Shown piece after piece: positions 1 to 64,000 of a stretch of 64,000 bases of DNA (position 1 is its first letter; each line of letters starts with the position of its first letter). Source of the DNA: a virus. Lineage: Duplodnaviria > Caudoviricetes. Location of the stretch: the IMG/VR virus record IMGVR_UViG_3300014205_000015, positions 1 to 64,000 of that record; one strand, given 5' to 3'. The notes beneath the pieces were generated by a model. It did not search any database. It was not told the DNA's origin and was given only the letters and a program-made list of their open reading frames with translations. The position numbers and the translations under genes were made by a program.

Positions 1-1
1 A

Positions 2-565
2 TTGAATGGTGTATCGAAGTTTAAAGTTGACTACACAGGTGTCGCCACGCATTTTATCAATGGTTTGGCAGTAAAAGTTGGGGATAATGCTGGAATTGGA
101 AACGGAATTGGATCGCCTTTTGGCACCTACCTTGGGATTTACTCTGTAGGAGTACACCATAGTTCGTTTGACAATACCGGATTCTTCGTGCGATCAGACC
201 GTGCAATCGGCTGGGCGGCCAGCACGACACCTCATAGCAATATGGATGTAGCCCTCCTTCGCGATGCCGCCAACACCCTAGCCCTCCGCAACTCGACCAA
301 CGCACAAGCGTTCCGGTTCTACGGCGCCTATACCGACACGTCGAACTATGTTCGCGGAGTGATATCGGCAAGTTCAACACTGATTTCATTGCTGGCACAA
401 ACGGCTGGAACCGGCGCAGACGATATTGACATCGCAATCACTCCGGCAGGGGCTGGTTTAGTTCAGTTCGGCACACACTCGGCTGTGGCTGCCGAAACTG
501 TAACCGGCTACGTCTACTTCAAAGATGCCGGTGGAACAACTCGCAAACTAGCTGTTATTTCCTAG
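2..565 (+). CDS. C-terminal part of a tail fibre / virion structural protein (5' end outside window)
   Basis: Open from the window edge; G/A/T/S-rich beta-type sequence upstream of the tailspike cluster. Confidence 0.55.
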   Translation: MNGVSKFKVDYTGVATHFINGLAVKVGDNAGIGNGIGSPFGTYLGIYSVGVHHSSFDNTGFFVRSDRAIGWAASTTPHSNMDVALLRDAANTLALRNSTNAQAFRFYGAYTDTSNYVRGVISASSTLISLLAQTAGTGADDIDIAITPAGAGLVQFGTHSAVAAETVTGYVYFKDAGGTTRKLAVIS

Positions 566-1254
566 ACATGCTTCCATGTTCGACCGTCAGAAATGGCCCA
601 TATAGCACCGCTCGTAACACCGTACCGCTTAGCAATATGACAATGATTACCACCGCTGGCCAGTTCATACTTGATGTTACGCACGTCATCCTCAGTCATC
701 TTGTGGCTGCCGGTTCGCTTGCCTTCCATGTTGCTCCGGTCGAGATGCTTCCACGTTTCACCAGACCCTATCGCGGCTACGGTTTTACAACTGACACCGA
801 ACTTGTTGGCAATATCTCGCCTGTACTTTCCGTCACGAAGGCACTGGATGATTTCAATAGCCTGTTCCTCCGTGAGGCGAGAATTGGACGCATCCTCGCC
901 TGCGTACTTTCCATGAAGGTTACTGTCGTAAGCGTGCTTGATGTTTTCAGCGTGCGTTACCCACTCAAGGTTACTGAGCCGATTGTCAGTTTTGATTCCG
1001 TTAATGTGATTGGCAAACGGTTTCGATTCATCCTCGCCAATAAACGCAAACAATACCAACCTGTGAATAACATGAGGGCGCTGCTTTCTTCCGGGGCCAG
1101 TGAGCCCCACAGTGCAGTACCCCCTACTGTTTACCATCGGCTTGAGAATGCGATCCGACAGGCATTTTGGGCTGCCCGCAAGTCGTTTTATCAAACCAAG
1201 ATCGCTCGCCGCGTAGATACCTTCCCAGCCAGGGATACTTGCCCAGTTTTCCAT
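562..1254 (-). CDS. NUMOD4-HNH homing endonuclease with C-terminal HTH repeats
   Basis: N-terminal W..IPGWEGIYAASDLG (NUMOD4); HRLV..AF, NHINGIKTDNRLSNLEWVTHAEN (HNH); two 'SRLTEEQ/KMTEDDV..I' helical repeats; its stop overlaps the convergent gene's stop in CTAG. Confidence 0.9.
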   Translation of the reverse strand: MENWASIPGWEGIYAASDLGLIKRLAGSPKCLSDRILKPMVNSRGYCTVGLTGPGRKQRPHVIHRLVLFAFIGEDESKPFANHINGIKTDNRLSNLEWVTHAENIKHAYDSNLHGKYAGEDASNSRLTEEQAIEIIQCLRDGKYRRDIANKFGVSCKTVAAIGSGETWKHLDRSNMEGKRTGSHKMTEDDVRNIKYELASGGNHCHIAKRYGVTSGAIWAISDGRTWKHV

Positions 1255-1349
1255 CGTTCAATCTCCACTTGTTGACTGTTCACAATACCGAAAATTATAC
1301 CAGTTACGAGTTATTCACGCACTAGTGTTAAGTATTACTGAGGCAACAA

Positions 1350-1625
1350 ATGATCGACATTTCCAAGTTCACGACCAAGCAACAATCCGGCATCGCATGG
1401 GCAGCGGCAAAGCACAATGCGTCACTGCCTGATGGTGAGCCGGGATTAACATCCGAGCAATACGCCGAGCACGTCCTAGCTAACGCCGCAGACAGTTACT
1501 ACCGGCAGTCCAGCGAGGACACGCTGGAGCTGGTGAAGGAACGTCTAGCCGACGCGACCGACCAAGAGAAGGCTGCTGTGGTGGCAGCCTTACCTGCGAA
1601 GAAAGTGGCAGTAGTTAAATCATGA
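1350..1625 (+). CDS. hypothetical protein
   Basis: GAGG RBS; ATG; TGA overlapping next ATG. Confidence 0.7.
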   Translation: MIDISKFTTKQQSGIAWAAAKHNASLPDGEPGLTSEQYAEHVLANAADSYYRQSSEDTLELVKERLADATDQEKAAVVAALPAKKVAVVKS

Positions 1626-1885
1626 CCTTGAACGATACCCCAATCACCCGAGACGCTTGTAATCTGGCGATCCGTAATGGAGTGTCTGCCAACCAAATCA
1701 CAATGTACTCCCAATTCCAGAATGCAGCCAAGGCCAAAGAAATCTGTCGCGTCGACAAAGATGGCCGAGTATTCCGAGACGGTATCGATATCACTGACAA
1801 CGATGGAGCATTAGCCCAGTGCTTCATTGAGCAACTGAAACTCATCCATAACATCGAGGTAAAACGTGGCAACTGTATCGACTGA
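1622..1885 (+). CDS. hypothetical protein
   Basis: ATGA coupling to the previous gene. Confidence 0.5.
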   Translation: MTLNDTPITRDACNLAIRNGVSANQITMYSQFQNAAKAKEICRVDKDGRVFRDGIDITDNDGALAQCFIEQLKLIHNIEVKRGNCID

Positions 1886-2033
1886 CGAAGCCGCCGAAAT
1901 AATGGATCAGATCGGAGAAGCGAATTCGATCGAAGCAATTGCAGAAATTCTAGAAACGCTTGTTGATACCAAAATTGCTGAGGCTCTCAACGAGCAAGAG
2001 AAACAGATGCACAAATCCTGGAAGGACAAGTAA
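1866..2033 (+). CDS. small acidic helical protein (55 aa, below ORF-track cutoff)
   Basis: GAGGT RBS then GTG; translates to MATVSTDEAAEIMDQIGEANSIEAIAEILETLVDTKIAEALNEQEKQMHKSWKDK. Confidence 0.5.
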   Translation: MATVSTDEAAEIMDQIGEANSIEAIAEILETLVDTKIAEALNEQEKQMHKSWKDK

Positions 2034-2036
2034 AAC

Positions 2037-2297
2037 GTGGCAGCTAAGAAACCCACCCCAAAACTAACCGATGAACAAGCTCAGCAGTTCATTGACAACT
2101 CAAAGCCGAAGAACGATTCCATTGCTGTCACGCTCACACCAGAGCAATGGAAGCAAGTCGTCGGCATCCTAGAACAAGGCTCGGCTGTTGTACTAGCTCA
2201 AATGGCAATGCAACAGGGCGGACTGCCACAAGTAGCACAGCTGAGCAGCATGGCCAACGCGGTGATCGACGCAATCAAGCAACAGCTAGAAACCTAA
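2037..2297 (+). CDS. hypothetical helical protein (tail-associated)
   Basis: GTG start directly after previous stop; amphipathic Q-rich helices. Confidence 0.6.
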   Translation: MAAKKPTPKLTDEQAQQFIDNSKPKNDSIAVTLTPEQWKQVVGILEQGSAVVLAQMAMQQGGLPQVAQLSSMANAVIDAIKQQLET

Positions 2298-2500
2298 TGC
2301 ACCCACTTACCTCAATCACGATTCTGCTCCTACTCCTAGCCGGCTGCCAATACCAGACCGACCTGCAAACCCAACGCCGCAAACACCACGACCGACACCA
2401 GATACTCGAGGGCAAGCCAACCCAGTTTTATTCGCAGTGGGATGCGTCGGTGTGGAGCGATGGCATGTACGAACCGAGATTAACGAGCCGACGGAAATAA
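2297..2500 (+). CDS. putative lipoprotein (spanin-like?)
   Basis: ATG overlaps previous TAA; MHPLTSITILLLLLAG-C is a signal peptide with lipobox. Confidence 0.45.
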   Translation: MHPLTSITILLLLLAGCQYQTDLQTQRRKHHDRHQILEGKPTQFYSQWDASVWSDGMYEPRLTSRRK

Positions 2501-2501
2501 C

Positions 2502-2741
2502 ATGAAAGCACCAACCAGAGTTGGAATCGACATTAAGGGCAACCTCGTTAATCCAACCGGCGCGACTAAGCGCAATCTAGCCGGAGATATGAATCAGGGT
2601 CTGAAGAACCCGCATCATTATGTAGATGGAGTCTCCATCGGAGACGGTACTACAGATGCCAGGGCGGCGATTCTGCTAGCGGATGCTGGCTGTGGTGCAA
2701 GCCGCCCAAGCTCAACCCACCTAACACCGAGACCAACATGA
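2502..2741 (+). CDS. short ORF resembling a tailspike N-terminal fragment
   Basis: Contains GVSIGDGTTDARAAI, similar to the GDG-T-D-AA start motif of beta-helix tailspikes. Confidence 0.45.
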   Translation: MKAPTRVGIDIKGNLVNPTGATKRNLAGDMNQGLKNPHHYVDGVSIGDGTTDARAAILLADAGCGASRPSSTHLTPRPT

Positions 2742-2833
2742 CATGCATTCCAGCAATAGGTGTTAGGACAACTGTGGTATCGCTATCAGCATAGCCCACG
2801 GTCTATGAAACTTACTTTGATGAAACGTATAGC

Positions 2834-5800
2834 ATGAGCATAGCACAATACAGATCACTCCCAACGTCCGTTGCTACAGCAGCCGGTCTGGCGAGAACTA
2901 GCTCGCGCACTATCTCTGGTGGAGTCGTCTCTACCACTGGTAGATTGACTGCGGGTGACGGTGGGCGTGCCGACTATCTATATCGCCGCACTGGCAGGAG
3001 CGGCGTCACGATTGATGATGGAGCCTATATAGCTGGCCCTGGAAGTGACGACTACTGGGAACTGGCTAATCGCGATGACATTAACATTGCGGTGTTTAAT
3101 GTTGACCGGACTGGCGCGACCGACTGCCGCAGTAGTATCGTCTCGGCATTGGCTGTACTTAATGGCGAGGGAGTGCTGCGATTCCCGCGAGGTACTTATC
3201 TTGTTTCTACCAGCCTAGCAATAGATCACAGGATTGTTCTTGAGATTGGGGCTATTCTCAAAGCAGCCAACGGGGCGGTGATTACCCTGCCCAATAGTTA
3301 CGAAGCGGACGATCATCAGGTGTGCTTTGACATCTCCCTTGGCGGAAGTGTCTTGGCTAGTCGTGAGTATGTTTCGACTGTTCATTTTGGGGCGGATAAA
3401 ACAGGAGTGGCGGATTGCTCGACAATTCTCAACGCGGTTATTGATACATATAAAACCAGCCCCACCAAAATCAAGGTTCCGTCTAACGCAACGCACTTAT
3501 GTAACTCAACGCTTACGGTGTCTGGTAGTGGTAATCATCTCAACATATTTGGAGAAGGCGAGACTTCTTGGATTTACAGCCCCTCAGCTATAGTGGCGAT
3601 CAATAGTTCGCTCTCTAGTGCGTACACCACAATTCGTAATATGAAGATCAGTGGCAATGGACAGGCAGCAGATGGCATATACTGCCGCATTAGCGCCACA
3701 GACATAACGATTGAAAACTGCGATGTGTCTGGGTTTGGGCTTACTGGATCGACAGCGCAGATTAATTGCGAAGACTGCACGCGAGTTCGAATCGTTGGTA
3801 ATCGAGTTAGCGGTGGTGGTGATACAGAAGATTCGCTTGACTCAGATATTCGCATCCTAAACTGCCAAGACTTTGAGGTAGCCAGGAACCGATGCACATC
3901 AGGCAATAGTGAGGGCATTGCCATCAGTCAGACTACGACGGGTGGGCTCCGTGGGGTTGTAATCGGAAACATCATTACCGGGCATCGTCGTCATGGAATT
4001 TTATTTGCCTACGACAGCGACCAATGTGAGTTAGCGATTGTTGGAAACCGGATACACGATTGCCAGTGGACAGGCTTGTACTCCATTGAGGCTGACGTGC
4101 TGGAGCCGTCTAGCATTCAGGGTAAATGCGCTATTGTTGGTAACGTAGTGACGCATAGCGGCGGTGGCTACGCAGCCGATGCGGCTGGCAATGGTGGCAT
4201 CCACATTGCAGGTAGGCTCGGGACCACTGTTACAGGGAACACTGTCACAGACTGCGGCTATGACCCAGACGGCACTCTGCAAACGGTTTACGGTCGCGGC
4301 ATCTACCTCAATGGTTGCTCCAACGTAGCGTGCAGCGGTAATTCAGTAAAGAACTGTTCGAGAAGCGGAATTGAGATATTCACAAGCTGGGATGCAGACG
4401 GGATCGTGATCGGAAACAACTCAATCACAGACTGTGTGTTTGCGTGTATCACGATCAGTAACTCGGGGACAACTTACACGAAGTCTGACCTCATTGTGTC
4501 GGACAATGTTTTGCGACAAGTAACCCAGGACGGCTACGGCATCCTGATAATGGAGGATGCGGGCGGGATTGACGTGGCGATACATGGAAACACGCTCCAC
4601 GGAAGACGCGCCGGGACGAACATTCCGGCTATTTATCTGCTGCGCGAGCGAGCTAAGTCTATCTCGATCTTTAACAACACTATGGTCGAGTGGGACTATG
4701 GGCTACAAGCTGACTACGGCACAGGCGATGAGGAAGACTGGATTATCGGTATCGGCTGTCGGATGGATAGGAATACATTCATTAGTGTCGATACGCCATT
4801 TAAGACGCGGCCAGTGTACGCTGCTGTGGGTCGGTCGAATGTGTTTGTTAATTGCAACCCAGGGTTCTCGTCCTTTAAGGTTCCAGCAACTTATGAAAAC
4901 GGAGTGATGCGAGGTTATTACGTTGGCGGTTTACCAACTCGGCGATGCCGCAATGGCGATAGACTGGAGCCGCTAGAGGCCGACTCAACGCAGAACCTTG
5001 CCTGGATCAATAACGCCACGCCGCCTTCATCAAAGACGATTAGCAATTCGACGTTAGCAGACGACACTATCACTGTAACGAGCCACGGATTCACGGCTGG
5101 GCAGCGGGTGAAGGTGGCTGGTTCAAGCCTGCCAGCTCCGCTGGTTAGTGGGCAGGAGTATTACGTTAGGTCTGCACCAACTGCCAATACGCTTGTCCTT
5201 GAGGCTTTCAACTCAGCAACCAACGCTGTGGATATCACCGCAGATGGCGGCACTGGGACTATTCAGGCTCTTGACTACGATCCAAGCTGGGTGCAATACC
5301 CTGACCCTGAAGGTGCTCCACAGTCAACCTATGAAGACTTAGCCTTGTCTGCTGTCAATCGCTGGATGGGTGATGCCGATGGCGATACCAACGGCGATCC
5401 AGACGACAGTAATGGCAGTGCGGATTTAACATGGACTGGTGCGCCTGTGTATGGCGGTACGCTTCCGGTTGGCTCGGAAGGTAAGACGTTCACACTCAAC
5501 GGAACTGATAATGTCCTGACGAGCGGGGCTGGTGTTGGTGACTACACTGACAACTTTTCAGTGGGAGGCTGGATCAACCTGACGAACATTGATTCTGGCG
5601 ATAGGTTCATATCGAAGCGAGACGGGTCTAATGTGGCTTGGGATTTTGGGGTGGGTGGCGGCGGACTGATCTATATGTTTGATTCTGAGAATACTGGCCA
5701 TACTGGAAATCTCGATATTGTCACAGGGCAGTGGCAGCACATAGCTATTGTCATTAAGAATGGAATTGGCAAGTTCTACGTGGATGCAGTGCAGTCAGGT

Positions 5801-6397
5801 AACGATTTCTATCCCGTCATCAACAGTTATGCCAGTATCCCTATAACCATCGGCTCAACTCTCTCTGGGTTCTACATTACTGGTGAGATGTTTGACTGGC
5901 GAATCTACGGCAGTGCTTTATCCGATTCTGATCTTGCAAAGATAGTGGCTGGTCCGCAGACAAACTCTCGGATTGGCGATCTGAGCTACTTCAGCTTGAC
6001 GGGCACGGCTGTTGTGATTGCTACTGTGTCAGACGGCTCGACCAACATGGTCAAGGCTGACGTTGCAAGCACTACCGTTGATTCGCTGAGGTTTGACAAT
6101 GGCGGGGCTAATGACGGCAGGCTGCGGTATACGGGGAGTAATAGAAATGCTTTCGGTGTGACAGCAAGCGTTTCTGTCACTTGCGCCGCAGATAAGTTAA
6201 TTGTGGTTGGTCTGGCTCGCAATGGAACTGTTATTGCGGCGACTAAACTGCTAGCTACGGTCGGCACGGCTACAGTGGCTCTGACGCTGGATGCTCAAGT
6301 TGACCTTTACACGAACGATTACGTGGAACTGTTCCTTGGGAACACCACCGACGATGCTGACATTACAGTACATTCTCTCGCGTTGAGGGCAAGCTAA
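2834..6397 (+). CDS. tailspike / polysaccharide depolymerase (right-handed beta-helix plus LamG-like domain)
   Basis: GDGGRADY motif, two TG.TDC cap motifs, many 'I.GN...' beta-helix repeats, C-terminal FSVGGWIN...WQHIAIV...FYVD...WRIY LamG pattern. Confidence 0.85.
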   Translation: MSIAQYRSLPTSVATAAGLARTSSRTISGGVVSTTGRLTAGDGGRADYLYRRTGRSGVTIDDGAYIAGPGSDDYWELANRDDINIAVFNVDRTGATDCRSSIVSALAVLNGEGVLRFPRGTYLVSTSLAIDHRIVLEIGAILKAANGAVITLPNSYEADDHQVCFDISLGGSVLASREYVSTVHFGADKTGVADCSTILNAVIDTYKTSPTKIKVPSNATHLCNSTLTVSGSGNHLNIFGEGETSWIYSPSAIVAINSSLSSAYTTIRNMKISGNGQAADGIYCRISATDITIENCDVSGFGLTGSTAQINCEDCTRVRIVGNRVSGGGDTEDSLDSDIRILNCQDFEVARNRCTSGNSEGIAISQTTTGGLRGVVIGNIITGHRRHGILFAYDSDQCELAIVGNRIHDCQWTGLYSIEADVLEPSSIQGKCAIVGNVVTHSGGGYAADAAGNGGIHIAGRLGTTVTGNTVTDCGYDPDGTLQTVYGRGIYLNGCSNVACSGNSVKNCSRSGIEIFTSWDADGIVIGNNSITDCVFACITISNSGTTYTKSDLIVSDNVLRQVTQDGYGILIMEDAGGIDVAIHGNTLHGRRAGTNIPAIYLLRERAKSISIFNNTMVEWDYGLQADYGTGDEEDWIIGIGCRMDRNTFISVDTPFKTRPVYAAVGRSNVFVNCNPGFSSFKVPATYENGVMRGYYVGGLPTRRCRNGDRLEPLEADSTQNLAWINNATPPSSKTISNSTLADDTITVTSHGFTAGQRVKVAGSSLPAPLVSGQEYYVRSAPTANTLVLEAFNSATNAVDITADGGTGTIQALDYDPSWVQYPDPEGAPQSTYEDLALSAVNRWMGDADGDTNGDPDDSNGSADLTWTGAPVYGGTLPVGSEGKTFTLNGTDNVLTSGAGVGDYTDNFSVGGWINLTNIDSGDRFISKRDGSNVAWDFGVGGGGLIYMFDSENTGHTGNLDIVTGQWQHIAIVIKNGIGKFYVDAVQSGNDFYPVINSYASIPITIGSTLSGFYITGEMFDWRIYGSALSDSDLAKIVAGPQTNSRIGDLSYFSLTGTAVVIATVSDGSTNMVKADVASTTVDSLRFDNGGANDGRLRYTGSNRNAFGVTASVSVTCAADKLIVVGLARNGTVIAATKLLATVGTATVALTLDAQVDLYTNDYVELFLGNTTDDADITVHSLALRAS

Positions 6398-7018
6398 GTG
6401 GCTAACTATACGATTCCAGTAAGTTCACCTTTTATAGTGACTGGTGACGACGCATACGGCAAGCCGCTTGATACTGATTTCAGCGGTGTCAACTGGACGA
6501 CAGATGTAGTGAGTGCCGTCGAGGTTGCCAGTACAGGTATTTACGAAATCACACTAGACGACACTAAGGGTTATGCTCTGTACCGCAACGAGCACATCCA
6601 GTCATTCACTGCCGATGCTGGAACAGATGTCATTACAGCCGCTTCACATGGACTTCTGGACGGCGAGACACTTCGCTTTCAGGGCACTGACCTGCCAGCT
6701 CCGCTAGCACAGGGGACGCTGTACTATATCCGGGATGCAGCTTCTGGGACATTTAAGGTATCGCTCACGGCTGGCGGAACTGCTGTCGATATCACCGACG
6801 CAGGGACAGGCACAATGACATTCACCGCGCCAGGCGATAGGAGCATTGATGATACACTGATAGGAACAGTACCGATTGTTAATGCGGCAGCATTGACAGG
6901 CGAAGGGAGTGAAGCGCTAGTGTCTGCAATAGTGGCTAGTGAGGTCGGCACTAACTTAGCCGCTATCAAGGCTAAGACGGATTTGGTTGGAACAATCAGA
7001 TCACTGATTCGCTGGTAA
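6398..7018 (+). CDS. tail structural protein
   Basis: Shares an 'IT...HG....LPAPL..G..YY.R....VDIT' module with the tailspike; GTG abuts previous TAA. Confidence 0.75.
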   Translation: MANYTIPVSSPFIVTGDDAYGKPLDTDFSGVNWTTDVVSAVEVASTGIYEITLDDTKGYALYRNEHIQSFTADAGTDVITAASHGLLDGETLRFQGTDLPAPLAQGTLYYIRDAASGTFKVSLTAGGTAVDITDAGTGTMTFTAPGDRSIDDTLIGTVPIVNAAALTGEGSEALVSAIVASEVGTNLAAIKAKTDLVGTIRSLIRW

Positions 7019-7033
7019 CGGGGAGTAATAGCC

Positions 7034-8182
7034 ATCGCGCCTCGACGCTGCTGCTGTGACGTATCATGCTTGATTGGCAGCGATGACTTTAATCGCGCCG
7101 ACAACGATTCCCTGGGCTCGCTTTGGGTAGAGAAGTCTGGCGACTTTGATATCGACACCAACACGCTGATTACCGCCATGACCGGCGTGTGTCTGACTTC
7201 GCTGAGGCAAGCCAATCCAAGAAGCTCGGGCTATCACTACCAAGTGCTTGTTGATTTGGTGCAGACTGCTACGGAATGGGCGCTGATTTGCAAATACACC
7301 GACGCTAACAACTTCGATTGGATTCACTTCTACATCAGCGGCACTGACGTTCTGCCCCGCTTCTATCAGCGCGCTGGCGGCGTAGACACGATGATAATGG
7401 ATATCACGACGCATCCAGCTGGGGTCGGCTTCCCCATTACGGGCACCGATAACATCCAGATTGAAATGTGCTACTCTGAGGTAGGCTGGACGGTTGAGTC
7501 TGGCGACGAATCAAGCCGCTGGACAACATGCGACGTATCACCAGCCTCGTCCCTGCCAGCCGATACTGCCGTGGGCTTCGTTGGCTTCCTCTACGGCGAT
7601 TTCGACAACTTCTTCTACTACTACCATCGCCTGTCAAACCTGCCATGCCCGGTATGCGATTGTTCATGTGAAAACCCAGATGACGATTCTGACTATGCCT
7701 GCATGCCAGAGACGCTGACGATGACTCTGCGACCAACGGCGCCGTTTACCGATCCCTATGGTGGATGTGCGGCGGGCAGTGACGTGGTTATCAATCTGTA
7801 CCAGAGCTATCCGTCAGGCGTAGCGGCTCTCACAACACCGACGTACGACCCCTCGCCGCGCAAGGTTGAGTGGTATTCCGACATTCTGTACTTTCCTGAC
7901 CGTGGCATTGAGTTATGGTTTTTGCTAGTTTGTGATGCTGGTGAGTTTCGGCTGCACCAGCTACTCTATCCCGGAGACTTCCCAACGATTGGCTCGGGCT
8001 CTGGCGTGGTCGAGTGGCTAGGTACTCCGTATGGCACGTATCAGTTACCGGACGTGACTGAATGTAACCCAATCAACATGCACTTTGATGTGCTTCGAGT
8101 GACCAATCATGATGATGGCGTTAGCATTCCCTATTGCGATACGTTGCCAGACCTTGACTACGAGATTTTTATCACGTCATGA
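7034..8182 (+). CDS. Cys-rich virion protein (lectin-like fold); probable non-AUG start at ATC 7034
   Basis: ORF track starts at TTG 7070, but the frame is open upstream giving (M)APRRCCCDVSC with a GGGAG RBS 8 nt before ATC. Confidence 0.7.
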   Translation: MAPRRCCCDVSCLIGSDDFNRADNDSLGSLWVEKSGDFDIDTNTLITAMTGVCLTSLRQANPRSSGYHYQVLVDLVQTATEWALICKYTDANNFDWIHFYISGTDVLPRFYQRAGGVDTMIMDITTHPAGVGFPITGTDNIQIEMCYSEVGWTVESGDESSRWTTCDVSPASSLPADTAVGFVGFLYGDFDNFFYYYHRLSNLPCPVCDCSCENPDDDSDYACMPETLTMTLRPTAPFTDPYGGCAAGSDVVINLYQSYPSGVAALTTPTYDPSPRKVEWYSDILYFPDRGIELWFLLVCDAGEFRLHQLLYPGDFPTIGSGSGVVEWLGTPYGTYQLPDVTECNPINMHFDVLRVTNHDDGVSIPYCDTLPDLDYEIFITS

Positions 8183-8589
8183 CCCCCTGCACTTGCCCCC
8201 TAGCCGGTTATTGCGACCGACACCAGACCGAAAAGAATGAGCACTGGCACAGGCTCTGCCAGACTCATTTTGGCTACTACGATGCCTGGGAACGTGGTCG
8301 CGGTCCGGGGCAGGTACGGTCAGTGGAGGAGCGTGAAGCCCGGAGAGAGCGGGTGTTAGCCGCAGCCGCGCAGAAGAACCAGCTAATTGGCTGGCTGAAG
8401 CTACTCGGCTACCTGCATCCAACAGACCTTGGCATTGGAGACACGGCAGCCAGGGTTCTAAAGCAACGCAAGAAGTCTCGCGCCTGGATTGCTGACGACG
8501 CTCGCCATGCGGTTAATTGCCTGCTCAAGCAGTGTAGCTGCTCTCGTAAGGATGCCGTGGAGAGGCTTAATCAGCAGTATCCGTACTAG
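8179..8589 (+). CDS. Cys/His-rich hypothetical protein
   Basis: CTCPLAGYCDRH...HRLC motif; ATGA-coupled. Confidence 0.7.
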   Translation: MTPCTCPLAGYCDRHQTEKNEHWHRLCQTHFGYYDAWERGRGPGQVRSVEEREARRERVLAAAAQKNQLIGWLKLLGYLHPTDLGIGDTAARVLKQRKKSRAWIADDARHAVNCLLKQCSCSRKDAVERLNQQYPY

Positions 8590-8888
8590 CTAGCAGGTGG
8601 AATATGAGTAGTCCTGTCCCCGTTAATCACTAGTAGCCCAGAGCGGATTAAGCTGCACTGCTCCCGAATGTACGCTGGGCTGGGATCCCACGGGATGTTA
8701 CTTTTTCGCGTTGCCTTCTCTGACTTCTTTCTTGCCTTCTCTGCTTTGGTTTCTGCCGCTATTTGAGCCCGTACAGCCTGGTTCTGGACGAGCTGAGCAT
8801 CGCGGCACTCATCACTGCATGTCTTGCGGTTCTTGTGCGCAGGGTAGCGTCTCTTGCATACTGGACAGATTCGTACTGCTCTTGCCAT
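8586..8888 (-). CDS. zinc-finger hypothetical protein
   Basis: CPVC...CSDEC; last gene of the leftward operon, convergent stop overlap. Confidence 0.65.
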   Translation of the reverse strand: MARAVRICPVCKRRYPAHKNRKTCSDECRDAQLVQNQAVRAQIAAETKAEKARKKSEKATRKSNIPWDPSPAYIREQCSLIRSGLLVINGDRTTHIPPAS

Positions 8889-8947
8889 GTTGTCTCGCCT
8901 TTTGGTGAAAGTCTTAGCTTGCAGTCTACCACTACCAGTTTAATCAG

Positions 8948-9295
8948 TTAGCCTTGTGGTTCCTCCAGGACTTGGCATTCTGGAAAGTATCCTCCGTCCT
9001 TGCTTATCCAGCTACAAGAGCTGTCCGCATGAACCTTGAATCCATAAACATTGGACACTATCCACCTTCCATCGCTAGTCTTGAACCTTGCCTTACACGG
9101 TGCTCGCTTCAGGTCGTCTATTGTCGCGTCTCGCCAGACGTAGACGGGTTCTAGGATGGGGCGGCTAGAGAATTCATAGTCTACATCTGCCTTCGATATT
9201 ACATCTAGTGACTCCAAGAACTTCTCTCCATGTTTGGGCTTTCTGTACGCTACTACCTTGTACCCTGGTGGGTCTGGGATCTCTATGAGGCTCAT
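8948..9295 (-). CDS. hypothetical protein
   Basis: Coupled to upstream gene; phage-like composition. Confidence 0.65.
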   Translation of the reverse strand: MSLIEIPDPPGYKVVAYRKPKHGEKFLESLDVISKADVDYEFSSRPILEPVYVWRDATIDDLKRAPCKARFKTSDGRWIVSNVYGFKVHADSSCSWISKDGGYFPECQVLEEPQG

Positions 9296-9771
9296 GCTAG
9301 GCTCTCTTTCTGTGATGCTTGGTACTGCTGTCGAATAGCCTCTTCACGTCCCAGCTTCTCCTGTGCGCGTTTCTGAGACTCCGCGGCTTGTTCCGCTTCT
9401 ATCTGCTGGCGGGCTTCCTTGATTTCGGCTTCCAGTTCTTCGACCATAGCCAGAACGTCAGCCTGCCACGGACCATCCATAGTCCAGCTGCCACAGGACC
9501 AGATACCCACAAGTTCGCCTTTGTCGACAACAGGGAACGGATTACCACTCCCCCGAGAGTCGTTGCAACCAGCGCGCACAATAGCGTCCGGTTCGGTTAT
9601 TAGCGATATGTGGCAGTGGTTGTCTGTGTGCCAGTGGTCCACAATTAAGAACTGCCCTCGCCTCACCCAGCATGGATGGCTACGGTAGGCAGAACCGTCA
9701 CCTACGCCCTTGAGCTTTAATGCCCTGGCTGCACTTGGTAGGTGATGCACTTGTTTATTCTTTAATTCCAT
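9292..9771 (-). CDS. hypothetical protein with C-terminal coiled coil
   Basis: Likely start MELKNK at 9771 after AACACTAATAGGGAAGG. Confidence 0.7.
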   Translation of the reverse strand: MELKNKQVHHLPSAARALKLKGVGDGSAYRSHPCWVRRGQFLIVDHWHTDNHCHISLITEPDAIVRAGCNDSRGSGNPFPVVDKGELVGIWSCGSWTMDGPWQADVLAMVEELEAEIKEARQQIEAEQAAESQKRAQEKLGREEAIRQQYQASQKESLA

Positions 9772-9821
9772 CTCTCTCTTTCCTTCCCTATTAGTGTTTG
9801 TTTCCGAAATTGAACTGGGCG

Positions 9822-10184
9822 CTAGGCGGATTCCGCATCGAAGACTTTGTCGTCGAACCACGTTTCCACAAACCCAGCCACCCATACAACAGTGTCTGAG
9901 TCTATTCCGTTGTCCGGTGTCGCTGCATCCGGTTCCCGAGACTTGATAGCTTCGACACATTCTTCTTTGAGCTGCTTGAGCAGTTCAATCTTATCGCAAA
10001 TTTCCATACATTCCTCCCATCCGCCTTCGTGTTGTTCAATCTTAAAAACTCTCTTGTTTGTCCGGTTGTACTCTTGTAGCAGGTTTAGACGAAACTCTCT
10101 TTCGCCAATACCGTCCGGCATGACGTGCCTGCCTACTCGCAAGCGATGCCTAGTTCTCCGCCTGTAAAAAACTGAAAACCTCAT
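9822..10184 (-). CDS. hypothetical protein
   Basis: Follows a copy of the AACACTAATAGGGAAG motif. Confidence 0.65.
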   Translation of the reverse strand: MRFSVFYRRRTRHRLRVGRHVMPDGIGEREFRLNLLQEYNRTNKRVFKIEQHEGGWEECMEICDKIELLKQLKEECVEAIKSREPDAATPDNGIDSDTVVWVAGFVETWFDDKVFDAESA

Positions 10185-10225
10185 AGCAATCCCAGATTTC
10201 CTTCCCTATTAGTGTTGCGGGTGCA

Positions 10226-10486
10226 TTACCACCGTAGATTAGACGTTATTAGCTTGCCGAACTCTTCGTCGGTCATGTTCATAATATCTTCAGTAGTTAC
10301 GCCAGCATCATTTAACGCCTTGCACGCTAGTTGGCAATCTCGCTCGCTGGCAAATGGACAATCCCTATTGTCGAAGTAGTACGAGCGAGTCCCGTCACTC
10401 ACTCGCCAAGCGTCTGGGTAGTTTATTCCTACGTCGTAAAGCGCTCCAAAGTGTGGTTGCCACCGCAATGACTCGCTATTCCTCAT
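10226..10486 (-). CDS. hypothetical protein
   Basis: Follows a copy of the AACACTAATAGGGAAG motif. Confidence 0.65.
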   Translation of the reverse strand: MRNSESLRWQPHFGALYDVGINYPDAWRVSDGTRSYYFDNRDCPFASERDCQLACKALNDAGVTTEDIMNMTDEEFGKLITSNLRW

Positions 10487-10564
10487 GGTTTGCTTCCCTA
10501 TTAGTGTTTAGCGCCACTAGGGACGCTTTAGGACTCGATTCTGTGCTATTGCCTGACTCATGTT

Positions 10565-10798
10565 CTAAAAACCACGGGAATGGTCTTTGGGATAAAACAA
10601 CATGCCGCCGTATCCAGTGGCTTTGTCGCCGGCTTGGCACACGGGGCACGTTTCCCAAGAGAAGGAACCGCCTTCTCGCTGGTCGTGCGTGATGTGCGTC
10701 ATCTCTGACTGGTTCGCCTCTGCCTCTGAATTACAATTCCTGCATCTCCCAGCCCAGCTTAGTTCATCTGGCGGCGTACCCCTTTTCGTGATCTTCAT
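10565..10798 (-). CDS. zinc-ribbon protein
   Basis: CRNC...CPVC; GGAGA RBS. Confidence 0.7.
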   Translation of the reverse strand: MKITKRGTPPDELSWAGRCRNCNSEAEANQSEMTHITHDQREGGSFSWETCPVCQAGDKATGYGGMLFYPKDHSRGF

Positions 10799-10820
10799 CG
10801 TCTAGTTCTCCCATAAGGTG

Positions 10821-11126
10821 TTAATTGTTTTCTTCGAGAACATACCGCAATACACGTAGCGCCCATTGAAGTGCCCCGCGTTCAGCTTCGTCAAACGTCA
10901 AGTTTGAATCGCTACTCACTCGCTCTGCCAAATGGTCGTGCCTCCGCTGAAGCACGTCTAAGCGACGGTGGTTAAATTTGTTTTTGCGTAAATCTCTCAA
11001 TGAAACCAATTCTCCAGAAGGCTGAACGCTCGATTCGGAGTCGCGAGTCGGTTCATCTGGATTTGGCGTAGCTTGTTGTTCAATGTTGTCCACAGGTTTC
11101 TCTCCTATAAGGTGTTTAACTGTCAT
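10821..11126 (-). CDS. hypothetical protein
   Basis: Operon position. Confidence 0.6.
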   Translation of the reverse strand: MTVKHLIGEKPVDNIEQQATPNPDEPTRDSESSVQPSGELVSLRDLRKNKFNHRRLDVLQRRHDHLAERVSSDSNLTFDEAERGALQWALRVLRYVLEENN

Positions 11127-11424
11127 AGTGCTTCTTCAGCGCCTCAGAACATTGTTCGAACAGTTCTTGCGGCCCGAGTACCTCGTCTTCGCTAACCAGC
11201 GTGTAGTCGACCAACCTGTAATCAGCGTTTGGGTCAACTTTCTTAGCTCGATGCGTAACCTTCAGAACCACTATCCAGTCCGTGGTGGCTTCGTCCCATC
11301 CGTCAAATGCTTCTGCTCGGCTGACTGCAATGTGGGCGTTCGCCCTAGCGACTGCCTCCTCTTCAGTATCGAAAAAGTCTATCTCGGTGTCGCAGTGAAC
11401 TGCCCATGATGGCATCTTACTCAT
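11116..11424 (-). CDS. hypothetical protein
   Basis: Probable start MSKMPSW overlapping the upstream stop. Confidence 0.6.
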   Translation of the reverse strand: MSKMPSWAVHCDTEIDFFDTEEEAVARANAHIAVSRAEAFDGWDEATTDWIVVLKVTHRAKKVDPNADYRLVDYTLVSEDEVLGPQELFEQCSEALKKHYDS

Positions 11425-11758
11425 CGCCAAGTACCTTTGTGATAGCTTCACTTATTACAGGGTGCGGCGGTGCTTCTTCAGCCCAGTCGCCCATCGCAGA
11501 CCACTCTCTGCCGTCGTCGTGGGTCCAGAGCCAACCTTCGATTCCCTCCTCGTCGTACATACTGAACTTCTCTGGACAGCCGCACTCTTTAGCAATGAGC
11601 AGGGCTTCGAGCAGTTCAGGCGCTAGCGCAATCAGCTTCGCGTTGTCGTATCGTTGTTCGCCTTCACAGAGGGCAATGCAAGTAGCGTAGTGCTTAGAGA
11701 CTCGTTTGTGCACTGCGTTTCCGTTGGCTTCCCAGGGTCCAGGTGTGTGGTTACTCAT
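11417..11758 (-). CDS. phage early protein of the 'TPGPW...NA.LIA.APELL' family
   Basis: MSNHTPGPW...NAKLIALAPELLEAL; paralogue of 11751-12062. Confidence 0.75.
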   Translation of the reverse strand: MSNHTPGPWEANGNAVHKRVSKHYATCIALCEGEQRYDNAKLIALAPELLEALLIAKECGCPEKFSMYDEEGIEGWLWTHDDGREWSAMGDWAEEAPPHPVISEAITKVLGDE

Positions 11759-12062
11759 CGCCAGTCACCTCTGCTATCAAGAGCTTAGCGATGTTGATTT
11801 CTGCGTATGCGTCAGTCGAAGGGTCGTTGCTTTCGTCGTCTCGTTCAAACAGGTCGACCATTGACTGTAGGCGATAAAGCAGGTCGGGTGCTGCTTTAAT
11901 CAGTCGTGCGTTGGCTTCGCACTGAATATTTACTGACTCTGGTAGCTCGCTATTGCCGCGTGTCGTTCCAATGTACGTCCCGCCAACGCCTGGAATTTGC
12001 GTGTCTTCGTAGATGTCGAAACGTCGCATGACCTTCCAGGGTCCGGGTGTGAATTTACTCAT
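11751..12062 (-). CDS. phage early protein of the 'TPGPW...NARLI.AAPDLL' family
   Basis: MSKFTPGPW...ANARLIKAAPDLL. Confidence 0.75.
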   Translation of the reverse strand: MSKFTPGPWKVMRRFDIYEDTQIPGVGGTYIGTTRGNSELPESVNIQCEANARLIKAAPDLLYRLQSMVDLFERDDESNDPSTDAYAEINIAKLLIAEVTGDE

Positions 12063-12102
12063 CTTCTAGCTTCTCCCTTCGTCTTCTGTGGTGAATTCAA
12101 AC

Positions 12103-12303
12103 TCACATCCATTCAATCAGGGTAAGTGCCTCTTCGGTTAGCCGGCACTTCTTCTGCTCCACGTCCTTCTCGACCAATTCGTCCGGCATTGGGACGATCA
12201 GCTTCTCAAATAGGATTGGCGAGCACGTGCGCCAGCCATCGCCTCTGTCTGGCGAACGCATGAGTAAGTCCAACGTTGCCTTCTGTTCCTGGGTAATCTT
12301 CAT
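12103..12303 (-). CDS. hypothetical protein
   Basis: Preceded by AAGGGAGAAGCTAGAAG-ATG, identical to the leader of 11751-12062. Confidence 0.7.
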   Translation of the reverse strand: MKITQEQKATLDLLMRSPDRGDGWRTCSPILFEKLIVPMPDELVEKDVEQKKCRLTEEALTLIEWM

Positions 12304-12345
12304 CTTCTAGCTTCTCCCTTGGGGTTAAAACCTTCAATCGTCTTT

Positions 12346-12558
12346 TCATTCAGTTATCAAGGAATCCTTGACAACTGGTATCGCTTCCATCTCAACTTCA
12401 ACCGAAACGCACCGTAGTTGGTAGCGACCTCCACAATTACTGCACGCAGAACTACACCCGTCCTCAACATCGTCTGTGTATATTCCGCTATCTCCCAGCA
12501 CAAAGCCCTGGTTGCAGTGGGGGCATTCAAACTCGCATTCAATTTCGCATCTAGCCAT
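12346..12558 (-). CDS. zinc-ribbon protein
   Basis: CPHC...CSNC. Confidence 0.7.
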   Translation of the reverse strand: MARCEIECEFECPHCNQGFVLGDSGIYTDDVEDGCSSACSNCGGRYQLRCVSVEVEMEAIPVVKDSLITE

Positions 12559-12619
12559 CGCCTAGTTCTCCTGTTACTTCTCTGAATCCCGTCTAATGCG
12601 CTGCTTAGGACGCCTGGGA

Positions 12620-13348
12620 CTAAAACAGCAGTAAATCGTCGTGTTGTGGTGCTCCAGCCCAGACTGCAGCGGATTGGTGGGCTTCGATTCGCTCGGCAAT
12701 AATCGCCATGCGTGTCGAAGCGTTTGGTGGTTGGTACATCCCGAATCGTGAGTAACTCGATGAATTGCGGACGGCATTGGTGCTATCTGCGCTGGACAAT
12801 GGTAGCTTGGTGAAAACAGCAGGGTCTAGCATTCTCAGTCCGTGGGACTTCGTTCGCGGCTTACCGTCTACGCACATAACCTCCATAGCCTCTGACATGC
12901 GATGCCACCAGCCATCAGTTCCAACGGTCGCCCATTGTCCTGATGAACCGAAAGCCATTCGCGGCCACTTGCAGAGCCGGTCCAGGCGTTCCAGCGATTC
13001 GTGCATGTGCCAAACCGGAATGCCTTCAAGGTGGCTCGGCCACTCGTCCAGCAAAGCGTCGTTGTCGTCCTCGCTGCCGTCTATCACGTCTGGGATTATC
13101 GCCCAGTCAAAAGCAGGGTGACGATACCACTGTTCGCAGAACTCGTAGTATGGTGCCCAATCCAGGACAGCATGACCGTTCTTCCAGGCGCTAAACGCTC
13201 CGTTGTCGATGCAGAACGACTGACAGACTGCGGCAGCCGTTCCAATGTCCTCTGGGCGGTAGAACGAGATTAGAGCGTGTCGCCCGTTCAGAAATCTCGC
13301 TACGTCTTCGCGGGTAGCTCCGCATGGGGTTCCGTGGTAGTGAATCAT
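12620..13348 (-). CDS. TGT-fold (DpdA-like) base-exchange protein, candidate 7-deazaguanine DNA transglycosylase
   Basis: Motifs IDNGAFS, IIPDVI, IPVWH, FGSS, HGLRM, SADSTN follow the TGT/DpdA pattern; coupled to queD. Confidence 0.7.
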   Translation of the reverse strand: MIHYHGTPCGATREDVARFLNGRHALISFYRPEDIGTAAAVCQSFCIDNGAFSAWKNGHAVLDWAPYYEFCEQWYRHPAFDWAIIPDVIDGSEDDNDALLDEWPSHLEGIPVWHMHESLERLDRLCKWPRMAFGSSGQWATVGTDGWWHRMSEAMEVMCVDGKPRTKSHGLRMLDPAVFTKLPLSSADSTNAVRNSSSYSRFGMYQPPNASTRMAIIAERIEAHQSAAVWAGAPQHDDLLLF

Positions 13349-13713
13349 GACCGTATCACCACTCCGCTAGACTCTGTTTCTCGAACTTCGATACTCACTT
13401 TATGCCCAATTTCCATTTGAAGCTGACCGTGCAGGTACATAGCCAAGACTTCCGTTGTTGGATTGTCTCCAAACTTGTCATTCAGGTCCGTGTGGTCCAG
13501 CGGCTCGCCCACCTTCCCCCACGCTGCCTCGATATCACCGAACGGAATGGCAACATTCGTAGCAGCATCAACGTACCGATGGACTTCCACGCGAATCTTG
13601 TAGCAGTGCCCATGCTTTCGGCTGCATTTGTGTCCTTCTCCGAACACCTGAACGGAGTGTGCGCAATACAGCCGGAACTCCTTGAACACTGCGAATGATG
13701 GTACGTCACTCAT
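13345..13713 (-). CDS. queD: QueD / 6-pyruvoyl-tetrahydropterin synthase family protein
   Basis: CAH, CxxxHGH (CSRKHGH), LDH..LND, NPTTE, ETESS motifs. Confidence 0.9.
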   Translation of the reverse strand: MSDVPSFAVFKEFRLYCAHSVQVFGEGHKCSRKHGHCYKIRVEVHRYVDAATNVAIPFGDIEAAWGKVGEPLDHTDLNDKFGDNPTTEVLAMYLHGQLQMEIGHKVSIEVRETESSGVVIRS

Positions 13714-13752
13714 TCAAACCTCATTTCCGTTGTTAGTGTTATCGCTAAAAGT

Positions 13753-14073
13753 CTACTTCTCTGAGTCTCTCCTAATGCGCTGCTTAGGACGGTAATCCCT
13801 CTTGGGTTTCAACTTAATCTCTGGCAGTCGCGCAGCTCCCTCATGCGCGTTGTGCTCACTGAAGTAGCTCTTTAGCGCAATTCGAATCATCCAGTCTCCA
13901 TCAACGAAGTAGTAGGTGTTTCCTACACACAGAACAGGATGTCCGAAGTGCAGGGATCTCGTAGTCGTGAATTTGCGCCATGAGCCTGCATATCTGCTTG
14001 GATTTCGCTGATAAGTAAGCTTCTCGTGCTTGCAGACGTAGCATCGCAGTCCTGGCTTGATTGAGTATGTCAT
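13753..14073 (-). CDS. hypothetical protein
   Basis: Start MTYSIK after AAAGGG RBS; 3' end duplicated at 12575-12612. Confidence 0.65.
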   Translation of the reverse strand: MTYSIKPGLRCYVCKHEKLTYQRNPSRYAGSWRKFTTTRSLHFGHPVLCVGNTYYFVDGDWMIRIALKSYFSEHNAHEGAARLPEIKLKPKRDYRPKQRIRRDSEK

Positions 14074-14766
14074 GTCTGTCCCTTTCTGCATTTCAGCGCC
14101 AAAACACACAGGACTGACTGGCGCTAAATACCGGAGTGTACTGGATACTACTGATGTACTAACTAAAGCCTCGAAGACCCGGAACCGTACTAAAGTCTGG
14201 GCGCGATGACCCTATGCACAGGCACCCTACTGTTTTTCACCGAAACACTGGACCTCACGGTGCATATACGGGCATTATTCACGGGCCGTAGTGGGCATCC
14301 CCAGGCTGAGTTGCACAGCCGCTACGTCTATTCATAGCAGGTTTGTCTGCTACCGCTTGGGCGCGACCCCAGCAGCCGTTTTGGGCGTCTTGGGATGAAC
14401 CGATAACACGGACAGAGCCCCACATACCGTTTATGCTGTTTCGGCGGCAGACCTAAGCCGAGCCTCGCGCACGGTCGCGATATTCTTTGGGACGGGCTGA
14501 GAACTGCCAGCAATGTGCGGCTGAAGCCCTGAAACACAGAAAGCCAAGATCTTGGGAGATCCTGGCTTCTGCGTGAGATACGGCTGCCTGACGAGCGAAC
14601 CGGTAATAAGTTTAATACGATTCCGACTGTCAGGCAACTGATACTTCTCAAGGCATCAGCCATTTTCTTGTAATCCACTAGGGGGCTTAGCCGGAGCCAA
14701 ACCCCCATCGGGATTGCAAGAGAGTTCAAATATGACAGATTCTCGACCACAATGCAATACTTTAAA

Positions 14767-15000
14767 TCAGGGCGGGCAATTTTCTTCCAGGTTGCCGTCA
14801 AGCTCTTTCATTAGCAGTGCAGTCGCAGCCTTCATCAACCGCGTATCCTGCGATTTACAATGCTGGCAGAGCACCCACGGCGTTACGTTGTCCATGTGTA
14901 GCGATTCGCTGCCACAATCCCAGCATTTACGCCAATGGGCTCTGGGGGCGCCTCTCAGTATTTGGATAGAGCTGGGGTTGGCGTAGTCTGGCTGTATCAC
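14767..15000 (-). CDS. zinc-ribbon protein
   Basis: CWDC...CQHC; coupled to csrA. Confidence 0.65.
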   Translation of the reverse strand: MIQPDYANPSSIQILRGAPRAHWRKCWDCGSESLHMDNVTPWVLCQHCKSQDTRLMKAATALLMKELDGNLEENCPP

Positions 15001-15182
15001 TTTGTTTGTTCCTTTAACTTGTCCCTCTGTATCACGTCGTAGATTTCCTGACGGAAGACTGGGACTTCCTTAGGAGCCGTAATGCCGATTCTGATTTTGT
15101 CGCTGTCTACGCGGACGATAGTAACCTCAATATCGTCGCCAATCATGAATTTCTCACCCTCTTTGCGGCTAAAGATTAACAT
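14997..15182 (-). CDS. csrA: carbon storage regulator CsrA/RsmA homologue
   Basis: MLIFSRKEGEKFMIGDDIEVTIVRVDSDKIRIGITAPKEVPVFRQEIY; AGGAGG RBS. Confidence 0.95.
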   Translation of the reverse strand: MLIFSRKEGEKFMIGDDIEVTIVRVDSDKIRIGITAPKEVPVFRQEIYDVIQRDKLKEQTK

Positions 15183-15258
15183 AGCCCGTATCCTCCTTGT
15201 AAATGTAAAAACCAAACACTCGATGTTTTCTACCAATTTCCCGCAGTCGGGAACAAGG

Positions 15259-15543
15259 TCAGTTAACTGTTGCTGCTGATTTCAGCGTTCTGACATAGCC
15301 TAATCGTCGTAGCGCATCGACCGATAAATCATCTGGCACTGTTTCGTAGTCGCGAATAAGCTCGCCGGTCTCGGCATCAACAATGCGAATAGTACGATAC
15401 AAGCCTTGATGCTGACCAATGCCGTAACGACCGCCCCATTGACCGCGAACCCGAATACTTGCGTCACGTTTTCCTTGCCGGCTAGAGAAAAATGAGTCGT
15501 GCTCGCAAACCATGTAGTCCAAATTTCCAATTGTCACAAACAT
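15259..15543 (-). CDS. hypothetical protein
   Basis: GGAG RBS; operon position. Confidence 0.6.
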   Translation of the reverse strand: MFVTIGNLDYMVCEHDSFFSSRQGKRDASIRVRGQWGGRYGIGQHQGLYRTIRIVDAETGELIRDYETVPDDLSVDALRRLGYVRTLKSAATVN

Positions 15544-15573
15544 AACTAAGCTCCAAAAAGCGTTGAGAAAGTT

Positions 15574-15864
15574 TCACTTGTCACAATAGCCAGCCCTGAA
15601 GTCACTCCGGACTGGAGGTAGGTTGTACGTCTTCACTGCTGCCAGGAACCTGGAACGGGTCGCCCGGCGCACAGTGACGCACCAGTAGCCCGTTCCCATG
15701 CGCTCAGGATGGTTCATCACAGTGGCCGCAGAGATACCCAGGATGTTACAAAACTCGATTAGCGCATCAGATTCCGTTTCCTCCTGAATAGCCTTGGTTA
15801 CGTTGGTCACAAGCCCTCCTGGCAGCTCTCGGTGCGCTGATACTAGGTAGCGGGTGAGTTTCAT
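15574..15864 (-). CDS. hypothetical protein
   Basis: GGAGA RBS. Confidence 0.6.
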   Translation of the reverse strand: MKLTRYLVSAHRELPGGLVTNVTKAIQEETESDALIEFCNILGISAATVMNHPERMGTGYWCVTVRRATRSRFLAAVKTYNLPPVRSDFRAGYCDK

Positions 15865-16010
15865 GGTGCGATTCTCCAGGAGAGGTTATGGAAAGCCTAC
15901 TATCGGTTGATTCTAGCACTGGGGGTTAAGCCGCGCGCACAGTGTCCCGGGGAGGTGCCCCGCCACAGCCGACCAACGAGGTAGCGGGCAGGGCACCTAT
16001 CCCGGCTCGC

Positions 16011-16343
16011 TTAGTCCTGCGTGTCTTCTGCTTGCATCATCGCCAGTTCTTTCAGCTTCGGCAGTCCGCTTAAGAGATCGTCGACAATGGTAGCGCGACA
16101 GGAGTTTACTAGGTCTTTGGTTGGTTTTGGTGCCTTGTACCCGTCAGTAATGCCGACAGATGTAGCGTATGCCAGCAAGACGGCTTTAATGTCTTCGCCA
16201 AGCCACTCGCGCCCACCTGCTATCTTGGCTCGCCATGTATCCTTTAGCGCATGTGTTATCACGGAATGAACGTGGGTGATGAAATCTTCCGCTTTGCGCT
16301 GAGCTAATTTGTCGATTGTTTCCGACAAGCTTCTTTCGTTCAT
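16011..16343 (-). CDS. hypothetical protein
   Basis: TACCCGGAGG leader motif. Confidence 0.7.
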   Translation of the reverse strand: MNERSLSETIDKLAQRKAEDFITHVHSVITHALKDTWRAKIAGGREWLGEDIKAVLLAYATSVGITDGYKAPKPTKDLVNSCRATIVDDLLSGLPKLKELAMMQAEDTQD

Positions 16344-16454
16344 GGGATTACCTCCGGGTAGGGTGTATGCGTTGATTGGCTCGCCAGCCTTCGCCTAAAG
16401 TGAAGCGAGGAACGCGGCGTGGCCGAATGCCTCGCCGCGTGTCCTCGGCTCACG

Positions 16455-17414
16455 TTAGATATGGCAATCGAGAAGCGTAATCCACTGCGTAGGCTGAAGC
16501 GAAGCAACCATCTCGTTAAACTTCTCGTCCCACTGGTCGTCCTCGTTGCTGACGCAAGCCCACCAGCCCATTTCGCCTTGCTCGTACCATTTCCCGTCTT
16601 TGACGACAGCAAAGGCTGACAGCATCGGAGCGGAGTTAATCCAGTCGTCGAGGGTCTGTTCTCCGATTTCTGGTATCTCAAAGTTGTGGGAGTGAGCATC
16701 TGCCACGTTAGCATAGCCCGCATCGCGAAGCCACTGGAAGTATTCGCTACCACGCGGGCGGTCGCTGGCTGGAATCTCCATCCACTTGGCGTGTACCTCT
16801 TTGTGTAGCTGGCAGGCAGCACCAAAGTCCTCGCGTGACATTCCACACTTAGCGATACATTCATCAACCCAATTGGCTCGCCCTCGCTGGGCTTCCACCT
16901 TCATCTTGTCCCAGTCAATATCAGCAACACACGCTGAGTCAAAGCCCTCTGGTATCGTTTTCTCGTTCTTCCACTCCCAGCTTGGTTCGGTCGCCACGGC
17001 GGACGCTACACCGGATTTGACTTGAAGTCTCGCTCGATAGCGACCACCGACGCGCCAGTAATCCCATTTCTTGTTGGGATTAGTGCGGGTTATCACTTCC
17101 AGGACATTGCCATCGGCACCGACGCGCACATAGCCGTATTTGTGCTCTCCCTCTTTGTCGGGATCGGCTGGAGAAACTACAGGCTCCAGTCCATACCAGC
17201 CATTAATCCATTCCAAGAAGCCTTCAGCCGGTTCGGTTGCATTCTCCGTGTACTGGGCATACTCCGCTTTAGCTTCCTCAGTGCGGTCGATTGACTGCAC
17301 GTACTGGTCGTCGGTGCCAGTGCATTCAAACTCATGGTATGGCTGCATGAGTTTGGTTAGGATTTCATCGGTGGGTTCGCTGTCAGTTACCACCATCACA
17401 GAAAAATGTGACAT
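16455..17414 (-). CDS. conserved-looking phage protein (Trp-rich; NP..KWDYW..GGR motif)
   Basis: Long ORF; start MSHFSV after TACCCGGAGG. Confidence 0.8.
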   Translation of the reverse strand: MSHFSVMVVTDSEPTDEILTKLMQPYHEFECTGTDDQYVQSIDRTEEAKAEYAQYTENATEPAEGFLEWINGWYGLEPVVSPADPDKEGEHKYGYVRVGADGNVLEVITRTNPNKKWDYWRVGGRYRARLQVKSGVASAVATEPSWEWKNEKTIPEGFDSACVADIDWDKMKVEAQRGRANWVDECIAKCGMSREDFGAACQLHKEVHAKWMEIPASDRPRGSEYFQWLRDAGYANVADAHSHNFEIPEIGEQTLDDWINSAPMLSAFAVVKDGKWYEQGEMGWWACVSNEDDQWDEKFNEMVASLQPTQWITLLDCHI

Positions 17415-17452
17415 TATTCTTTCCTCCGGGTAGGGTTTCAACGGGTTTAGCT

Positions 17453-17509
17453 GCCTCGTCAGGTCATCCCCACTACGGGATAACTACGCCCACAAGTGAG
17501 CGTTTCGGC
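17453..17509 (-). ncRNA. type II hammerhead ribozyme
   Basis: Minus strand: GCC-GAAA-CGCUCAC-UU-GUGGGCG-UA-GUUAUCCC-GUAGUG-GGGAUGAC-CUGACGA-GGC. Full core (CUGANGA, GAAA, GUA triplet) with stems III, I and II. Confidence 0.85.
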
Positions 17510-17510
17510 T

Positions 17511-17828
17511 TCAACCAAACATTGCCGAGACACTAGCGACCACGGCGCCACCAGTAATCACCAGCCAAATCACACAGGTTTCGCCGTCAATCTTATGCGG
17601 CCAGGGCACGTTGCACTTGAGGCTATTGTGTACCTCGATGGCATTCGCATTGACCACCTCGGTCGCTGACCGATGGCGGGTAAGCAGGTCGACCGCTTCG
17701 TCAGCATGGCAGCCGAATAGGTCAATCATGGCGCTGACGCAATCGGCTTGGTCTGTCTTTGCCCGCTGCCAATCATGGCAAATTGCTTGCAATTCCGCAA
17801 AATCTTCGTCGCTAATGTGTAGTCTCAT
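17511..17828 (-). CDS. hypothetical protein
   Basis: Operon position. Confidence 0.6.
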   Translation of the reverse strand: MRLHISDEDFAELQAICHDWQRAKTDQADCVSAMIDLFGCHADEAVDLLTRHRSATEVVNANAIEVHNSLKCNVPWPHKIDGETCVIWLVITGGAVVASVSAMFG

Positions 17829-17854
17829 GATGTGTGGAGCCTTTGAGTAATTTG

Positions 17855-18250
17855 CTAAAGCGTACCTAATTTCGAGAGTAATTCTGCCACATGCGCGCGG
17901 GTGTCTGCCACGACATATTCATCGTGTAGTAGTAGGTTATCTTCGTCGCACTGGCCAGCGATATCCTGGTAGTCGATTTTAATTGCAGCAGGGAGCAGTT
18001 TCAGCAGTCCCACTAGCAGATTGCGCCCTTGTTCCACCGCCGTGTATCCTCCTGGTTGCACTTTACCATCGTGGCGCGGGTCGATGTTCCACCGCAATTG
18101 GCGCAATCCAGCTTCGACGGTGCAAAGCACATCGAGAACATGCGTTGTAGCCACTTCCTTGGTGGCTCGTGTTAGTGCCTGGACGTATTCAGCCTCAGAC
18201 GCTTCAAGTGGTCTTAACTCTTCCATAGCTTCTCTCCGGTTAATTGACAA
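17855..18250 (-). CDS. hypothetical protein
   Basis: Operon position. Confidence 0.6.
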   Translation of the reverse strand: MSINRREAMEELRPLEASEAEYVQALTRATKEVATTHVLDVLCTVEAGLRQLRWNIDPRHDGKVQPGGYTAVEQGRNLLVGLLKLLPAAIKIDYQDIAGQCDEDNLLLHDEYVVADTRAHVAELLSKLGTL

Positions 18251-18512
18251 ACAAAGTCACGACACCAGCCGCCGCAGCAGCACTAATCACGCACAGCACA
18301 GCCCAGCCCGCGAATTGCATAATCTCGTGTAAGACGCCGAATTCCCGTAGTTGCCCATCGTATTCTTGCTCGATTTCCAGGTGGCATCGCTGGCAAATAC
18401 GAATACGCCCCCAGTAGTACGCGCCTGCTGCGCCTAATGGCTCTCCGCATCGACAGCATTGTTCATGTGGAGATGGGGTGTAAGACTCACTTTGCCACTT
18501 TGGATTGTCCAT
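18240..18512 (-). CDS. zinc-finger protein with C-terminal membrane anchor
   Basis: CCRC...CQRC; hydrophobic tail. Confidence 0.65.
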   Translation of the reverse strand: MDNPKWQSESYTPSPHEQCCRCGEPLGAAGAYYWGRIRICQRCHLEIEQEYDGQLREFGVLHEIMQFAGWAVLCVISAAAAAGVVTLFVN

Positions 18513-18526
18513 TGGTTTGCTCCAGG

Positions 18527-18751
18527 CTATAGCTCGATGTCTAGGACATTGCGAAACGTATCCTTAACAGCCTCGATGAAGTCGGCAGCCGAATTAGCGG
18601 CTACTGATTCTTCTGGTTCATACGCGCCGTCTTCGTTGTACGAAAGGCGCTCGGCAATTTCCGTCAGCGCCTTTGCGAGCGTCAATAGTGACTTTCCTTG
18701 TATGTGATGCTCAGCGTCGACGATTTGATTGAATTCCATAATCTTGTCCAT
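18527..18751 (-). CDS. hypothetical protein
   Basis: AGGGAG RBS overlapping the 3' end of the twister. Confidence 0.7.
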   Translation of the reverse strand: MDKIMEFNQIVDAEHHIQGKSLLTLAKALTEIAERLSYNEDGAYEPEESVAANSAADFIEAVKDTFRNVLDIEL

Positions 18752-18761
18752 TGGTTTTCTC

Positions 18762-18825
18762 CCTTGGCTTGTGGCTGGTCAGCGAAGTGCTGAGCCGCAT
18801 TAGCGCCCGAAGGCGTCACTCTGCG
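18762..18825 (-). ncRNA. twister ribozyme (permuted; P1 capped by cUUCGg)
   Basis: CGCA-GAGUG-ACGCC-UUCG-GGCGC-U^AA-UGCG-GC-UCAGC(ACUUC)GCUGA-CCAG-CCACAAGC-CAAGG. P2 UGCG/CGCA, T2 GC/GC, T1 GUG/CAC. Confidence 0.8.
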
Positions 18826-19187
18826 TTGTTCACTTTGGCTTTGGCGATGGCGGCGCGGGTGGCTTTGATTTCGTTGGCGTAAACCGTCAGTAGTAGAGAG
18901 TCGTTATCAAACATCGAGTCGATCGACTCCAGCGCGGCCAGCAGTTCCGCCAGACGATCTTCGAGCATCATGCAGCGCTCAGCGTAGGCTGCCTCAGTGC
19001 GGGTGGAGAAACCGCCTAATTCATCTTCAAGGCCAGCGACAAACCATCGCTTTCCAGGGCAGTCGATGTGGTTATTGTGGACACAACCCACAGCGCCGTT
19101 ATCGTAGCGGTTATTTGTGTACCATCCGCCATGTCTCCATCGCTCTGGAAAGCTTGGCTGCCAGCGGCGCGTTTGTGTCGTGTTCAT
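18816..19187 (-). CDS. hypothetical protein
   Basis: TACCCAGAGG leader; last codons form part of the twister. Confidence 0.7.
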   Translation of the reverse strand: MNTTQTRRWQPSFPERWRHGGWYTNNRYDNGAVGCVHNNHIDCPGKRWFVAGLEDELGGFSTRTEAAYAERCMMLEDRLAELLAALESIDSMFDNDSLLLTVYANEIKATRAAIAKAKVNNAE

Positions 19188-19221
19188 TATGTTTCCTCTG
19201 GGTAAAAAGTGGTAAGCCTGC

Positions 19222-19274
19222 GACGTTACAGGGGCTCGGCTACCGCTGGGGGTAGCTCCGCCGCCGAAACGTCA
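19222..19274 (-). ncRNA. unclassified structured RNA motif, copy B
   Basis: GACGUUUCG...GCUACC/GGUAGC hairpin...CCCCUGUAACGUC directly after a stop codon. Confidence 0.5.
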
Positions 19275-19823
19275 CTAGATAGGGTAGATAGAGCTGAAAC
19301 TGACCGGCTGACCGTCACGCTCAAGCTGCTCACATTTGGCGATAATTTGCTTGGCGTGTGCTTTGTTTTCCTCTGTGTCATACAGCGCCGAGTGGCTATA
19401 GTGCTCGAATTGAATACCCCGCCAGTACACGTAGCCGTCGTATTCGATTCGTAGTCGCTCGTCGATGCCGTAGAGTGGTTCGCCGCGGTCCTCTACTAGC
19501 GGTGGATTGTCGCGTTCCGTCTGGGCAATTCGGAAGTGTACGCCAGCTACGCCATGCGTACTCGATTCTGCGCCATTGGTGATATCGCCGCAGCAGAGCT
19601 CCACGCAATCGTCACAGAGTCCGTATCCAGGCTCCTGGTTCCACCAGTCGCGCCCCTGGAGCGATTCGCCACAGCAAGTGCAGGACAGCCACTTAATTGG
19701 CTTCTTGCGCTCGTTGGCGTAGTCGTCTACTCTCGCTGCGCTGGCTTGCTTGTCTAGCGATTCCAGCCATGCGTTAGCTTGTTCTGTCGTCGTTATGGCG
19801 ATTGTCTCGATTCCGTGTCTCAT
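19275..19823 (-). CDS. hypothetical protein with zinc-binding motif
   Basis: CTCCG...GLCDDC; TACCCGGAG leader. Confidence 0.75.
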   Translation of the reverse strand: MRHGIETIAITTTEQANAWLESLDKQASAARVDDYANERKKPIKWLSCTCCGESLQGRDWWNQEPGYGLCDDCVELCCGDITNGAESSTHGVAGVHFRIAQTERDNPPLVEDRGEPLYGIDERLRIEYDGYVYWRGIQFEHYSHSALYDTEENKAHAKQIIAKCEQLERDGQPVSFSSIYPI

Positions 19824-19861
19824 GGTTTTGCTCTCCGGGTAGAGGGGTTTGGGGTAATTCC

Positions 19862-19920
19862 TGACGTTGCAGGGGTCACAGGGCTAGCAGGTGGGCTAGC
19901 CCAGGTCCCGCGAAACGTCA
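19862..19920 (-). ncRNA. unclassified structured RNA motif, copy A
   Basis: UGACGUUUCG...GGGCUAGC/GCUAGCCC hairpin...CCCCUGCAACGUCA starting at the stop codon. Confidence 0.5.
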
Positions 19921-20157
19921 GAATGCGAGTATGCGAGCTTTAATGTCATCTAATGCTTTAGCAAGTGCCGGGCATTCGTCGCTATACTTGTCGACACGAG
20001 CAAGCATAGCACAAAAGAGTAGGGCATCAGTCTTTCGCATACCTGTCGACCTAAGCGCGGCAACTACTCTATTGTTTGCCGCACGCATCGCCGTAGCTGA
20101 TTCAGCGAAGTAACCCACTCGGTTACATTGCTCTGCGTACGTTGGGCATTGTGTCAT
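19918..20157 (-). CDS. first gene of the leftward operon, hypothetical
   Basis: Start MTQCPT after TACCCGGAGGG. Confidence 0.65.
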   Translation of the reverse strand: MTQCPTYAEQCNRVGYFAESATAMRAANNRVVAALRSTGMRKTDALLFCAMLARVDKYSDECPALAKALDDIKARILAF

Positions 20158-20175
20158 GATTCCCTCCGGGTAAGG

Positions 20176-20277
20176 AAAAAGGAGCCCCCAGCGCGACAGG
20201 GCTACACAAGACCAGCCTATGAAGTCGGCTAGAATTGATTGTCGCGAGGGGGCATAGTTGTTTGAGTCCTGTGTAGC
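20176..20277 (-). promoter_or_regulatory. structured 5' leader (crossing helices plus U-tract; attenuator-like)
   Basis: 12-bp P1 (20266-20277/20201-20212) crosses a 6+7-bp P2 (20240-20253/20184-20198), followed by UUUUU. Confidence 0.55.
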
Positions 20278-20284
20278 TATCGTC

Positions 20285-20313
20285 ATTGTACGCTTCGGGG
20301 CCCATAGTGTCTA
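20285..20313 (-). promoter_or_regulatory. sigma70-like leftward promoter
   Basis: TAGACA-N17-TACAAT. Confidence 0.7.
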
Positions 20314-20415
20314 TGAGGAAAGTACAATAATTCTTGCATATTGGGAAAATACATCCAGAATATTTCTAGTTAGACACTTAGTATTGCGGGTCCATGCTAA
20401 TAGCAGGCTTGGATT

Positions 20416-20433
20416 TGTCCACAATTGTGGACA
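20416..20433. repeat. palindrome TGTCCACAATTGTGGACA, copy 1
   Basis: Perfect 18-bp palindrome between the divergent operons. Confidence 0.9.
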
Positions 20434-20621
20434 TTGCCAGTCCCCACCCGCCAGCGGGGGATTTTGGCTTCTTATTGAGATTGGAGCGGGTTTCGGGCAT
20501 ACTGAGGGCTAATCAGACGCACCAGAATGCCCCAGAATCGACGCGGAGCACTTCGCGTGACCCAGAACACCTGCCTTTTTCTCGTGCGTTGTACGCTCAG
20601 TCTCAATAAGGAATAGCAGCA

Positions 20622-20945
20622 ATGGTCCACCGTCCCAACCCAGTTCAGTCTATCCAACAGCAGCCGCAACAGTTCGGACAACAGCGCTATCAACCGCTCC
20701 AAATGGGAGCCGCCCAGCAGCCGCTCGCCGACCCAGCCGCAGCGATTCAAGGGCAGGTACAAGAACTGGCGTTAGAGATTTACGCTAGGCTGGTTGCCGG
20801 TCGCCACCTGGATCCCAGCTACACAACGGCGCTCGACCAGTCGCATTTGCGCCAGTTAGCCAAGGACAGCCAAGCCGCAGCCACCGCATACTTCAGCCAG
20901 CTAGGTGTACAATTCGAGGACCACCCCAACCAACCAGGGAGCTAA
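20622..20945 (+). CDS. Gln-rich hypothetical protein
   Basis: AAGGA RBS; first gene of the rightward unit. Confidence 0.7.
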   Translation: MVHRPNPVQSIQQQPQQFGQQRYQPLQMGAAQQPLADPAAAIQGQVQELALEIYARLVAGRHLDPSYTTALDQSHLRQLAKDSQAAATAYFSQLGVQFEDHPNQPGS

Positions 20946-20947
20946 CA

Positions 20948-22180
20948 ATGGCTAAACGCAAGACGACCACGAACGATGCCAGGCAGGACAACGGCGCAAA
21001 GAAGCCAAGAGCTAAGAAGGCAGCCAAGCAGACCTGCGGCAACTGTAAGCACTGGGTCAACGAAATGGGCGGCTGGGCTGATTGTGAGGTACACGACCTA
21101 AACCAGCCTGCATCGCAGTCATGCAGCGATTGGCTCAGCCTAACAGCACCTGACAGCCCAGAAGCACCGAGCGACCCCAAAAACATCCAAGGCGCAATAA
21201 GCACTACTAAGACCACCAACAGTAAAGAACCAACTAACCAGGCAGGCAGAGAAGGGGACAGCAGCGAGGACCAGCTAGCCACGCCAGGCAGCCGCACCCA
21301 GCAAAGCACCCCACAGCCAACCCCACCAACACGGCAAGCAGTCACCAATGACCCAAAACAAGACGAAGGCGCCAAAGCTCCAAGAGAGAAGAGAACGGGA
21401 AGTGTGGATACTAACCATCGAACTCGGGCTATTCTGGACAAAGCCAGCGAAACCCCACCAGCCGCAACCAGCCAAGCCACCCCACAACTAGAGCCAACCA
21501 CAAGGGAAATCAAAGCGGGGGACGATACCCTCTCCGTAGCCGAGTCCGCCACGAGCTACGTGGATAGCAGCCTCACGCGGGAAGAATCGCAGGCTGAAGC
21601 AACCAGGCGTTGGCGAAATTCAGGGATCGCCGAGCAGGTTGCGGTCTTTCGGGATCGGGTTCGCGAGGAGTACAAGGCGCAGAATCCAGGCTGCAAGCGG
21701 CGCGATGCCCATGAGTTTGCTTGGTCCAGTGCAATAGCCGCGTTTCCACCTCCAGGCGTTGATCCAGCCGAGCCCGAGCCCATAGCAGCCGCTGCGCCCG
21801 AGCCAGAAACGTCCACAATTGTGGACATCTCGCCCGCCCCAATAGCCTCGGACCAGGGCGTTCCAGGGCTAGGAACTCTGCCCGATAGCTGGGGGACGCT
21901 CGCAGCCAATGCCAGTCTCCAGGTTGAAATCTCATGGGTATCCGCCAATCGCCTAAGAGTAAGGGATGGCAACGGGGTCGATTTATCCAAGGCATTGAGC
22001 CCGGCACCGTCTTATAGCGCTCTGAGCTGGCTGGAGACTTCCATCCTGTTTCCAAGCAAGTTTGCCGACATCTCAGTGAAGGCCACGCAGAACCAAGAAG
22101 ACGAGAAAGAGCACATCCGCAGGGAAAAGCTGTCAATTGAGGAGGTCCGCGGGTTACTAAAGGAGATGCTGGAGGGCTAA
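20948..22180 (+). CDS. hypothetical protein (possibly terminase small subunit-like); disordered N-terminal half with CxxC..C..H..C motif
   Basis: Long ORF with GGGAG RBS and folded C-terminal domain; the terS call is a guess. Confidence 0.55.
   Translation: MAKRKTTTNDARQDNGAKKPRAKKAAKQTCGNCKHWVNEMGGWADCEVHDLNQPASQSCSDWLSLTAPDSPEAPSDPKNIQGAISTTKTTNSKEPTNQAGREGDSSEDQLATPGSRTQQSTPQPTPPTRQAVTNDPKQDEGAKAPREKRTGSVDTNHRTRAILDKASETPPAATSQATPQLEPTTREIKAGDDTLSVAESATSYVDSSLTREESQAEATRRWRNSGIAEQVAVFRDRVREEYKAQNPGCKRRDAHEFAWSSAIAAFPPPGVDPAEPEPIAAAAPEPETSTIVDISPAPIASDQGVPGLGTLPDSWGTLAANASLQVEISWVSANRLRVRDGNGVDLSKALSPAPSYSALSWLETSILFPSKFADISVKATQNQEDEKEHIRREKLSIEEVRGLLKEMLEG
21811..21826. repeat. palindrome GTCCACAATTGTGGAC, copy 2 (inside CDS, encodes STIVD)
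   Basis: Perfect 16-bp palindrome. Confidence 0.9.
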
Positions 22181-22182
22181 AC

Positions 22183-22244
22183 GTCCACAATTGTGGATAA
22201 GGACAACCCAGCTTAACATTCCAGGGATGTCCACAATTGTGGAT
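22183..22244. repeat. palindrome copies 3 and 4 (GTCCACAATTGTGGAT at 22183 and 22229)
   Basis: Two near-perfect copies 46 bp apart just after a stop; copy 3 includes a consensus DnaA box (TGTGGATAA). Confidence 0.9.
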
Positions 22245-22676
22245 ACTCACCCCTCTTCTGCTAGAAACTATCGTTTTCTCAGGGGTTTAGCTACTTTCTC
22301 CATCGTAGAGTATAAAGCCAATGCACAATCCAGCCTCGGCACCAGGGCAGGGATGTAGCGTAGGGGCAGCGTGGTAGGTGGGGCTATGGGCGAGGGAGCG
22401 TAGGCGCGTGGGGCTGGGCGAGGGCTGAGAGCCTGTGCGTGTAGTGGTGCAGGGGACGATGGACAGCGCCAAGTGCATGGCTGCTGGCTTCGAGGGCGAT
22501 GAGAGGCAGCAAGGGAAGGCGACCACATCGAAGGCGGACCTGGCATCGGAACGGAAAACGAACCGGACCGCCCCGCCCCCAGCGCGGGACTCCTTCTAAT
22601 GTCCCTCTTATCTGCCAACCCAATTTCAGCGTCATCTCACCTAGCAAGTAACAGGCATATATGTTATACTAGGAGC

Positions 22677-23579
22677 ATGAGCAAACCAATGCAGATTACC
22701 GCTGGCGACAAGTACGGGCGACTGACTGTTATTCGCGAGGTTGACGCGAAGTATTCTGGTGGTCATCGCCAGAGGTGCGTGGAGTGCCGGTGTGAGTGTG
22801 GGGTGGTGAAGGAGTATCGGCTTTACACGATTCGGAACGGGAACACTAAGTCGTGTGGGTGCTTGGCTAATGAAGTAGCTGGTGCGAATTTGCGGACGCA
22901 TGGTCTTTCGGATCGAGAGGAGTATCGGATTTGGCAGGGAATGCTTAATCGTTGCCGCAACGAGAATGAGGGCAACTACCACAATTACGGAGGTCGCGGG
23001 ATTGCGGTGTGTGAGCGCTGGAAGGAATCGTTCGAGAAGTTTTTTGAGGATATGGGTCCACGTCCGTCTGTGAAGCACAGCATTGACCGCATTGACAATG
23101 ACGGCAACTACGAGCCAGGCAATTGCCGGTGGGCGACATCGAAGGAGCAGTCTAGGAATAAGCGGGTCAATTATCTCGTATCGCATGATGGCGAAACCAA
23201 GTGTGTGTCGGAGTGGGCGGAGAAGCATGGTCTCAAGTCTTCAGTGCTTTACTATCGGCTGGTTAAGCTTGGGTGGACGTTTGAGAAGTCGGTTAGCTGG
23301 CCGTCATTTAACCGTTCTTCCGCTAGGTCTTGTAATCCGCATTACCGAGTTCCGATGAAGGAGCGGGATGCTTCATGGCAGCGAGAGCATGAGCGACTTG
23401 AGGTGATTCGCATTGCGAAAGATCGCCGAGAACTGGAGTCGTGCGGAGAAAGCTTAGCCAAGTCGCATCGACTGGACGCGAGCGAGTTTAAGTCTCGAGT
23501 GGATGCTGCGCTGGTCGAAGGCTGGACGTGGAAAGGCTCGGTTTTGCGTGCATTGCAAGAGATGGGCTCCGTTGAATAA
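22677..23579 (+). CDS. HNH homing endonuclease
   Basis: YGRLTV..CRCECG..KSCGC; YGGRGI.VC.RW; IDRIDNDGNYEPGNCRWAT. Confidence 0.9.
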   Translation: MSKPMQITAGDKYGRLTVIREVDAKYSGGHRQRCVECRCECGVVKEYRLYTIRNGNTKSCGCLANEVAGANLRTHGLSDREEYRIWQGMLNRCRNENEGNYHNYGGRGIAVCERWKESFEKFFEDMGPRPSVKHSIDRIDNDGNYEPGNCRWATSKEQSRNKRVNYLVSHDGETKCVSEWAEKHGLKSSVLYYRLVKLGWTFEKSVSWPSFNRSSARSCNPHYRVPMKERDASWQREHERLEVIRIAKDRRELESCGESLAKSHRLDASEFKSRVDAALVEGWTWKGSVLRALQEMGSVE

Positions 23580-23584
23580 TTGAC

Positions 23585-23613
23585 TTGCTTTCTGGGGTCC
23601 GTTCAGATATGAT
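23585..23613 (+). promoter_or_regulatory. sigma70-like promoter for the tRNA-like gene
   Basis: TTGCTT-N17-TATGAT. Confidence 0.65.
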
Positions 23614-23620
23614 GCTTTAT

Positions 23621-23694
23621 GGAGTCGGTAGCTCAGGGGTAGAGCAGCGGGGCATGTAATCCGCGGTTGATGGTTCGAATCCGTCCCGATTCCA
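23621..23694 (+). tRNA. atypical tRNA (Thr-UGU-like; 8-nt anticodon loop, 8-bp acceptor stem)
   Basis: Cloverleaf: GGAGTCGG/CCGATTCC, TA-GCTC..GAGC D arm, GCGGG/TCCGC stem with loop GCATGTAA, GATGG-TTCGAAT-CCGTC T arm; no separate encoded CCA. Confidence 0.75.
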
Positions 23695-23730
23695 TTTGTA
23701 GTACGTTACGGGCTTTGTGGGAGAAGAGGG

Positions 23731-23991
23731 ATGATTCCTAGACCGACCAACGATTGTTATGTCCCTATTGGCGACTTACCTATGGGTGAAGACAGGTTCA
23801 GGATGCTTTCGGAGGAAAACGCTAGGTTGCGGGCGGCTGGTGCACAGATGGCGATAGCGGCGCTGAGGGTGTCGACTGAGTACGACGGCGTTCATCGGTT
23901 GCTACTTGCTGTTTCTGTCTGGGCTAAGGCGATGGCTGATGAACATGGTCGTGGTGAGAAGGCAGGGGAGCAATCAGATGGTAGAGATTAA
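23731..23991 (+). CDS. hypothetical protein
   Basis: GAGGG RBS. Confidence 0.65.
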   Translation: MIPRPTNDCYVPIGDLPMGEDRFRMLSEENARLRAAGAQMAIAALRVSTEYDGVHRLLLAVSVWAKAMADEHGRGEKAGEQSDGRD

Positions 23992-24307
23992 AGCTGGTGT
24001 GGAGTTGGATAGGGCGGTAGCAGAGGCGATAGGCTGGCGGATTGAAGCATGTCGCCCATTGGACTGGATTGGTTCAAATGGCGTTTCTGTTGAGGAGTTT
24101 CGTCCTTCTGTGGATTTGAACTGGGCGTTTGCTGCTGCGGAGAAGGTGGGGCTGTTTGACCGCTGGGTAATTGGCCAATGGTCGAATCCACCACAATCTG
24201 GATGGGGCATAGAAGGCGATGATAGCCCAGTTACTTCCTTGTACCCTACCCCTGCACTTGCTATTTGCGCTGCGATACTTGCATTAGGGAAGGAGAGCGA
24301 ATCGTGA
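23978..24307 (+). CDS. NinX/DUF2591-like phage protein
   Basis: ELDRAVAEAIGW...FRPS.D...AF...ALAICAAIL pattern. Confidence 0.65.
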   Translation: MVEIKAGVELDRAVAEAIGWRIEACRPLDWIGSNGVSVEEFRPSVDLNWAFAAAEKVGLFDRWVIGQWSNPPQSGWGIEGDDSPVTSLYPTPALAICAAILALGKESES

Positions 24308-24546
24308 GCATACGTGTTACGGCGGTGTTGACTTGCGACACATGCGGTCGGGAATGTGGCTTGGAGCCAGTTTCTAAGGCTGGAGAGGCGACTGTCATTG
24401 CGCAACGGTTACGAGTCGCAGCGGAACATTGTGGTTGGAAGACTATTAGCCGTGGTAGATTCCATACTCCGACGCATTACTGTCCTTGTTGCCAGGACAA
24501 GCCGATGAAACCTGTGCCGCGGGCGAAGTGCGATTCGGGATTATGA
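24304..24546 (+). CDS. zinc-binding hypothetical protein
   Basis: CDTCG...HYCPCC; GTG overlapping previous stop. Confidence 0.65.
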   Translation: MSIRVTAVLTCDTCGRECGLEPVSKAGEATVIAQRLRVAAEHCGWKTISRGRFHTPTHYCPCCQDKPMKPVPRAKCDSGL

Positions 24547-24582
24547 CCCCTGCACTCATAGGCTCATAAAGCCCGCCAGTCG

Positions 24583-24864
24583 CTAGATAAACGTAGTATC
24601 GCCTACAACGACAGCCACCGAGTCCTGGCTGTAGCTCTTGCGGCAGTTCGTAATGGCTTCCTGTAGTTCATTAACCTGATTGCCAAGAATCTCACAGACC
24701 CAGCAGGCGTTCTGCCACGGGGCGTCCCAGTCAGACCCACCGCAGAAGTGGACGCGATATACATTGCTCCGAACCACTAGGTTCATCGACGCGGCGAAGT
24801 TAGCCCAATCGCCCTGAGTAAGCTTGTTGTCGGAATTTCCGATTTGAACTACCACTGTCTTCAT
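24583..24864 (-). CDS. hypothetical phage protein
   Basis: IGNSDNKLTQ..W motif; operon position. Confidence 0.7.
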   Translation of the reverse strand: MKTVVVQIGNSDNKLTQGDWANFAASMNLVVRSNVYRVHFCGGSDWDAPWQNACWVCEILGNQVNELQEAITNCRKSYSQDSVAVVVGDTTFI

Positions 24865-24868
24865 TGCT

Positions 24869-25576
24869 TTATTCCTGTGTTCGGTGGCTAGGAGAGTCAG
24901 CTACCATTTTTGCCAGCGCCCCAAACACTGCTATGAATGTCTCCTGTGAGACTGATCGCCAGTTGTCTGCGCGATGGCGGATGATGGATAGCTTGCACTG
25001 CTCGATTGCTTCGGCTAGGTCGTCTGGTAGGTCTCGCAAGGTATCCCAGTTGAGAATCATGGGCGGCGTTTCTTCTGATTTTGGTTCTGAGTGGCTTTTG
25101 TAGCGCTGGATTATCCGCATTGCAGTGTCGTATGCGCGGGCATCTTCCCATGAAGTCCATGAATTTAACCGGCAATCCATCTCTAGCGCTTCGGTAGTAT
25201 TTGATTCGACCCAAGCCTCAAAAGATTCGAGTGACCCATCGGAGTTCCCGGCTGGTTTTGGTTCATCCAGTTTCGATTCAACGGTCCTGAGCCGCATGTC
25301 TAGTTCAGCGATTGCGTCCTCCACGGGTCGAGATGGCAGGCGTCCCCGTAACTCATCAATTAGCGCTTCGACATCATCAACATTGTCCCAACCATCACCG
25401 CCAATGGCACGAAACTCTTCACGCCACTCCGCGAATGACTTCTGTTGTGGTGATGCTTCCTTGTCCGCTAGTCGGGCATCCGCGCCCGAACAAGCGGATG
25501 CAATAGGTTGGCTACCTCCGCACTTGGTACACACAGGTCCATCGTTCATGTAATTACACTTGCATATCCAAGTCAT
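24869..25576 (-). CDS. hypothetical protein with N-terminal RanBP2-like zinc finger
   Basis: WICKC..N....CTKC. Confidence 0.65.
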   Translation of the reverse strand: MTWICKCNYMNDGPVCTKCGGSQPIASACSGADARLADKEASPQQKSFAEWREEFRAIGGDGWDNVDDVEALIDELRGRLPSRPVEDAIAELDMRLRTVESKLDEPKPAGNSDGSLESFEAWVESNTTEALEMDCRLNSWTSWEDARAYDTAMRIIQRYKSHSEPKSEETPPMILNWDTLRDLPDDLAEAIEQCKLSIIRHRADNWRSVSQETFIAVFGALAKMVADSPSHRTQE

Positions 25577-25839
25577 CGGTGTTCCCTTTCCATTTCAATT
25601 TTAGAGCGTTTGACTTCTTGGATTGCTGCTTTAATTCCATCCTCTTTGGTTGGTCCGACACAATGCGTCATGGGCCAACCGCTGTGGAAGCGGTAGCTGT
25701 GCTGTCCGTCCATCTTCGGAGAGTGCATTTGCATCTGACCGAAAAAGAAGTCGAGCATGTCCGCTGCTTCGTCAATGTCTCCATCGTGGCATTTGTCGTA
25801 GTCACGTAGTCGCTCGAAAATTGGTCTCGAGTCAGTCAT
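25573..25839 (-). CDS. hypothetical protein
   Basis: Coupled stops and starts. Confidence 0.65.
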   Translation of the reverse strand: MTDSRPIFERLRDYDKCHDGDIDEAADMLDFFFGQMQMHSPKMDGQHSYRFHSGWPMTHCVGPTKEDGIKAAIQEVKRSKIEMEREHR

Positions 25840-26128
25840 TGGGTTTCTCCATTCGGGTAATTAAGAACTCACAGCACTCTCTCCATCCACGCTTATAGTC
25901 TGCTGAAGCGTCGACATCGAAAAGGGCATCGGCAGCGCCTCTGATAAGCGTCTCTTCCTTGGACCATGTAACGGGTTGGTCGCTCACAGCATCTGGTGAG
26001 CTGGCGACGGGTTGCGGCGTGTTCACGCGTGGAAACAGGGGCTTCACTATCAGCACTGCCATGCAACTCGCAAAAAAGACGGCAAGAAACATAACCAGGA
26101 CAGCAAGGGCGAAGTCGTACTTATTCAT
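25832..26128 (-). CDS. hypothetical membrane-anchored protein
   Basis: N-terminal hydrophobic helix. Confidence 0.6.
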   Translation of the reverse strand: MNKYDFALAVLVMFLAVFFASCMAVLIVKPLFPRVNTPQPVASSPDAVSDQPVTWSKEETLIRGAADALFDVDASADYKRGWRECCEFLITRMEKPND

Positions 26129-26181
26129 TGGTTTGACTCGGCACAAGGGGTAATTCAAACAACGACACTAATCTTACCACA

Positions 26182-26210
26182 TTGACCCAAAACAGCAAGT
26201 TGGTTATGAT
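26182..26210 (+). promoter_or_regulatory. sigma70-like promoter
   Basis: TTGACC-N17-TATGAT. Confidence 0.75.
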
Positions 26211-26221
26211 TCAGATTACTG

Positions 26222-26377
26222 GGGTGCAAGGAGCGGTGAAGTGTCCGCTACGGCTGCTAGAGGTCGACGTTGCCAGTTTCAACGGAATCAGCGAATTGAT
26301 GCGAGGCGACATGACGCGAAGCACAAACATTCGCTACCGGGCAGCGGCGCACGGTGGTTCAAGTCCATCGGCACCCA
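26222..26377 (+). ncRNA. tRNA-like RNA with an 81-nt structured insert replacing the anticodon loop
   Basis: Acceptor GGGTGC/GCACCC-A; D-like AGCGG/CCGCT; stem GCTGCT/GGCAGC; T arm GGTGG-TTCAAGT-CCATC. Confidence 0.7.
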
Positions 26378-26397
26378 CTTAGTCAAACAATGGGAGA

Positions 26398-26751
26398 GTG
26401 ATTGTGAACGAAAGCGATGATGGAGTTACGAGAGCTGAAAACATCCCTCAGGACGCAATGCAGTACATGGTCCTCCGTGGATGGATGGTTGAGAGTTTAA
26501 CTCGCGACGATTCCACGGTTCCACCAACACTGTACTACACTCTAAGGAGGAGTGATTCCATAGACTTGATGGACGTATTGCGAGACATGACAGCAGAGCT
26601 TCTGGATATGCTCAAGCGGTTTGCAGCCCACGGCGAGCAGTTGTGGGATGACGAAAACTTCCGGCAAGGCTACAAAAAGGTTTCTAGCGGCGATCTTGTC
26701 GATTGCCGGAATTTGTTGCGGAAGTTCGGTGTCACAGAATTCAACGAATGA
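26398..26751 (+). CDS. hypothetical protein
   Basis: GGGAG RBS. Confidence 0.6.
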   Translation: MIVNESDDGVTRAENIPQDAMQYMVLRGWMVESLTRDDSTVPPTLYYTLRRSDSIDLMDVLRDMTAELLDMLKRFAAHGEQLWDDENFRQGYKKVSSGDLVDCRNLLRKFGVTEFNE

Positions 26752-26759
26752 GGTGGAAG

Positions 26760-27071
26760 ATGAGAGGTTTACTGTTCCTGATGGCGATTCTGTTTGCAGC
26801 GCCCTGCTACTCCCAAGACAGTTACAACTACCGGGGAGGCTATGAACGGTTTGGTAGTCCCACGGCGAGATGGAGTACGAATCCACCCCGACTGTACTCA
26901 AGTGATGGGACGTATCTCGGGGAACTGAGTCAGAACAGGTATCGGGCTGACAGCGTGTCGAACCCCTATTCACGTTTCGGAAGCAGGTACAGCCCTGACT
27001 CAATCAACAATGTCCACGGACCTTACGGTAGGTATCGCACGCAGCCGATTTACGTTTATCCAAGGTGGTGA
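26760..27071 (+). CDS. secreted Tyr/Gly/Ser-rich small protein
   Basis: Signal peptide MRGLLFLMAILFAAPCYS; repeated SNPY/SRYSPDSINN motifs. Confidence 0.75.
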   Translation: MRGLLFLMAILFAAPCYSQDSYNYRGGYERFGSPTARWSTNPPRLYSSDGTYLGELSQNRYRADSVSNPYSRFGSRYSPDSINNVHGPYGRYRTQPIYVYPRW

Positions 27072-27077
27072 GCTATT

Positions 27078-27350
27078 ATGGTAAGTGGCGAACGGATTAT
27101 TGGCGGGAACATACAGTTCAGGCGTTTTGCGTACCTGCACAAACGGGATCGCAGTAAGTTCGGCTTGCTGGACGCGGTTGATTATCGGAACGCATGCGAT
27201 CATCTTGGCAGTGGCTATTACATTCGGACGACGTGGCTCACGTTAGAGGAAGAACACGCCCAAGGCTCAGATTGTGATCGTCGGAGGGAGATAGTCTCAT
27301 CGATATTTATGAATCCGGCATCAGTCGCATTTGTCGGTCGTGCTGAGTAA
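27078..27350 (+). CDS. hypothetical protein
   Basis: Operon position. Confidence 0.55.
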   Translation: MVSGERIIGGNIQFRRFAYLHKRDRSKFGLLDAVDYRNACDHLGSGYYIRTTWLTLEEEHAQGSDCDRRREIVSSIFMNPASVAFVGRAE

Positions 27351-27519
27351 TGAGCCAACCAAATCGCTACGAAGAAGAAACCACGGACTACCGCAGAGGA
27401 TTCGTGGAAGGACAAGCAGGCGAACGAGACGTTTACCTGCTCTACACTGGATGTACTGACGTGGAATAATACTGCCGTGGTTACTTGGATGGGATATTGG
27501 AACAGAAACAGGAGCCAAA

Positions 27520-27990
27520 ATGAGCGAACGATGGGACAATCATTTCTTGCGATTGTGTCAGGACCATGCAAGGATGTCGAAAGACCCAAGCACACGAGTT
27601 GGCGCTGTAATAGTCGGACCTGACGGGGAAATTAGGTCGGCTGGATTCAACGGTTTCCCACGCGGAATTCTCGATAGCGACGAACGCCTGAACGACCGAG
27701 ACACAAAGCTAAAGCTGATGGTCCACGGGGAAATGAACGCGATTTTAGCAGCTGCGAGAGTTGGGACGCCGGTGAAGGGATGCACGCTGTACCTCGCGGC
27801 TACTGATTCATCGGGGATTGTGTGGGGCGGTCCTCCGTGTGTGCGCTGTACAGTTGAAGTAATTCAGGCAGGCATAACAGAAGTGGTGTCTTACCCCAAA
27901 CGCAGTGTTCCATCAAAATGGCATGAGGATTTGGCAATGGCTGAAACTCTTTTACGTGAAGCGGGGATTGGTTACAGATGCGTCGATTAG
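27520..27990 (+). CDS. dCMP deaminase (ComEB-like zinc deaminase)
   Basis: SKDPST.VGAVIV, GFNGFPRG, HGEMNAI, PCVRC. Confidence 0.92.
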   Translation: MSERWDNHFLRLCQDHARMSKDPSTRVGAVIVGPDGEIRSAGFNGFPRGILDSDERLNDRDTKLKLMVHGEMNAILAAARVGTPVKGCTLYLAATDSSGIVWGGPPCVRCTVEVIQAGITEVVSYPKRSVPSKWHEDLAMAETLLREAGIGYRCVD

Positions 27991-28277
27991 AAATCAAACC
28001 CGGAGAAACCTACGGCGACCTCAAAATCATCAAGGAAGTCGAATCCAGGGGCAAACGTCACTTTTTATGCCAGTGTGCCTGTGGCGGAAGTCCGTCAGTT
28101 CACCGACTGGGGCACTTACGCTCAGGTCACGCCACGACATGCGGTCGCTGTGGTTTCGAATTTGAGGGACAGCGGAAGACAATCGCAGATTGGGCGGAAT
28201 TGTATGGGCTGAAGGAGTCTACGTTGCGAGCTCGGCTAAAGGTGATGGGCGTTAAAGAGGCACTGGAGCGGACATGA
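27978..28277 (+). CDS. HNH-family derivative lacking the nuclease core (zinc finger fused to HTH)
   Basis: YGDLKII..CQCACG..CGRC joined directly to G.RKTIADWAELYG..STLRARL. Confidence 0.7.
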   Translation: MRRLEIKPGETYGDLKIIKEVESRGKRHFLCQCACGGSPSVHRLGHLRSGHATTCGRCGFEFEGQRKTIADWAELYGLKESTLRARLKVMGVKEALERT

Positions 28278-28657
28278 GCCAAGCCGACGAATACATCCAG
28301 GAAGCACTGGAGCTAGCAGAGGACAATGCTGGTGACCGCTGCCCGCTGTCGTCCGATGCGTGTGGTGCATACTTCGAGCAGATACGGGACTTGTTACGGA
28401 AGGTGAGCGAAAACGCCGGACAGAACGTGAGCCAAGCCGATTCCGAGGAAATGCACACTGCCCTAGAGCAGATAGCAGCGCTAGCCCATCATGGTGGACT
28501 GATAGGATTCTCGGACGTAGACAAGTGCCTGAGAGAAGTACGGCGGATTTCGTTGAAGTGGTGGGACAAGAGCGAGTGTGCTAGGCTGCAAGAGGAAATA
28601 GACGCAGTTCCACCAGGGTTTTCAGATTCTTCGCACTTTCCTATTGACCCACAGTAG
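28274..28657 (+). CDS. hypothetical protein
   Basis: ATGA-coupled. Confidence 0.65.
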   Translation: MSQADEYIQEALELAEDNAGDRCPLSSDACGAYFEQIRDLLRKVSENAGQNVSQADSEEMHTALEQIAALAHHGGLIGFSDVDKCLREVRRISLKWWDKSECARLQEEIDAVPPGFSDSSHFPIDPQ

Positions 28658-28672
28658 CAAGCTGTATAAAGT
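28644..28672 (+). promoter_or_regulatory. sigma70-like promoter of the repeat-array operon
   Basis: TTGACC-N17-TAAAGT; spacer resembles that of the 26182 promoter. Confidence 0.6.
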
Positions 28673-28783
28673 ATTAAGTGTTGGCTCCCGGAAAAGACTC
28701 AACAATACAAACCGTCGATTTACTGTGCGTTTCTTTCCGGGAGCCAACGCAGTGATTCGGCGGTTTTTTATTGGAGTGATGCG

Positions 28784-29269
28784 ATGGCTATTGTTGAAAA
28801 AGCAAGAGTGAAATGGGCAGATAAAGAGGCGGCAATTCGGTCGCTCGAGTCTGGCGGTAAAATCGACCCACTGGATTTGATTGAAGCCGCTCGCGATCCT
28901 GAACATCCGTGTCACTCTGATTTCACTTGGGACATCGACCAAGCGGCTGCCGAACGGTGGCGGGATCAAGCCCGTGAGTTGATTCGCTCGTGCAAGTTTG
29001 AAGTGCGAGTGGAAGACGTAGGCAGCAGGGTTTGCATGTACGTTCCATCTGGCGACGAAGATGCAACATTCGTGTCACTACCAAAGATTCGCAGCAAGGC
29101 TCAGGCGTCTGCGGTTGTTCTAGCGGAGGTTGCCATGTTGCTTGGGAATGCTTCTCGGGCATACGGGATAGCGTTGTCGAAAACGAACATTGTTGGCGCT
29201 GACGTTGTTGTTCAGTTGAAAGCGATTCGCGAACTGGTGGCTACGCTGAAGGCTGAGCTAGAGGATTGA
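28784..29269 (+). CDS. accessory protein of the array system (helical, possibly DNA-binding)
   Basis: DLIEAARDPEHPCHSDFTWD...A...ARELIRS; first gene of the operon, directly followed by array 1. Confidence 0.75.
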   Translation: MAIVEKARVKWADKEAAIRSLESGGKIDPLDLIEAARDPEHPCHSDFTWDIDQAAAERWRDQARELIRSCKFEVRVEDVGSRVCMYVPSGDEDATFVSLPKIRSKAQASAVVLAEVAMLLGNASRAYGIALSKTNIVGADVVVQLKAIRELVATLKAELED

Positions 29270-29275
29270 TTCATT

Positions 29276-29593
29276 GGTCAAGGAATGTCGGGGCGTGGTT
29301 CGGCGTGGTGTTTCAGGTTTCGGTATGCTTGGGCGGTCATGGAGAGGTCGGGCTAGGTGCGCTCTTGCGAGTCGAGTCGAGGCGGTCGAGTCCGTGCGGG
29401 GTGCGGAGTGCTCTGGTTGGGTCGGTCCAGGTTGGGTTCGGCGGTCGCGGTTAGGAATGGCGTGCTGCGGCGAGTCGGGGCTCGTTCCGGTTGGGCGGTC
29501 AAAGTGGGTCAAGGCTTGGTGCGAAGTGGTGCGTCCTGGAAAGGCGGTCGAGGCGGGGATTGGAGTGGCCCGTATTGGTCCGACAAGGCGGTC
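29276..29593 (+). repeat. 5-nt periodic guide-like array 1 (6 units, GGTC-NN-[GGY-NN]n-GGC)
   Basis: Units start at 29276, 29335, 29384, 29443, 29497, 29546; lengths 59, 49, 59, 54, 49, 44 (all 5n+4). Confidence 0.92.
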
Positions 29594-29681
29594 AGAGAGA
29601 GAAGGTTTTTGGTTTGGAGAGTGTTTCTCCAGACTCCTACACAACAGGGGTGTTTCACCCCGCAATTAAGGAGAAGCCATT

Positions 29682-30446
29682 ATGGCAAAAGCATCTGGTG
29701 TTTTGGAAGCGATTGAAGTTGAACCACTACGAGTTGGCAGTATGCAAGTCTGGCTGCGTGGTATCACGCCGCTGATCTGTAATCGATTGGCGGCAAAGGC
29801 ACGGCGCGAGCTGTTGCTTCCGAAGGGACGAAAGTCGACGGCGGAAAAGCAGCAATCGCTGAAGCATGATCCGGTAGCTGAGTTCCGAGACAGCATGAAT
29901 GTGCGATCTGGTGTTGGACCTACACGAGTAGTGTTTCCTGCGCCCGCAGTGAAGGGTTCTATGGCTACTGCCGCGCTGGAGACGAAAGGCACGAACAAAA
30001 CGCAGATTGGTCGTTTGGTTCGTGTGGCTGGTTATTCACTGGATGTCTACGGAATACCAGAATTATTCATGGCTATTGTTCGTTCGGCGGACATGGCTCG
30101 GACGCCCGACGTTCGGACGCGAGCGATCTTGCGCGAGTGGTGCATGCCTGTTACCGTTCAGTACGTCAAGCCGCAGATGTCTGAGCAGGCTATTATGCAA
30201 TTGCTTGCCAACGGCGGAATTATCATCGGAGTAGGTGATTTTCGTCAAGAAAAAGGCAAAGGCGATTTTGGCTGCTACGAGGTCGTCACCGAAGCCGATT
30301 GTAAGGACATTATCAAAAATGGCGGGTTGAAGCAGCAAGACGCTGCGATCAAGACTCCCGTCTGCTTCGACAGTGACACTGAAGAACTTTTAGGCTGGTT
30401 CCAACAGGAAGTTAAAGTTAGAGGAAAGGGAGAACTGGTTGCCTAA
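29682..30446 (+). CDS. Cas7/RAMP-like RNA-binding protein (VIPR-like effector candidate)
   Basis: N-terminal beta strand 'WLRGITPLI', FPAPAVKGS helix, RTRA..W core, C-terminal Gly-rich loop GGIIIGVGDFRQEKGKGDFG; flanked by both arrays. Confidence 0.75.
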   Translation: MAKASGVLEAIEVEPLRVGSMQVWLRGITPLICNRLAAKARRELLLPKGRKSTAEKQQSLKHDPVAEFRDSMNVRSGVGPTRVVFPAPAVKGSMATAALETKGTNKTQIGRLVRVAGYSLDVYGIPELFMAIVRSADMARTPDVRTRAILREWCMPVTVQYVKPQMSEQAIMQLLANGGIIIGVGDFRQEKGKGDFGCYEVVTEADCKDIIKNGGLKQQDAAIKTPVCFDSDTEELLGWFQQEVKVRGKGELVA

Positions 30447-30455
30447 CTGTCAATT

Positions 30456-31106
30456 GGTCGCGGAGAGGTATGGCAACATAAGTCACGGTCCGGCGAGTCA
30501 TGTCCGGGCGGTCATGGAATGGTTGGGCACGGCACCATATGGTATGTCGCGGCTTGGCGTGGCGGTCCCGGTTGGGTCCGGTAAAGCTGGTCGGGGCGGG
30601 GTGTTGCGAGCCCGGGTTTGGCGGTCGGGGTACGGTTCGGCACGGCGGGTCGGAGCATGGAATGTTGCGGCGGTCGCGTCGAGGTGCGGTGCGTTTGGGC
30701 GAGTCCAGGCGCGTCGGGGTATGGTTGGGCGGTCGAGGTGAGGAAAGGCTGCGCTAGTTCAGGCGAGTCATGGCACTGGCGGTCGCGGTATGTCCTGACT
30801 AGTCATGTGAGGAAAGGCGAGGCGGGGCGGTCGAGTCGGGTCTTGGAGAGGTTCGGTCCGTTGCGGTCTGTCCGGGCGGTTTGTCAAAGCTAGGCTGCGC
30901 GTGGCGGTCATGGTGACGAGAGGCTGGGTATGGTACGTCGCGGCGGGTCTGGGGCCGGTGAGGCGGTCAAGATTCGTCAGGTCGCGGACAGGCGGGGCGG
31001 GGTACGCTTAGGCGGGCCTAGTCCTGGCGGTCGCGTCGGGGTCTGGAGTGGCACGGTCGGGCAAGGTGAGTCGAGCTCTGGCGTGGTGAGTATCGGCAAG
31101 CCGGTC
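30456..31106 (+). repeat. 5-nt periodic guide-like array 2 (12 units)
   Basis: Units start at 30456, 30510, 30564, 30623, 30672, 30731, 30781, 30829, 30878, 30906, 30965, 31029; junction GGC-GGTC. Confidence 0.92.
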
Positions 31107-31127
31107 GTGATTGACTGTTAAGAGGTC

Positions 31128-33059
31128 ATGCAGCACAATTGCTGCATGACCTCTCCTTTTTTTGATTTAGTCCCAAAAGACCCAATTGAGAATCTCCGTT
31201 GGCGCATTCGTTGCCGCGAGCGTGCATTGGCTGATAAGCGGTTTCGAGACTCGCTATATCAAGCGTGCATGAGTGATCTTTGTTTCTGGATGGCATTTGC
31301 CTGTTGGGGATACGACCCGCGAGCCCGCTTCAAGATCGTTCCATTTGTACCCTATCCACATCAACAAGCTGTGTTCGTGGCGATGGATGAAGCCATAAGC
31401 ACTGCCGAACGTGAAGAACGATCGGTCGACGTGATCCTGGACAAAAGTCGGGCTCAAGGTGGATCTTTTGGATATCTTTGGGTCGACCTTCGGCGCTGGC
31501 TGCGCGATCCAATGTTTTCAGCAGGTTTTGTTACGAAAAATGAAGATTCGATTGATTCAAAGAGCGACTCATCGACGGTGCTGTGGAAAGTGGCATGGGC
31601 GATTGAGCGATTGCCTTTCTGGATGAAGCCCAATTACGAACGGCATCTTGGTCAGCACACTTTCATTAACAACGACAACGGTTCGTTATTGCGAGGATAC
31701 TCTGCAGGGCAAGACGTGGCAGCCGGTGGCCGTACGACTGTGTTCACAGTGGACGAAGCTGGCGCGAGAGACTTCGTTTCAGGTGGCAAAGACGAAGCGG
31801 TTCAGGAGTCTATTCAAGACGTGTCCAACTGCATTCGCATGGTCTCTGCTCGTTACGTGGATGCAGGTGTCTTTCACGAAGCCTGCGAAAACCCAGACAC
31901 GAAAAAGAACGGTATTCATCTTATACTGGACTGGAAAGACCACCCCGCTCAAAGCAAGCACTCTTACATTGTGCGAGAGGGAATCGCGGTTGCCATAAAG
32001 CCGGAAGATCAAGCGGCGGTCACGGAATACCACCGAAAACACCCTGACCTGCGATCCCGACTGGAAAGAAAAGGATTTAAATTTGAAGTGGTTGTTCGCA
32101 GTCCGTGGTACGACTCTCGATGTTTGCGCCCGACAGCCACCCCGCGACTGATAGCTTCGCAGCTCGACCGCAACCCTCGCGGAGCAGTAGGTAAAGTTTT
32201 CGCATCAGACCTCTTGGACCGCATGAAGCGAGAGCACTGCAAGGGTCCAGTTTGGGTGGGCAATCCAGTATTTGACTCAGAAACCTGCAAACTAACGGGA
32301 TTGATTCCCAGGGATGACGGCTTGCTGAAACTGTGGTTCAAGCCGGGCATCGACAACTCACCGCCGCTGGGACCGTTCACCGCGGGATGCGACATCGCTT
32401 CGGGTGGAGTTGGGGCGTATTCCTCAAACTCGGTCATAACGGCGCTGGACGACAGAACCGGGGAGCAAGTCTTGGAGTACACGGTCAAGGGACTCGAGCC
32501 ACGACCGTTTGCACGCCGGGTGGTTGGGCTGTGCATGTGGCTTAGAAACGCACTGCTTGGCTGGGAGGATTCCGGGGTGTCTGGTGGTTTTGCTAAGGAA
32601 ATCATGGAAGTTCTTTATTATGGTTCCGTGTTCTATCGGGACGTAAACCAGCTCGGTTCCCAGAAGAAAAGCCGCAAGCCTGGCTGGCCGTGCCGTGACG
32701 CAGACAAAGCGGACGATTTTGAGCAAATGGCGCTGGCGATGGAGACTGGGAAGTTCGTTCCGCGTTCCGAGGAAATGATTGTCGAGTGTTCTGAATATGA
32801 GTGGGACGGCACCAAAATCATTCACGCACCGTCGAAAAACAAGGGGGCGGCTGACAAGAATCACGCCGACCGCGCTATAGCAATGGCAGGCTGTTGGAAG
32901 GTCTTTAGCACCGATAATGCAACCCGTAAGATTGACACAGACGTGGAAAACGGTCAGAATCCAGAGTACGGCTCGTTTTTATGGCGAGAGCAGCAAGAGC
33001 GCCGGAACGTGAAAACGGGTAGCCCGAAGTTCGGGATTAGGGACATTATTGGACGCTAA
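31128..33059 (+). CDS. terL: terminase large subunit
   Basis: PYPHQ, Walker A-like KSRAQGGS, Walker B VDEAG, RNase H-like GCDIASG, HADRAIA. Confidence 0.92.
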   Translation: MQHNCCMTSPFFDLVPKDPIENLRWRIRCRERALADKRFRDSLYQACMSDLCFWMAFACWGYDPRARFKIVPFVPYPHQQAVFVAMDEAISTAEREERSVDVILDKSRAQGGSFGYLWVDLRRWLRDPMFSAGFVTKNEDSIDSKSDSSTVLWKVAWAIERLPFWMKPNYERHLGQHTFINNDNGSLLRGYSAGQDVAAGGRTTVFTVDEAGARDFVSGGKDEAVQESIQDVSNCIRMVSARYVDAGVFHEACENPDTKKNGIHLILDWKDHPAQSKHSYIVREGIAVAIKPEDQAAVTEYHRKHPDLRSRLERKGFKFEVVVRSPWYDSRCLRPTATPRLIASQLDRNPRGAVGKVFASDLLDRMKREHCKGPVWVGNPVFDSETCKLTGLIPRDDGLLKLWFKPGIDNSPPLGPFTAGCDIASGGVGAYSSNSVITALDDRTGEQVLEYTVKGLEPRPFARRVVGLCMWLRNALLGWEDSGVSGGFAKEIMEVLYYGSVFYRDVNQLGSQKKSRKPGWPCRDADKADDFEQMALAMETGKFVPRSEEMIVECSEYEWDGTKIIHAPSKNKGAADKNHADRAIAMAGCWKVFSTDNATRKIDTDVENGQNPEYGSFLWREQQERRNVKTGSPKFGIRDIIGR

Positions 33060-33099
33060 AACAATCTATTCCAGCGGTAAAACCTGGAGGGAGAGAACG

Positions 33100-33291
33100 A
33101 TGGAAGAACTGTTTGAAGAGAAGATGAAAGTCGTGTTGGAGCGGCTACGCACGAACAACACTGGCGATGAAGCGCTGAAGTACACGCAGGCATTGGATAA
33201 CCTTGCCCGCGCACGAACCACATGGTTCGCAAACGAGAAATCAGAACCAACGGAAGCAAAAACGACCAAGAAACAAGGGGCCGGCGCGTAA
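33100..33291 (+). CDS. small hypothetical protein
   Basis: GGAGG RBS. Confidence 0.6.
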   Translation: MEELFEEKMKVVLERLRTNNTGDEALKYTQALDNLARARTTWFANEKSEPTEAKTTKKQGAGA

Positions 33292-33365
33292 GGCGTCCGA
33301 CAACAATAAGGGCATAAGACGGAGTAGCTACCGTCCAGAATGCCTCTAACATTCGCAGCCTTAGA

Positions 33366-33410
33366 GGGGTCGCGACGCTGAAAAAGCGTTTCGGCCCCCT
33401 TTTCTTTTTT
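33366..33410 (+). terminator. intrinsic terminator-like hairpin before the portal gene
   Basis: GGGGTCG..ACGC/GCGT..CGGCCCC followed by TTTTTCTTTTTT. Confidence 0.6.
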
Positions 33411-33420
33411 AGGCTGCTAG

Positions 33421-35220
33421 ATGATTGACCTCTCCAATCCCGAACGACGAGCAAGGCTGCAGAAGGCTATCAGGTCGTCACGAGACGCACTTGAGCCATT
33501 TCGTCGGGTACGGAAAGAACTAATCAAAGACTATGTTGGCTCGTGGTATCCAGGTGGAAGAGACAGCGAGAACGAAAGAGTCCTCGTTAATCTCATCAAT
33601 CAGACTGCCCGTATCTACACGATTGCCCTGGCAGCGAACAACCCGCAAGTCTTAGTCTCCACCCCACGGACTGAAAACATCGCCTTCGCTCGCAGGTTCG
33701 AAGTGAACCTGAACAAGCTGATTAGCGACATGACCCTGGACAAGACGTTCCGGCAGATTGTCACAGACGCCTTCTTCTGTCTGGGTTGTGGCGTGGTGAT
33801 GATGCGAGACACCAGTACCCGCTTCCACGGCTTACTAGAGTCTGAGGAGGACGTGTGGTTGGATCCAGGTGAACCGTGGCTCAATCGGGTTTCGCTGGAC
33901 GACCTCATCTTAGACATGCCAGCCAAAGAGCTTTCGAAGATGCGCTATTGCGGGCATCGCTACCGCGCCGACTACGAAAAGGTGATGGACGAGCCCGGCT
34001 ATTCGAAGAAGGCTAAGGACAAGCTCAAGCCAACCGGGAGAGAACACCACGACAGCACAGGCGCAGCTCGAGACATTGCTTCGGAGTACGGCAGCGCCCA
34101 AGACGACGACCTGAAAGACATGATTTGGCTCATGGATATTTGGGTGGCTGAGAACAATTCAGTCGTGACGATGGCATGTGACCAAGTTGACCTGGAACCT
34201 CTGATTGAGCGCGAATGGACTGGCTCTCAGGCGGGACCGTACAAGTTCCTCTCCCTGGGAGATACTCCAGACAACGTAATCCCAACGTCACCTGCAATCA
34301 ATCTGAAGGGAATGCACGACCTACAGAACAGGCTGCATCGCAGGATGGAGGATGATTCCGACGCGCACCGATTGGTGAACGTGTATCCGCCTGGCAAGGA
34401 GGATGATGCGAAGCGAATTCAGACGGCAGAGCGCAATTCGTGGCAAAGGATGACTAATCCTGCGGATATTAAGCAGGTTGAAGTTGGCGGTATTGACCAG
34501 CGCGACATGGCGATGGCTACGTTCATTCAAACGGAATACGACCGTTTCGCTGGTAACCTTCAAGCGATGGGCGGACTTGGAGCGCAAGCTGGGACAGTGG
34601 GGCAAGAGGAGTTGATTCACGGTCAGCTATCCAAGAACGTGGCTGACATGCGGATGGGTGTGGTGAACTTCGCGGCTGATTGCATCTTGGACCTGGGGAG
34701 GTTGATGTGGGAGGACCAGACGCTTGAACTGCACACTTCAATGCCAGTGGGCAACAGCGGGATTCAAGTCACCTCTGACTGGTCACCCGACTACCGCATG
34801 GGTGAGTTCGATGACTACGATTTTCGGGTCGAACCGTACTCGATGGTCTTCAAAACTCCCCAGCAGCACCTTCAGGAGTATTTCCAGGTGCTACGTGAGA
34901 TTGCCCCGCTCTGGCCTATGTTCCAGGCGTCGGGAGCTAGCCTCAACGTCCAGGTTTTAGTGGAAGAGATGGCACGTCTGTTGAATAAGCCGGAAATTAC
35001 GCAGTTGATTACGTTTGCGACTCCCGCTGAGATGCTCGGTGGAGACCAGAATACAGTCAGACAGAGCCCGAACACGACACGAACTAACATCCGCAAAAAT
35101 ATTTCGACTGGCGGCACCGAGCAATCGCGCAGCAATTCCTTGATTCGCGACCTCATGGCAGGGCAGTCCTCAAGTACCAACGGACAGCAACAAGCAGCTA
35201 TGGAAAGGGCACCCGCATGA
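33421..35220 (+). CDS. portal protein
   Basis: 599 aa directly after terL; helical; 'G...A.TVGQEELI' and 'DFRVEPYS' portal-like features. Confidence 0.85.
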   Translation: MIDLSNPERRARLQKAIRSSRDALEPFRRVRKELIKDYVGSWYPGGRDSENERVLVNLINQTARIYTIALAANNPQVLVSTPRTENIAFARRFEVNLNKLISDMTLDKTFRQIVTDAFFCLGCGVVMMRDTSTRFHGLLESEEDVWLDPGEPWLNRVSLDDLILDMPAKELSKMRYCGHRYRADYEKVMDEPGYSKKAKDKLKPTGREHHDSTGAARDIASEYGSAQDDDLKDMIWLMDIWVAENNSVVTMACDQVDLEPLIEREWTGSQAGPYKFLSLGDTPDNVIPTSPAINLKGMHDLQNRLHRRMEDDSDAHRLVNVYPPGKEDDAKRIQTAERNSWQRMTNPADIKQVEVGGIDQRDMAMATFIQTEYDRFAGNLQAMGGLGAQAGTVGQEELIHGQLSKNVADMRMGVVNFAADCILDLGRLMWEDQTLELHTSMPVGNSGIQVTSDWSPDYRMGEFDDYDFRVEPYSMVFKTPQQHLQEYFQVLREIAPLWPMFQASGASLNVQVLVEEMARLLNKPEITQLITFATPAEMLGGDQNTVRQSPNTTRTNIRKNISTGGTEQSRSNSLIRDLMAGQSSSTNGQQQAAMERAPA

Positions 35221-35414
35221 CCGACGTACCGAAGGATGGAGAATCGCAAGTGACCGTCTACGTCCGCGTTAGGTTGAGCGATGCAGACAGAAGCGTTAGC
35301 TGGAGGGCGGTTAAAGCGGATTCGCTAACAGCCGGCGTCAAGGTTGCCGAGCAAATGGATGATGTGGAAGTGTGTTTGGAAGCTAGTTTCATTGCAGGGG
35401 GTGCGGTGACGTGA
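35217..35414 (+). CDS. hypothetical protein
   Basis: ATGA-coupled to portal. Confidence 0.5.
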   Translation: MTDVPKDGESQVTVYVRVRLSDADRSVSWRAVKADSLTAGVKVAEQMDDVEVCLEASFIAGGAVT

Positions 35415-35562
35415 CCGTTCACGTACTCCCGATAGAGGACTGGATTGAACACACGGAAGACACAGCCTGCCTGTGTGAGCCAGAAGTTCAATTCGTTGAC
35501 CCAGAGACAGGCGAAGAGTATTCGGAAATGCTGGTAATTCATAACGCGATTGATGGACGTGA

Positions 35563-35907
35563 ATGATGAGCGGAATAGTCCAGAAGTACAACGGCAAGGT
35601 AGTCACTCAGGAAGAGTTAGACAAATTGCTTCCAAGGAAGAAAGACTGGCTCGAAGCGCCACCGATGTCAGCTAACACGTACACCGAACACGACCCGCTG
35701 ATTTCCGAAGCGCTGGGTGTTATGAGAAGCCAAGTACCGGAAATGAGAAAAACACTTGAAAAAGAGAAGATCCCTGGGGTTTCCATTTTGGACAACGGAC
35801 AGGCTCGCATCACAAGTCGCCGTGGTCGCAATCAACTGATGAAGCTTTACGAAGAGATGCGAGGAATGAAACACCACGATATTGATGGCGGATTTGGCGA
35901 TCATTAG
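35563..35907 (+). CDS. hypothetical head-region protein
   Basis: Position between portal and scaffold. Confidence 0.7.
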   Translation: MMSGIVQKYNGKVVTQEELDKLLPRKKDWLEAPPMSANTYTEHDPLISEALGVMRSQVPEMRKTLEKEKIPGVSILDNGQARITSRRGRNQLMKLYEEMRGMKHHDIDGGFGDH

Positions 35908-35951
35908 GGCGATTCAAAGCAAGTAAAGCACAACACACGGAGAACGATTCA

Positions 35952-36968
35952 ATGGCAGTCTCAGACCTACAAGACATCAATGCAACCACCAGCACGGACG
36001 AAATCAAGGCTTTTGCTGAGCAAGTGGCTAAGGAAGTAGAGCAGGAGCGCAAGGGCGAGCCTGAAACTAAGTCTGATGCGCAGATTACCAACGAACAAGC
36101 TGGTCTTCCACAACCAGCCGCCAAAACAAAAGAAACACCTGCCGAGGATAAGTCCGGCAGTGACACCGCCCTGGAGGGCGAGGATACCGGCGACACGCCA
36201 GAAGCCACTGAGTGGCTGACTGATGACGTGAAAGCCGAGGCAGCCGCGTATGGACTTGAAGAATCGGAAATAGCCGACTTCACCAGTCGCGAGGAGCTTG
36301 ACCGGGCATTACGCCTATTTGACAAGACTGCACTAGAAGCCGGTCGCAAGGCATTGGCGGAAAGTGACGCAAGTCCTACTCGTGACGAGAAAGGCAAGTT
36401 TGTCAAACAGGAAGCACCGAAAGCTGAACCACCCAAGGAGGCAGCTCCGCAGGATGGACGGTATCAGGTTGCACTGGAAAACGAGGATATATGGGACGAG
36501 GACATCGCGTCGGGTGTGAAAAAACTCGCAACCGGACTGCGCGACCACTTCGATTCTCGTTTGGAGGCATTGGAAGCATACTTTGCAGAGCAGAGGGTCG
36601 TTGCTAAAGAGCGGCACTTTGACAGCTTGGTTGATTCCCTTGGTCACCCCGATTTGTTCGGTGCGACGGACAAGGAAACTGCTCAGGAGAAGCAGCGCCG
36701 AGAAGACCTATTTGTAGAGGTTGAAACCTACCTAAAAGGTCGCGAAGCACTGGGTCGCCCAGCAGCAATGAATGACGCAATTATCAGCCGGATTGCTCGG
36801 TCCCTCTTTTCGGAGGAACTCGGCAAGAAGGAACTAAAAAAACGGACCAGCAAAATTTCCAAACAGAGCAACATGCGACAAGGTGGCAGTCCCACCAAGC
36901 CGCTGCCGCCACGGGATGACCCTCGTGACGAAGCGGACCGGCTCTACAAGGAATTGAGCAGGTCATAA
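35952..36968 (+). CDS. capsid scaffolding protein
   Basis: Acidic and helical, RDEKGKF motif, directly before the capsid gene. Confidence 0.75.
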   Translation: MAVSDLQDINATTSTDEIKAFAEQVAKEVEQERKGEPETKSDAQITNEQAGLPQPAAKTKETPAEDKSGSDTALEGEDTGDTPEATEWLTDDVKAEAAAYGLEESEIADFTSREELDRALRLFDKTALEAGRKALAESDASPTRDEKGKFVKQEAPKAEPPKEAAPQDGRYQVALENEDIWDEDIASGVKKLATGLRDHFDSRLEALEAYFAEQRVVAKERHFDSLVDSLGHPDLFGATDKETAQEKQRREDLFVEVETYLKGREALGRPAAMNDAIISRIARSLFSEELGKKELKKRTSKISKQSNMRQGGSPTKPLPPRDDPRDEADRLYKELSRS

Positions 36969-36988
36969 CCATATAAGGAAAGTGCATC

Positions 36989-38107
36989 ATGGCACTAGGC
37001 ATTGAGCAAATTGATGATTTCGTAGCCAGTATCCACGATAAATTCGCTGGAGAAGACCGGCTTGCCGCGCAGGATATCTCCCTGCCGCTGCAAGAGTACA
37101 AGTACGCATCGCGCCTTTTCAGCGGAAATCTGAAGAAGGACACGATGAGCACTTCGCAGTGTAAGTGGAAGGTCAAGGTTAACACCAACGACAACTTCCA
37201 GCCGGTCGGACTGTATCACCGAGATTCATCGACTCGGGTGAACGTCCTCAGTGAAGGCGAGTTGAAGTGGGCGTTGACGACCAACAACTACCACTACGAC
37301 ATCGACGAGGAAATCTTCCAGACTGGTGGTCGGCAGATTTACGACTACATCGAATCCATGGAGCGGGATTTGATGACTTCGTTCTACACAGGAATGGAAG
37401 ACTTGATTTTCGGACCTGGACCAGCCGGACCGACTGAATCCCCGTTCACGGTCGCTTCTCTGTTGTGGTGGATCACCGCTACGGACGACAGCACGACCGA
37501 GAACAATTCGGAAGAAGGGTTCGACGGCTACGCTCCGGTTGGTTGGGGCTCGACTGGTGTTGGTGGAATCGACCCCACGGTTTACGCACAGTGGAGGAAC
37601 CGAACGTTCCCCTACACCAATGTGGACCGGGACGATTTTGTGGAGAAGGTCATCAACTCGATGGACCTGTGCCAGTTCACTCCTCCTGTTCAGCGCCCTG
37701 ACATCGTGGACCAGAAGCGTCACGACTGGGAACTGCTGACCACCCACAGCCGTTTAGCCGCTGCACGCCGTCTGCTCCAACTGGGCAACGATAACATCGG
37801 TGACGACATGGCGGCGCACAGCGGCACGGTTTATGTCCGTGGTGTTCCGCTCAACTGGGTTCCAGCCTGGACTAATGCTGCCAGCGAAAATGCTCGCACG
37901 GACGGTATCATCCTGGGCGTTAACTGGGCTACCTTCCGAGCCTACTACGCTGCCGGTCGCCAGATGCGCAAGCGAAAGGCGTTCCAGCATCCTGAAATGA
38001 GCAACGTTCGCGTTCGCTGCATGGACGATGCAGTGCAGATGGTGTGCTTCAATCGCCGCGGTAACTTCCGTGGATATTGCACAAGCACTGTAACTGAAAC
38101 CGCTTAA
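36989..38107 (+). CDS. major capsid protein
   Basis: 372 aa after scaffold; strong codon bias; 'RGVPLNWVP', 'GILGVNW' HK97-like late strands. Confidence 0.85.
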   Translation: MALGIEQIDDFVASIHDKFAGEDRLAAQDISLPLQEYKYASRLFSGNLKKDTMSTSQCKWKVKVNTNDNFQPVGLYHRDSSTRVNVLSEGELKWALTTNNYHYDIDEEIFQTGGRQIYDYIESMERDLMTSFYTGMEDLIFGPGPAGPTESPFTVASLLWWITATDDSTTENNSEEGFDGYAPVGWGSTGVGGIDPTVYAQWRNRTFPYTNVDRDDFVEKVINSMDLCQFTPPVQRPDIVDQKRHDWELLTTHSRLAAARRLLQLGNDNIGDDMAAHSGTVYVRGVPLNWVPAWTNAASENARTDGIILGVNWATFRAYYAAGRQMRKRKAFQHPEMSNVRVRCMDDAVQMVCFNRRGNFRGYCTSTVTETA

Positions 38108-38110
38108 GGT

Positions 38111-38132
38111 TTTGTCCACAATTGTGGACAAA
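38111..38132. repeat. palindrome copy 5 (TTTGTCCACAATTGTGGACAAA)
   Basis: Perfect 22-bp palindrome 3 nt after the capsid stop. Confidence 0.9.
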
Positions 38133-38148
38133 TCTGAGGCTCAAGAAA

Positions 38149-38190
38149 ACGTCGTATGGGGGCGGTGACGTAAAACAAAACGCCCCTTGT
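38149..38190 (+). other. H-type pseudoknot or terminator-like element downstream of the capsid gene
   Basis: ACGTC/GACGT crossing GGGGCG/CGCCCC with an A-rich loop AAAACAAAA. Confidence 0.45.
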
Positions 38191-38243
38191 TTCGGTGATT
38201 ACTGTAACAGCCGCAAACATTCTAATGCGGCAAAGGATTTGAA

Positions 38244-39140
38244 ATGGCAATGCTTACTTTTAGTGAACTTCATGGTGACCGACTGTACTCTCCGAAGTTG
38301 TGGCGTGGGCTTGCGCCTCCGCTGACTTCGGGACCGTTCACGTCTCCATCTGGGAATCCAGCCATCGGCGTGTTCGATGACTTTGTGGGATTTGGCGGCA
38401 CGCTCAGTACGAATACTGGTTCGTACTACAGTGGGGTGAACCGCTACATCTCCTACCAGACCGCCAGCACTTTGCTGACGAACGTGGCTTTGACGCCGAC
38501 TCCGGCTAGTGTCGCACCAACAAGCATTGGGGCGGTTATCTTCCAACCGGCTTCGGGCATTACGGACAATGACCAAATCTCCTTGCAATGGGGCGGTCAC
38601 GAACTGACTCCGTTTGGGTCGTTCCCGTTTGCGGTCATTCCTGGCATGAGCAAGGACTTGGCGTTCGAGTGCCGTTTGAAGGTGAACACTATCTCCAACA
38701 GTATCGGGGATATCTTCATCGGCTTGGCTGGTGCAGCTGGAGTTGCTCCAGCAGCTCAAAATGTTCCTATTACTGCGACCGCCGACACGTTGGCGACTAC
38801 AGTGAGCCTGTTGGGCTTCCATAAGCTCTCTGGTGACGGTGACAAAGTTGATTTTGCTTACGAGCGTGCCAGTGGTACGACCGCATACAAGACCGACGTG
38901 GCTACCCTTGTTGCGGACACCTACATCAAGCTGGGCTTCCGCTACTCGGGACGGACTAAGACTGTCTCGCTGTTTGTGGATGGTGCGGAAGTGACTGCCT
39001 CTCGCGTGGCTGCTTCGGTAACGGGTGCAACTCCGTGGCCGAACGACTTCATGGCGCCGATGCTTGCAACCATGCAAGTCGATGGCACAACCGCAATGAC
39101 GCCGACAGTGGATTGGTACGCCTGCGCTCAGTACGTGTAA
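38244..39140 (+). CDS. minor capsid / cement protein (beta-sandwich)
   Basis: After capsid gene; T/G/A-rich beta pattern. Confidence 0.7.
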   Translation: MAMLTFSELHGDRLYSPKLWRGLAPPLTSGPFTSPSGNPAIGVFDDFVGFGGTLSTNTGSYYSGVNRYISYQTASTLLTNVALTPTPASVAPTSIGAVIFQPASGITDNDQISLQWGGHELTPFGSFPFAVIPGMSKDLAFECRLKVNTISNSIGDIFIGLAGAAGVAPAAQNVPITATADTLATTVSLLGFHKLSGDGDKVDFAYERASGTTAYKTDVATLVADTYIKLGFRYSGRTKTVSLFVDGAEVTASRVAASVTGATPWPNDFMAPMLATMQVDGTTAMTPTVDWYACAQYV

Positions 39141-39219
39141 CAGTCTGTAGAGTGGGGGCGGGCACTGGCTCGCCCCCAAGCTACGCTGGTTTTTAGTGTT
39201 GTCGGGTGAGAGGGAAGCT

Positions 39220-40470
39220 ATGACCACAAAAGCGGTAATCTCGACCTACACAACGGGGCAGACTCTGTACTGGTTCCCGATTAGCCGTTCGCTAGCTGAC
39301 TGGACGACATATCGAGTCTTAGCTACGGAAGCTAGTGCGCCCAATTTAGGCAGATACTCAGCCACACTGGACTCTGACAATGCTGACTTAACAGCAGATC
39401 CAGACGCAACGTTTGTATTGTTTTCGGGTACGGCTCAGCCGAGCAGTTTCACCGAAGCCTTGCAGACAACCGATGTAATCGACCAAACGGATACAGCATC
39501 AAGTGGCGTTGTCGATGCAAGCTCCTCAACGCTAGGGCAGCGAGTGGGGCATTACTTGTTTGGCATTCGCAGTGGGTTCTCGACAGACCAAGAGGACGAC
39601 ATCAACGACTGTGTGCATGATGGGCTGTACCGGGTGTACACTGCGCACGCATGGTCTTTCCTGCGACCCGTGGCTGACGTGACCACTACAGCGCCTTACG
39701 CCACTGGAACTATCACGGTAGCGTCAGGGGTGGTAACGCTCTCAGGAGGGACGTTCCCGTCATGGGCTGCAGATGGCACGCTGCAGGTTAGCAACCAGTA
39801 TTACTCGGTATCCAGCCGAGACAGTGACACACAAATCACTCTGGATTCGACATCAGCAACCGTTTCCTCTGCCGCAAGCTATCAGCTAGCCAGACCGGAA
39901 ATACCACTGGACGCTGCGTTCGACTCGGTGGCGAATGATAGCGACTTGACCTACTATCCAAGTCCCGACTACTGGTATCCGCCAGTGAGATGGCGGCACG
40001 ACTCGTTGATTCGCCAGCTCGAGGGCAACAATCCAGAGTTTGACCGACCAGTGTACTATTCGGTCAGAACGGTGACGTTCGATGCAACAGTCGGCAGTCG
40101 CAAGGTACTGGCGCTATACCCAGCACCAGACCAAGCCTACACGCTCAGGGTGCCGATGATTCTGAGACCAGTGCTGATTGACGATACAAACCTCTATGCA
40201 ATTGGCGGAGAGGTTCTGAGCCAGGTTATCTTGGAAGCGTGCTTGGCAGCTGCTGAGCACAACTTCGAAGAGAGAGAACACGTTCACGAGAAGCGGTTCA
40301 TGGAATTGATTGGTCTGGCGATTCGTGAGGACCAAGAGCGTTCTAGCCCTACGAGTTTAGGACCAGACGGCTCACGCTTTGGACGCGGCGGTTTTGGTGT
40401 GGTAGATTATGCGTACCGACTGCGAGAGCAGCGAATGGGTGGATTAACGCTGGATGGCACGAGTCTATAG
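39220..40470 (+). CDS. head-tail adaptor / tail tubular protein A-like
   Basis: DCVHDG..RVY..H.WSFL and LYPAPDQAYTL motifs typical of adaptor proteins. Confidence 0.7.
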   Translation: MTTKAVISTYTTGQTLYWFPISRSLADWTTYRVLATEASAPNLGRYSATLDSDNADLTADPDATFVLFSGTAQPSSFTEALQTTDVIDQTDTASSGVVDASSSTLGQRVGHYLFGIRSGFSTDQEDDINDCVHDGLYRVYTAHAWSFLRPVADVTTTAPYATGTITVASGVVTLSGGTFPSWAADGTLQVSNQYYSVSSRDSDTQITLDSTSATVSSAASYQLARPEIPLDAAFDSVANDSDLTYYPSPDYWYPPVRWRHDSLIRQLEGNNPEFDRPVYYSVRTVTFDATVGSRKVLALYPAPDQAYTLRVPMILRPVLIDDTNLYAIGGEVLSQVILEACLAAAEHNFEEREHVHEKRFMELIGLAIREDQERSSPTSLGPDGSRFGRGGFGVVDYAYRLREQRMGGLTLDGTSL

Positions 40471-40493
40471 CTCACTAGGAAGAGACCAATACT

Positions 40494-40877
40494 ATGTTTT
40501 CATCAGCCAAGGTTGACATTCTTACAGACGCCAGCGGCGATGCGACCGTTTACATTTCGCACGCGCAGAGCAGAGGGGTTAACGGTTTCCTGGTAATGCT
40601 GAAGTACACCCCAGGAACGCTGGCAACCGGGGCAGACTTGACGATTACCGGAGAGGCTAGTGGAGTGCCGATTTTGACGGTAACAAACGCTGGCACCGAC
40701 AATGTGTTTTACTACCCTCGCGCACTGAACAATGCAGTAGCGGACGCCGCAGCGGGTTCTGCTGGCACCGAATTCATACCGATTAAAGACGAACGCATTA
40801 AAGTTGTCATTGCTCAAGGTGGCAATGCCGGGGCGGGTTCAATTGAAGCCACCCTGATGGTTAATTCACCTTACTAG
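40494..40877 (+). CDS. virion structural protein
   Basis: Beta-rich; position in the structural module. Confidence 0.7.
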   Translation: MFSSAKVDILTDASGDATVYISHAQSRGVNGFLVMLKYTPGTLATGADLTITGEASGVPILTVTNAGTDNVFYYPRALNNAVADAAAGSAGTEFIPIKDERIKVVIAQGGNAGAGSIEATLMVNSPY

Positions 40878-40934
40878 ACCTTTGTTACTTCGGGCGCAAG
40901 CCTGTTCCTCCCCTTTTCCAAAAGGAATGCTGAA

Positions 40935-41294
40935 ATGTCACATCGAATCCACTACGACCTGTATAGAGCCGCAAAACAAATGGCGGACCCAGGCAATACG
41001 AAAACCATTCGCGTCACAGAAGACTTGAAAATCTGCGAGATGACGACTGGCGGTTCTGGCGAAACTCGCACACTCGCTAATCCAACCAAGGCGGGGCTGC
41101 GATTTGTTCTGCGCCTGCATACTGATGGTGGCGGGGATGCAGTTGTTACTGCGGCGAACGGTCTGAACGTGACCGGCAACACTCAGGCTACCTTCGCTGA
41201 CGCTGGCGACCTGCTGTCCTTGGTGTCTGTCACTCATACCACTGGTTACAGGTGGGAAATCGACGTAAACACTGGGAGTGTAGCACTCGCTTAA
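40935..41294 (+). CDS. virion protein, paralogue of 41342-41968
   Basis: Shared HRI..DLY..DPGN..ETRTLANPTK.G..RL.TDGGG core. Confidence 0.8.
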   Translation: MSHRIHYDLYRAAKQMADPGNTKTIRVTEDLKICEMTTGGSGETRTLANPTKAGLRFVLRLHTDGGGDAVVTAANGLNVTGNTQATFADAGDLLSLVSVTHTTGYRWEIDVNTGSVALA

Positions 41295-41341
41295 TATCTG
41301 GGTATTTAACCCTATTCCTCTTTTCCGAAAGGAAATGTTCC

Positions 41342-41968
41342 TTGAGTATTTCACCTCATCGTATTTTGCACGACCTTTATAGGGGTCCGAAGCTAATTAC
41401 CGACCCTGGTAACGGCGGCACCATTCTTGCCAACGCGGATCTCCAGGTATGCGAACTGACCAGTGGCGCGTCCGCTGAAACTCGCACACTTGCCAATCCA
41501 ACCAAGCCTGGGATACGCGCGGTTTTACGCCTTCTCACCGATGGCGGTGGTGCTATTACGGTCACTTCGGCAAACGGATTGAACGTAGCACTGACTACGA
41601 CCGTTGTATTTGCAGATGCTGGGGATAGCGTGTCGCTGATTTCCGTATCACGGACAGCAACCACGTATCGCTGGGAAGTGCTTGTGCGGACCGGCGCGGC
41701 GGTAGCTACAGCCACCGCAACAGCTACGTCCAGTGCAACGTCTACATCGTCCGTGACTGCCACTGGAACTTCGACTTCTACTGCCACAGCCACTGCAACG
41801 AGCAGTAGTACGCAGTCGATATCCGGTTCGGATACGGCTTCTGGAACGTTCAGTGCTTCGGCATCCAGAACTTCCACTGCAACAGCAACGTCCACTGGAA
41901 CGAGCACGACTTCGGTATCTGCAACTGGCACATCTTCGTCCACCGCAACGGCTACAGCAACTCAGTAA
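41342..41968 (+). CDS. virion protein with mucin-like Thr/Ser/Ala tail
   Basis: TTG start; paralogue core plus about 85-aa T/S/A tail ending TATATATQ. Confidence 0.8.
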   Translation: MSISPHRILHDLYRGPKLITDPGNGGTILANADLQVCELTSGASAETRTLANPTKPGIRAVLRLLTDGGGAITVTSANGLNVALTTTVVFADAGDSVSLISVSRTATTYRWEVLVRTGAAVATATATATSSATSTSSVTATGTSTSTATATATSSSTQSISGSDTASGTFSASASRTSTATATSTGTSTTSVSATGTSSSTATATATQ

Positions 41969-41983
41969 AGGAAGGTTCAGTCC

Positions 41984-42592
41984 ATGGCTTTTGATAAAAC
42001 GCCAACCACATGGCTGGCAAGCTGGTCGGAAAACGGCACGGACATTACCGTGCCGATTGCGACCTTTCCAGAGTTGACTGCAGCCGAGGCAGATGCGGCT
42101 ACCGGAGACATTCGCAAGATTGCCTTCGCCATCATCGAAAAGCTCTACAGTGTGTACAACAGCACGGTGGAAGCAGACCGTCCTATAAAATGGACGATTA
42201 GGAAATCTGCCTCAGTAGATGCTGTTCGCAACGTAATGAAGAGTCAGTACGTTGTCTGGTTCGAGACGGAAATCGGGACACAGGAAGTAGCTGACGAGAC
42301 TTCCAGTTCCGCGACGGCTACTGGTACATCGACAGCTTCGGCTACAGCAACATCGTCGTCCACTTCCACGGCAACTCCAACTGCTACGTCTACCTCGACA
42401 GGCAGCAGCACGAGTACCAGCACACAGTCGATCTCTGGGTCAGATACCGCTTCTGGTACATTCAGTGCTTCGGCTACTTCTACGGGTTCAGCTACCTCGA
42501 CATCGACATCGACGAAGACTGCAACACCGACAGCAACTTCCAGCAGCACGCTTTCAAGCACCGCAACAGCGACGGCTACAGCTACTCAATAA
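41984..42592 (+). CDS. virion protein with mucin-like Thr/Ser/Ala tail
   Basis: C-terminal about 95-aa T/S/A tract sharing STQSISGSDTASGTFSASA and ending TATATATQ. Confidence 0.8.
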   Translation: MAFDKTPTTWLASWSENGTDITVPIATFPELTAAEADAATGDIRKIAFAIIEKLYSVYNSTVEADRPIKWTIRKSASVDAVRNVMKSQYVVWFETEIGTQEVADETSSSATATGTSTASATATSSSTSTATPTATSTSTGSSTSTSTQSISGSDTASGTFSASATSTGSATSTSTSTKTATPTATSSSTLSSTATATATATQ

Positions 42593-42601
42593 GGATGGGC
42601 T

Positions 42602-43234
42602 ATGCAGTTTCAAGAGGCACTGGCAAGACGCTTCAATTTCGTTGGCAGGGCGGACAGGGACAATCTCCCGTCCGCTGCTATCCACCGAGCCAATTGGGGT
42701 CCGGCTGGAGACCACGGAAGGCAGTCGCTAGCTAGGATGCTTGGCGACTTGGGGTATCGGGAAGGAGTGGAAATCGGTACGCATCGCGCAGAGTCGTCAG
42801 TAATGTGGCTCAAGCGTGCCCCTGGTTTGCATTTGACGTGCATTGACCCGTATGCAACGTATGCCGCTAGACAATCCCAGAGGCTACAGGATTCTATCTA
42901 CGCTGGGGCGGTCGAAAGATTGAAGCCTTACAATGCAGACATTATCCGCGCAGCTAGCCTGGATGTTGTTGGTAGCTTCGAAGATGGCTCGATTGACTTC
43001 CTCTACATTGACGGGGACCACGAATTCGACCCTGTTATGCAAGACTTAATCTGTTGGGCGCCCAAGGTGCGTAGTGGCGGAATGATTGTGCTGCACGACT
43101 ACTGTGTAGTGTGGCGCGGCGGTGTGATGAAAGCAGTGGACGCTTACACTTCAGCGCACCGCATTGACCCGTGGTACGTCACTAGGGACGCCAACCCGTG
43201 TGCCTTCTGGGAGAAGGGAACAGAGCGGGCATGA
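42602..43234 (+). CDS. class I SAM-dependent methyltransferase (Methyltransf_24-like; probably a glycan O-methyltransferase)
   Basis: GVEIGT, IDPY, IDFLYIDGDH, GGMIVLHDY. Confidence 0.85.
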   Translation: MQFQEALARRFNFVGRADRDNLPSAAIHRANWGPAGDHGRQSLARMLGDLGYREGVEIGTHRAESSVMWLKRAPGLHLTCIDPYATYAARQSQRLQDSIYAGAVERLKPYNADIIRAASLDVVGSFEDGSIDFLYIDGDHEFDPVMQDLICWAPKVRSGGMIVLHDYCVVWRGGVMKAVDAYTSAHRIDPWYVTRDANPCAFWEKGTERA

Positions 43235-43851
43235 AGCGGCTATCAATTGGTAAATTGTGTGAATGTGGGTGCGGAAAGCCTGCGCCAATCGCAAAAAACA
43301 CAGATAAGCGCCGTGGCCATATTAAGGGACAGTCGCTCCGATTCATTCGCGGACACCACCCAGTTCCAAACAGGTATCGGTTCTGCGAGCAGGACAGAGC
43401 AAAGAGTGGTACGCCGCGAGGGTACAAATACTCCAGCGAACGCAATCGAAAGATTCGTGAGGCTAAGCTCGCTCGCGGCTTCAAGGGACCGACGTTTGGT
43501 CTTAAAAGTTCTACCGAAACAAAGGCAAAGCATAGGAGCATCGCCATTGAAAATAAACATCACCGGCACTTCCCGAACAGGACTGACGAAGCGTCGGCCA
43601 ACTGGAAGGGTGGAGGGATGTCGTACTGGAGGCGCAAAGCTCTGAAGCGTGATGAATATACGTGCCAGCGCTGTGGCCTGAGAGATGAAGACATTATGTG
43701 CGTAGACCACATAAAGCCAAAGGCTCTATATCCAGAACTGTACTTAGATTTGGAAAACCTACAGACATTGTGCCCTAATTGTCATGCGCGCAAAAGCAAT
43801 GCCGAGAAGAAGGTTATCCTGCAAGCAAAAAGGGCTTCTCAATGCGGTTAA
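43231..43851 (+). CDS. HNH endonuclease (NUMOD3-like N-terminus)
   Basis: CECGCG, RDEYTCQRCG, VDHIKP, NLQTLCPNCH. Confidence 0.88.
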   Translation: MKRLSIGKLCECGCGKPAPIAKNTDKRRGHIKGQSLRFIRGHHPVPNRYRFCEQDRAKSGTPRGYKYSSERNRKIREAKLARGFKGPTFGLKSSTETKAKHRSIAIENKHHRHFPNRTDEASANWKGGGMSYWRRKALKRDEYTCQRCGLRDEDIMCVDHIKPKALYPELYLDLENLQTLCPNCHARKSNAEKKVILQAKRASQCG

Positions 43852-44582
43852 GTTTGGTCGTGCCCGTACTCAACAGCCACCAGGCACTGCACAGGCAGCT
43901 GCTTCACCTGGAGCGCATTGGCTTACCAGAGGGCACGGAGGTAATCATTGTCGACGATGGAAGTGAACCTCCCCTAGAGAATACTTCCAATCTGCCAGTA
44001 ACCATTCATCAGACGCACGATACCCGCCCCTGGACGTGGGCACCAGCCAGGAATGCCGGCGCGAGGCTAGCCAAGGGCGAATACCTGCTGATGTTCGACC
44101 TGGACCACATTATCACCCGCGAACTGCTAGACTTTGTTGTGGCTCAGGATGCGCCCCGCATTCACTTCCAACGGCGCTTCGGAGTCCTGGACGAGAATGG
44201 TGAACTGCACACTGACCGCCAAACACTGAAGGACTGGGGGCTAATCGGTGAGCGCTCCCGAATCGAATCGCACCAGAACAGTTTTGCGATGAAGAAGAAT
44301 CTGTTCTGGGAACTGGGCGGATATCGGGAAGACTTGATTGGCAAGCCGTACCCACAAGGCGAAGACAGTGGTTTCTACGCCAAGTGGAAGGAGTACAGCG
44401 AGAAGACGGGTGTATCGTCCGTAGAAGGTCCAACGCTGTATGTCTTCCCGACTGGGCGGTTTTGTGGGGATGTCGACCATGATGAGCACGGGCTGTTTCA
44501 CAGTCTGTCGCGCAAAAGCAAGAACAATTACTGGTGGAATCGTCAAAGGAAACAGGAATGTCAGGATTTGCCAAAGACCTAA
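43842..44582 (+). CDS. GT2-family glycosyltransferase
   Basis: LSLVVPVLN, VIIVDDGS, ARNAGARLAKGEYLLMFDLD. Confidence 0.9.
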   Translation: MRLSLVVPVLNSHQALHRQLLHLERIGLPEGTEVIIVDDGSEPPLENTSNLPVTIHQTHDTRPWTWAPARNAGARLAKGEYLLMFDLDHIITRELLDFVVAQDAPRIHFQRRFGVLDENGELHTDRQTLKDWGLIGERSRIESHQNSFAMKKNLFWELGGYREDLIGKPYPQGEDSGFYAKWKEYSEKTGVSSVEGPTLYVFPTGRFCGDVDHDEHGLFHSLSRKSKNNYWWNRQRKQECQDLPKT

Positions 44583-45574
44583 GCGTAATCGTTGCGGGGC
44601 GCAATGAGGAATTTCACGCCCAGACCGTCGAGGACGTGCTGGCTCATGCCCACGCCGATACAGAGGTTATTTGTATTTTGGACGGTGGTTGGCCGCCTAA
44701 CCGGGGAATCCAAGACCATCCTCGAGTGAAGGTGGTCAAGACGACAGAAGCTATTGGACAAAGAGCAGCCACGAACCTTGGCGCGTCCATGAGTCGCGCA
44801 AAGTATATTCTTAAGCTGGACGCCCATTGCCACATGGATGACGGGTTCGACGTGAAGATGATGAATAGGATGGAGCCTGATTTCACCGCCACCCCAGCCA
44901 TGTATCGCTTGCATGCTTTCGACTGGGCGTGCAATGAGTGCGGGCATTGCGAGTACCAGGGTAGTCAGCCAGAGAAGTGCCCAACGTGTGATGCGAACAG
45001 CTGGTATAAGCTCTTGAGATGGGAACCGAAGTGGAAGGCTGGTCAAACAGTTTCATGGCGACTGGACAACGAACTTCACTTCCAATATTGGAATGACCAC
45101 CGGAAGCAACCAGAAGTCCAAGAACAGATGAAGTCAGGGGTTGTTGAAACCATGACCTGTATCGGCTGCTGCTTCATGATGGAGCGAGAGCGGTTCTGGG
45201 AACTTGGTGGCATGGATGAGGGGCACGGCGGGCAGGCGGGCTGGGGGCAGTACGGCTGCGAACTAGCCCTCAAGGCGTGGCTGTCAGGCGGCAAGATGGT
45301 CACGATAACTGATACGTGGGTGGCTCATCTCTTCCGCACTGGAAACTTCTCAGCGCGAGGTGAGAGCACATTCCCTTACCCCCTTTCGGGTTCGGACCAA
45401 GAACGGGCTAGGCTGTATTCGCGGGATTACTGGCGCAATGGTCGCTTTGACAAACAAGTACGTCCCTTGTCCTGGCTAGTAGAGAAGTTCTTCCCGATTC
45501 CAGGCTGGGACGAAGAAGACCTAGCGGAACAAAAGAAGAAAGAGCAATCACTGGAACTGGTGCATGCCGACTAA
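44558..45574 (+). CDS. GT-A glycosyltransferase resembling polypeptide GalNAc-transferases (GT27-like)
   Basis: RNE, KLDAHC (DxH), FWELGGMDEG, WG..GCELALKAWLSGG, VAHLFR. Confidence 0.8.
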   Translation: MSGFAKDLSVIVAGRNEEFHAQTVEDVLAHAHADTEVICILDGGWPPNRGIQDHPRVKVVKTTEAIGQRAATNLGASMSRAKYILKLDAHCHMDDGFDVKMMNRMEPDFTATPAMYRLHAFDWACNECGHCEYQGSQPEKCPTCDANSWYKLLRWEPKWKAGQTVSWRLDNELHFQYWNDHRKQPEVQEQMKSGVVETMTCIGCCFMMERERFWELGGMDEGHGGQAGWGQYGCELALKAWLSGGKMVTITDTWVAHLFRTGNFSARGESTFPYPLSGSDQERARLYSRDYWRNGRFDKQVRPLSWLVEKFFPIPGWDEEDLAEQKKKEQSLELVHAD

Positions 45575-46046
45575 GGAACTATTACCGACCCCACTCACGG
45601 AATTGATTGCGGGAACTTCGTTCGCAGACGGAAACCGCAAGGATGGCAAGCATTACTGGTTAACACCGCCAGACGTGCTTGCCAGACTGGATGAGGAATT
45701 TGGTTTCACGTTTGATGCGTGCCCATTTCCCAAGCCAGACGACTTTGATGGACTCATCGGCGAGTGGGGCGAATCGACGTATGTAAATCCGCCGTTTGGC
45801 TCCATTATCCATGACGGAAAGAAGAAGGGTCCAACGGCGTGGGCAAGGAAAGTAATCGAGGAAGCGGCTAAAGGCAAGACGGTCGTGATGGTCTACCCGA
45901 TTCCGAAGTGGGTGTTAATGCTCTTGGAGGCTGGCGCTGAGGTCAGGAATTTAGGCGACGTGAAGTGGTGTGCAACCGAAGACGGCACGCCTGGACCTGG
46001 GATTGGTCAGCACGTCGCGTGCTTCGTCTTCAATGCAAAGGCGTAA
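45564..46046 (+). CDS. phage DNA N6-adenine methyltransferase
   Basis: YWLTP, FTFDAC, YVNPPF. Confidence 0.8.
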   Translation: MPTKELLPTPLTELIAGTSFADGNRKDGKHYWLTPPDVLARLDEEFGFTFDACPFPKPDDFDGLIGEWGESTYVNPPFGSIIHDGKKKGPTAWARKVIEEAAKGKTVVMVYPIPKWVLMLLEAGAEVRNLGDVKWCATEDGTPGPGIGQHVACFVFNAKA

Positions 46047-46050
46047 TGTG

Positions 46051-46677
46051 TTATCTCTTTACGGGTTCAGTCAAAGCACGCTCTATGGACCAGCCACGCT
46101 TCAGTCGCATGTGCACCGTTTTATAGTTGATCCCCGATTTGATAGCCAAGTCCTTCAGGCAGAGGGTTTCACCCTCGAACGTCAGAAAGATGGTTGTTCG
46201 CCTGTTGCGAGCTTGCTCTCCTGGAGTTGCCCATCGGCAATTTTCAGGGAAATAGCCTTGCGAGCCATCTATTCTGTCAACGGTGTGAGACGGGGATGGT
46301 CTAGGACCCATATCAGAGTAGAAGTTCTGAAACGACTTCCATCTAGCGCATACTGCGATGCCGTTTTGCCCATAGCGATGGAAAGACTTGCAGTTCTGGT
46401 TGTTGCAGCGTTCCTTCATTTTTTGCCAAGAACAGTATTCTGGTGTGCCTTTCATGCCGTGCTGTTCTTGATTGCACGATTTGCAACCACGGCTACGATC
46501 CCCAGTCAGTGCGGTTCCGTTGATCGCCTTTTCTATTCCGCACTCGCACCGGCAGTTCCAGTAGGCATGCGTAGATGGATGGTTTGCTGCCTCACTAATG
46601 ACCGTCCATTTACCGAACCGTTTCCCGGTCAGGTCTTTGAATCTATTTCCCCGACGAGTAGAATCTCTGTCAGCCAT
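46051..46677 (-). CDS. HNH homing endonuclease (antisense insertion)
   Basis: KDLTGKRFGKWTV, CRCECG, YG..GI.VC.RW, VDRIDGSQGYFPENCRWAT. Confidence 0.9.
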   Translation of the reverse strand: MADRDSTRRGNRFKDLTGKRFGKWTVISEAANHPSTHAYWNCRCECGIEKAINGTALTGDRSRGCKSCNQEQHGMKGTPEYCSWQKMKERCNNQNCKSFHRYGQNGIAVCARWKSFQNFYSDMGPRPSPSHTVDRIDGSQGYFPENCRWATPGEQARNRRTTIFLTFEGETLCLKDLAIKSGINYKTVHMRLKRGWSIERALTEPVKR

Positions 46678-46777
46678 GATTTTGTTCCCTTGAAACAAGT
46701 TGTGGTTAGAACAGCCCTGGCGCTACAACGCCTTGGCTGTTTGTATTTTAACACTTCTGTCGTGGGAGAAGCAAGCC

Positions 46778-47932
46778 ATGGCAGTTAAAGAGATAGTCTG
46801 GCCCTCCGGAGTTGGGCGAGGACTTTCATTCAGACAAGAGGTCGGCAAGAGAGATCGATACACGGCTCCATGGGCTATGAACGTTCGCACCGAGGACTTC
46901 CAGGGTCGCAAGCGCGGAGGTTCCTGGACTCCAACAGCCGCAGCGGCGACAGTCGGAGTGGTCCACAGTGGCGGTTATATCGTTGCTGATCCAGGGGATG
47001 ATGCTCCAGGTGTGAGTAGCAACGCAGATTGCATTTTCCGCGATAGGTTCATTAGACCTGTTGGACAGGCGATATACGCAAGCCGTCAGGGCGACTACAC
47101 CGATTGGGCCATGAGTGCCGATATAAGTGATGTGGCTCGACCGTTTGTGATTCAACTATCCGAAGCTGGTGAGCAGGGAGGCAGTGTAACTGCGCTGATT
47201 CCCCACAAGGACTCCTACCTTCTGGCTGCAACTGCTAGTTCTCTGTGGGTGGTTCGAGGCGATCCGACCGCAGATGGTAGCCTGCAAAACATCTCCAGAG
47301 ACGTGGGAACGGTCGGTCCAAGAGCGTGGTGTCGGGACCATATCGACAGGTATTACCTGCTTTCGTCACATGGAGTCTATACGCTTAGCGCCGATGGATC
47401 GTCTTTGCAAGCCTTATCCGAAGATGTCATTCCTGAGGAGCTAACAGATATTGCGGACGAAGACACGGTGCTCGAGTACGACCATGCAACGCGGGGAGTT
47501 CGCATTTACATCCCTACAGCTGCGGTGAATTGGCTGTTTGAAACAGAAGAGAATGCTTTCTGGCCATTCAAAGTTATCGCTGGGTCACACGTTGCTATAG
47601 GTCCAGTGCGGATGAATGACGGGGACACCTACGGACGGCTGCTACGGATGCACGGCATCACAGCATCGGGGAGCGCCAATGTGATGTGGCGGGTGTTGGT
47701 GGGCGACACAGCGGAAGAGGTCAGTGTTAACGCCAAGGCGGCTATCGAAGCCCTGGTAGCAGGAGGCACACCATCGAACATTCACAGCAGCGGCACCTGG
47801 ACGGCAGGGGTTAATCATCGCAGTTACCCTCGCGCTAGGGGTCTGTTTATGATCCTGCTGCTATCGTCTGGCGGCGACTGGAGTTGGGAAGGTGCCGTGT
47901 GTTTTATGGAACCATCAGGAAAGTGGAGATAA
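46778..47932 (+). CDS. tail tubular protein B-like / beta-propeller nozzle
   Basis: Beta-propeller pattern (IYASRQGD, VTALIP..YLL, VGPRAW); position. Confidence 0.7.
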   Translation: MAVKEIVWPSGVGRGLSFRQEVGKRDRYTAPWAMNVRTEDFQGRKRGGSWTPTAAAATVGVVHSGGYIVADPGDDAPGVSSNADCIFRDRFIRPVGQAIYASRQGDYTDWAMSADISDVARPFVIQLSEAGEQGGSVTALIPHKDSYLLAATASSLWVVRGDPTADGSLQNISRDVGTVGPRAWCRDHIDRYYLLSSHGVYTLSADGSSLQALSEDVIPEELTDIADEDTVLEYDHATRGVRIYIPTAAVNWLFETEENAFWPFKVIAGSHVAIGPVRMNDGDTYGRLLRMHGITASGSANVMWRVLVGDTAEEVSVNAKAAIEALVAGGTPSNIHSSGTWTAGVNHRSYPRARGLFMILLLSSGGDWSWEGAVCFMEPSGKWR

Positions 47933-50146
47933 ATGTCAACACAAGAAATCCCACAAGTACCAGCGCAGAATCCAGGGCAAACGCCTATCGTATTCGACCG
48001 TATCGCCAATCCATTTCTGAGCATTTGGTGGAGTACGCAGACTGTTAGCCAAGTCCCAGAGAACGTCATGGGGTGGCTGGTTGCGCAAGGGTACGAAGTC
48101 ACTGGCATCACGCAGGATACCACGACAGTCCCGCCAACGAACTACTTTGCGTTGACTCGTGAGGGAATGCGTCCTTTACAGGTTCTGCTTAGCCTGTGCA
48201 ATTCCTACACGATTGCCGCCAACGAAGCGAGGGAGGCTAACCAGGCTCGGTATAACGAGGTGCTGGTCAACTGGACGCAGATGATTGACAGTTCTCATCA
48301 GCAGTTCAATGCGCAGACAGATGAGCAGAACGCGCAGGCTGGCGTGTTCATGACTGACCTAGATGACTACATGACGGCGATTGAAACGCTCATAGCGGAC
48401 AACCAAGCACAGGTTGTTAGTGATGCAGCCGATGCACAAGTCTCGCTAGAGTACATGGATTCCAGGCTAGCTGACCTAGAAACCAATGCAGCCGCTAATG
48501 CCGTCACTATCGGGACGTTGTTGACGGAGCAGGATACCAATCTTCAGACGTACATCACCGACTACGACAGCCATCTCGCGGAGTTGGAAGCGAACGTTAC
48601 TGCGCACATAGTCACGGTTCTGGCGGATGTGGCTTCGCTTGAATCGGTGCTAGATGTCCATGTTTCTGATTATGAGCAACGACTAGCGCTACTGGAGACG
48701 AACTACAATGCGCACCTAGTAGACATAGACGCCCTGCTGGCGAACATTGATGAGCATGTCGATACCTACGTCACGGATGTCAACGCAATCCTAGCTTTGC
48801 TAGCTGCGGACTACCAGGATATTGATACAGACCTGGAGGCAATTAGGACGAGTGCTGGAACCCTAGTCGACACTCATGCTTCGGACTACCAAGCAGTCTT
48901 GGACCTGCTGGCTACCGACTACTCCACAAGCGCGACGTTAACTAGGAGCATTATTGCCTTCCTGGCTACCGACTACACCCCGCACGCGACAACGACCAGA
49001 GGCATTACTGATTCCCTGGATGTTGACTACATCTTGCACGAAGACTTAGCGAGGGGCTTTCTGACTGGTCTTGGGGCAACGGAGCTTGCCAGAATCAACG
49101 AGGAGTTTGCAGCTAGACTTGGAACACAGTTGCAGATGCTGACCACGCGGGGGCTGTACACGTCCACGCTAGCGGCAGACATCACAGAGCGCAATGGACG
49201 AGACCGAGACGAGCAAATCCAGTTACTAAACGACCGCTTGAATCGTGAGAAGTTCGAGAATCAACACAAGCTGTACGACCAGCAACGAGCCATGCGTTCG
49301 CAAACGATGGACAACGAGCATCGACTGTACGAACAGCGCCGTGTCATGCGAACCCAGACGGCAGACAATGAGCACAGGCTGTATGAGCAGCAGTTGGGTA
49401 TGAGAACGCGGACGCTGGACGGTCAAAACCAGTTACACACGGTTCGCCAGGAGGTACTGCGGTATCAGGCATCGCTAATTAGCGGGGTCTACGCGCTACT
49501 TCAGGACATTCGCAATCGTACCTTGTCAGGCAAACAGGCAATCTTCAGCGCTAGAGACGCTGCGGAGCGACTAGGGATAGAAGTCAAATCCCAGCTGTAC
49601 ACACAGATTCAAGACGTTAGGCAGCGGACACTAGATGCGCTTGACCGTATTTACCAGCTACGGGACGTGTACGCGAAGTGGTCCACCACCGAGACGCACA
49701 GGCTTTACGAGCAGCTACAGCAAGTAGAGCAGTTGTTCGTGGAAGCAGCCCAGCGACAGCACGCAGCCAAGCAAGAGGTTACGCGGGGCGAGATGTCACA
49801 GCGGGACATTCTCCTTCAGCAGCTACAGACAGCGCTTACCGGGCTCCTGGGAGGCAAGGAGCGGTTCTCCCAGCTTCTGATGCAGAACGCCAACACACTA
49901 GCCGAGCACAAGCACCGAGCTATTGTCGAGAGGATGAACACAGCGACACAGCGGCTTGAGGGGTGGAAGTCGGTGGCAGACGACAATAGGAAATTGATGA
50001 GTTATATGCTCGACGAACGTAACAAACTACTCATCGGACTTTATTCCTTCGTCGAGCGGCGCGAGGATGTTGGACCGGAGTTTAGCGACATGGCTCGGTT
50101 AATTGCTGGCGTCGGCGACAGCGGTGGAGGCTGGATCCAACCCTAA
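47933..50146 (+). CDS. long coiled-coil virion / internal protein
   Basis: Heptad-rich, with 'ATDY' and 'EHRLYEQ' internal repeats. Confidence 0.7.
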   Translation: MSTQEIPQVPAQNPGQTPIVFDRIANPFLSIWWSTQTVSQVPENVMGWLVAQGYEVTGITQDTTTVPPTNYFALTREGMRPLQVLLSLCNSYTIAANEAREANQARYNEVLVNWTQMIDSSHQQFNAQTDEQNAQAGVFMTDLDDYMTAIETLIADNQAQVVSDAADAQVSLEYMDSRLADLETNAAANAVTIGTLLTEQDTNLQTYITDYDSHLAELEANVTAHIVTVLADVASLESVLDVHVSDYEQRLALLETNYNAHLVDIDALLANIDEHVDTYVTDVNAILALLAADYQDIDTDLEAIRTSAGTLVDTHASDYQAVLDLLATDYSTSATLTRSIIAFLATDYTPHATTTRGITDSLDVDYILHEDLARGFLTGLGATELARINEEFAARLGTQLQMLTTRGLYTSTLAADITERNGRDRDEQIQLLNDRLNREKFENQHKLYDQQRAMRSQTMDNEHRLYEQRRVMRTQTADNEHRLYEQQLGMRTRTLDGQNQLHTVRQEVLRYQASLISGVYALLQDIRNRTLSGKQAIFSARDAAERLGIEVKSQLYTQIQDVRQRTLDALDRIYQLRDVYAKWSTTETHRLYEQLQQVEQLFVEAAQRQHAAKQEVTRGEMSQRDILLQQLQTALTGLLGGKERFSQLLMQNANTLAEHKHRAIVERMNTATQRLEGWKSVADDNRKLMSYMLDERNKLLIGLYSFVERREDVGPEFSDMARLIAGVGDSGGGWIQP

Positions 50147-50165
50147 CAATGCCCCAGACTTGAAA

Positions 50166-51185
50166 TCATGGCTTACTGTAATGCTCGACAATTTGCTTCA
50201 TAGTCCAACCTTGCTTGAGTCGCATTGCGATAGTTCCATGAGACACTCCGATTCGTCGACCCCATTCCCGAAGCCCACAAGTTATGCCGTCATGTGTCAA
50301 CAGCCGGGTTTTGCTGGTATTCTGTCCCTGTTCCATCGCGGATGCCCATTTGCAGTTCGCAGGCCAGCCATTTGCGAGGCATTCCGTACAGTTTCCGCAC
50401 GAATAGTTCCCGTCGTTATTTATTCGCTCGATGGTTGCCTCTGGAAACGGCTTCGGTCCCATGTCAGCCATAAAGCTGACGAACGAGCTCCATCTCTTGC
50501 AGAAGGTTATCCCACGCCCGCAGTATCTGTGGTAACTGCGGTTGCTGCAGCGATGTTTCATGTGCTTCCAAGACTTGTATTCTGGGGTTTGGTTCCCCTT
50601 GCGAGCCGCGCCGCCAGATCGCGAGCGATTACAACCACAGGACACTTGGTCGCCCCTACGAAGGACAGACCCGCAGACAACGACGGTCTTGCCGCACTCA
50701 CAGCGACATACCCAGTGCAACTTCCCCCAATTGCGCACCGTACTGAGTTCCACGACTGTCAGCTTTCCATAGACGCTCCCAACTTCATCGGTGGTATTTA
50801 CGCATCCGCACGAATTTGTTACTCCGGCGCGAAGATCTCTGCCGAACAACACAGACTCGGTGCCACACTCGCATTGACAGTTCCACTTTGCGCCGCCTTT
50901 GCTTCTAGCGCGACTGATAACAGTCCACTTTCCATAGACATTCCCAGTCTCGTCTTTCATTCTTGGGTCGATCCGCAGTGGGCAGCTAAATCCGCAGCGT
51001 TTGCTACCGCCCGATGTAAGGTTGTTCCCAGCGACAAGGTTAGTCACGCCGCAGTCGCACAAGACGCTCCAGTAGGCGACCTTACCCCGCTTCTCTCCGA
51101 AGCCTGTTACCACAAGACTGCCGAATCGCTGCCCAGTGAGATCTTTGAAATTGTGGGCGCGTCGGATAGAATTACCCGCAGACAT
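50166..51185 (-). CDS. HNH homing endonuclease with three N-terminal zinc-finger repeats (antisense insertion)
   Basis: Three G.L/WTV...W.C.C.CG units; YCGRGI, IERINNDGNY, CKWA. Confidence 0.88.
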   Translation of the reverse strand: MSAGNSIRRAHNFKDLTGQRFGSLVVTGFGEKRGKVAYWSVLCDCGVTNLVAGNNLTSGGSKRCGFSCPLRIDPRMKDETGNVYGKWTVISRARSKGGAKWNCQCECGTESVLFGRDLRAGVTNSCGCVNTTDEVGSVYGKLTVVELSTVRNWGKLHWVCRCECGKTVVVCGSVLRRGDQVSCGCNRSRSGGAARKGNQTPEYKSWKHMKHRCSNRSYHRYCGRGITFCKRWSSFVSFMADMGPKPFPEATIERINNDGNYSCGNCTECLANGWPANCKWASAMEQGQNTSKTRLLTHDGITCGLREWGRRIGVSHGTIAMRLKQGWTMKQIVEHYSKP

Positions 51186-51285
51186 GATTCAACTCCCATA
51201 AAGTTGGATTATTGTGAGAGCCAAAGCGGTCCCCAAGACCTCTTTGGCTCGTTTCATTATAGCAGCTACGGAAGGCAGGTACAGC

Positions 51286-52113
51286 ATGTGGCGTAAAAGG
51301 AAGATGGCTGCGCCGAACTTCGGCCACGTTCCATACAACCCAATTCACGGCGACCAGGCTAGTCTGCGCCAGGACGGAACGTCGCCATTCTGTGCCATGT
51401 TCCAAATCGCCGCCGAAGATGTCTATGACGACTACGTAATATGCCGAGGGTTTGACCCAAGAATACTACGGTTTATTGATTACGCGGCAGGTGACGCCAA
51501 TAAGCCAGGCATCTCTGTAGCGAAGCCGTTCGGGAAGCGTACAGCTGGGACGTACGAGATTGCGGAAGTCTACCCAGCGTTCCTTCCGACACAGGGGAAT
51601 GCTGGATTTGCTGACTTTAGGCAGGTGGTTTACATGCCTCCGTCGCCTGAAACGGTTAGCTGGCGCGTTGGTCAGAATCCTGGAGTTGTGACTGGCGGTC
51701 TGGCAGGCGGTCAACCAGATAGTTTAAGCGATGCGATTGGGATACTGTATGATCACAATGAGAAGGTGGTCAATTGGCTGTTAATTGATTCGTCTAGCAG
51801 CACCGCGTTAGGCACGTTGACTGGCAAGGCAACAGCGGTTGGAACGCAGAGTGGTGGCGACCATGACGGGCTGGAATACGCAGACCTGCTTGTGTTTGAG
51901 TCCTCGGACCCAGCGTTAATTGGGACAACGGAAAGAGTGTGGGACCGCAAAGGGTGTATCTTGGAAATAGACGTGACCGACTACACCGTATGGGCACACG
52001 AAACGTGGGCAGCATCAATGGATACGGCGAAGGCTTGCGATGAGTTGGTAAAATACTGGGCAGCAGATGACCGCTGTTGTACAGCGTCTACGGCGGTCTA
52101 TCGCGCATGTTAA
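51286..52113 (+). CDS. virion protein
   Basis: Position in the structural module. Confidence 0.65.
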   Translation: MWRKRKMAAPNFGHVPYNPIHGDQASLRQDGTSPFCAMFQIAAEDVYDDYVICRGFDPRILRFIDYAAGDANKPGISVAKPFGKRTAGTYEIAEVYPAFLPTQGNAGFADFRQVVYMPPSPETVSWRVGQNPGVVTGGLAGGQPDSLSDAIGILYDHNEKVVNWLLIDSSSSTALGTLTGKATAVGTQSGGDHDGLEYADLLVFESSDPALIGTTERVWDRKGCILEIDVTDYTVWAHETWAASMDTAKACDELVKYWAADDRCCTASTAVYRAC

Positions 52114-52132
52114 AGTAAGAAAGCAGAACAAA

Positions 52133-53530
52133 ATGCCAATAACATTCAGACACCAAGCAGCCGGGGTAGTACCTCCTTCCAATGAGACTACTAGGAAGTA
52201 TGGGCAGTCGCTTGTCTTACAGCAGCAGCAACAGAAGTATGCCGGTCAACAAGCAGGATACGACCGATTGTTCCGAGCTGGTTCGCAGCTGCAGCAGCAG
52301 GACTGGCAGATGGGCAGGGATAAGGCGCAGAACGACTTCCAGTTGGGCAGGGACAAGCAGCAGTTCGATTGGAAGCAGCAAGAGGCGGAAGCGGCTAGGC
52401 AGCAAGGGTTTCTCGACGAGGCTAGGAAACAGAGCAGCCGATTCATTCTTGACGCGATTGACAAAGGGGAGTTTGACCCTGGTACTGCCCGAGAGCTACG
52501 GCAGAATCTGGTAGCCGAGTCAGAGGTGCTAGGCAATCCGCGACTGGACGCCACGCAGAGAGCCGAAGCGATTCAGAAGCTTCGTGCGCAGCGGTCAATG
52601 CTGTTAGCCAATCGCGCTCCAAAGGCACCAGAGCCAACACCACAGGAACAATTCGACCAGGGTGTTGTTACAGGTCCAGATGGCGCAAAGTATCGTCGTA
52701 ACTCAAAGGGAGACTTCGAGCCTCTACCAGTACAACCTCAGCAACCAGCACCACCAGCGACCGCTGATGATGCGTTTAAGGCTGACCCTAAACTGAGGAA
52801 ACAGTACATTGATGACGCGGTAAACGTACTCACAGAAGGCGGAACGAAGTCGCTTACTGTCGATATTCGCAAGCAAGCCGCCGAACTGGCAAGGGAACTG
52901 TACGACAACGACAACCCGCAACCAGCACAGACGCCAGCTACCACACCTGCTGCTGGGCAAGCCCCACCCGCTGCATCAGGAGCCTTTTCGCCATTACTGA
53001 GTGCGATTCAGGGTGCTGCGGCTGGAATAACGGGGCAGACCCCTGCTACTATTGGGCAGTCAGCGGACATACCAATAGCATCTCCAGATCCAGGCCGACC
53101 GCCAGCACCATCGACAATGCCCGCGCAAAACCAGTGGGCGGACGTGGCAACACCACCGCCACCGGCACAAGTTTCGCCATCGCCACCACTGAGTTCGCCT
53201 GCCGGAGCGAGTCCACAGCAGGCTCCAGCTACATCGCAAAGCGGACTACCACAAGCTGAAAAGCCAGACTTTGGCGCTATGGTAGCCAGTGCAAAGGACG
53301 ATGCAGACAGAGCGTTCGTCAGCAAGATGCAAGGTGTGTACGAGGGGCAGTCGCCTGCTATTCAGTCTGCAATAAGTGTCCTTATGAGCCCAGACTCGCT
53401 TGACGAGGATGCTGCACGCGCTCTTGCGTATCTAAAGGAAAATGGCATTGATATTGACCAACTGGCTGCGACTCCGAAGCTACCGAAGAAGAAAAGCAAC
53501 AGGGATTGGCAGAGCGGAAAGGGAATGTAG
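52133..53530 (+). CDS. internal virion (ejection) protein, Gln/Pro-rich
   Basis: Low-complexity helical and Pro-rich segments before the giant gene. Confidence 0.7.
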   Translation: MPITFRHQAAGVVPPSNETTRKYGQSLVLQQQQQKYAGQQAGYDRLFRAGSQLQQQDWQMGRDKAQNDFQLGRDKQQFDWKQQEAEAARQQGFLDEARKQSSRFILDAIDKGEFDPGTARELRQNLVAESEVLGNPRLDATQRAEAIQKLRAQRSMLLANRAPKAPEPTPQEQFDQGVVTGPDGAKYRRNSKGDFEPLPVQPQQPAPPATADDAFKADPKLRKQYIDDAVNVLTEGGTKSLTVDIRKQAAELARELYDNDNPQPAQTPATTPAAGQAPPAASGAFSPLLSAIQGAAAGITGQTPATIGQSADIPIASPDPGRPPAPSTMPAQNQWADVATPPPPAQVSPSPPLSSPAGASPQQAPATSQSGLPQAEKPDFGAMVASAKDDADRAFVSKMQGVYEGQSPAIQSAISVLMSPDSLDEDAARALAYLKENGIDIDQLAATPKLPKKKSNRDWQSGKGM

Positions 53531-53532
53531 CT

Positions 53533-56500
53533 ATGGGAACGATAACTGACAGAATAAGACGACTTGGCAGGCAGGATGCAGCCCCAAGTGAGGATGGCGC
53601 AGGTATTGGTCAAATCGATGAACGCGAGCAAGCTATTATCGACAGGTATACAAGTGCAGCGCCAGGCGTGAGCTTCTTGCAAAAAGCTGCCCGTGGGTCG
53701 GCTAAATTAGAAATAGATACTCGGCGACAGCAGCGAGCCTACGCCGAGAAACCAACGTCACCGCTCGCAGCTATAACGGTGGATCCAGCCAGGGAGATGG
53801 TTGCGAATCTTGGGGACCGAGCAAAGGTGCTCGACACCTACCGTAAGCTGTCACCTGAGCAGCGCCAGGAAGCATTGAGTTTGGCTCCTGGTATTGCACA
53901 GCAGTTAGGCGATGACCGAGGCGGAGTAGTTGGGCGTACTCTCGGCGCAGTAAGTCGTGGGATAAGTCATGGCGTATCGCAGCCACTCGCAGAGTTAGTT
54001 GGACTAGGCGGAACGCCAGAGGAGATTGAGTACATTCGCCAATTGGATGCGGCAGCGTCTCAAGAGTTTAGTCCTGCCCGTCCAGGCGACCCGTGGTATG
54101 AGCGTGGACCGCTACAAGCCGTGGAGATGGCTCCGTGGATGGCAACAGTGGTAGGCGGCGCTGGCGTAGGGCGTGCTGCGGCTACGGGGATTGCTGGGCG
54201 GCTTGGCATGGCAGCCCGTGGCACAGCGGCAGCCGCGAAGACTGGAGAGCTTGCGGGTATCACCACGGCAGCATTCCCCGGTCAGTACGCGCAAGAGGTG
54301 GACCAGCTTAAAGAACTGGGCATGGAAGACGGGACGAACCTGCGCCTGCTTGCTGGCGGGACAGCGGCAATTGCTGGTCTTATTGAGGGAATCGTACCCA
54401 ATCCGTTCAAGGCTGGACCCGTTCCGTTGACCGAAGGGGCTGTTAAGGCTGCCCGTCAGTACCTCTGGGAAGCAGCTAAGAGGGCTCCTGGGGAAATGTC
54501 TGAAGAATACCTACAGGGCGTTACAAGCGGTCTGGGCAGCCATGTAGCGCAATACCTCGATGAGAATGCTGAGGATAGGTCAATCGCAGACGCATTCCAG
54601 ACAGGCTGGGAACAAGCCAAAGAAGCAGCGCTACCAATGGCGTTCCTGCTTGGTGTTCCTGCTGTCGGCGGTGCTGGGCTATCGGCAGCGCGAGCACGGC
54701 GATTGACTCGTTTGCAAGAGGTTCTTGCTAAGGGACCAGTTTCCAGGAAAGCCGGTCGGGAACTTGGCATTGAAGGCAACCAGGATGAACGCACGGCGAT
54801 AGCTGCCGCAGAGAAGGCACAGCTAGAGCAAGAAGCAGCTCAGGTCAGCGCAACACCACCACTAACACAGGGACCAACAGATGCCAGCCAAGTACCAGCG
54901 GATGAAGCACGCAATGATGTCCAAGGGGATGGAGGAGAAGGAAGCCAAGTCGATAGCGGCAGCGAAGTATATCAGCCAGGGCAAGAGCAAGGAGTCTCGC
55001 AGCCAGAGAGCAAAGAGCCTGAAGCACAGGAAGTACAAGTAGCGCCATGGCAACAGACTCCCAGTGAATACGTTGCCGGCGAGACGGACGCAGATGCGGT
55101 AGCTGTCAGGAGGGCATCACACCCACAAGCTGTGAAGCGAGCGCTAACGGAAGGAGAGCAGGTTCCGCGTGCAGTGCTAGATGCTTATGCGAACAACACT
55201 TGGGCGAAGAAGGCTATCGAGCGGCTGTATCCTAACGAGCCAGGGCAGTTACCTACAGAGCCAGAAGCAGCAGCCACTCCCCCAGTCGCTCCAGCTACAG
55301 AAGTATCGCAACAACCATCGGAGGGGTCAGTGTCCACAATTGTGGACAAAGCCGAGAAACTACCAGTACCAGCCACACCAGAGCAGGCAGAGCCAGCAGC
55401 AGTCCCAGGAAGTCGGTTTGCAGGCAAGTCTGATAAGGAACTAGCTTCTATTCAGCAAATGTACGAAGACAACATCAAGACTAAAAAAGCCAAGAATGAG
55501 AAAGTCTCGCCTGAATGGGAGCGAGGGCTTGATGAAGTCAGAGCATTACGGGCTGGAGCGGATCCACAAACAGAAATAGTGACGGATACTAGCGTCTATG
55601 GGCATCCACAAAACCCGTCGTCGCGAGAGGGGCACCAAAATCTAATCCCAATCAAATTTGGCGCTGATGCAGACTTAGCGTGGCGATGGGACGAGATTCA
55701 AAAGCGAGCAGCCGTTCTGATGGCTGAGATAGGTGATGCGCAAAACCGGGCGTTGCGTGGCAAGACACCAGCGATACGCAAGAAGGCTTCTGACGAATTA
55801 AAGTCAGCTAATCATTCGGACAAGGAACAGGAACTCAAAGACCTGAAGGAAGCCCAGGCGTATCTCAATGAACTGAGTAAGAAACAGAGTGGACTAACTA
55901 AAAAGCAAGCAGTAGAGACAGGAAAGCCGTCGACGGCTGGGCTTTCGGAGGAAGTAATCGGTTCCCCGCCCGTTAGTCCCGACGCACTGGGGGAAACCCC
56001 AGAGACGAGTATGGGCAAAGCGGTAGGTAATGAACTGCCCTCCGAAGCCCGCGCCGAGGAAACTGAGCCGCAGCAGCCTGACTCCAAGTGGCAGTCCGAA
56101 ACCAGAACACTCCTAGAGGCTGTCCCAGCACTCAAGGGCGCCAATGTCGAACCAGACGAGAAGGCTGGAACGGTCAAGGTAACACGCCCAGACGGGCTCT
56201 CTACGACGATTCACTTCAATGCCGATAAAGAACTGGCAGAAGCGGCTAAGTCGAAACTGCGCAATCCTGAGTCGATTCACGGCTGGTATGTACGGAAGCC
56301 AGGAGAAGCCGAGGGACGCATCTACGTGCGCTCCGACGCCAACCACAGCAACATCCTTAACCATGAAGTAATGCACTGGCTTGAAGATGAAGGTGTTGTA
56401 ACCAAAGAGGAAGTCGAGAAGTACGGCGGACGGGAAGCAATTGCCGAGAAGTACGGCAAATGGGCTGAGCTAAAGAAGCGGAAAAAGGATTCAGTGTTCC

Positions 56501-59500
56501 AGCGAATCTACGACACGCTAGAGCCAGTGTTCTCAGCACAGCGCAGATTCTTTGAGGATGTGTCTAAGCGGCAAGCAGCCGAGAAACCGTCCGAGAAGCG
56601 CCGTGGTCCTAAAGACCAGCCAGGGGCACGAAGGATGGAGCCCACGGAAGAAGGTCGACCTGCGGATGGAAAGCCGATAATGCCAGGGGACCGTTTCTTG
56701 ACCAATACAGGTCGCGAAACAACGCCATACCCCAAGTACAGCGGCGCTACGAATCGCCAAGTAATCAATGCTGAGAAGAAGTCACAGCTATGGCTGATTG
56801 AGAATGCTATCGCTGAGGCTGAGTCTCGCGGTGACGACTTCAACCTCACGACATTCCGAGGTGAGCTTGAGGATGCACGCAAAGGAAAACTCCCTCCAGC
56901 GTCAAAGGACTCTGCGACCCTCTACGTGTTTGGAGAGGACATCCCAAAGGTTCCTAAACCATTCCTGAAGGAGCCAGGGGCAAAACCACTTTCGTCCGCA
57001 ACGGAACAGGCTCGGGAGAACCTTCGCAGGCGAGGTAAACGCAAGCCATCCCAGGCGGAACTGGACGCAGAAACAGCATCGGTGATTCGTGAGCGAGAGG
57101 CAGACAACAAGGTTCGTCAGGACTTCCAGTCGGACAGGGATGCCCAAAAAGCACAGGAAGCAAGGCGTGAGTTCGTCGGAAAGCAAAAGGCTGCTGCGAA
57201 CCCAGCTACCGTCGATTCGCTCGGTTATGGCGACATCGCTCAGGTGAACGATGACATCGAACGCGGACGGGTGAGCTACGAAGACGCAATCAAAGTAGCA
57301 GACGCATTCGTGGAAGCGGGTTATCTTCCACAGCTTCGTCGCGACCAGATCCGTAAGCCTACCCAAGCCAGTGCAAATCAAGTTAACGTCGATTCTGGCT
57401 CAGAAAGTAAAGTTAAGCCAGCAGAAGACCGTGTGAAAAATTTTACACAAGACTTACCTAGCTTAACACCGGAAGGGAAGGCTACTGGGAAACAAGTAGG
57501 GAACAAGCCAAAGCCAAAGCCAGAGCTAGCACCTGACACGGCACGTATTCAGGCTGAGCGGGAAGCAAGGGAGCAAGCCAAGGCAGGGAAGAAACAGCGA
57601 GTGGCTCCAGAAGGGTACGCTGCGCTACCAGAGATGACTCGCGCAAAGTTCGAAACAGCATGGGATGGAAGCGACCAGCAAGCGATGAAGGACCTACTTC
57701 ATTTGCCCAATAAGTCTCTGAGAGCTGAGTTCGAGCGGCGCACAGAACGCAAGCTACCGCGAACCATCAAGGGCACGTCAGAAGTTGTCGAGCAGGTTTA
57801 TGCTGCGCGAGCCAAGCCAAGTGAAGCGGTAGGAGTGGAAGCGGAACCGAAAAACGAAGAAACACAGCCCGCCCCCGTTTCTGTCAAAGCCGACTTCATA
57901 GAGCTTAAAGGTCAGAACGCGACTGGAGTGAAGCAAACGATTCGGGTAATCGCTGGAGAACGCACGTTACTGATGGAACGCAGTAAGCACGACAGCGAGT
58001 GGTCGATTAGGGAAGGGACAAAGTACACCGGCGCAATCAAAGGCAAAACACCAGTAAAGACAGGCGGTGAAATCCTCGCTAGTGGGATTGGCGAAACCAA
58101 AAGAGCAAAGGAAGTCGCACAGCAGATTATCGACGGCACTTTCGACAAGGACGCTGATAGTCTGTTTGTGCGAGAGGACACAAGAAACATTGGACTCCCT
58201 AATGCTAAGCTTGCCGCCGCAATAAAAGATTACCAGATAGCAAGGCGAGGCAGTTTCGCCAAGTTGCTTCGTGAGGAAAGACTGTACACCGATGGTCGTT
58301 TGCTGATGAAAGTGAACGACAAGGACCGAGACGCGATTCTGAAGGGGATTGGAGAGACTGACGAAGGCAGGGAGATGGGTGTCGTTGCGCAAATGATGGT
58401 CGACGGCAAGAAGGCGCTAAGTCGCTCAGCTAACGCCATGAAACCAATCGGATACCGTGGAGGCAACCTAACAACACGAACCGTTGTGCTTCAAAGCCAA
58501 GATGGCGATGCTGTAACCCTCGACAAGTCTTTACACGACACGGTTCTGAAAAAGCACCCCGACGCAGTGCCGTACTTCAGGGAAGAAGGTCGTCCGGTGT
58601 CCTACGCCAGTAACGACGACGTGGTGGCGATTGTGATGCCGATGAACATGGACAAGCCAGACGCCAAATTAAAGGAGTTGGTGGCTGGTAAGTATGACTT
58701 CGAGGCTGAAGCCGCCGTAGAGGACGAGACTGGCGATGGAGAGGGTGGCGCTGAGTTCGGGAAGGACGTTGGGTCGACGCTGGGAATCACGTCAGGCGTT
58801 CCGCTGGCTGGTCCACACCGAGGAATGGGGCGTTCTGTGCGGCATTTCTTCCAGCGGTTCTTTACCTCTCAGGGAGAACTTCCAGCTGACGTGTATGATG
58901 CAAAGGTACGGAAGGAAGGGCGGGCTGCCAAGGAAATGAACCGTCTTCGGAATCGCGCAACTGACCTCCGGCGTGGCATCAAGAAAGCCTTGAACGGCAG
59001 GGAATTGACTCAGGCAGATATCGAGAGAATGAACGCCGTGCTTCGCGGAGAGAAGGCTATGACCACTGTGCCGGTAGCAGTACGCGCACCACTCAAAGCG
59101 ATGCGAGACCACATTGATTCCCTATCAAGCCACTTGATTCTGGAAGGCGTGGCGCAAGGCGACTTAGTGGGAATCATCACGGAAAGCATGGGCGTCTATG
59201 CCACCCGGTCATATCGCGTATTCGACAACCCCAAGTGGCGCGACCAAGTTCCTAGTGCTGTTCGCAATCGTGCAGTAGCCGCTATTCGGGCGCTCGACCC
59301 ATCCAAGTCTGACGCTGAGGTAGCAGGAATCCTAGAATCGCTACTGTTCCGCGGTGCAGCAGATACCCCCGTGGCACTTCTGAAGGGTTCGAAGCTGGGA
59401 AGCAAGGACTTGAGCACGTTCATAGCACGAAAAGACATTCCGGAGTGGCTTCGGGACTTGTGGGGGGAGTACAAGGATGCTGGTGTGAATTACGCTCGCA

Positions 59501-61581
59501 GCGTGTTCAAGATGGCGCACTTGCTTGCCAATCAACAGTTCTTAAATGAGGTACGAGACGCTGGGCTAGGCAAATGGCTTCGCACGGACGAGGAAGGACC
59601 AATCATCAACGAGTATGGCGAAATCATCACGCCTATCGCAGCCGAGAGCAGTTCTGTCATGGAACCTCTAAACGGACTGCTCACTACGCCAGAAATAAAG
59701 AAAGCATTCGAGCGTTTCGATTCTCCTGGTGCCATGCCGGAGTGGCTGCGGGTGATGATGTCGGTGAATTACGCAGTCAAATACGGAAAGACCGTAGGGT
59801 CGGTAATGACGCACGTTCGTAATACTGTCTCTAACGTAGGGTTCGCAGTAGCCAACGGGCACTGGCGGCTTAGTAAGGCTGGAAGGGCGGTGTGGGGCAC
59901 AGCGACAGGAACATTCCAGCTTTCTGATGCAAAGTTCCGTGAATACTACAACCGACTCGCAGAACTGGGGATTGTTGGAGAAGACGTTCGAGCTGGCGAG
60001 CTAAAGGATGCGCTGCGGGACGCTTCGCAGGCAGATATCGACGAGTTCCTGTATAACCGCGAAGCGCGCCACGCAAAGAGGTTGGTCGGCATGGGGAGGG
60101 CTGGATTCAGGTTCCTAAACTCCCTATACCAAGCCGAGGATGGCGTTTGGAAAATCTACGCATGGGAGAACGAGAAGGCTCGCTACGCCAAGGCGTATCC
60201 AGGATGGTCGGAGCAGAAGGTTGAGGAGCACGCAGCCAATATTGTCCGAAACACCTATCCGACATACAGCAAGATCCCTGAAGCGATTAAAGCGCTTCGT
60301 CGGTTCCCGTTAGTTGGTACGTTTGTCAGCTTCCCGTCTGAGGTGGTTCGAACGACGTTCCACACTGTCGCGCTGGGCGTTGAGGAGATGCAATCGCCGG
60401 AAACACGGGCTATTGGAGCGCAAAGACTGGCTGGTACAGTGATGTCCATTGGAATACTGTCTGTGTTATCCCGCGCCATGATGGCGATGTACGGTATTGA
60501 TGATGACGAGGACGAGGACTTGAGGTGGTTTGTTCCTCCGTGGCAGGAGAATAGCCGATTCGTCTACCTTAACAAGCCGCAGGACGCCACGTTCCATTTT
60601 GTAGACTTGGGCTACTCCGACCCGCACGCATACCTCACTGACTCCGTGGTTGCGTTCATGCGAGGTGGCGACTGGAAGGACAGGCTAGGGAAAGCTACTG
60701 CGGAATTCCTTAGTCCATTTGCGTCGGAAGAGATATTAGCAAAGGCTCTAATGGACCTACGCAGTAATGCTGGCGACAAGATTTACAACACAAGGGATGA
60801 GATTGGGGAGCAGGCTAAGGATATTGTTGCGCATCTGTGGACCAGTGCTCTGGAACCAGGGACCGTTTCATCGGTGCGTCGAATCGTAACAGCCATAGGA
60901 GGAACTGACCCATCCAAGAGCGTGCGGGATGAAGTTTTAGCCGTCGCGACTGGGCAGCGACTACAGAAAGTCGATGTCGAGCATTCTCTTGGATTCCGTG
61001 CCAGGGACTTCGGTAAGACGCTGACTCAGATTCAAGGTATTGCCCGCAAGACTGTCACCTCGCGCGGAACAGCCACCGGCGCAATGGTCGCAACTGACTT
61101 GGCCCGCATGGAGAGGCTGCGGCTTGCGGCGTTTTCGGAAATGCAGCAGATCGCTGGGGCAGCGAGACGACTGGGTGTACCAGAGGAGTCTATTCGGACG
61201 ATGTTGACTGCGGAACTGCCGGACGATGTTGCGGAACAGTTGATGACGGGTGACTATTCATCCTACGAGATGACGCCCGAGACAGTGCGACAGATGATGG
61301 ACGCGAAGCCGGAGGAATTTATGCAACGTTTCTCCGCATGGCACGGACAACGGACGCCAGAGGCGATACGGTCATACGTTGGCCAGAGGCTTGCAAATAG
61401 CGAGCCAGCTGATATTAAGGGCGAACTGGATTTGCTGGGAATTACGCTTGAGGAGTGCAAGCAGGCACTGAAGGATTACTGGAAGTTTCGAGAGTGGCCG
61501 ATAAGTGAAAAAGGCATAATGGTAGACGCTTTGCAGAAAAGGTTTCGGAAACTGGAGGCACTTTACAAAACCGAGAACTAA
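53533..61581 (+). CDS. giant internal virion / large polyvalent protein (about 2680 aa)
   Basis: Gly/Ala helical N-terminus, HEVMH zincin-like motif, TGRETTPYP...WLIENA..EA..RGDDFN domain, helical C-terminus with RFPLVGTFVSF motif. Confidence 0.85.
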   Translation: MGTITDRIRRLGRQDAAPSEDGAGIGQIDEREQAIIDRYTSAAPGVSFLQKAARGSAKLEIDTRRQQRAYAEKPTSPLAAITVDPAREMVANLGDRAKVLDTYRKLSPEQRQEALSLAPGIAQQLGDDRGGVVGRTLGAVSRGISHGVSQPLAELVGLGGTPEEIEYIRQLDAAASQEFSPARPGDPWYERGPLQAVEMAPWMATVVGGAGVGRAAATGIAGRLGMAARGTAAAAKTGELAGITTAAFPGQYAQEVDQLKELGMEDGTNLRLLAGGTAAIAGLIEGIVPNPFKAGPVPLTEGAVKAARQYLWEAAKRAPGEMSEEYLQGVTSGLGSHVAQYLDENAEDRSIADAFQTGWEQAKEAALPMAFLLGVPAVGGAGLSAARARRLTRLQEVLAKGPVSRKAGRELGIEGNQDERTAIAAAEKAQLEQEAAQVSATPPLTQGPTDASQVPADEARNDVQGDGGEGSQVDSGSEVYQPGQEQGVSQPESKEPEAQEVQVAPWQQTPSEYVAGETDADAVAVRRASHPQAVKRALTEGEQVPRAVLDAYANNTWAKKAIERLYPNEPGQLPTEPEAAATPPVAPATEVSQQPSEGSVSTIVDKAEKLPVPATPEQAEPAAVPGSRFAGKSDKELASIQQMYEDNIKTKKAKNEKVSPEWERGLDEVRALRAGADPQTEIVTDTSVYGHPQNPSSREGHQNLIPIKFGADADLAWRWDEIQKRAAVLMAEIGDAQNRALRGKTPAIRKKASDELKSANHSDKEQELKDLKEAQAYLNELSKKQSGLTKKQAVETGKPSTAGLSEEVIGSPPVSPDALGETPETSMGKAVGNELPSEARAEETEPQQPDSKWQSETRTLLEAVPALKGANVEPDEKAGTVKVTRPDGLSTTIHFNADKELAEAAKSKLRNPESIHGWYVRKPGEAEGRIYVRSDANHSNILNHEVMHWLEDEGVVTKEEVEKYGGREAIAEKYGKWAELKKRKKDSVFQRIYDTLEPVFSAQRRFFEDVSKRQAAEKPSEKRRGPKDQPGARRMEPTEEGRPADGKPIMPGDRFLTNTGRETTPYPKYSGATNRQVINAEKKSQLWLIENAIAEAESRGDDFNLTTFRGELEDARKGKLPPASKDSATLYVFGEDIPKVPKPFLKEPGAKPLSSATEQARENLRRRGKRKPSQAELDAETASVIREREADNKVRQDFQSDRDAQKAQEARREFVGKQKAAANPATVDSLGYGDIAQVNDDIERGRVSYEDAIKVADAFVEAGYLPQLRRDQIRKPTQASANQVNVDSGSESKVKPAEDRVKNFTQDLPSLTPEGKATGKQVGNKPKPKPELAPDTARIQAEREAREQAKAGKKQRVAPEGYAALPEMTRAKFETAWDGSDQQAMKDLLHLPNKSLRAEFERRTERKLPRTIKGTSEVVEQVYAARAKPSEAVGVEAEPKNEETQPAPVSVKADFIELKGQNATGVKQTIRVIAGERTLLMERSKHDSEWSIREGTKYTGAIKGKTPVKTGGEILASGIGETKRAKEVAQQIIDGTFDKDADSLFVREDTRNIGLPNAKLAAAIKDYQIARRGSFAKLLREERLYTDGRLLMKVNDKDRDAILKGIGETDEGREMGVVAQMMVDGKKALSRSANAMKPIGYRGGNLTTRTVVLQSQDGDAVTLDKSLHDTVLKKHPDAVPYFREEGRPVSYASNDDVVAIVMPMNMDKPDAKLKELVAGKYDFEAEAAVEDETGDGEGGAEFGKDVGSTLGITSGVPLAGPHRGMGRSVRHFFQRFFTSQGELPADVYDAKVRKEGRAAKEMNRLRNRATDLRRGIKKALNGRELTQADIERMNAVLRGEKAMTTVPVAVRAPLKAMRDHIDSLSSHLILEGVAQGDLVGIITESMGVYATRSYRVFDNPKWRDQVPSAVRNRAVAAIRALDPSKSDAEVAGILESLLFRGAADTPVALLKGSKLGSKDLSTFIARKDIPEWLRDLWGEYKDAGVNYARSVFKMAHLLANQQFLNEVRDAGLGKWLRTDEEGPIINEYGEIITPIAAESSSVMEPLNGLLTTPEIKKAFERFDSPGAMPEWLRVMMSVNYAVKYGKTVGSVMTHVRNTVSNVGFAVANGHWRLSKAGRAVWGTATGTFQLSDAKFREYYNRLAELGIVGEDVRAGELKDALRDASQADIDEFLYNREARHAKRLVGMGRAGFRFLNSLYQAEDGVWKIYAWENEKARYAKAYPGWSEQKVEEHAANIVRNTYPTYSKIPEAIKALRRFPLVGTFVSFPSEVVRTTFHTVALGVEEMQSPETRAIGAQRLAGTVMSIGILSVLSRAMMAMYGIDDDEDEDLRWFVPPWQENSRFVYLNKPQDATFHFVDLGYSDPHAYLTDSVVAFMRGGDWKDRLGKATAEFLSPFASEEILAKALMDLRSNAGDKIYNTRDEIGEQAKDIVAHLWTSALEPGTVSSVRRIVTAIGGTDPSKSVRDEVLAVATGQRLQKVDVEHSLGFRARDFGKTLTQIQGIARKTVTSRGTATGAMVATDLARMERLRLAAFSEMQQIAGAARRLGVPEESIRTMLTAELPDDVAEQLMTGDYSSYEMTPETVRQMMDAKPEEFMQRFSAWHGQRTPEAIRSYVGQRLANSEPADIKGELDLLGITLEECKQALKDYWKFREWPISEKGIMVDALQKRFRKLEALYKTEN
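55331..55348. repeat. palindrome copy 6 (inside giant gene, encodes STIVD)
   Basis: TGTCCACAATTGTGGACA. Confidence 0.9.
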
Positions 61582-61583
61582 CC

Positions 61584-61769
61584 ATGAAAGACTCTGACCA
61601 CCCAATCTGGCCGCTAATCCGCATGTCCCTGATTCTCGGGACGTTGATATTCGTCCTGTGGATGAACGCCTCGCATTTTGACGACACCGAGATTAAGACC
61701 ATCCTGACCATGTTCCTAGCATTGCTGGGGGCAGAGGGTCTAGCTAAGACGTTCGCCGGCAAGTCCTAG
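61584..61769 (+). CDS. small two-helix membrane protein (holin-like)
   Basis: Two hydrophobic segments; last gene before the terminator. Confidence 0.6.
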   Translation: MKDSDHPIWPLIRMSLILGTLIFVLWMNASHFDDTEIKTILTMFLALLGAEGLAKTFAGKS

Positions 61770-61834
61770 ACTCTATTGCCTAGCCAGTCAAAACGGTTAG
61801 TATAGACGTGGCGTTCTGGCACGAACGCTAAGTT

Positions 61835-61874
61835 AGCCTCCCAGCGACCGGGTAATTCGTTGGGAGGCTTTTTT
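61835..61874 (+). terminator. intrinsic terminator of the late operon
   Basis: AGCCTCCCAGCGA/TCGTTGGGAGGCT 13-bp stem plus TTTTT. Confidence 0.85.
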
Positions 61875-61913
61875 GCATAAATAAGGAATTTTGCTTTTTT
61901 GGGTCAATGCCTA

Positions 61914-61942
61914 TTGATTCCCAATTTGCACGTTGTTATGAT
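61914..61942 (+). promoter_or_regulatory. sigma70-like promoter of the recombination module
   Basis: TTGATT-N17-TATGAT. Confidence 0.7.
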
Positions 61943-61987
61943 GGCTCCCGGTTAGCGAACATTACCCATATCTAGTTAGGAGCTACC

Positions 61988-62683
61988 ATGTCGAGTGCCG
62001 ACGACAGGAATTCTACTGCTATCCCAGCAGAGCTAATCCAGGGAACGCCAGAGTGGTATGCCGTGCGCTGTGGCAAGATTACAGCTAGCTGCTTCGGGAA
62101 GCTAGCTGGACAAGGGCGGTCTGGTGGAGGCTTTACCCAGACAGCGATTACCTACATGACGCAGGTATTGGCTGAACGGATTACTGGGAAGCCACAGGAC
62201 GAAATCTCTTCGAAGTATCTGGACCACGGCAATCAGCACGAGCCTACAGCACGGCAGTTGTACCAGTGGCATCTCAGCGCCAGACAGGAACTCAAGCAAG
62301 TGGGCTTCGTGGACCATCCGACGATTCCATTCTGCGGTGGTTCACCAGACTGTTTGATTGGCGACGACGGGTTATTGGAAATCAAGTGCCCGTACAACGT
62401 CCACAACCATTTGGCGAACATCGAGAGCGACGGAACGAGCGACCGTGATTACATCTGGCAGATGCAGGGCAATCTGTGGATTACGGGGCGCAAGTGGTGT
62501 GACTTTGTTTCGTTCCATCCCTTCGTACCAGAGTCACTGCGGTTTCATGTGGTGCGGTACGAGCGGGACGAGGATGTTATCGATGAGATTGAGGAACGGA
62601 TTCCAAGAGCGCTAGAGCAGGTGGAGATTCGAGTGAAGAACATCGAGCAGCGAGTAAGACTGTCAGTGGAGGGTGGTAAATGA
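61988..62683 (+). CDS. YqaJ / lambda-exonuclease family nuclease
   Basis: QGTPEW..R.GKITAS, GN.HEP.AR, GGSPDCLI, LEIKCP, WQMQGNLW. Confidence 0.92.
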   Translation: MSSADDRNSTAIPAELIQGTPEWYAVRCGKITASCFGKLAGQGRSGGGFTQTAITYMTQVLAERITGKPQDEISSKYLDHGNQHEPTARQLYQWHLSARQELKQVGFVDHPTIPFCGGSPDCLIGDDGLLEIKCPYNVHNHLANIESDGTSDRDYIWQMQGNLWITGRKWCDFVSFHPFVPESLRFHVVRYERDEDVIDEIEERIPRALEQVEIRVKNIEQRVRLSVEGGK

Positions 62684-63033
62684 GTAATCACGAAGCATTC
62701 ATAACCGGCTCGCATGCTTACGGCACTCCAACGGACGAGAGCGACATTGACTTAGTTGTTTGGGTTGGAGGCGATGCAAAAACGCTTCTCGCAAAGGAAG
62801 GCTACCCGATTCGCTTCGGAAATCTCAATTTAATCCTGGTTGACAGCGAGGAGCAATGGACTGCATGGGAAGCGGGGACGAACGCACTAAAGAGGATTGC
62901 TCCTGTATAAAGAGACGCAGCCGTAGCGTTTTTCATCGAACTCGGTGTTATTCAAGGCTTACAACCAAGCAAACCAAAATCGCAATTAATCGCTGAAGGC
63001 GAAATGGAAGGGACAATGAATCATTATGAGTAA
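62680..63033 (+). pseudogene. Pol-beta-type minimal nucleotidyltransferase with an internal TAA at 62908-62910
   Basis: ITGSHAYG...SDIDLVV motif; frame continues ..IAPV*RDAAVAFFIEL.. to a TAA overlapping the next start. Confidence 0.6.
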
Positions 63034-63706
63034 AGATACCGAGCTAGCAGCAGAAACTAGTGCTGAAGGCAAAGAGAACCTGAAGCTCTGGAGGTCTGTG
63101 GAGAAAACGCCACCAGACATGACAAAGAATGTCAGCTTTGGCAAGCGGCATTACACCACGGTCGACCCGCAGTGGCAAATGCGAGTGGCTACAGCCTTGT
63201 GGGGACCGTATGGCGCGAGATGGGGCATGCGCAACCTGGACTGGAAGATTGTGGAAACCCAAGAAAAGGATGCACAGGGGCAATACCAGTCCAGCGCTAT
63301 CATCATCAAGGCGGAATTCTTCTATCCACTCGACGGCGAAGAAGTGTCGTTCGAGATACTGAACGATGACCGCTTCAAGGCGGATGATGAGACGCTGAAG
63401 AAGCTGGTAACGAATACCCGCTCTAAGGCGCTCAGTTGGCTCGGGTTCTCCGCTGACGTGTTCCTGGGCAAGTTTGACGACACAACTTACGTCAAGGATT
63501 TACAGACGAAGTTTGGCGAGCAGGACGCATTCATGAACACTATAGCCACTGCGATTCGGACAGCGAAGGATATGGCTGCGCTAACCAAGTGCAAGGAGCG
63601 ACTGGAGGAAATCATTGCGGATAACACTCTTGATAATGTGGAAGCGGCTCAGGAGTTGATGGAGTTGGTTGCGGAACGTAAACGAGAACTAAAGACATCG
63701 GAGTGA
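63026..63706 (+). CDS. single-strand annealing protein (Rad52/Sak-like)
   Basis: GPYG..WG, KKLVT..RSKALS.LGFSADVFLG; adjacent to the exonuclease. Confidence 0.75.
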   Translation: MSKDTELAAETSAEGKENLKLWRSVEKTPPDMTKNVSFGKRHYTTVDPQWQMRVATALWGPYGARWGMRNLDWKIVETQEKDAQGQYQSSAIIIKAEFFYPLDGEEVSFEILNDDRFKADDETLKKLVTNTRSKALSWLGFSADVFLGKFDDTTYVKDLQTKFGEQDAFMNTIATAIRTAKDMAALTKCKERLEEIIADNTLDNVEAAQELMELVAERKRELKTSE

Positions 63707-63709
63707 ACC

Positions 63710-63934
63710 ATGATGGCAGGAAAATTCCGCGAATACAACTGGCGAGACATTCAGCGATTGATATTTGAGGACGCTGGATTAAAGACAGAGGTTGAAATGA
63801 GAACTCGCGGTGAGATGTGGCATGTCGGAGGGTTCGTCTCTCCGGCGCATGAGCGAGATACGTGCATCCGAGTGCAGGTATTCGACAAGCCGTTTGCGGA
63901 GCGCATAGAAGACCACGCAGGCGAAAAGCAATAG
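63710..63934 (+). CDS. hypothetical protein
   Basis: Operon position. Confidence 0.55.
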   Translation: MMAGKFREYNWRDIQRLIFEDAGLKTEVEMRTRGEMWHVGGFVSPAHERDTCIRVQVFDKPFAERIEDHAGEKQ

Positions 63935-64000
63935 CGATTACTTATTCATTTAGAACTATCAGATAGGAAAGCAAGAGAAATGAAAATCATTAGCTACGAA

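What the first reader, a model, noticed from the sequence alone, without database searches (positions are those of the whole stretch)
31443..31562. Own terL avoids its guides partly through Ser and Arg codon-family swaps
Seen: in KSRAQGG the guide specifies TCx (Ser) and AGx (Arg), whereas the phage uses AGT and CGG. Established: only six-codon amino acids (Ser, Arg, Leu) allow synonymous changes at codon positions 1-2. The other mismatches are amino-acid substitutions, mostly conservative (T/S, Y/F, L/F, R/K, V/I; also L/S). Inference: this is the escape or self-discrimination signature expected if positions 1-2 are read and position 3 ignored. It could also just reflect ordinary divergence from the true target.
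Basis: inference. Interest (0 to 1): 0.7.

Follow-up and report, generated by a model that had tools for sequence, protein, structure and literature searches.

The report
VIPR guides spare own terminase gene
A phage carrying the recently described VIPR RNA-guided silencer aims its last two guides at the terminase gene of a rival phage clade; its own copy escapes a full match partly through silent serine and arginine codon-family differences, but these are ordinary inherited divergence, not a recoding made to dodge the guides.

Summary
Window 31443-31562 is codons 106-145 of the phage's large terminase gene (terL). The two guide units just upstream (30962-31025 and 31026-31099) spell codon positions 1-2 of that stretch. 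They match the phage's own gene at 19/24 and 22/28 read bases. Guide TC/AG stands against own AGT/CGG.

The system is already known. It is a VIPR locus (vap, vipr and two staggered vrRNA arrays with the one-base-skip code), described in 2026 preprints.

The escape reading is not supported:
- I found the target clade, a group of rival phages that mostly carry VIPR themselves. Their terL reads TCN-AGA exactly as the guide does and matches at 22-23/24 and 24-25/28.
- Own AGT and CGG also occur in relatives with no VIPR at that locus. One of them has the identical codons.
- Between own and target clades, 29-38% of all conserved Ser/Arg/Leu codons differ in family gene-wide, against 2 of 4 in the guide windows (p 0.34-0.49).

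Two things remain suggestive:
- The own TerL departs from residues at least 95% conserved in 120 homologues at only two sites, R137K and L141S. Both lie under the second guide (p about 0.005).
- Among equally conserved windows, the Walker A window is unusually diverged at read positions.

This scan has noted similar guide/self codon-family mismatches in VIPR phages on other DNA.

The parts
28784..29269 (+). vap, the VIPR accessory gene (161 aa)
   Evidence: Co-occurs with vipr in L026-L029 (56-79% identity) and in distant vipr loci L031-L038 (24-44%). Matches phrog_15946.
29277..29610 (+). vrRNA array 1: about 6-7 staggered units (GGCGGTC, then NN plus a G-rich triplet, repeated)
29682..30446 (+). 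vipr, the RAMP-family effector (254 aa)
   Evidence: The only PDB sequence match is the SUSP1 Vipr protein 36pp_D: E 0.0027 for the single sequence and 9.3e-07 for a 13-sequence profile. Also phrog_4652 and 479 relatives in IMG/VR.
30456..31099 (+). vrRNA array 2: about 11-12 staggered units ending 28 nt before terL
30456..30506 (+). Guide against rival vipr genes
   Evidence: NN string GC GA AT AA AA AC CC GA AT CG matches vipr of L029/L030 at 19/20 and of L025/L028 at 18/20. The own vipr site 30087-30116 scores only 15/20 by my direct count from the sequence.
30962..31025 (+). Guide g1 (12 NN), aimed at the terL Walker A site
   Evidence: 23/24 to terL of L026, L027, L028 and L024; 22/24 to L011/L021 and L044; 19/24 to own.
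31026..31099 (+). Guide g2 (14 NN), aimed at terL codons 132-145
   Evidence: 25/28 to L028, L024 and many own-clade relatives; 22/28 to own.
31128..33059 (+). terL, the large terminase gene
   Evidence: The AlphaFold model (mean pLDDT 72.7) matches T4 gp17 at E 4.7e-16, and also T7, G20c, D6E, HK97 and Sf6 large terminases. phrog_5989 at E 5e-4.
31443..31478 (+). Own site homologous to g1 (KSRAQGGSFGYL), 19/24
31446..31451 (+). Ser107 AGT and Arg108 CGG: the two silent codon-family differences from the guide (TC, AG)
31521..31562 (+). Own site homologous to g2 (AGFVTKNEDSIDSK), 22/28
31536..31538 (+). Lys137 AAA; Arg in 119 of 120 homologues
   Evidence: Shared only with P0002 (locus L022).
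31548..31550 (+). Ser141 TCG; Leu in 119 of 120 homologues
   Evidence: Shared only with P0002 (locus L022).

Best explanation
The flagged stretch is the start of the ATPase domain of the phage's own large terminase gene. It is the homologue, not the target, of the last two guides of the VIPR array directly upstream.

By the published mechanism, Vipr protomers polymerise on each vrRNA. They hide the GGY-like triplets and present the NN dinucleotides. The dinucleotides pair with target DNA while every third target base, the wobble base, is skipped, and the bound gene is silenced.

Guides g1 and g2 copy the terL of a rival clade of related phages, most of which carry VIPR themselves. They presumably silence that essential packaging gene when both phages meet in one cell.

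The own gene is spared because it belongs to a different TerL clade (61-66% amino-acid identity). It differs at 5/24 and 6/28 read bases, which puts it at 79%, just under the 80% cut-off the VIPR authors use to call targets. Those 11 differing bases break down as:
- 3 from silent Ser/Arg codon-family differences;
- 4 from conservative substitutions shared with the own subclade;
- 4 from two rare substitutions, R137K and L141S.

The Ser and Arg codon families were inherited and are shared with relatives that lack VIPR. They were not acquired in response to the guides. If selection acted at all, it more likely acted on which guides the array can keep (only guides that miss self) than on recoding terL.

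What is shown here: the array anatomy, the code, the matches and the phylogenetic distribution. What is taken from the literature: filament formation, the skip rule and silencing. What is inferred: that a 79% match spares the own gene, and that rivals are silenced in vivo.
For: System identity. The locus has vap, vipr and two staggered arrays. The vipr profile hits only SUSP1 Vipr in the PDB, E 9.3e-07. Only the 1-nt skip gives high foreign matches: 23/24, 25/28 and 19/20, against 15-20 for skips 0, 2 and 3. The single exception is the vipr guide at skip 3, which finds its own copy in L025's array. Anatomy and rule are as published.

Target identified. L026, L027 and L028 read AAA/AAG TCA/TCC AGA ... 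ACT/ACG TAT, matching g1 at 23/24. They also have CTN at Leu134 and GTN at Val142 as g2 spells, matching at 24-25/28. L040, L042 and L044 are in the same clade. In the tree, built before those three were fetched, the clade (L026, L027, L028, L011/L021) has 100/100 support.

No own-specific avoidance at g1. Other members of the own clade score 18-21/24 and own scores 19. L019 has the identical AGT CGG with 5 kb of VIPR-free upstream sequence. None of L001-L024 has a vipr homologue.

Swap rates. 29-38% of conserved S/R/L codons differ in family between own and the L026/L028 target-clade genes gene-wide.

General pattern. Ten terL-directed guides in six VIPR phages match self at 0.60-0.85 and the best non-self at 0.85-1.00. 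The targeting is reciprocal: L042 carries a Walker A guide spelling the own-clade variant at 23/24 while its own gene scores 19/24.
Against: The mismatch tolerance of this VIPR type has not been measured, so a 79% match might still bind.

No database sequence matches both guides perfectly, so the exact target is not in hand.

Among windows with the same amino-acid identity (9/12) between own and target-clade genes, the g1 window lies in the lowest 4-24% for read-base identity. Only 4-26% of such windows hold two or more family swaps. The pooled swap rate in guide windows is 50% against 29% outside (p 0.14). A modest real enrichment is therefore not excluded.

R137K and L141S concentrate under g2 (p 0.005-0.04). 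That points to some selection at guide footprints.

'VIPR-less' is shown only for the sequenced flank of each relative, not for whole genomes.
Confidence: 0.78

Rival explanations
1. Adaptive recoding. After acquiring guides against terL, the phage switched Ser107 to AGY and Arg108 to CGN so that its own gene is not silenced.
For: Three of five mismatched bases of g1 are silent family differences. The two closest relatives, L022 and L023, have AGA at Arg108, so CGG may be derived on the own branch. The g1 window is more diverged at read positions than most equally conserved windows. Other notes of this scan report similar silent mismatches in other VIPR phages; these are unchecked here.
Against: AGY at Ser107 is shared with L013, L016, L019, L022, L023 and L025. 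The exact AGT CGG is in L019, which lacks VIPR at the locus. CGN is the majority Arg family in the clade. Own scores 19/24 against a clade range of 18-21. Swap rate in the windows does not differ from elsewhere. Own and L022 differ at only 1 of 52 read bases in the two windows, while about 15% of codons gene-wide differ at positions 1-2 (94 of 638).
Confidence: 0.07
2. Amino-acid-level escape. R137K and L141S were fixed in the own+L022 lineage because they break pairing with VIPR guides aimed at codons 132-145. Those guides could be the lineage's own g2 (self-avoidance) or rivals' guides such as L026 unit 5631 (target-side escape). The silent swaps are bystanders.
For: Among 236-238 sites at least 95% conserved in 120 homologues, own deviates at exactly two, and both lie under g2 (hypergeometric p 0.005-0.006; p 0.001-0.04 for thresholds 0.8-1.0). 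Each change removes both read bases against g2, taking a consensus-type ancestor from 24-26/28 (86-93%, my arithmetic from the relatives' codons) to 22/28. The same site is hit by a rival guide: L026 unit 5631 scores 17/20 on own and 18-19/20 on other members of the own clade.
Against: Both changes are shared with L022, which has no array or vipr in the 1.2 kb upstream of terL. They therefore need not be linked to carrying g2. Only two substitutions are involved. An equally good account is that the array could only keep g2 because self already differed.
Confidence: 0.3
3. Autoregulation. The two guides bind the phage's own terL imperfectly, to time or damp its expression.
For: The guides sit immediately upstream of terL, and the self match (79%) is far above chance.
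Against: 20-21 of 26 other terL genes match better than self. The guides carry target-clade-specific states (TCN, AGA, ACN, TAY, CTN at 134, GTN at 142). In every VIPR relative examined the terL guides fit foreign genes better than self. The published surveys found no self hits at 80% or above.
Confidence: 0.05

Closest known systems
VIPR systems (Vipr RAMP protein + vrRNA + vap), bioRxiv 10.64898/2026.04.26.720920. Structures in 10.64898/2026.04.26.720927.
   Same: A small Vipr homologue with a co-occurring accessory gene. Guides built of pentanucleotide repeats with a conserved G-rich triplet and a variable NN. One-base-skip matching with the skip on the wobble base. Phage-borne, with targets in rival phages including rival vipr genes. 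No self hit at or above 80% NN match.
   Different: The characterised type II systems (SUSP1, P. fulva) have vrRNAs of about 100 nt with a 3' pseudoknot tail. Here units of 44-64 nt abut one another with lengths equal to 4 mod 5. That fits the 'staggered arrays' mentioned only in that paper's text and figure S18 legend. The triplets are GGT, GGC, GTC or GGA rather than strict GGY. The targets here are the large terminase of related phages. My term searches of the three VIPR papers found no terminase named as a natural target; their supplementary target tables were not read.
Self/non-self discrimination and orphan vrRNAs in SUSP1-family phages, bioRxiv 10.64898/2026.10.15.759431
   Same: Guides score lower on self than on rivals. 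VIPR-null phages carry solo vrRNAs aimed at rival vipr genes. Here L011/L021 has such a solo unit, matching vipr genes at 20-21/22, including own 30237-30269. Footprints are wobble-aligned on conserved coding sequence.
   Different: That paper argues escape requires amino-acid-changing mutations, and the first paper says the skip defeats 'synonymous codon swaps'. Neither mentions that Ser, Arg and Leu allow silent changes at read positions. Here such differences make up 10-28% of all position-1/2 differences between terL homologues, and 3 of 5 mismatches of g1.
CRISPR self/non-self discrimination (PAM or repeat-flank pairing) and phage escape by protospacer mutation
   Same: An RNA-guided system has to spare the genome that encodes it, and targets can escape by point mutation.
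   Different: The published VIPR work reports no PAM. Here the spared self sequence is a diverged homologue of the target, not the guide-encoding array. Discrimination rests only on the number of mismatched read bases.

Membership tests
VIPR system | Vipr protein (minimal RAMP homologue) | tested here: met
   The 254-aa ORF at 29682-30446: the only PDB sequence hit is SUSP1 Vipr 36pp_D, E 0.0027 for the single sequence and 9.3e-07 for the profile, aligned over the GvGdfR loop region. The fold itself was not modelled.
VIPR system | vrRNAs of tandem pentanucleotide repeats: a conserved GGY-like triplet alternating with a hypervariable NN, about 9-16 repeats | tested here: met
   Units carry 8-14 NN. 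The commonest triplets are GGT 42, GGC 29, GTC 29 and GGA 13. The count of 193 includes some over-run past unit ends. The lag-5 periodicity is clear.
VIPR system | Targets follow the one-base-skip rule, with the skip on the codon wobble position | tested here: met
   Skip 1 gives 23/24, 25/28 and 19/20 on foreign loci, in frame with codons. Skips 0, 2 and 3 give 15-20, apart from one self-array artefact.
VIPR system | Associated vap accessory gene | tested here: met
   The 161-aa ORF at 28784-29269 co-occurs with vipr in close and distant loci.
VIPR system | Conserved 3' tail or pseudoknot capping each vrRNA (type II architecture) | tested here: not met
   Units abut directly through GGCGGTC with no tail. 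This fits the published 'staggered array' architecture rather than type II. The VIPR type was not assigned.
VIPR system | vrRNAs are expressed, processed and bound by Vipr; target transcription is silenced | not testable with these tools
   Needs small-RNA sequencing, pull-down and reporter assays.
Large terminase (TerL) | Two-domain ATPase plus RNase H-like nuclease fold, with Walker A and Walker B motifs | tested here: met
   Foldseek top hits are T4 gp17 (E 4.7e-16), T7, G20c, D6E, HK97 and Sf6 terminases. Walker A DKSRAQGGS is at residues 105-113 and Walker B-like VFTVDEAG at 204-211. Pfam gives no hit.
Adaptive codon-family recoding against own guides (the hypothesis under test) | Family swaps enriched in guide footprints and restricted to guide-carrying lineages | tested here: not met
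   2/4 against 29-38% (p 0.34-0.49). Pooled 5/10 against 29% (p 0.14). The same codons occur in relatives without VIPR.

The most novel reading that the evidence does not exclude
Silent Ser/Arg/Leu codon-family differences, together with rare substitutions such as R137K and L141S, are what VIPR self/non-self discrimination runs on at conserved protein motifs. On this reading, a guide against a rival's essential gene can persist only where the carrier's own copy already differs, or comes to differ, at read positions. At motifs frozen at the protein level those differences are disproportionately silent family switches. That would be a general loophole in the published claim that wobble-skipping defeats synonymous escape. 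It would also put the silencing threshold between about 79% and 88% read-base match.
Probability: 0.3. Interest if true: 0.6.

Novelty: new member of a known kind. Interest (0 to 1): 0.35.

Why it matters
VIPR was described only in 2026, and how a carrier spares its own homologous genes has hardly been studied. This locus is a natural calibration point: the same two guides meet rival terL genes at 86-96% read-base match and the carrier's own gene at 79%. The locus also shows related phages, several of them VIPR carriers, aiming guides at each other's large terminase, sometimes at the same Walker A site in both directions. I found no terminase named as a natural target in the text of the three VIPR papers I searched. 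It further shows that the published argument that skipping the wobble base defeats synonymous escape has an exception at Ser, Arg and Leu codons. That exception is quantitatively real in this gene family. For the specific claim under review, the result is sobering: the codon-family differences here are inherited divergence, so they should not be cited as an evolved escape signature.

Tried and rejected
Exact one-skip patterns of g1 and g2 found nothing in IMG/VR. g1 with up to 3 mismatches found nothing elsewhere in the own 77.7-kb genome. The exact target is therefore not in the databases searched.

Pfam gave nothing for TerL, Vipr or vap. A PDB sequence search gave nothing for TerL. TerL identity had to come from a fold search instead.

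Global period-3, -4, -5, -6 and -10 base composition showed no phase signal, because each unit shifts the phase by one base. Local autocorrelation was needed.

Reading the G-rich triplets, or NN plus the following G, as codons gave no sensible peptide and put a stop where Tyr is needed. I rejected this on inspection of the sequence.

Elevated divergence of own from relatives inside the windows is not significant: 17% against 9.5% for the closest relatives, and the reverse for others. Own-specific position-1/2 codons were 2 of 26 in the windows against 16 of 610 outside, p 0.16.

Chance resemblance is rejected by the permutation tests.

I considered a cos/pac or TerS-binding repeat as an explanation for the G-rich period-5 DNA upstream of terL. 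I dropped it once the skip-1 matches and the Vipr homology were found.

No structure was predicted for Vipr and no complex prediction was run.
Full report
**What is at the coordinates.** The ORF at 31128-33059 encodes a 643-aa protein. An AlphaFold model built on 42 homologues (mean pLDDT 72.7) matches large terminases: T4 gp17 at E 4.7e-16, and also T7, G20c, D6E, HK97 and Sf6. Window 31443-31562 is codons 106-145. It begins at the Walker A motif KSRAQGGS and ends at ...IDSK. The record is a complete 77.7-kb virus genome with terminal repeats.

**The 'guides'.** Two G-rich regions on the same strand lie directly upstream, at 29277-29610 and 30456-31099. A 254-aa ORF (29682-30446) separates them and a 161-aa ORF (28784-29269) precedes them.
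- Each unit starts with GGCGGTC: 31 copies in the window against 9 expected, 16 of them in the arrays.
- Units are 44, 49, 54, 59 or 64 nt long, always 4 mod 5.
- Inside a unit, two variable bases alternate with a triplet that is mostly GGT, GGC, GTC or GGA.
- Lag-5 self-identity is 0.44 against a background of about 0.27.

**Checking the observation.** Unit 30962 reads AA TC AG GC CA GG GG AC TA GG TA CT, and unit 31026 reads GC GG CT GT AC CG AA GA GA CT GT GA TC AA. Laid on codon positions 1-2, they match own terL at 31443-31478 (19/24) and 31521-31562 (22/28). No other guide has an above-chance self match.

**What the system is.** VIPR consists of a small RAMP protein (Vipr), an accessory gene (vap) and vrRNAs of GGY/NN pentanucleotide repeats. 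The NN dinucleotides pair with double-stranded DNA while every third target base, usually the wobble base, is skipped. Binding silences transcription. Natural targets are rival mobile elements. Arrays can be 'staggered', with units overlapping by one base.

Tests done here:
- A profile of the 254-aa protein and 12 relatives hits only SUSP1 Vipr in the PDB, E 9.3e-07.
- The 161-aa ORF travels with vipr in close and distant loci.
- Only a one-base skip gives high foreign matches: 23/24, 25/28 and 19/20 against 15-20 for other skips. The one exception is a guide finding its own copy in a related array.

The locus is therefore a VIPR system of the staggered-array kind. The family is large, with 479 IMG/VR hits. 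The closest genomic relatives lie on Planctomycetaceae and Thermoguttaceae MAG contigs.

**Finding the target.** Exact patterns found nothing in IMG/VR. I therefore fetched terL relatives and vipr relatives.
- A well-supported TerL clade (100/100 in the tree) contains L026, L027, L028 and L011/L021. L040, L042 and L044, fetched later, group with it by 73-85% identity. It is 54-66% identical to own TerL.
- This clade spells the Walker A site as AAR TCN AGA GCG CAA GGN GGN ACN TAT ... TAY CTN. It matches g1 at 22-23/24 in most members. L040 and L042, which have CGN at Arg108, score 19 and 21.
- It has CTN at residue 134 and GTN at 142, as g2 spells, and matches g2 at 23-25/28.
- L024 also scores 23/24 and 25/28.
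- So the guide's TC and AG are simply the rival clade's codons.
- Most of that clade carries VIPR, with Vipr 85-89% identical to ours.

**The fight is reciprocal.**
- L042 carries a Walker A guide spelling the own-clade variant KARAQGGTFGYL: 23/24 on L004 and 19/24 on its own gene.
- Another L042 guide has our own terL as its best match: 31578-31607, 18/20.
- L026 has a guide on codons 132-141: 18-19/20 on other members of the own clade, 17/20 on own, 14/20 on itself.
- L025 has one that matches L023 at 18/18.
- Across ten terL-directed guides in six phages, the self match is 0.60-0.85 and the best non-self match is 0.85-1.00.
- One own guide (30456-30506) matches rival vipr genes at 18-19/20 and own vipr at 15/20.
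- The VIPR-null phage L011 carries a solo vrRNA that matches vipr genes at 20-21/22, including ours.

First, distribution among relatives.
- Ser107 is AGY in own, L013, L016, L019, L022, L023 and L025. It is TCN in L006-8 and L012, and Ala elsewhere in the own clade.
- Arg108 is CGN in most of the own clade and AGA in L003, L015, L022 and L023.
- L019 has AAA AGT CGG GCT CAA GGT identical to own.
- None of L001-L024 has a vipr homologue or array. L019 has 5 kb and L022 1.2 kb of upstream sequence.
- Own scores 19/24 on g1 where other members of its clade score 18-21, so own is not specially mismatched there.

Second, frequency.
- Between own and L026 or L028, 29-38% of all conserved Ser/Arg/Leu codons differ in family. 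In the windows it is 2 of 4 (p 0.34-0.49).
- Pooled over seven guides it is 5/10 against 164/561 (p 0.14).
- Of the 39 guide-versus-self mismatched codons I tallied, 7 are silent family differences. The inter-clade baseline is 10-16%.
- The windows are as diverged as the gene average. By my count from the codons, 42-43% of codons differ at positions 1-2 between own and L028, against 41% gene-wide.

**What remains suggestive.**
- Conditioned on amino-acid conservation (9/12 identical), the g1 window is in the lowest 4-24% for read-base identity. Only 4-26% of such windows hold two or more family swaps.
- In 120 homologues, own TerL departs from residues at least 95% conserved at only two sites, R137K and L141S. 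Both lie under g2 and each removes two read bases (p 0.005-0.006; 0.001-0.04 across thresholds).
- Both changes are shared only with L022, which has no VIPR at the locus.

The simplest account is a filter on guides. An array can keep a guide against a conserved motif only if the carrier's own copy already differs at read positions. At conserved motifs, such differences are often silent family switches or rare substitutions. Escape of the own+L022 lineage from guides aimed at this site is a live alternative.

**Comparison with the literature.** The first paper states that wobble skipping would overcome resistance 'by synonymous codon swaps'. The October paper says escape requires mutating amino-acid-determining positions. 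My term searches of the main texts found no mention of the Ser/Arg/Leu exception, and terminase appears only in methods text, never as a natural target. Both papers report that self matches stay below non-self matches or below 80%. Our 79.2% and 78.6% sit just under that line. Other notes of this scan report silent codon-family mismatches between guides and self in other VIPR phages. I did not check those.

**Verdict.** The system is a known kind and this locus is a new member of it. The specific claim that the Ser and Arg codon families are an evolved avoidance signature is not supported here, and ordinary divergence from an identified rival clade explains them.

Noticed in passing
L012, L019, L020; proteins P0011, P0025, P0029, P0066 and others: Roughly 15-20% of the TerL homologues listed are 910-1016 aa instead of about 640. 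One (P0066) carries a LAGLIDADG_3 domain. This looks like an intein or homing-endonuclease insertion in terL.
   Followed up: no
terL codon 115 (own 31470-31472); L026, L028, L040, L042, L044: Residue 115, the tenth dinucleotide of g1, is Gly in the own clade and in nearly all of 120 homologues. In the target clade it is Cys, Ile, Val or Thr. This is a hypervariable spot inside the g1 footprint and could be target-side escape.
   Followed up: partly
L011:3113-3170 (same contig as L021); own vipr 30237-30269: A VIPR-null relative carries a single vrRNA-like unit just upstream of its terL. Its dinucleotides match the vipr genes of this group at 20-21/22, including this window's vipr. This fits the published orphan vrRNAs.
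   Followed up: partly
window 31578-31607, 31521-31550, 31443-31478: Guides of rival VIPR phages match this phage's own terL: L042 unit 2407 at 18/20, L026 unit 5631 at 17/20 and L042 unit 2461 at 20/24. This phage is itself a predicted target.
   Followed up: partly
window 29682-30446 against 31128-33059, compared with L026 and L028: Vipr is 86-89% identical between this phage and L026/L028, while the adjacent TerL is only 61-65% identical. The VIPR cassette may have moved between the two clades.
   Followed up: no
L116, L117: The closest vipr relatives in prokaryote assemblies (73% identity) lie on Planctomycetaceae and Thermoguttaceae MAG contigs. This hints at a planctomycete host.
   Followed up: no
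window 20416, 21810, 22175, 22221, 38113, 55331: There are six copies of the 18-nt perfect palindrome TGTCCACAATTGTGGACA or close variants. They are probably operator or terminator sites.
   Followed up: no
window 17445-17510 (-), 23622-23693 (+): A type II hammerhead ribozyme (50.6 bits) and a tRNA gene lie away from the VIPR arrays.
   Followed up: no
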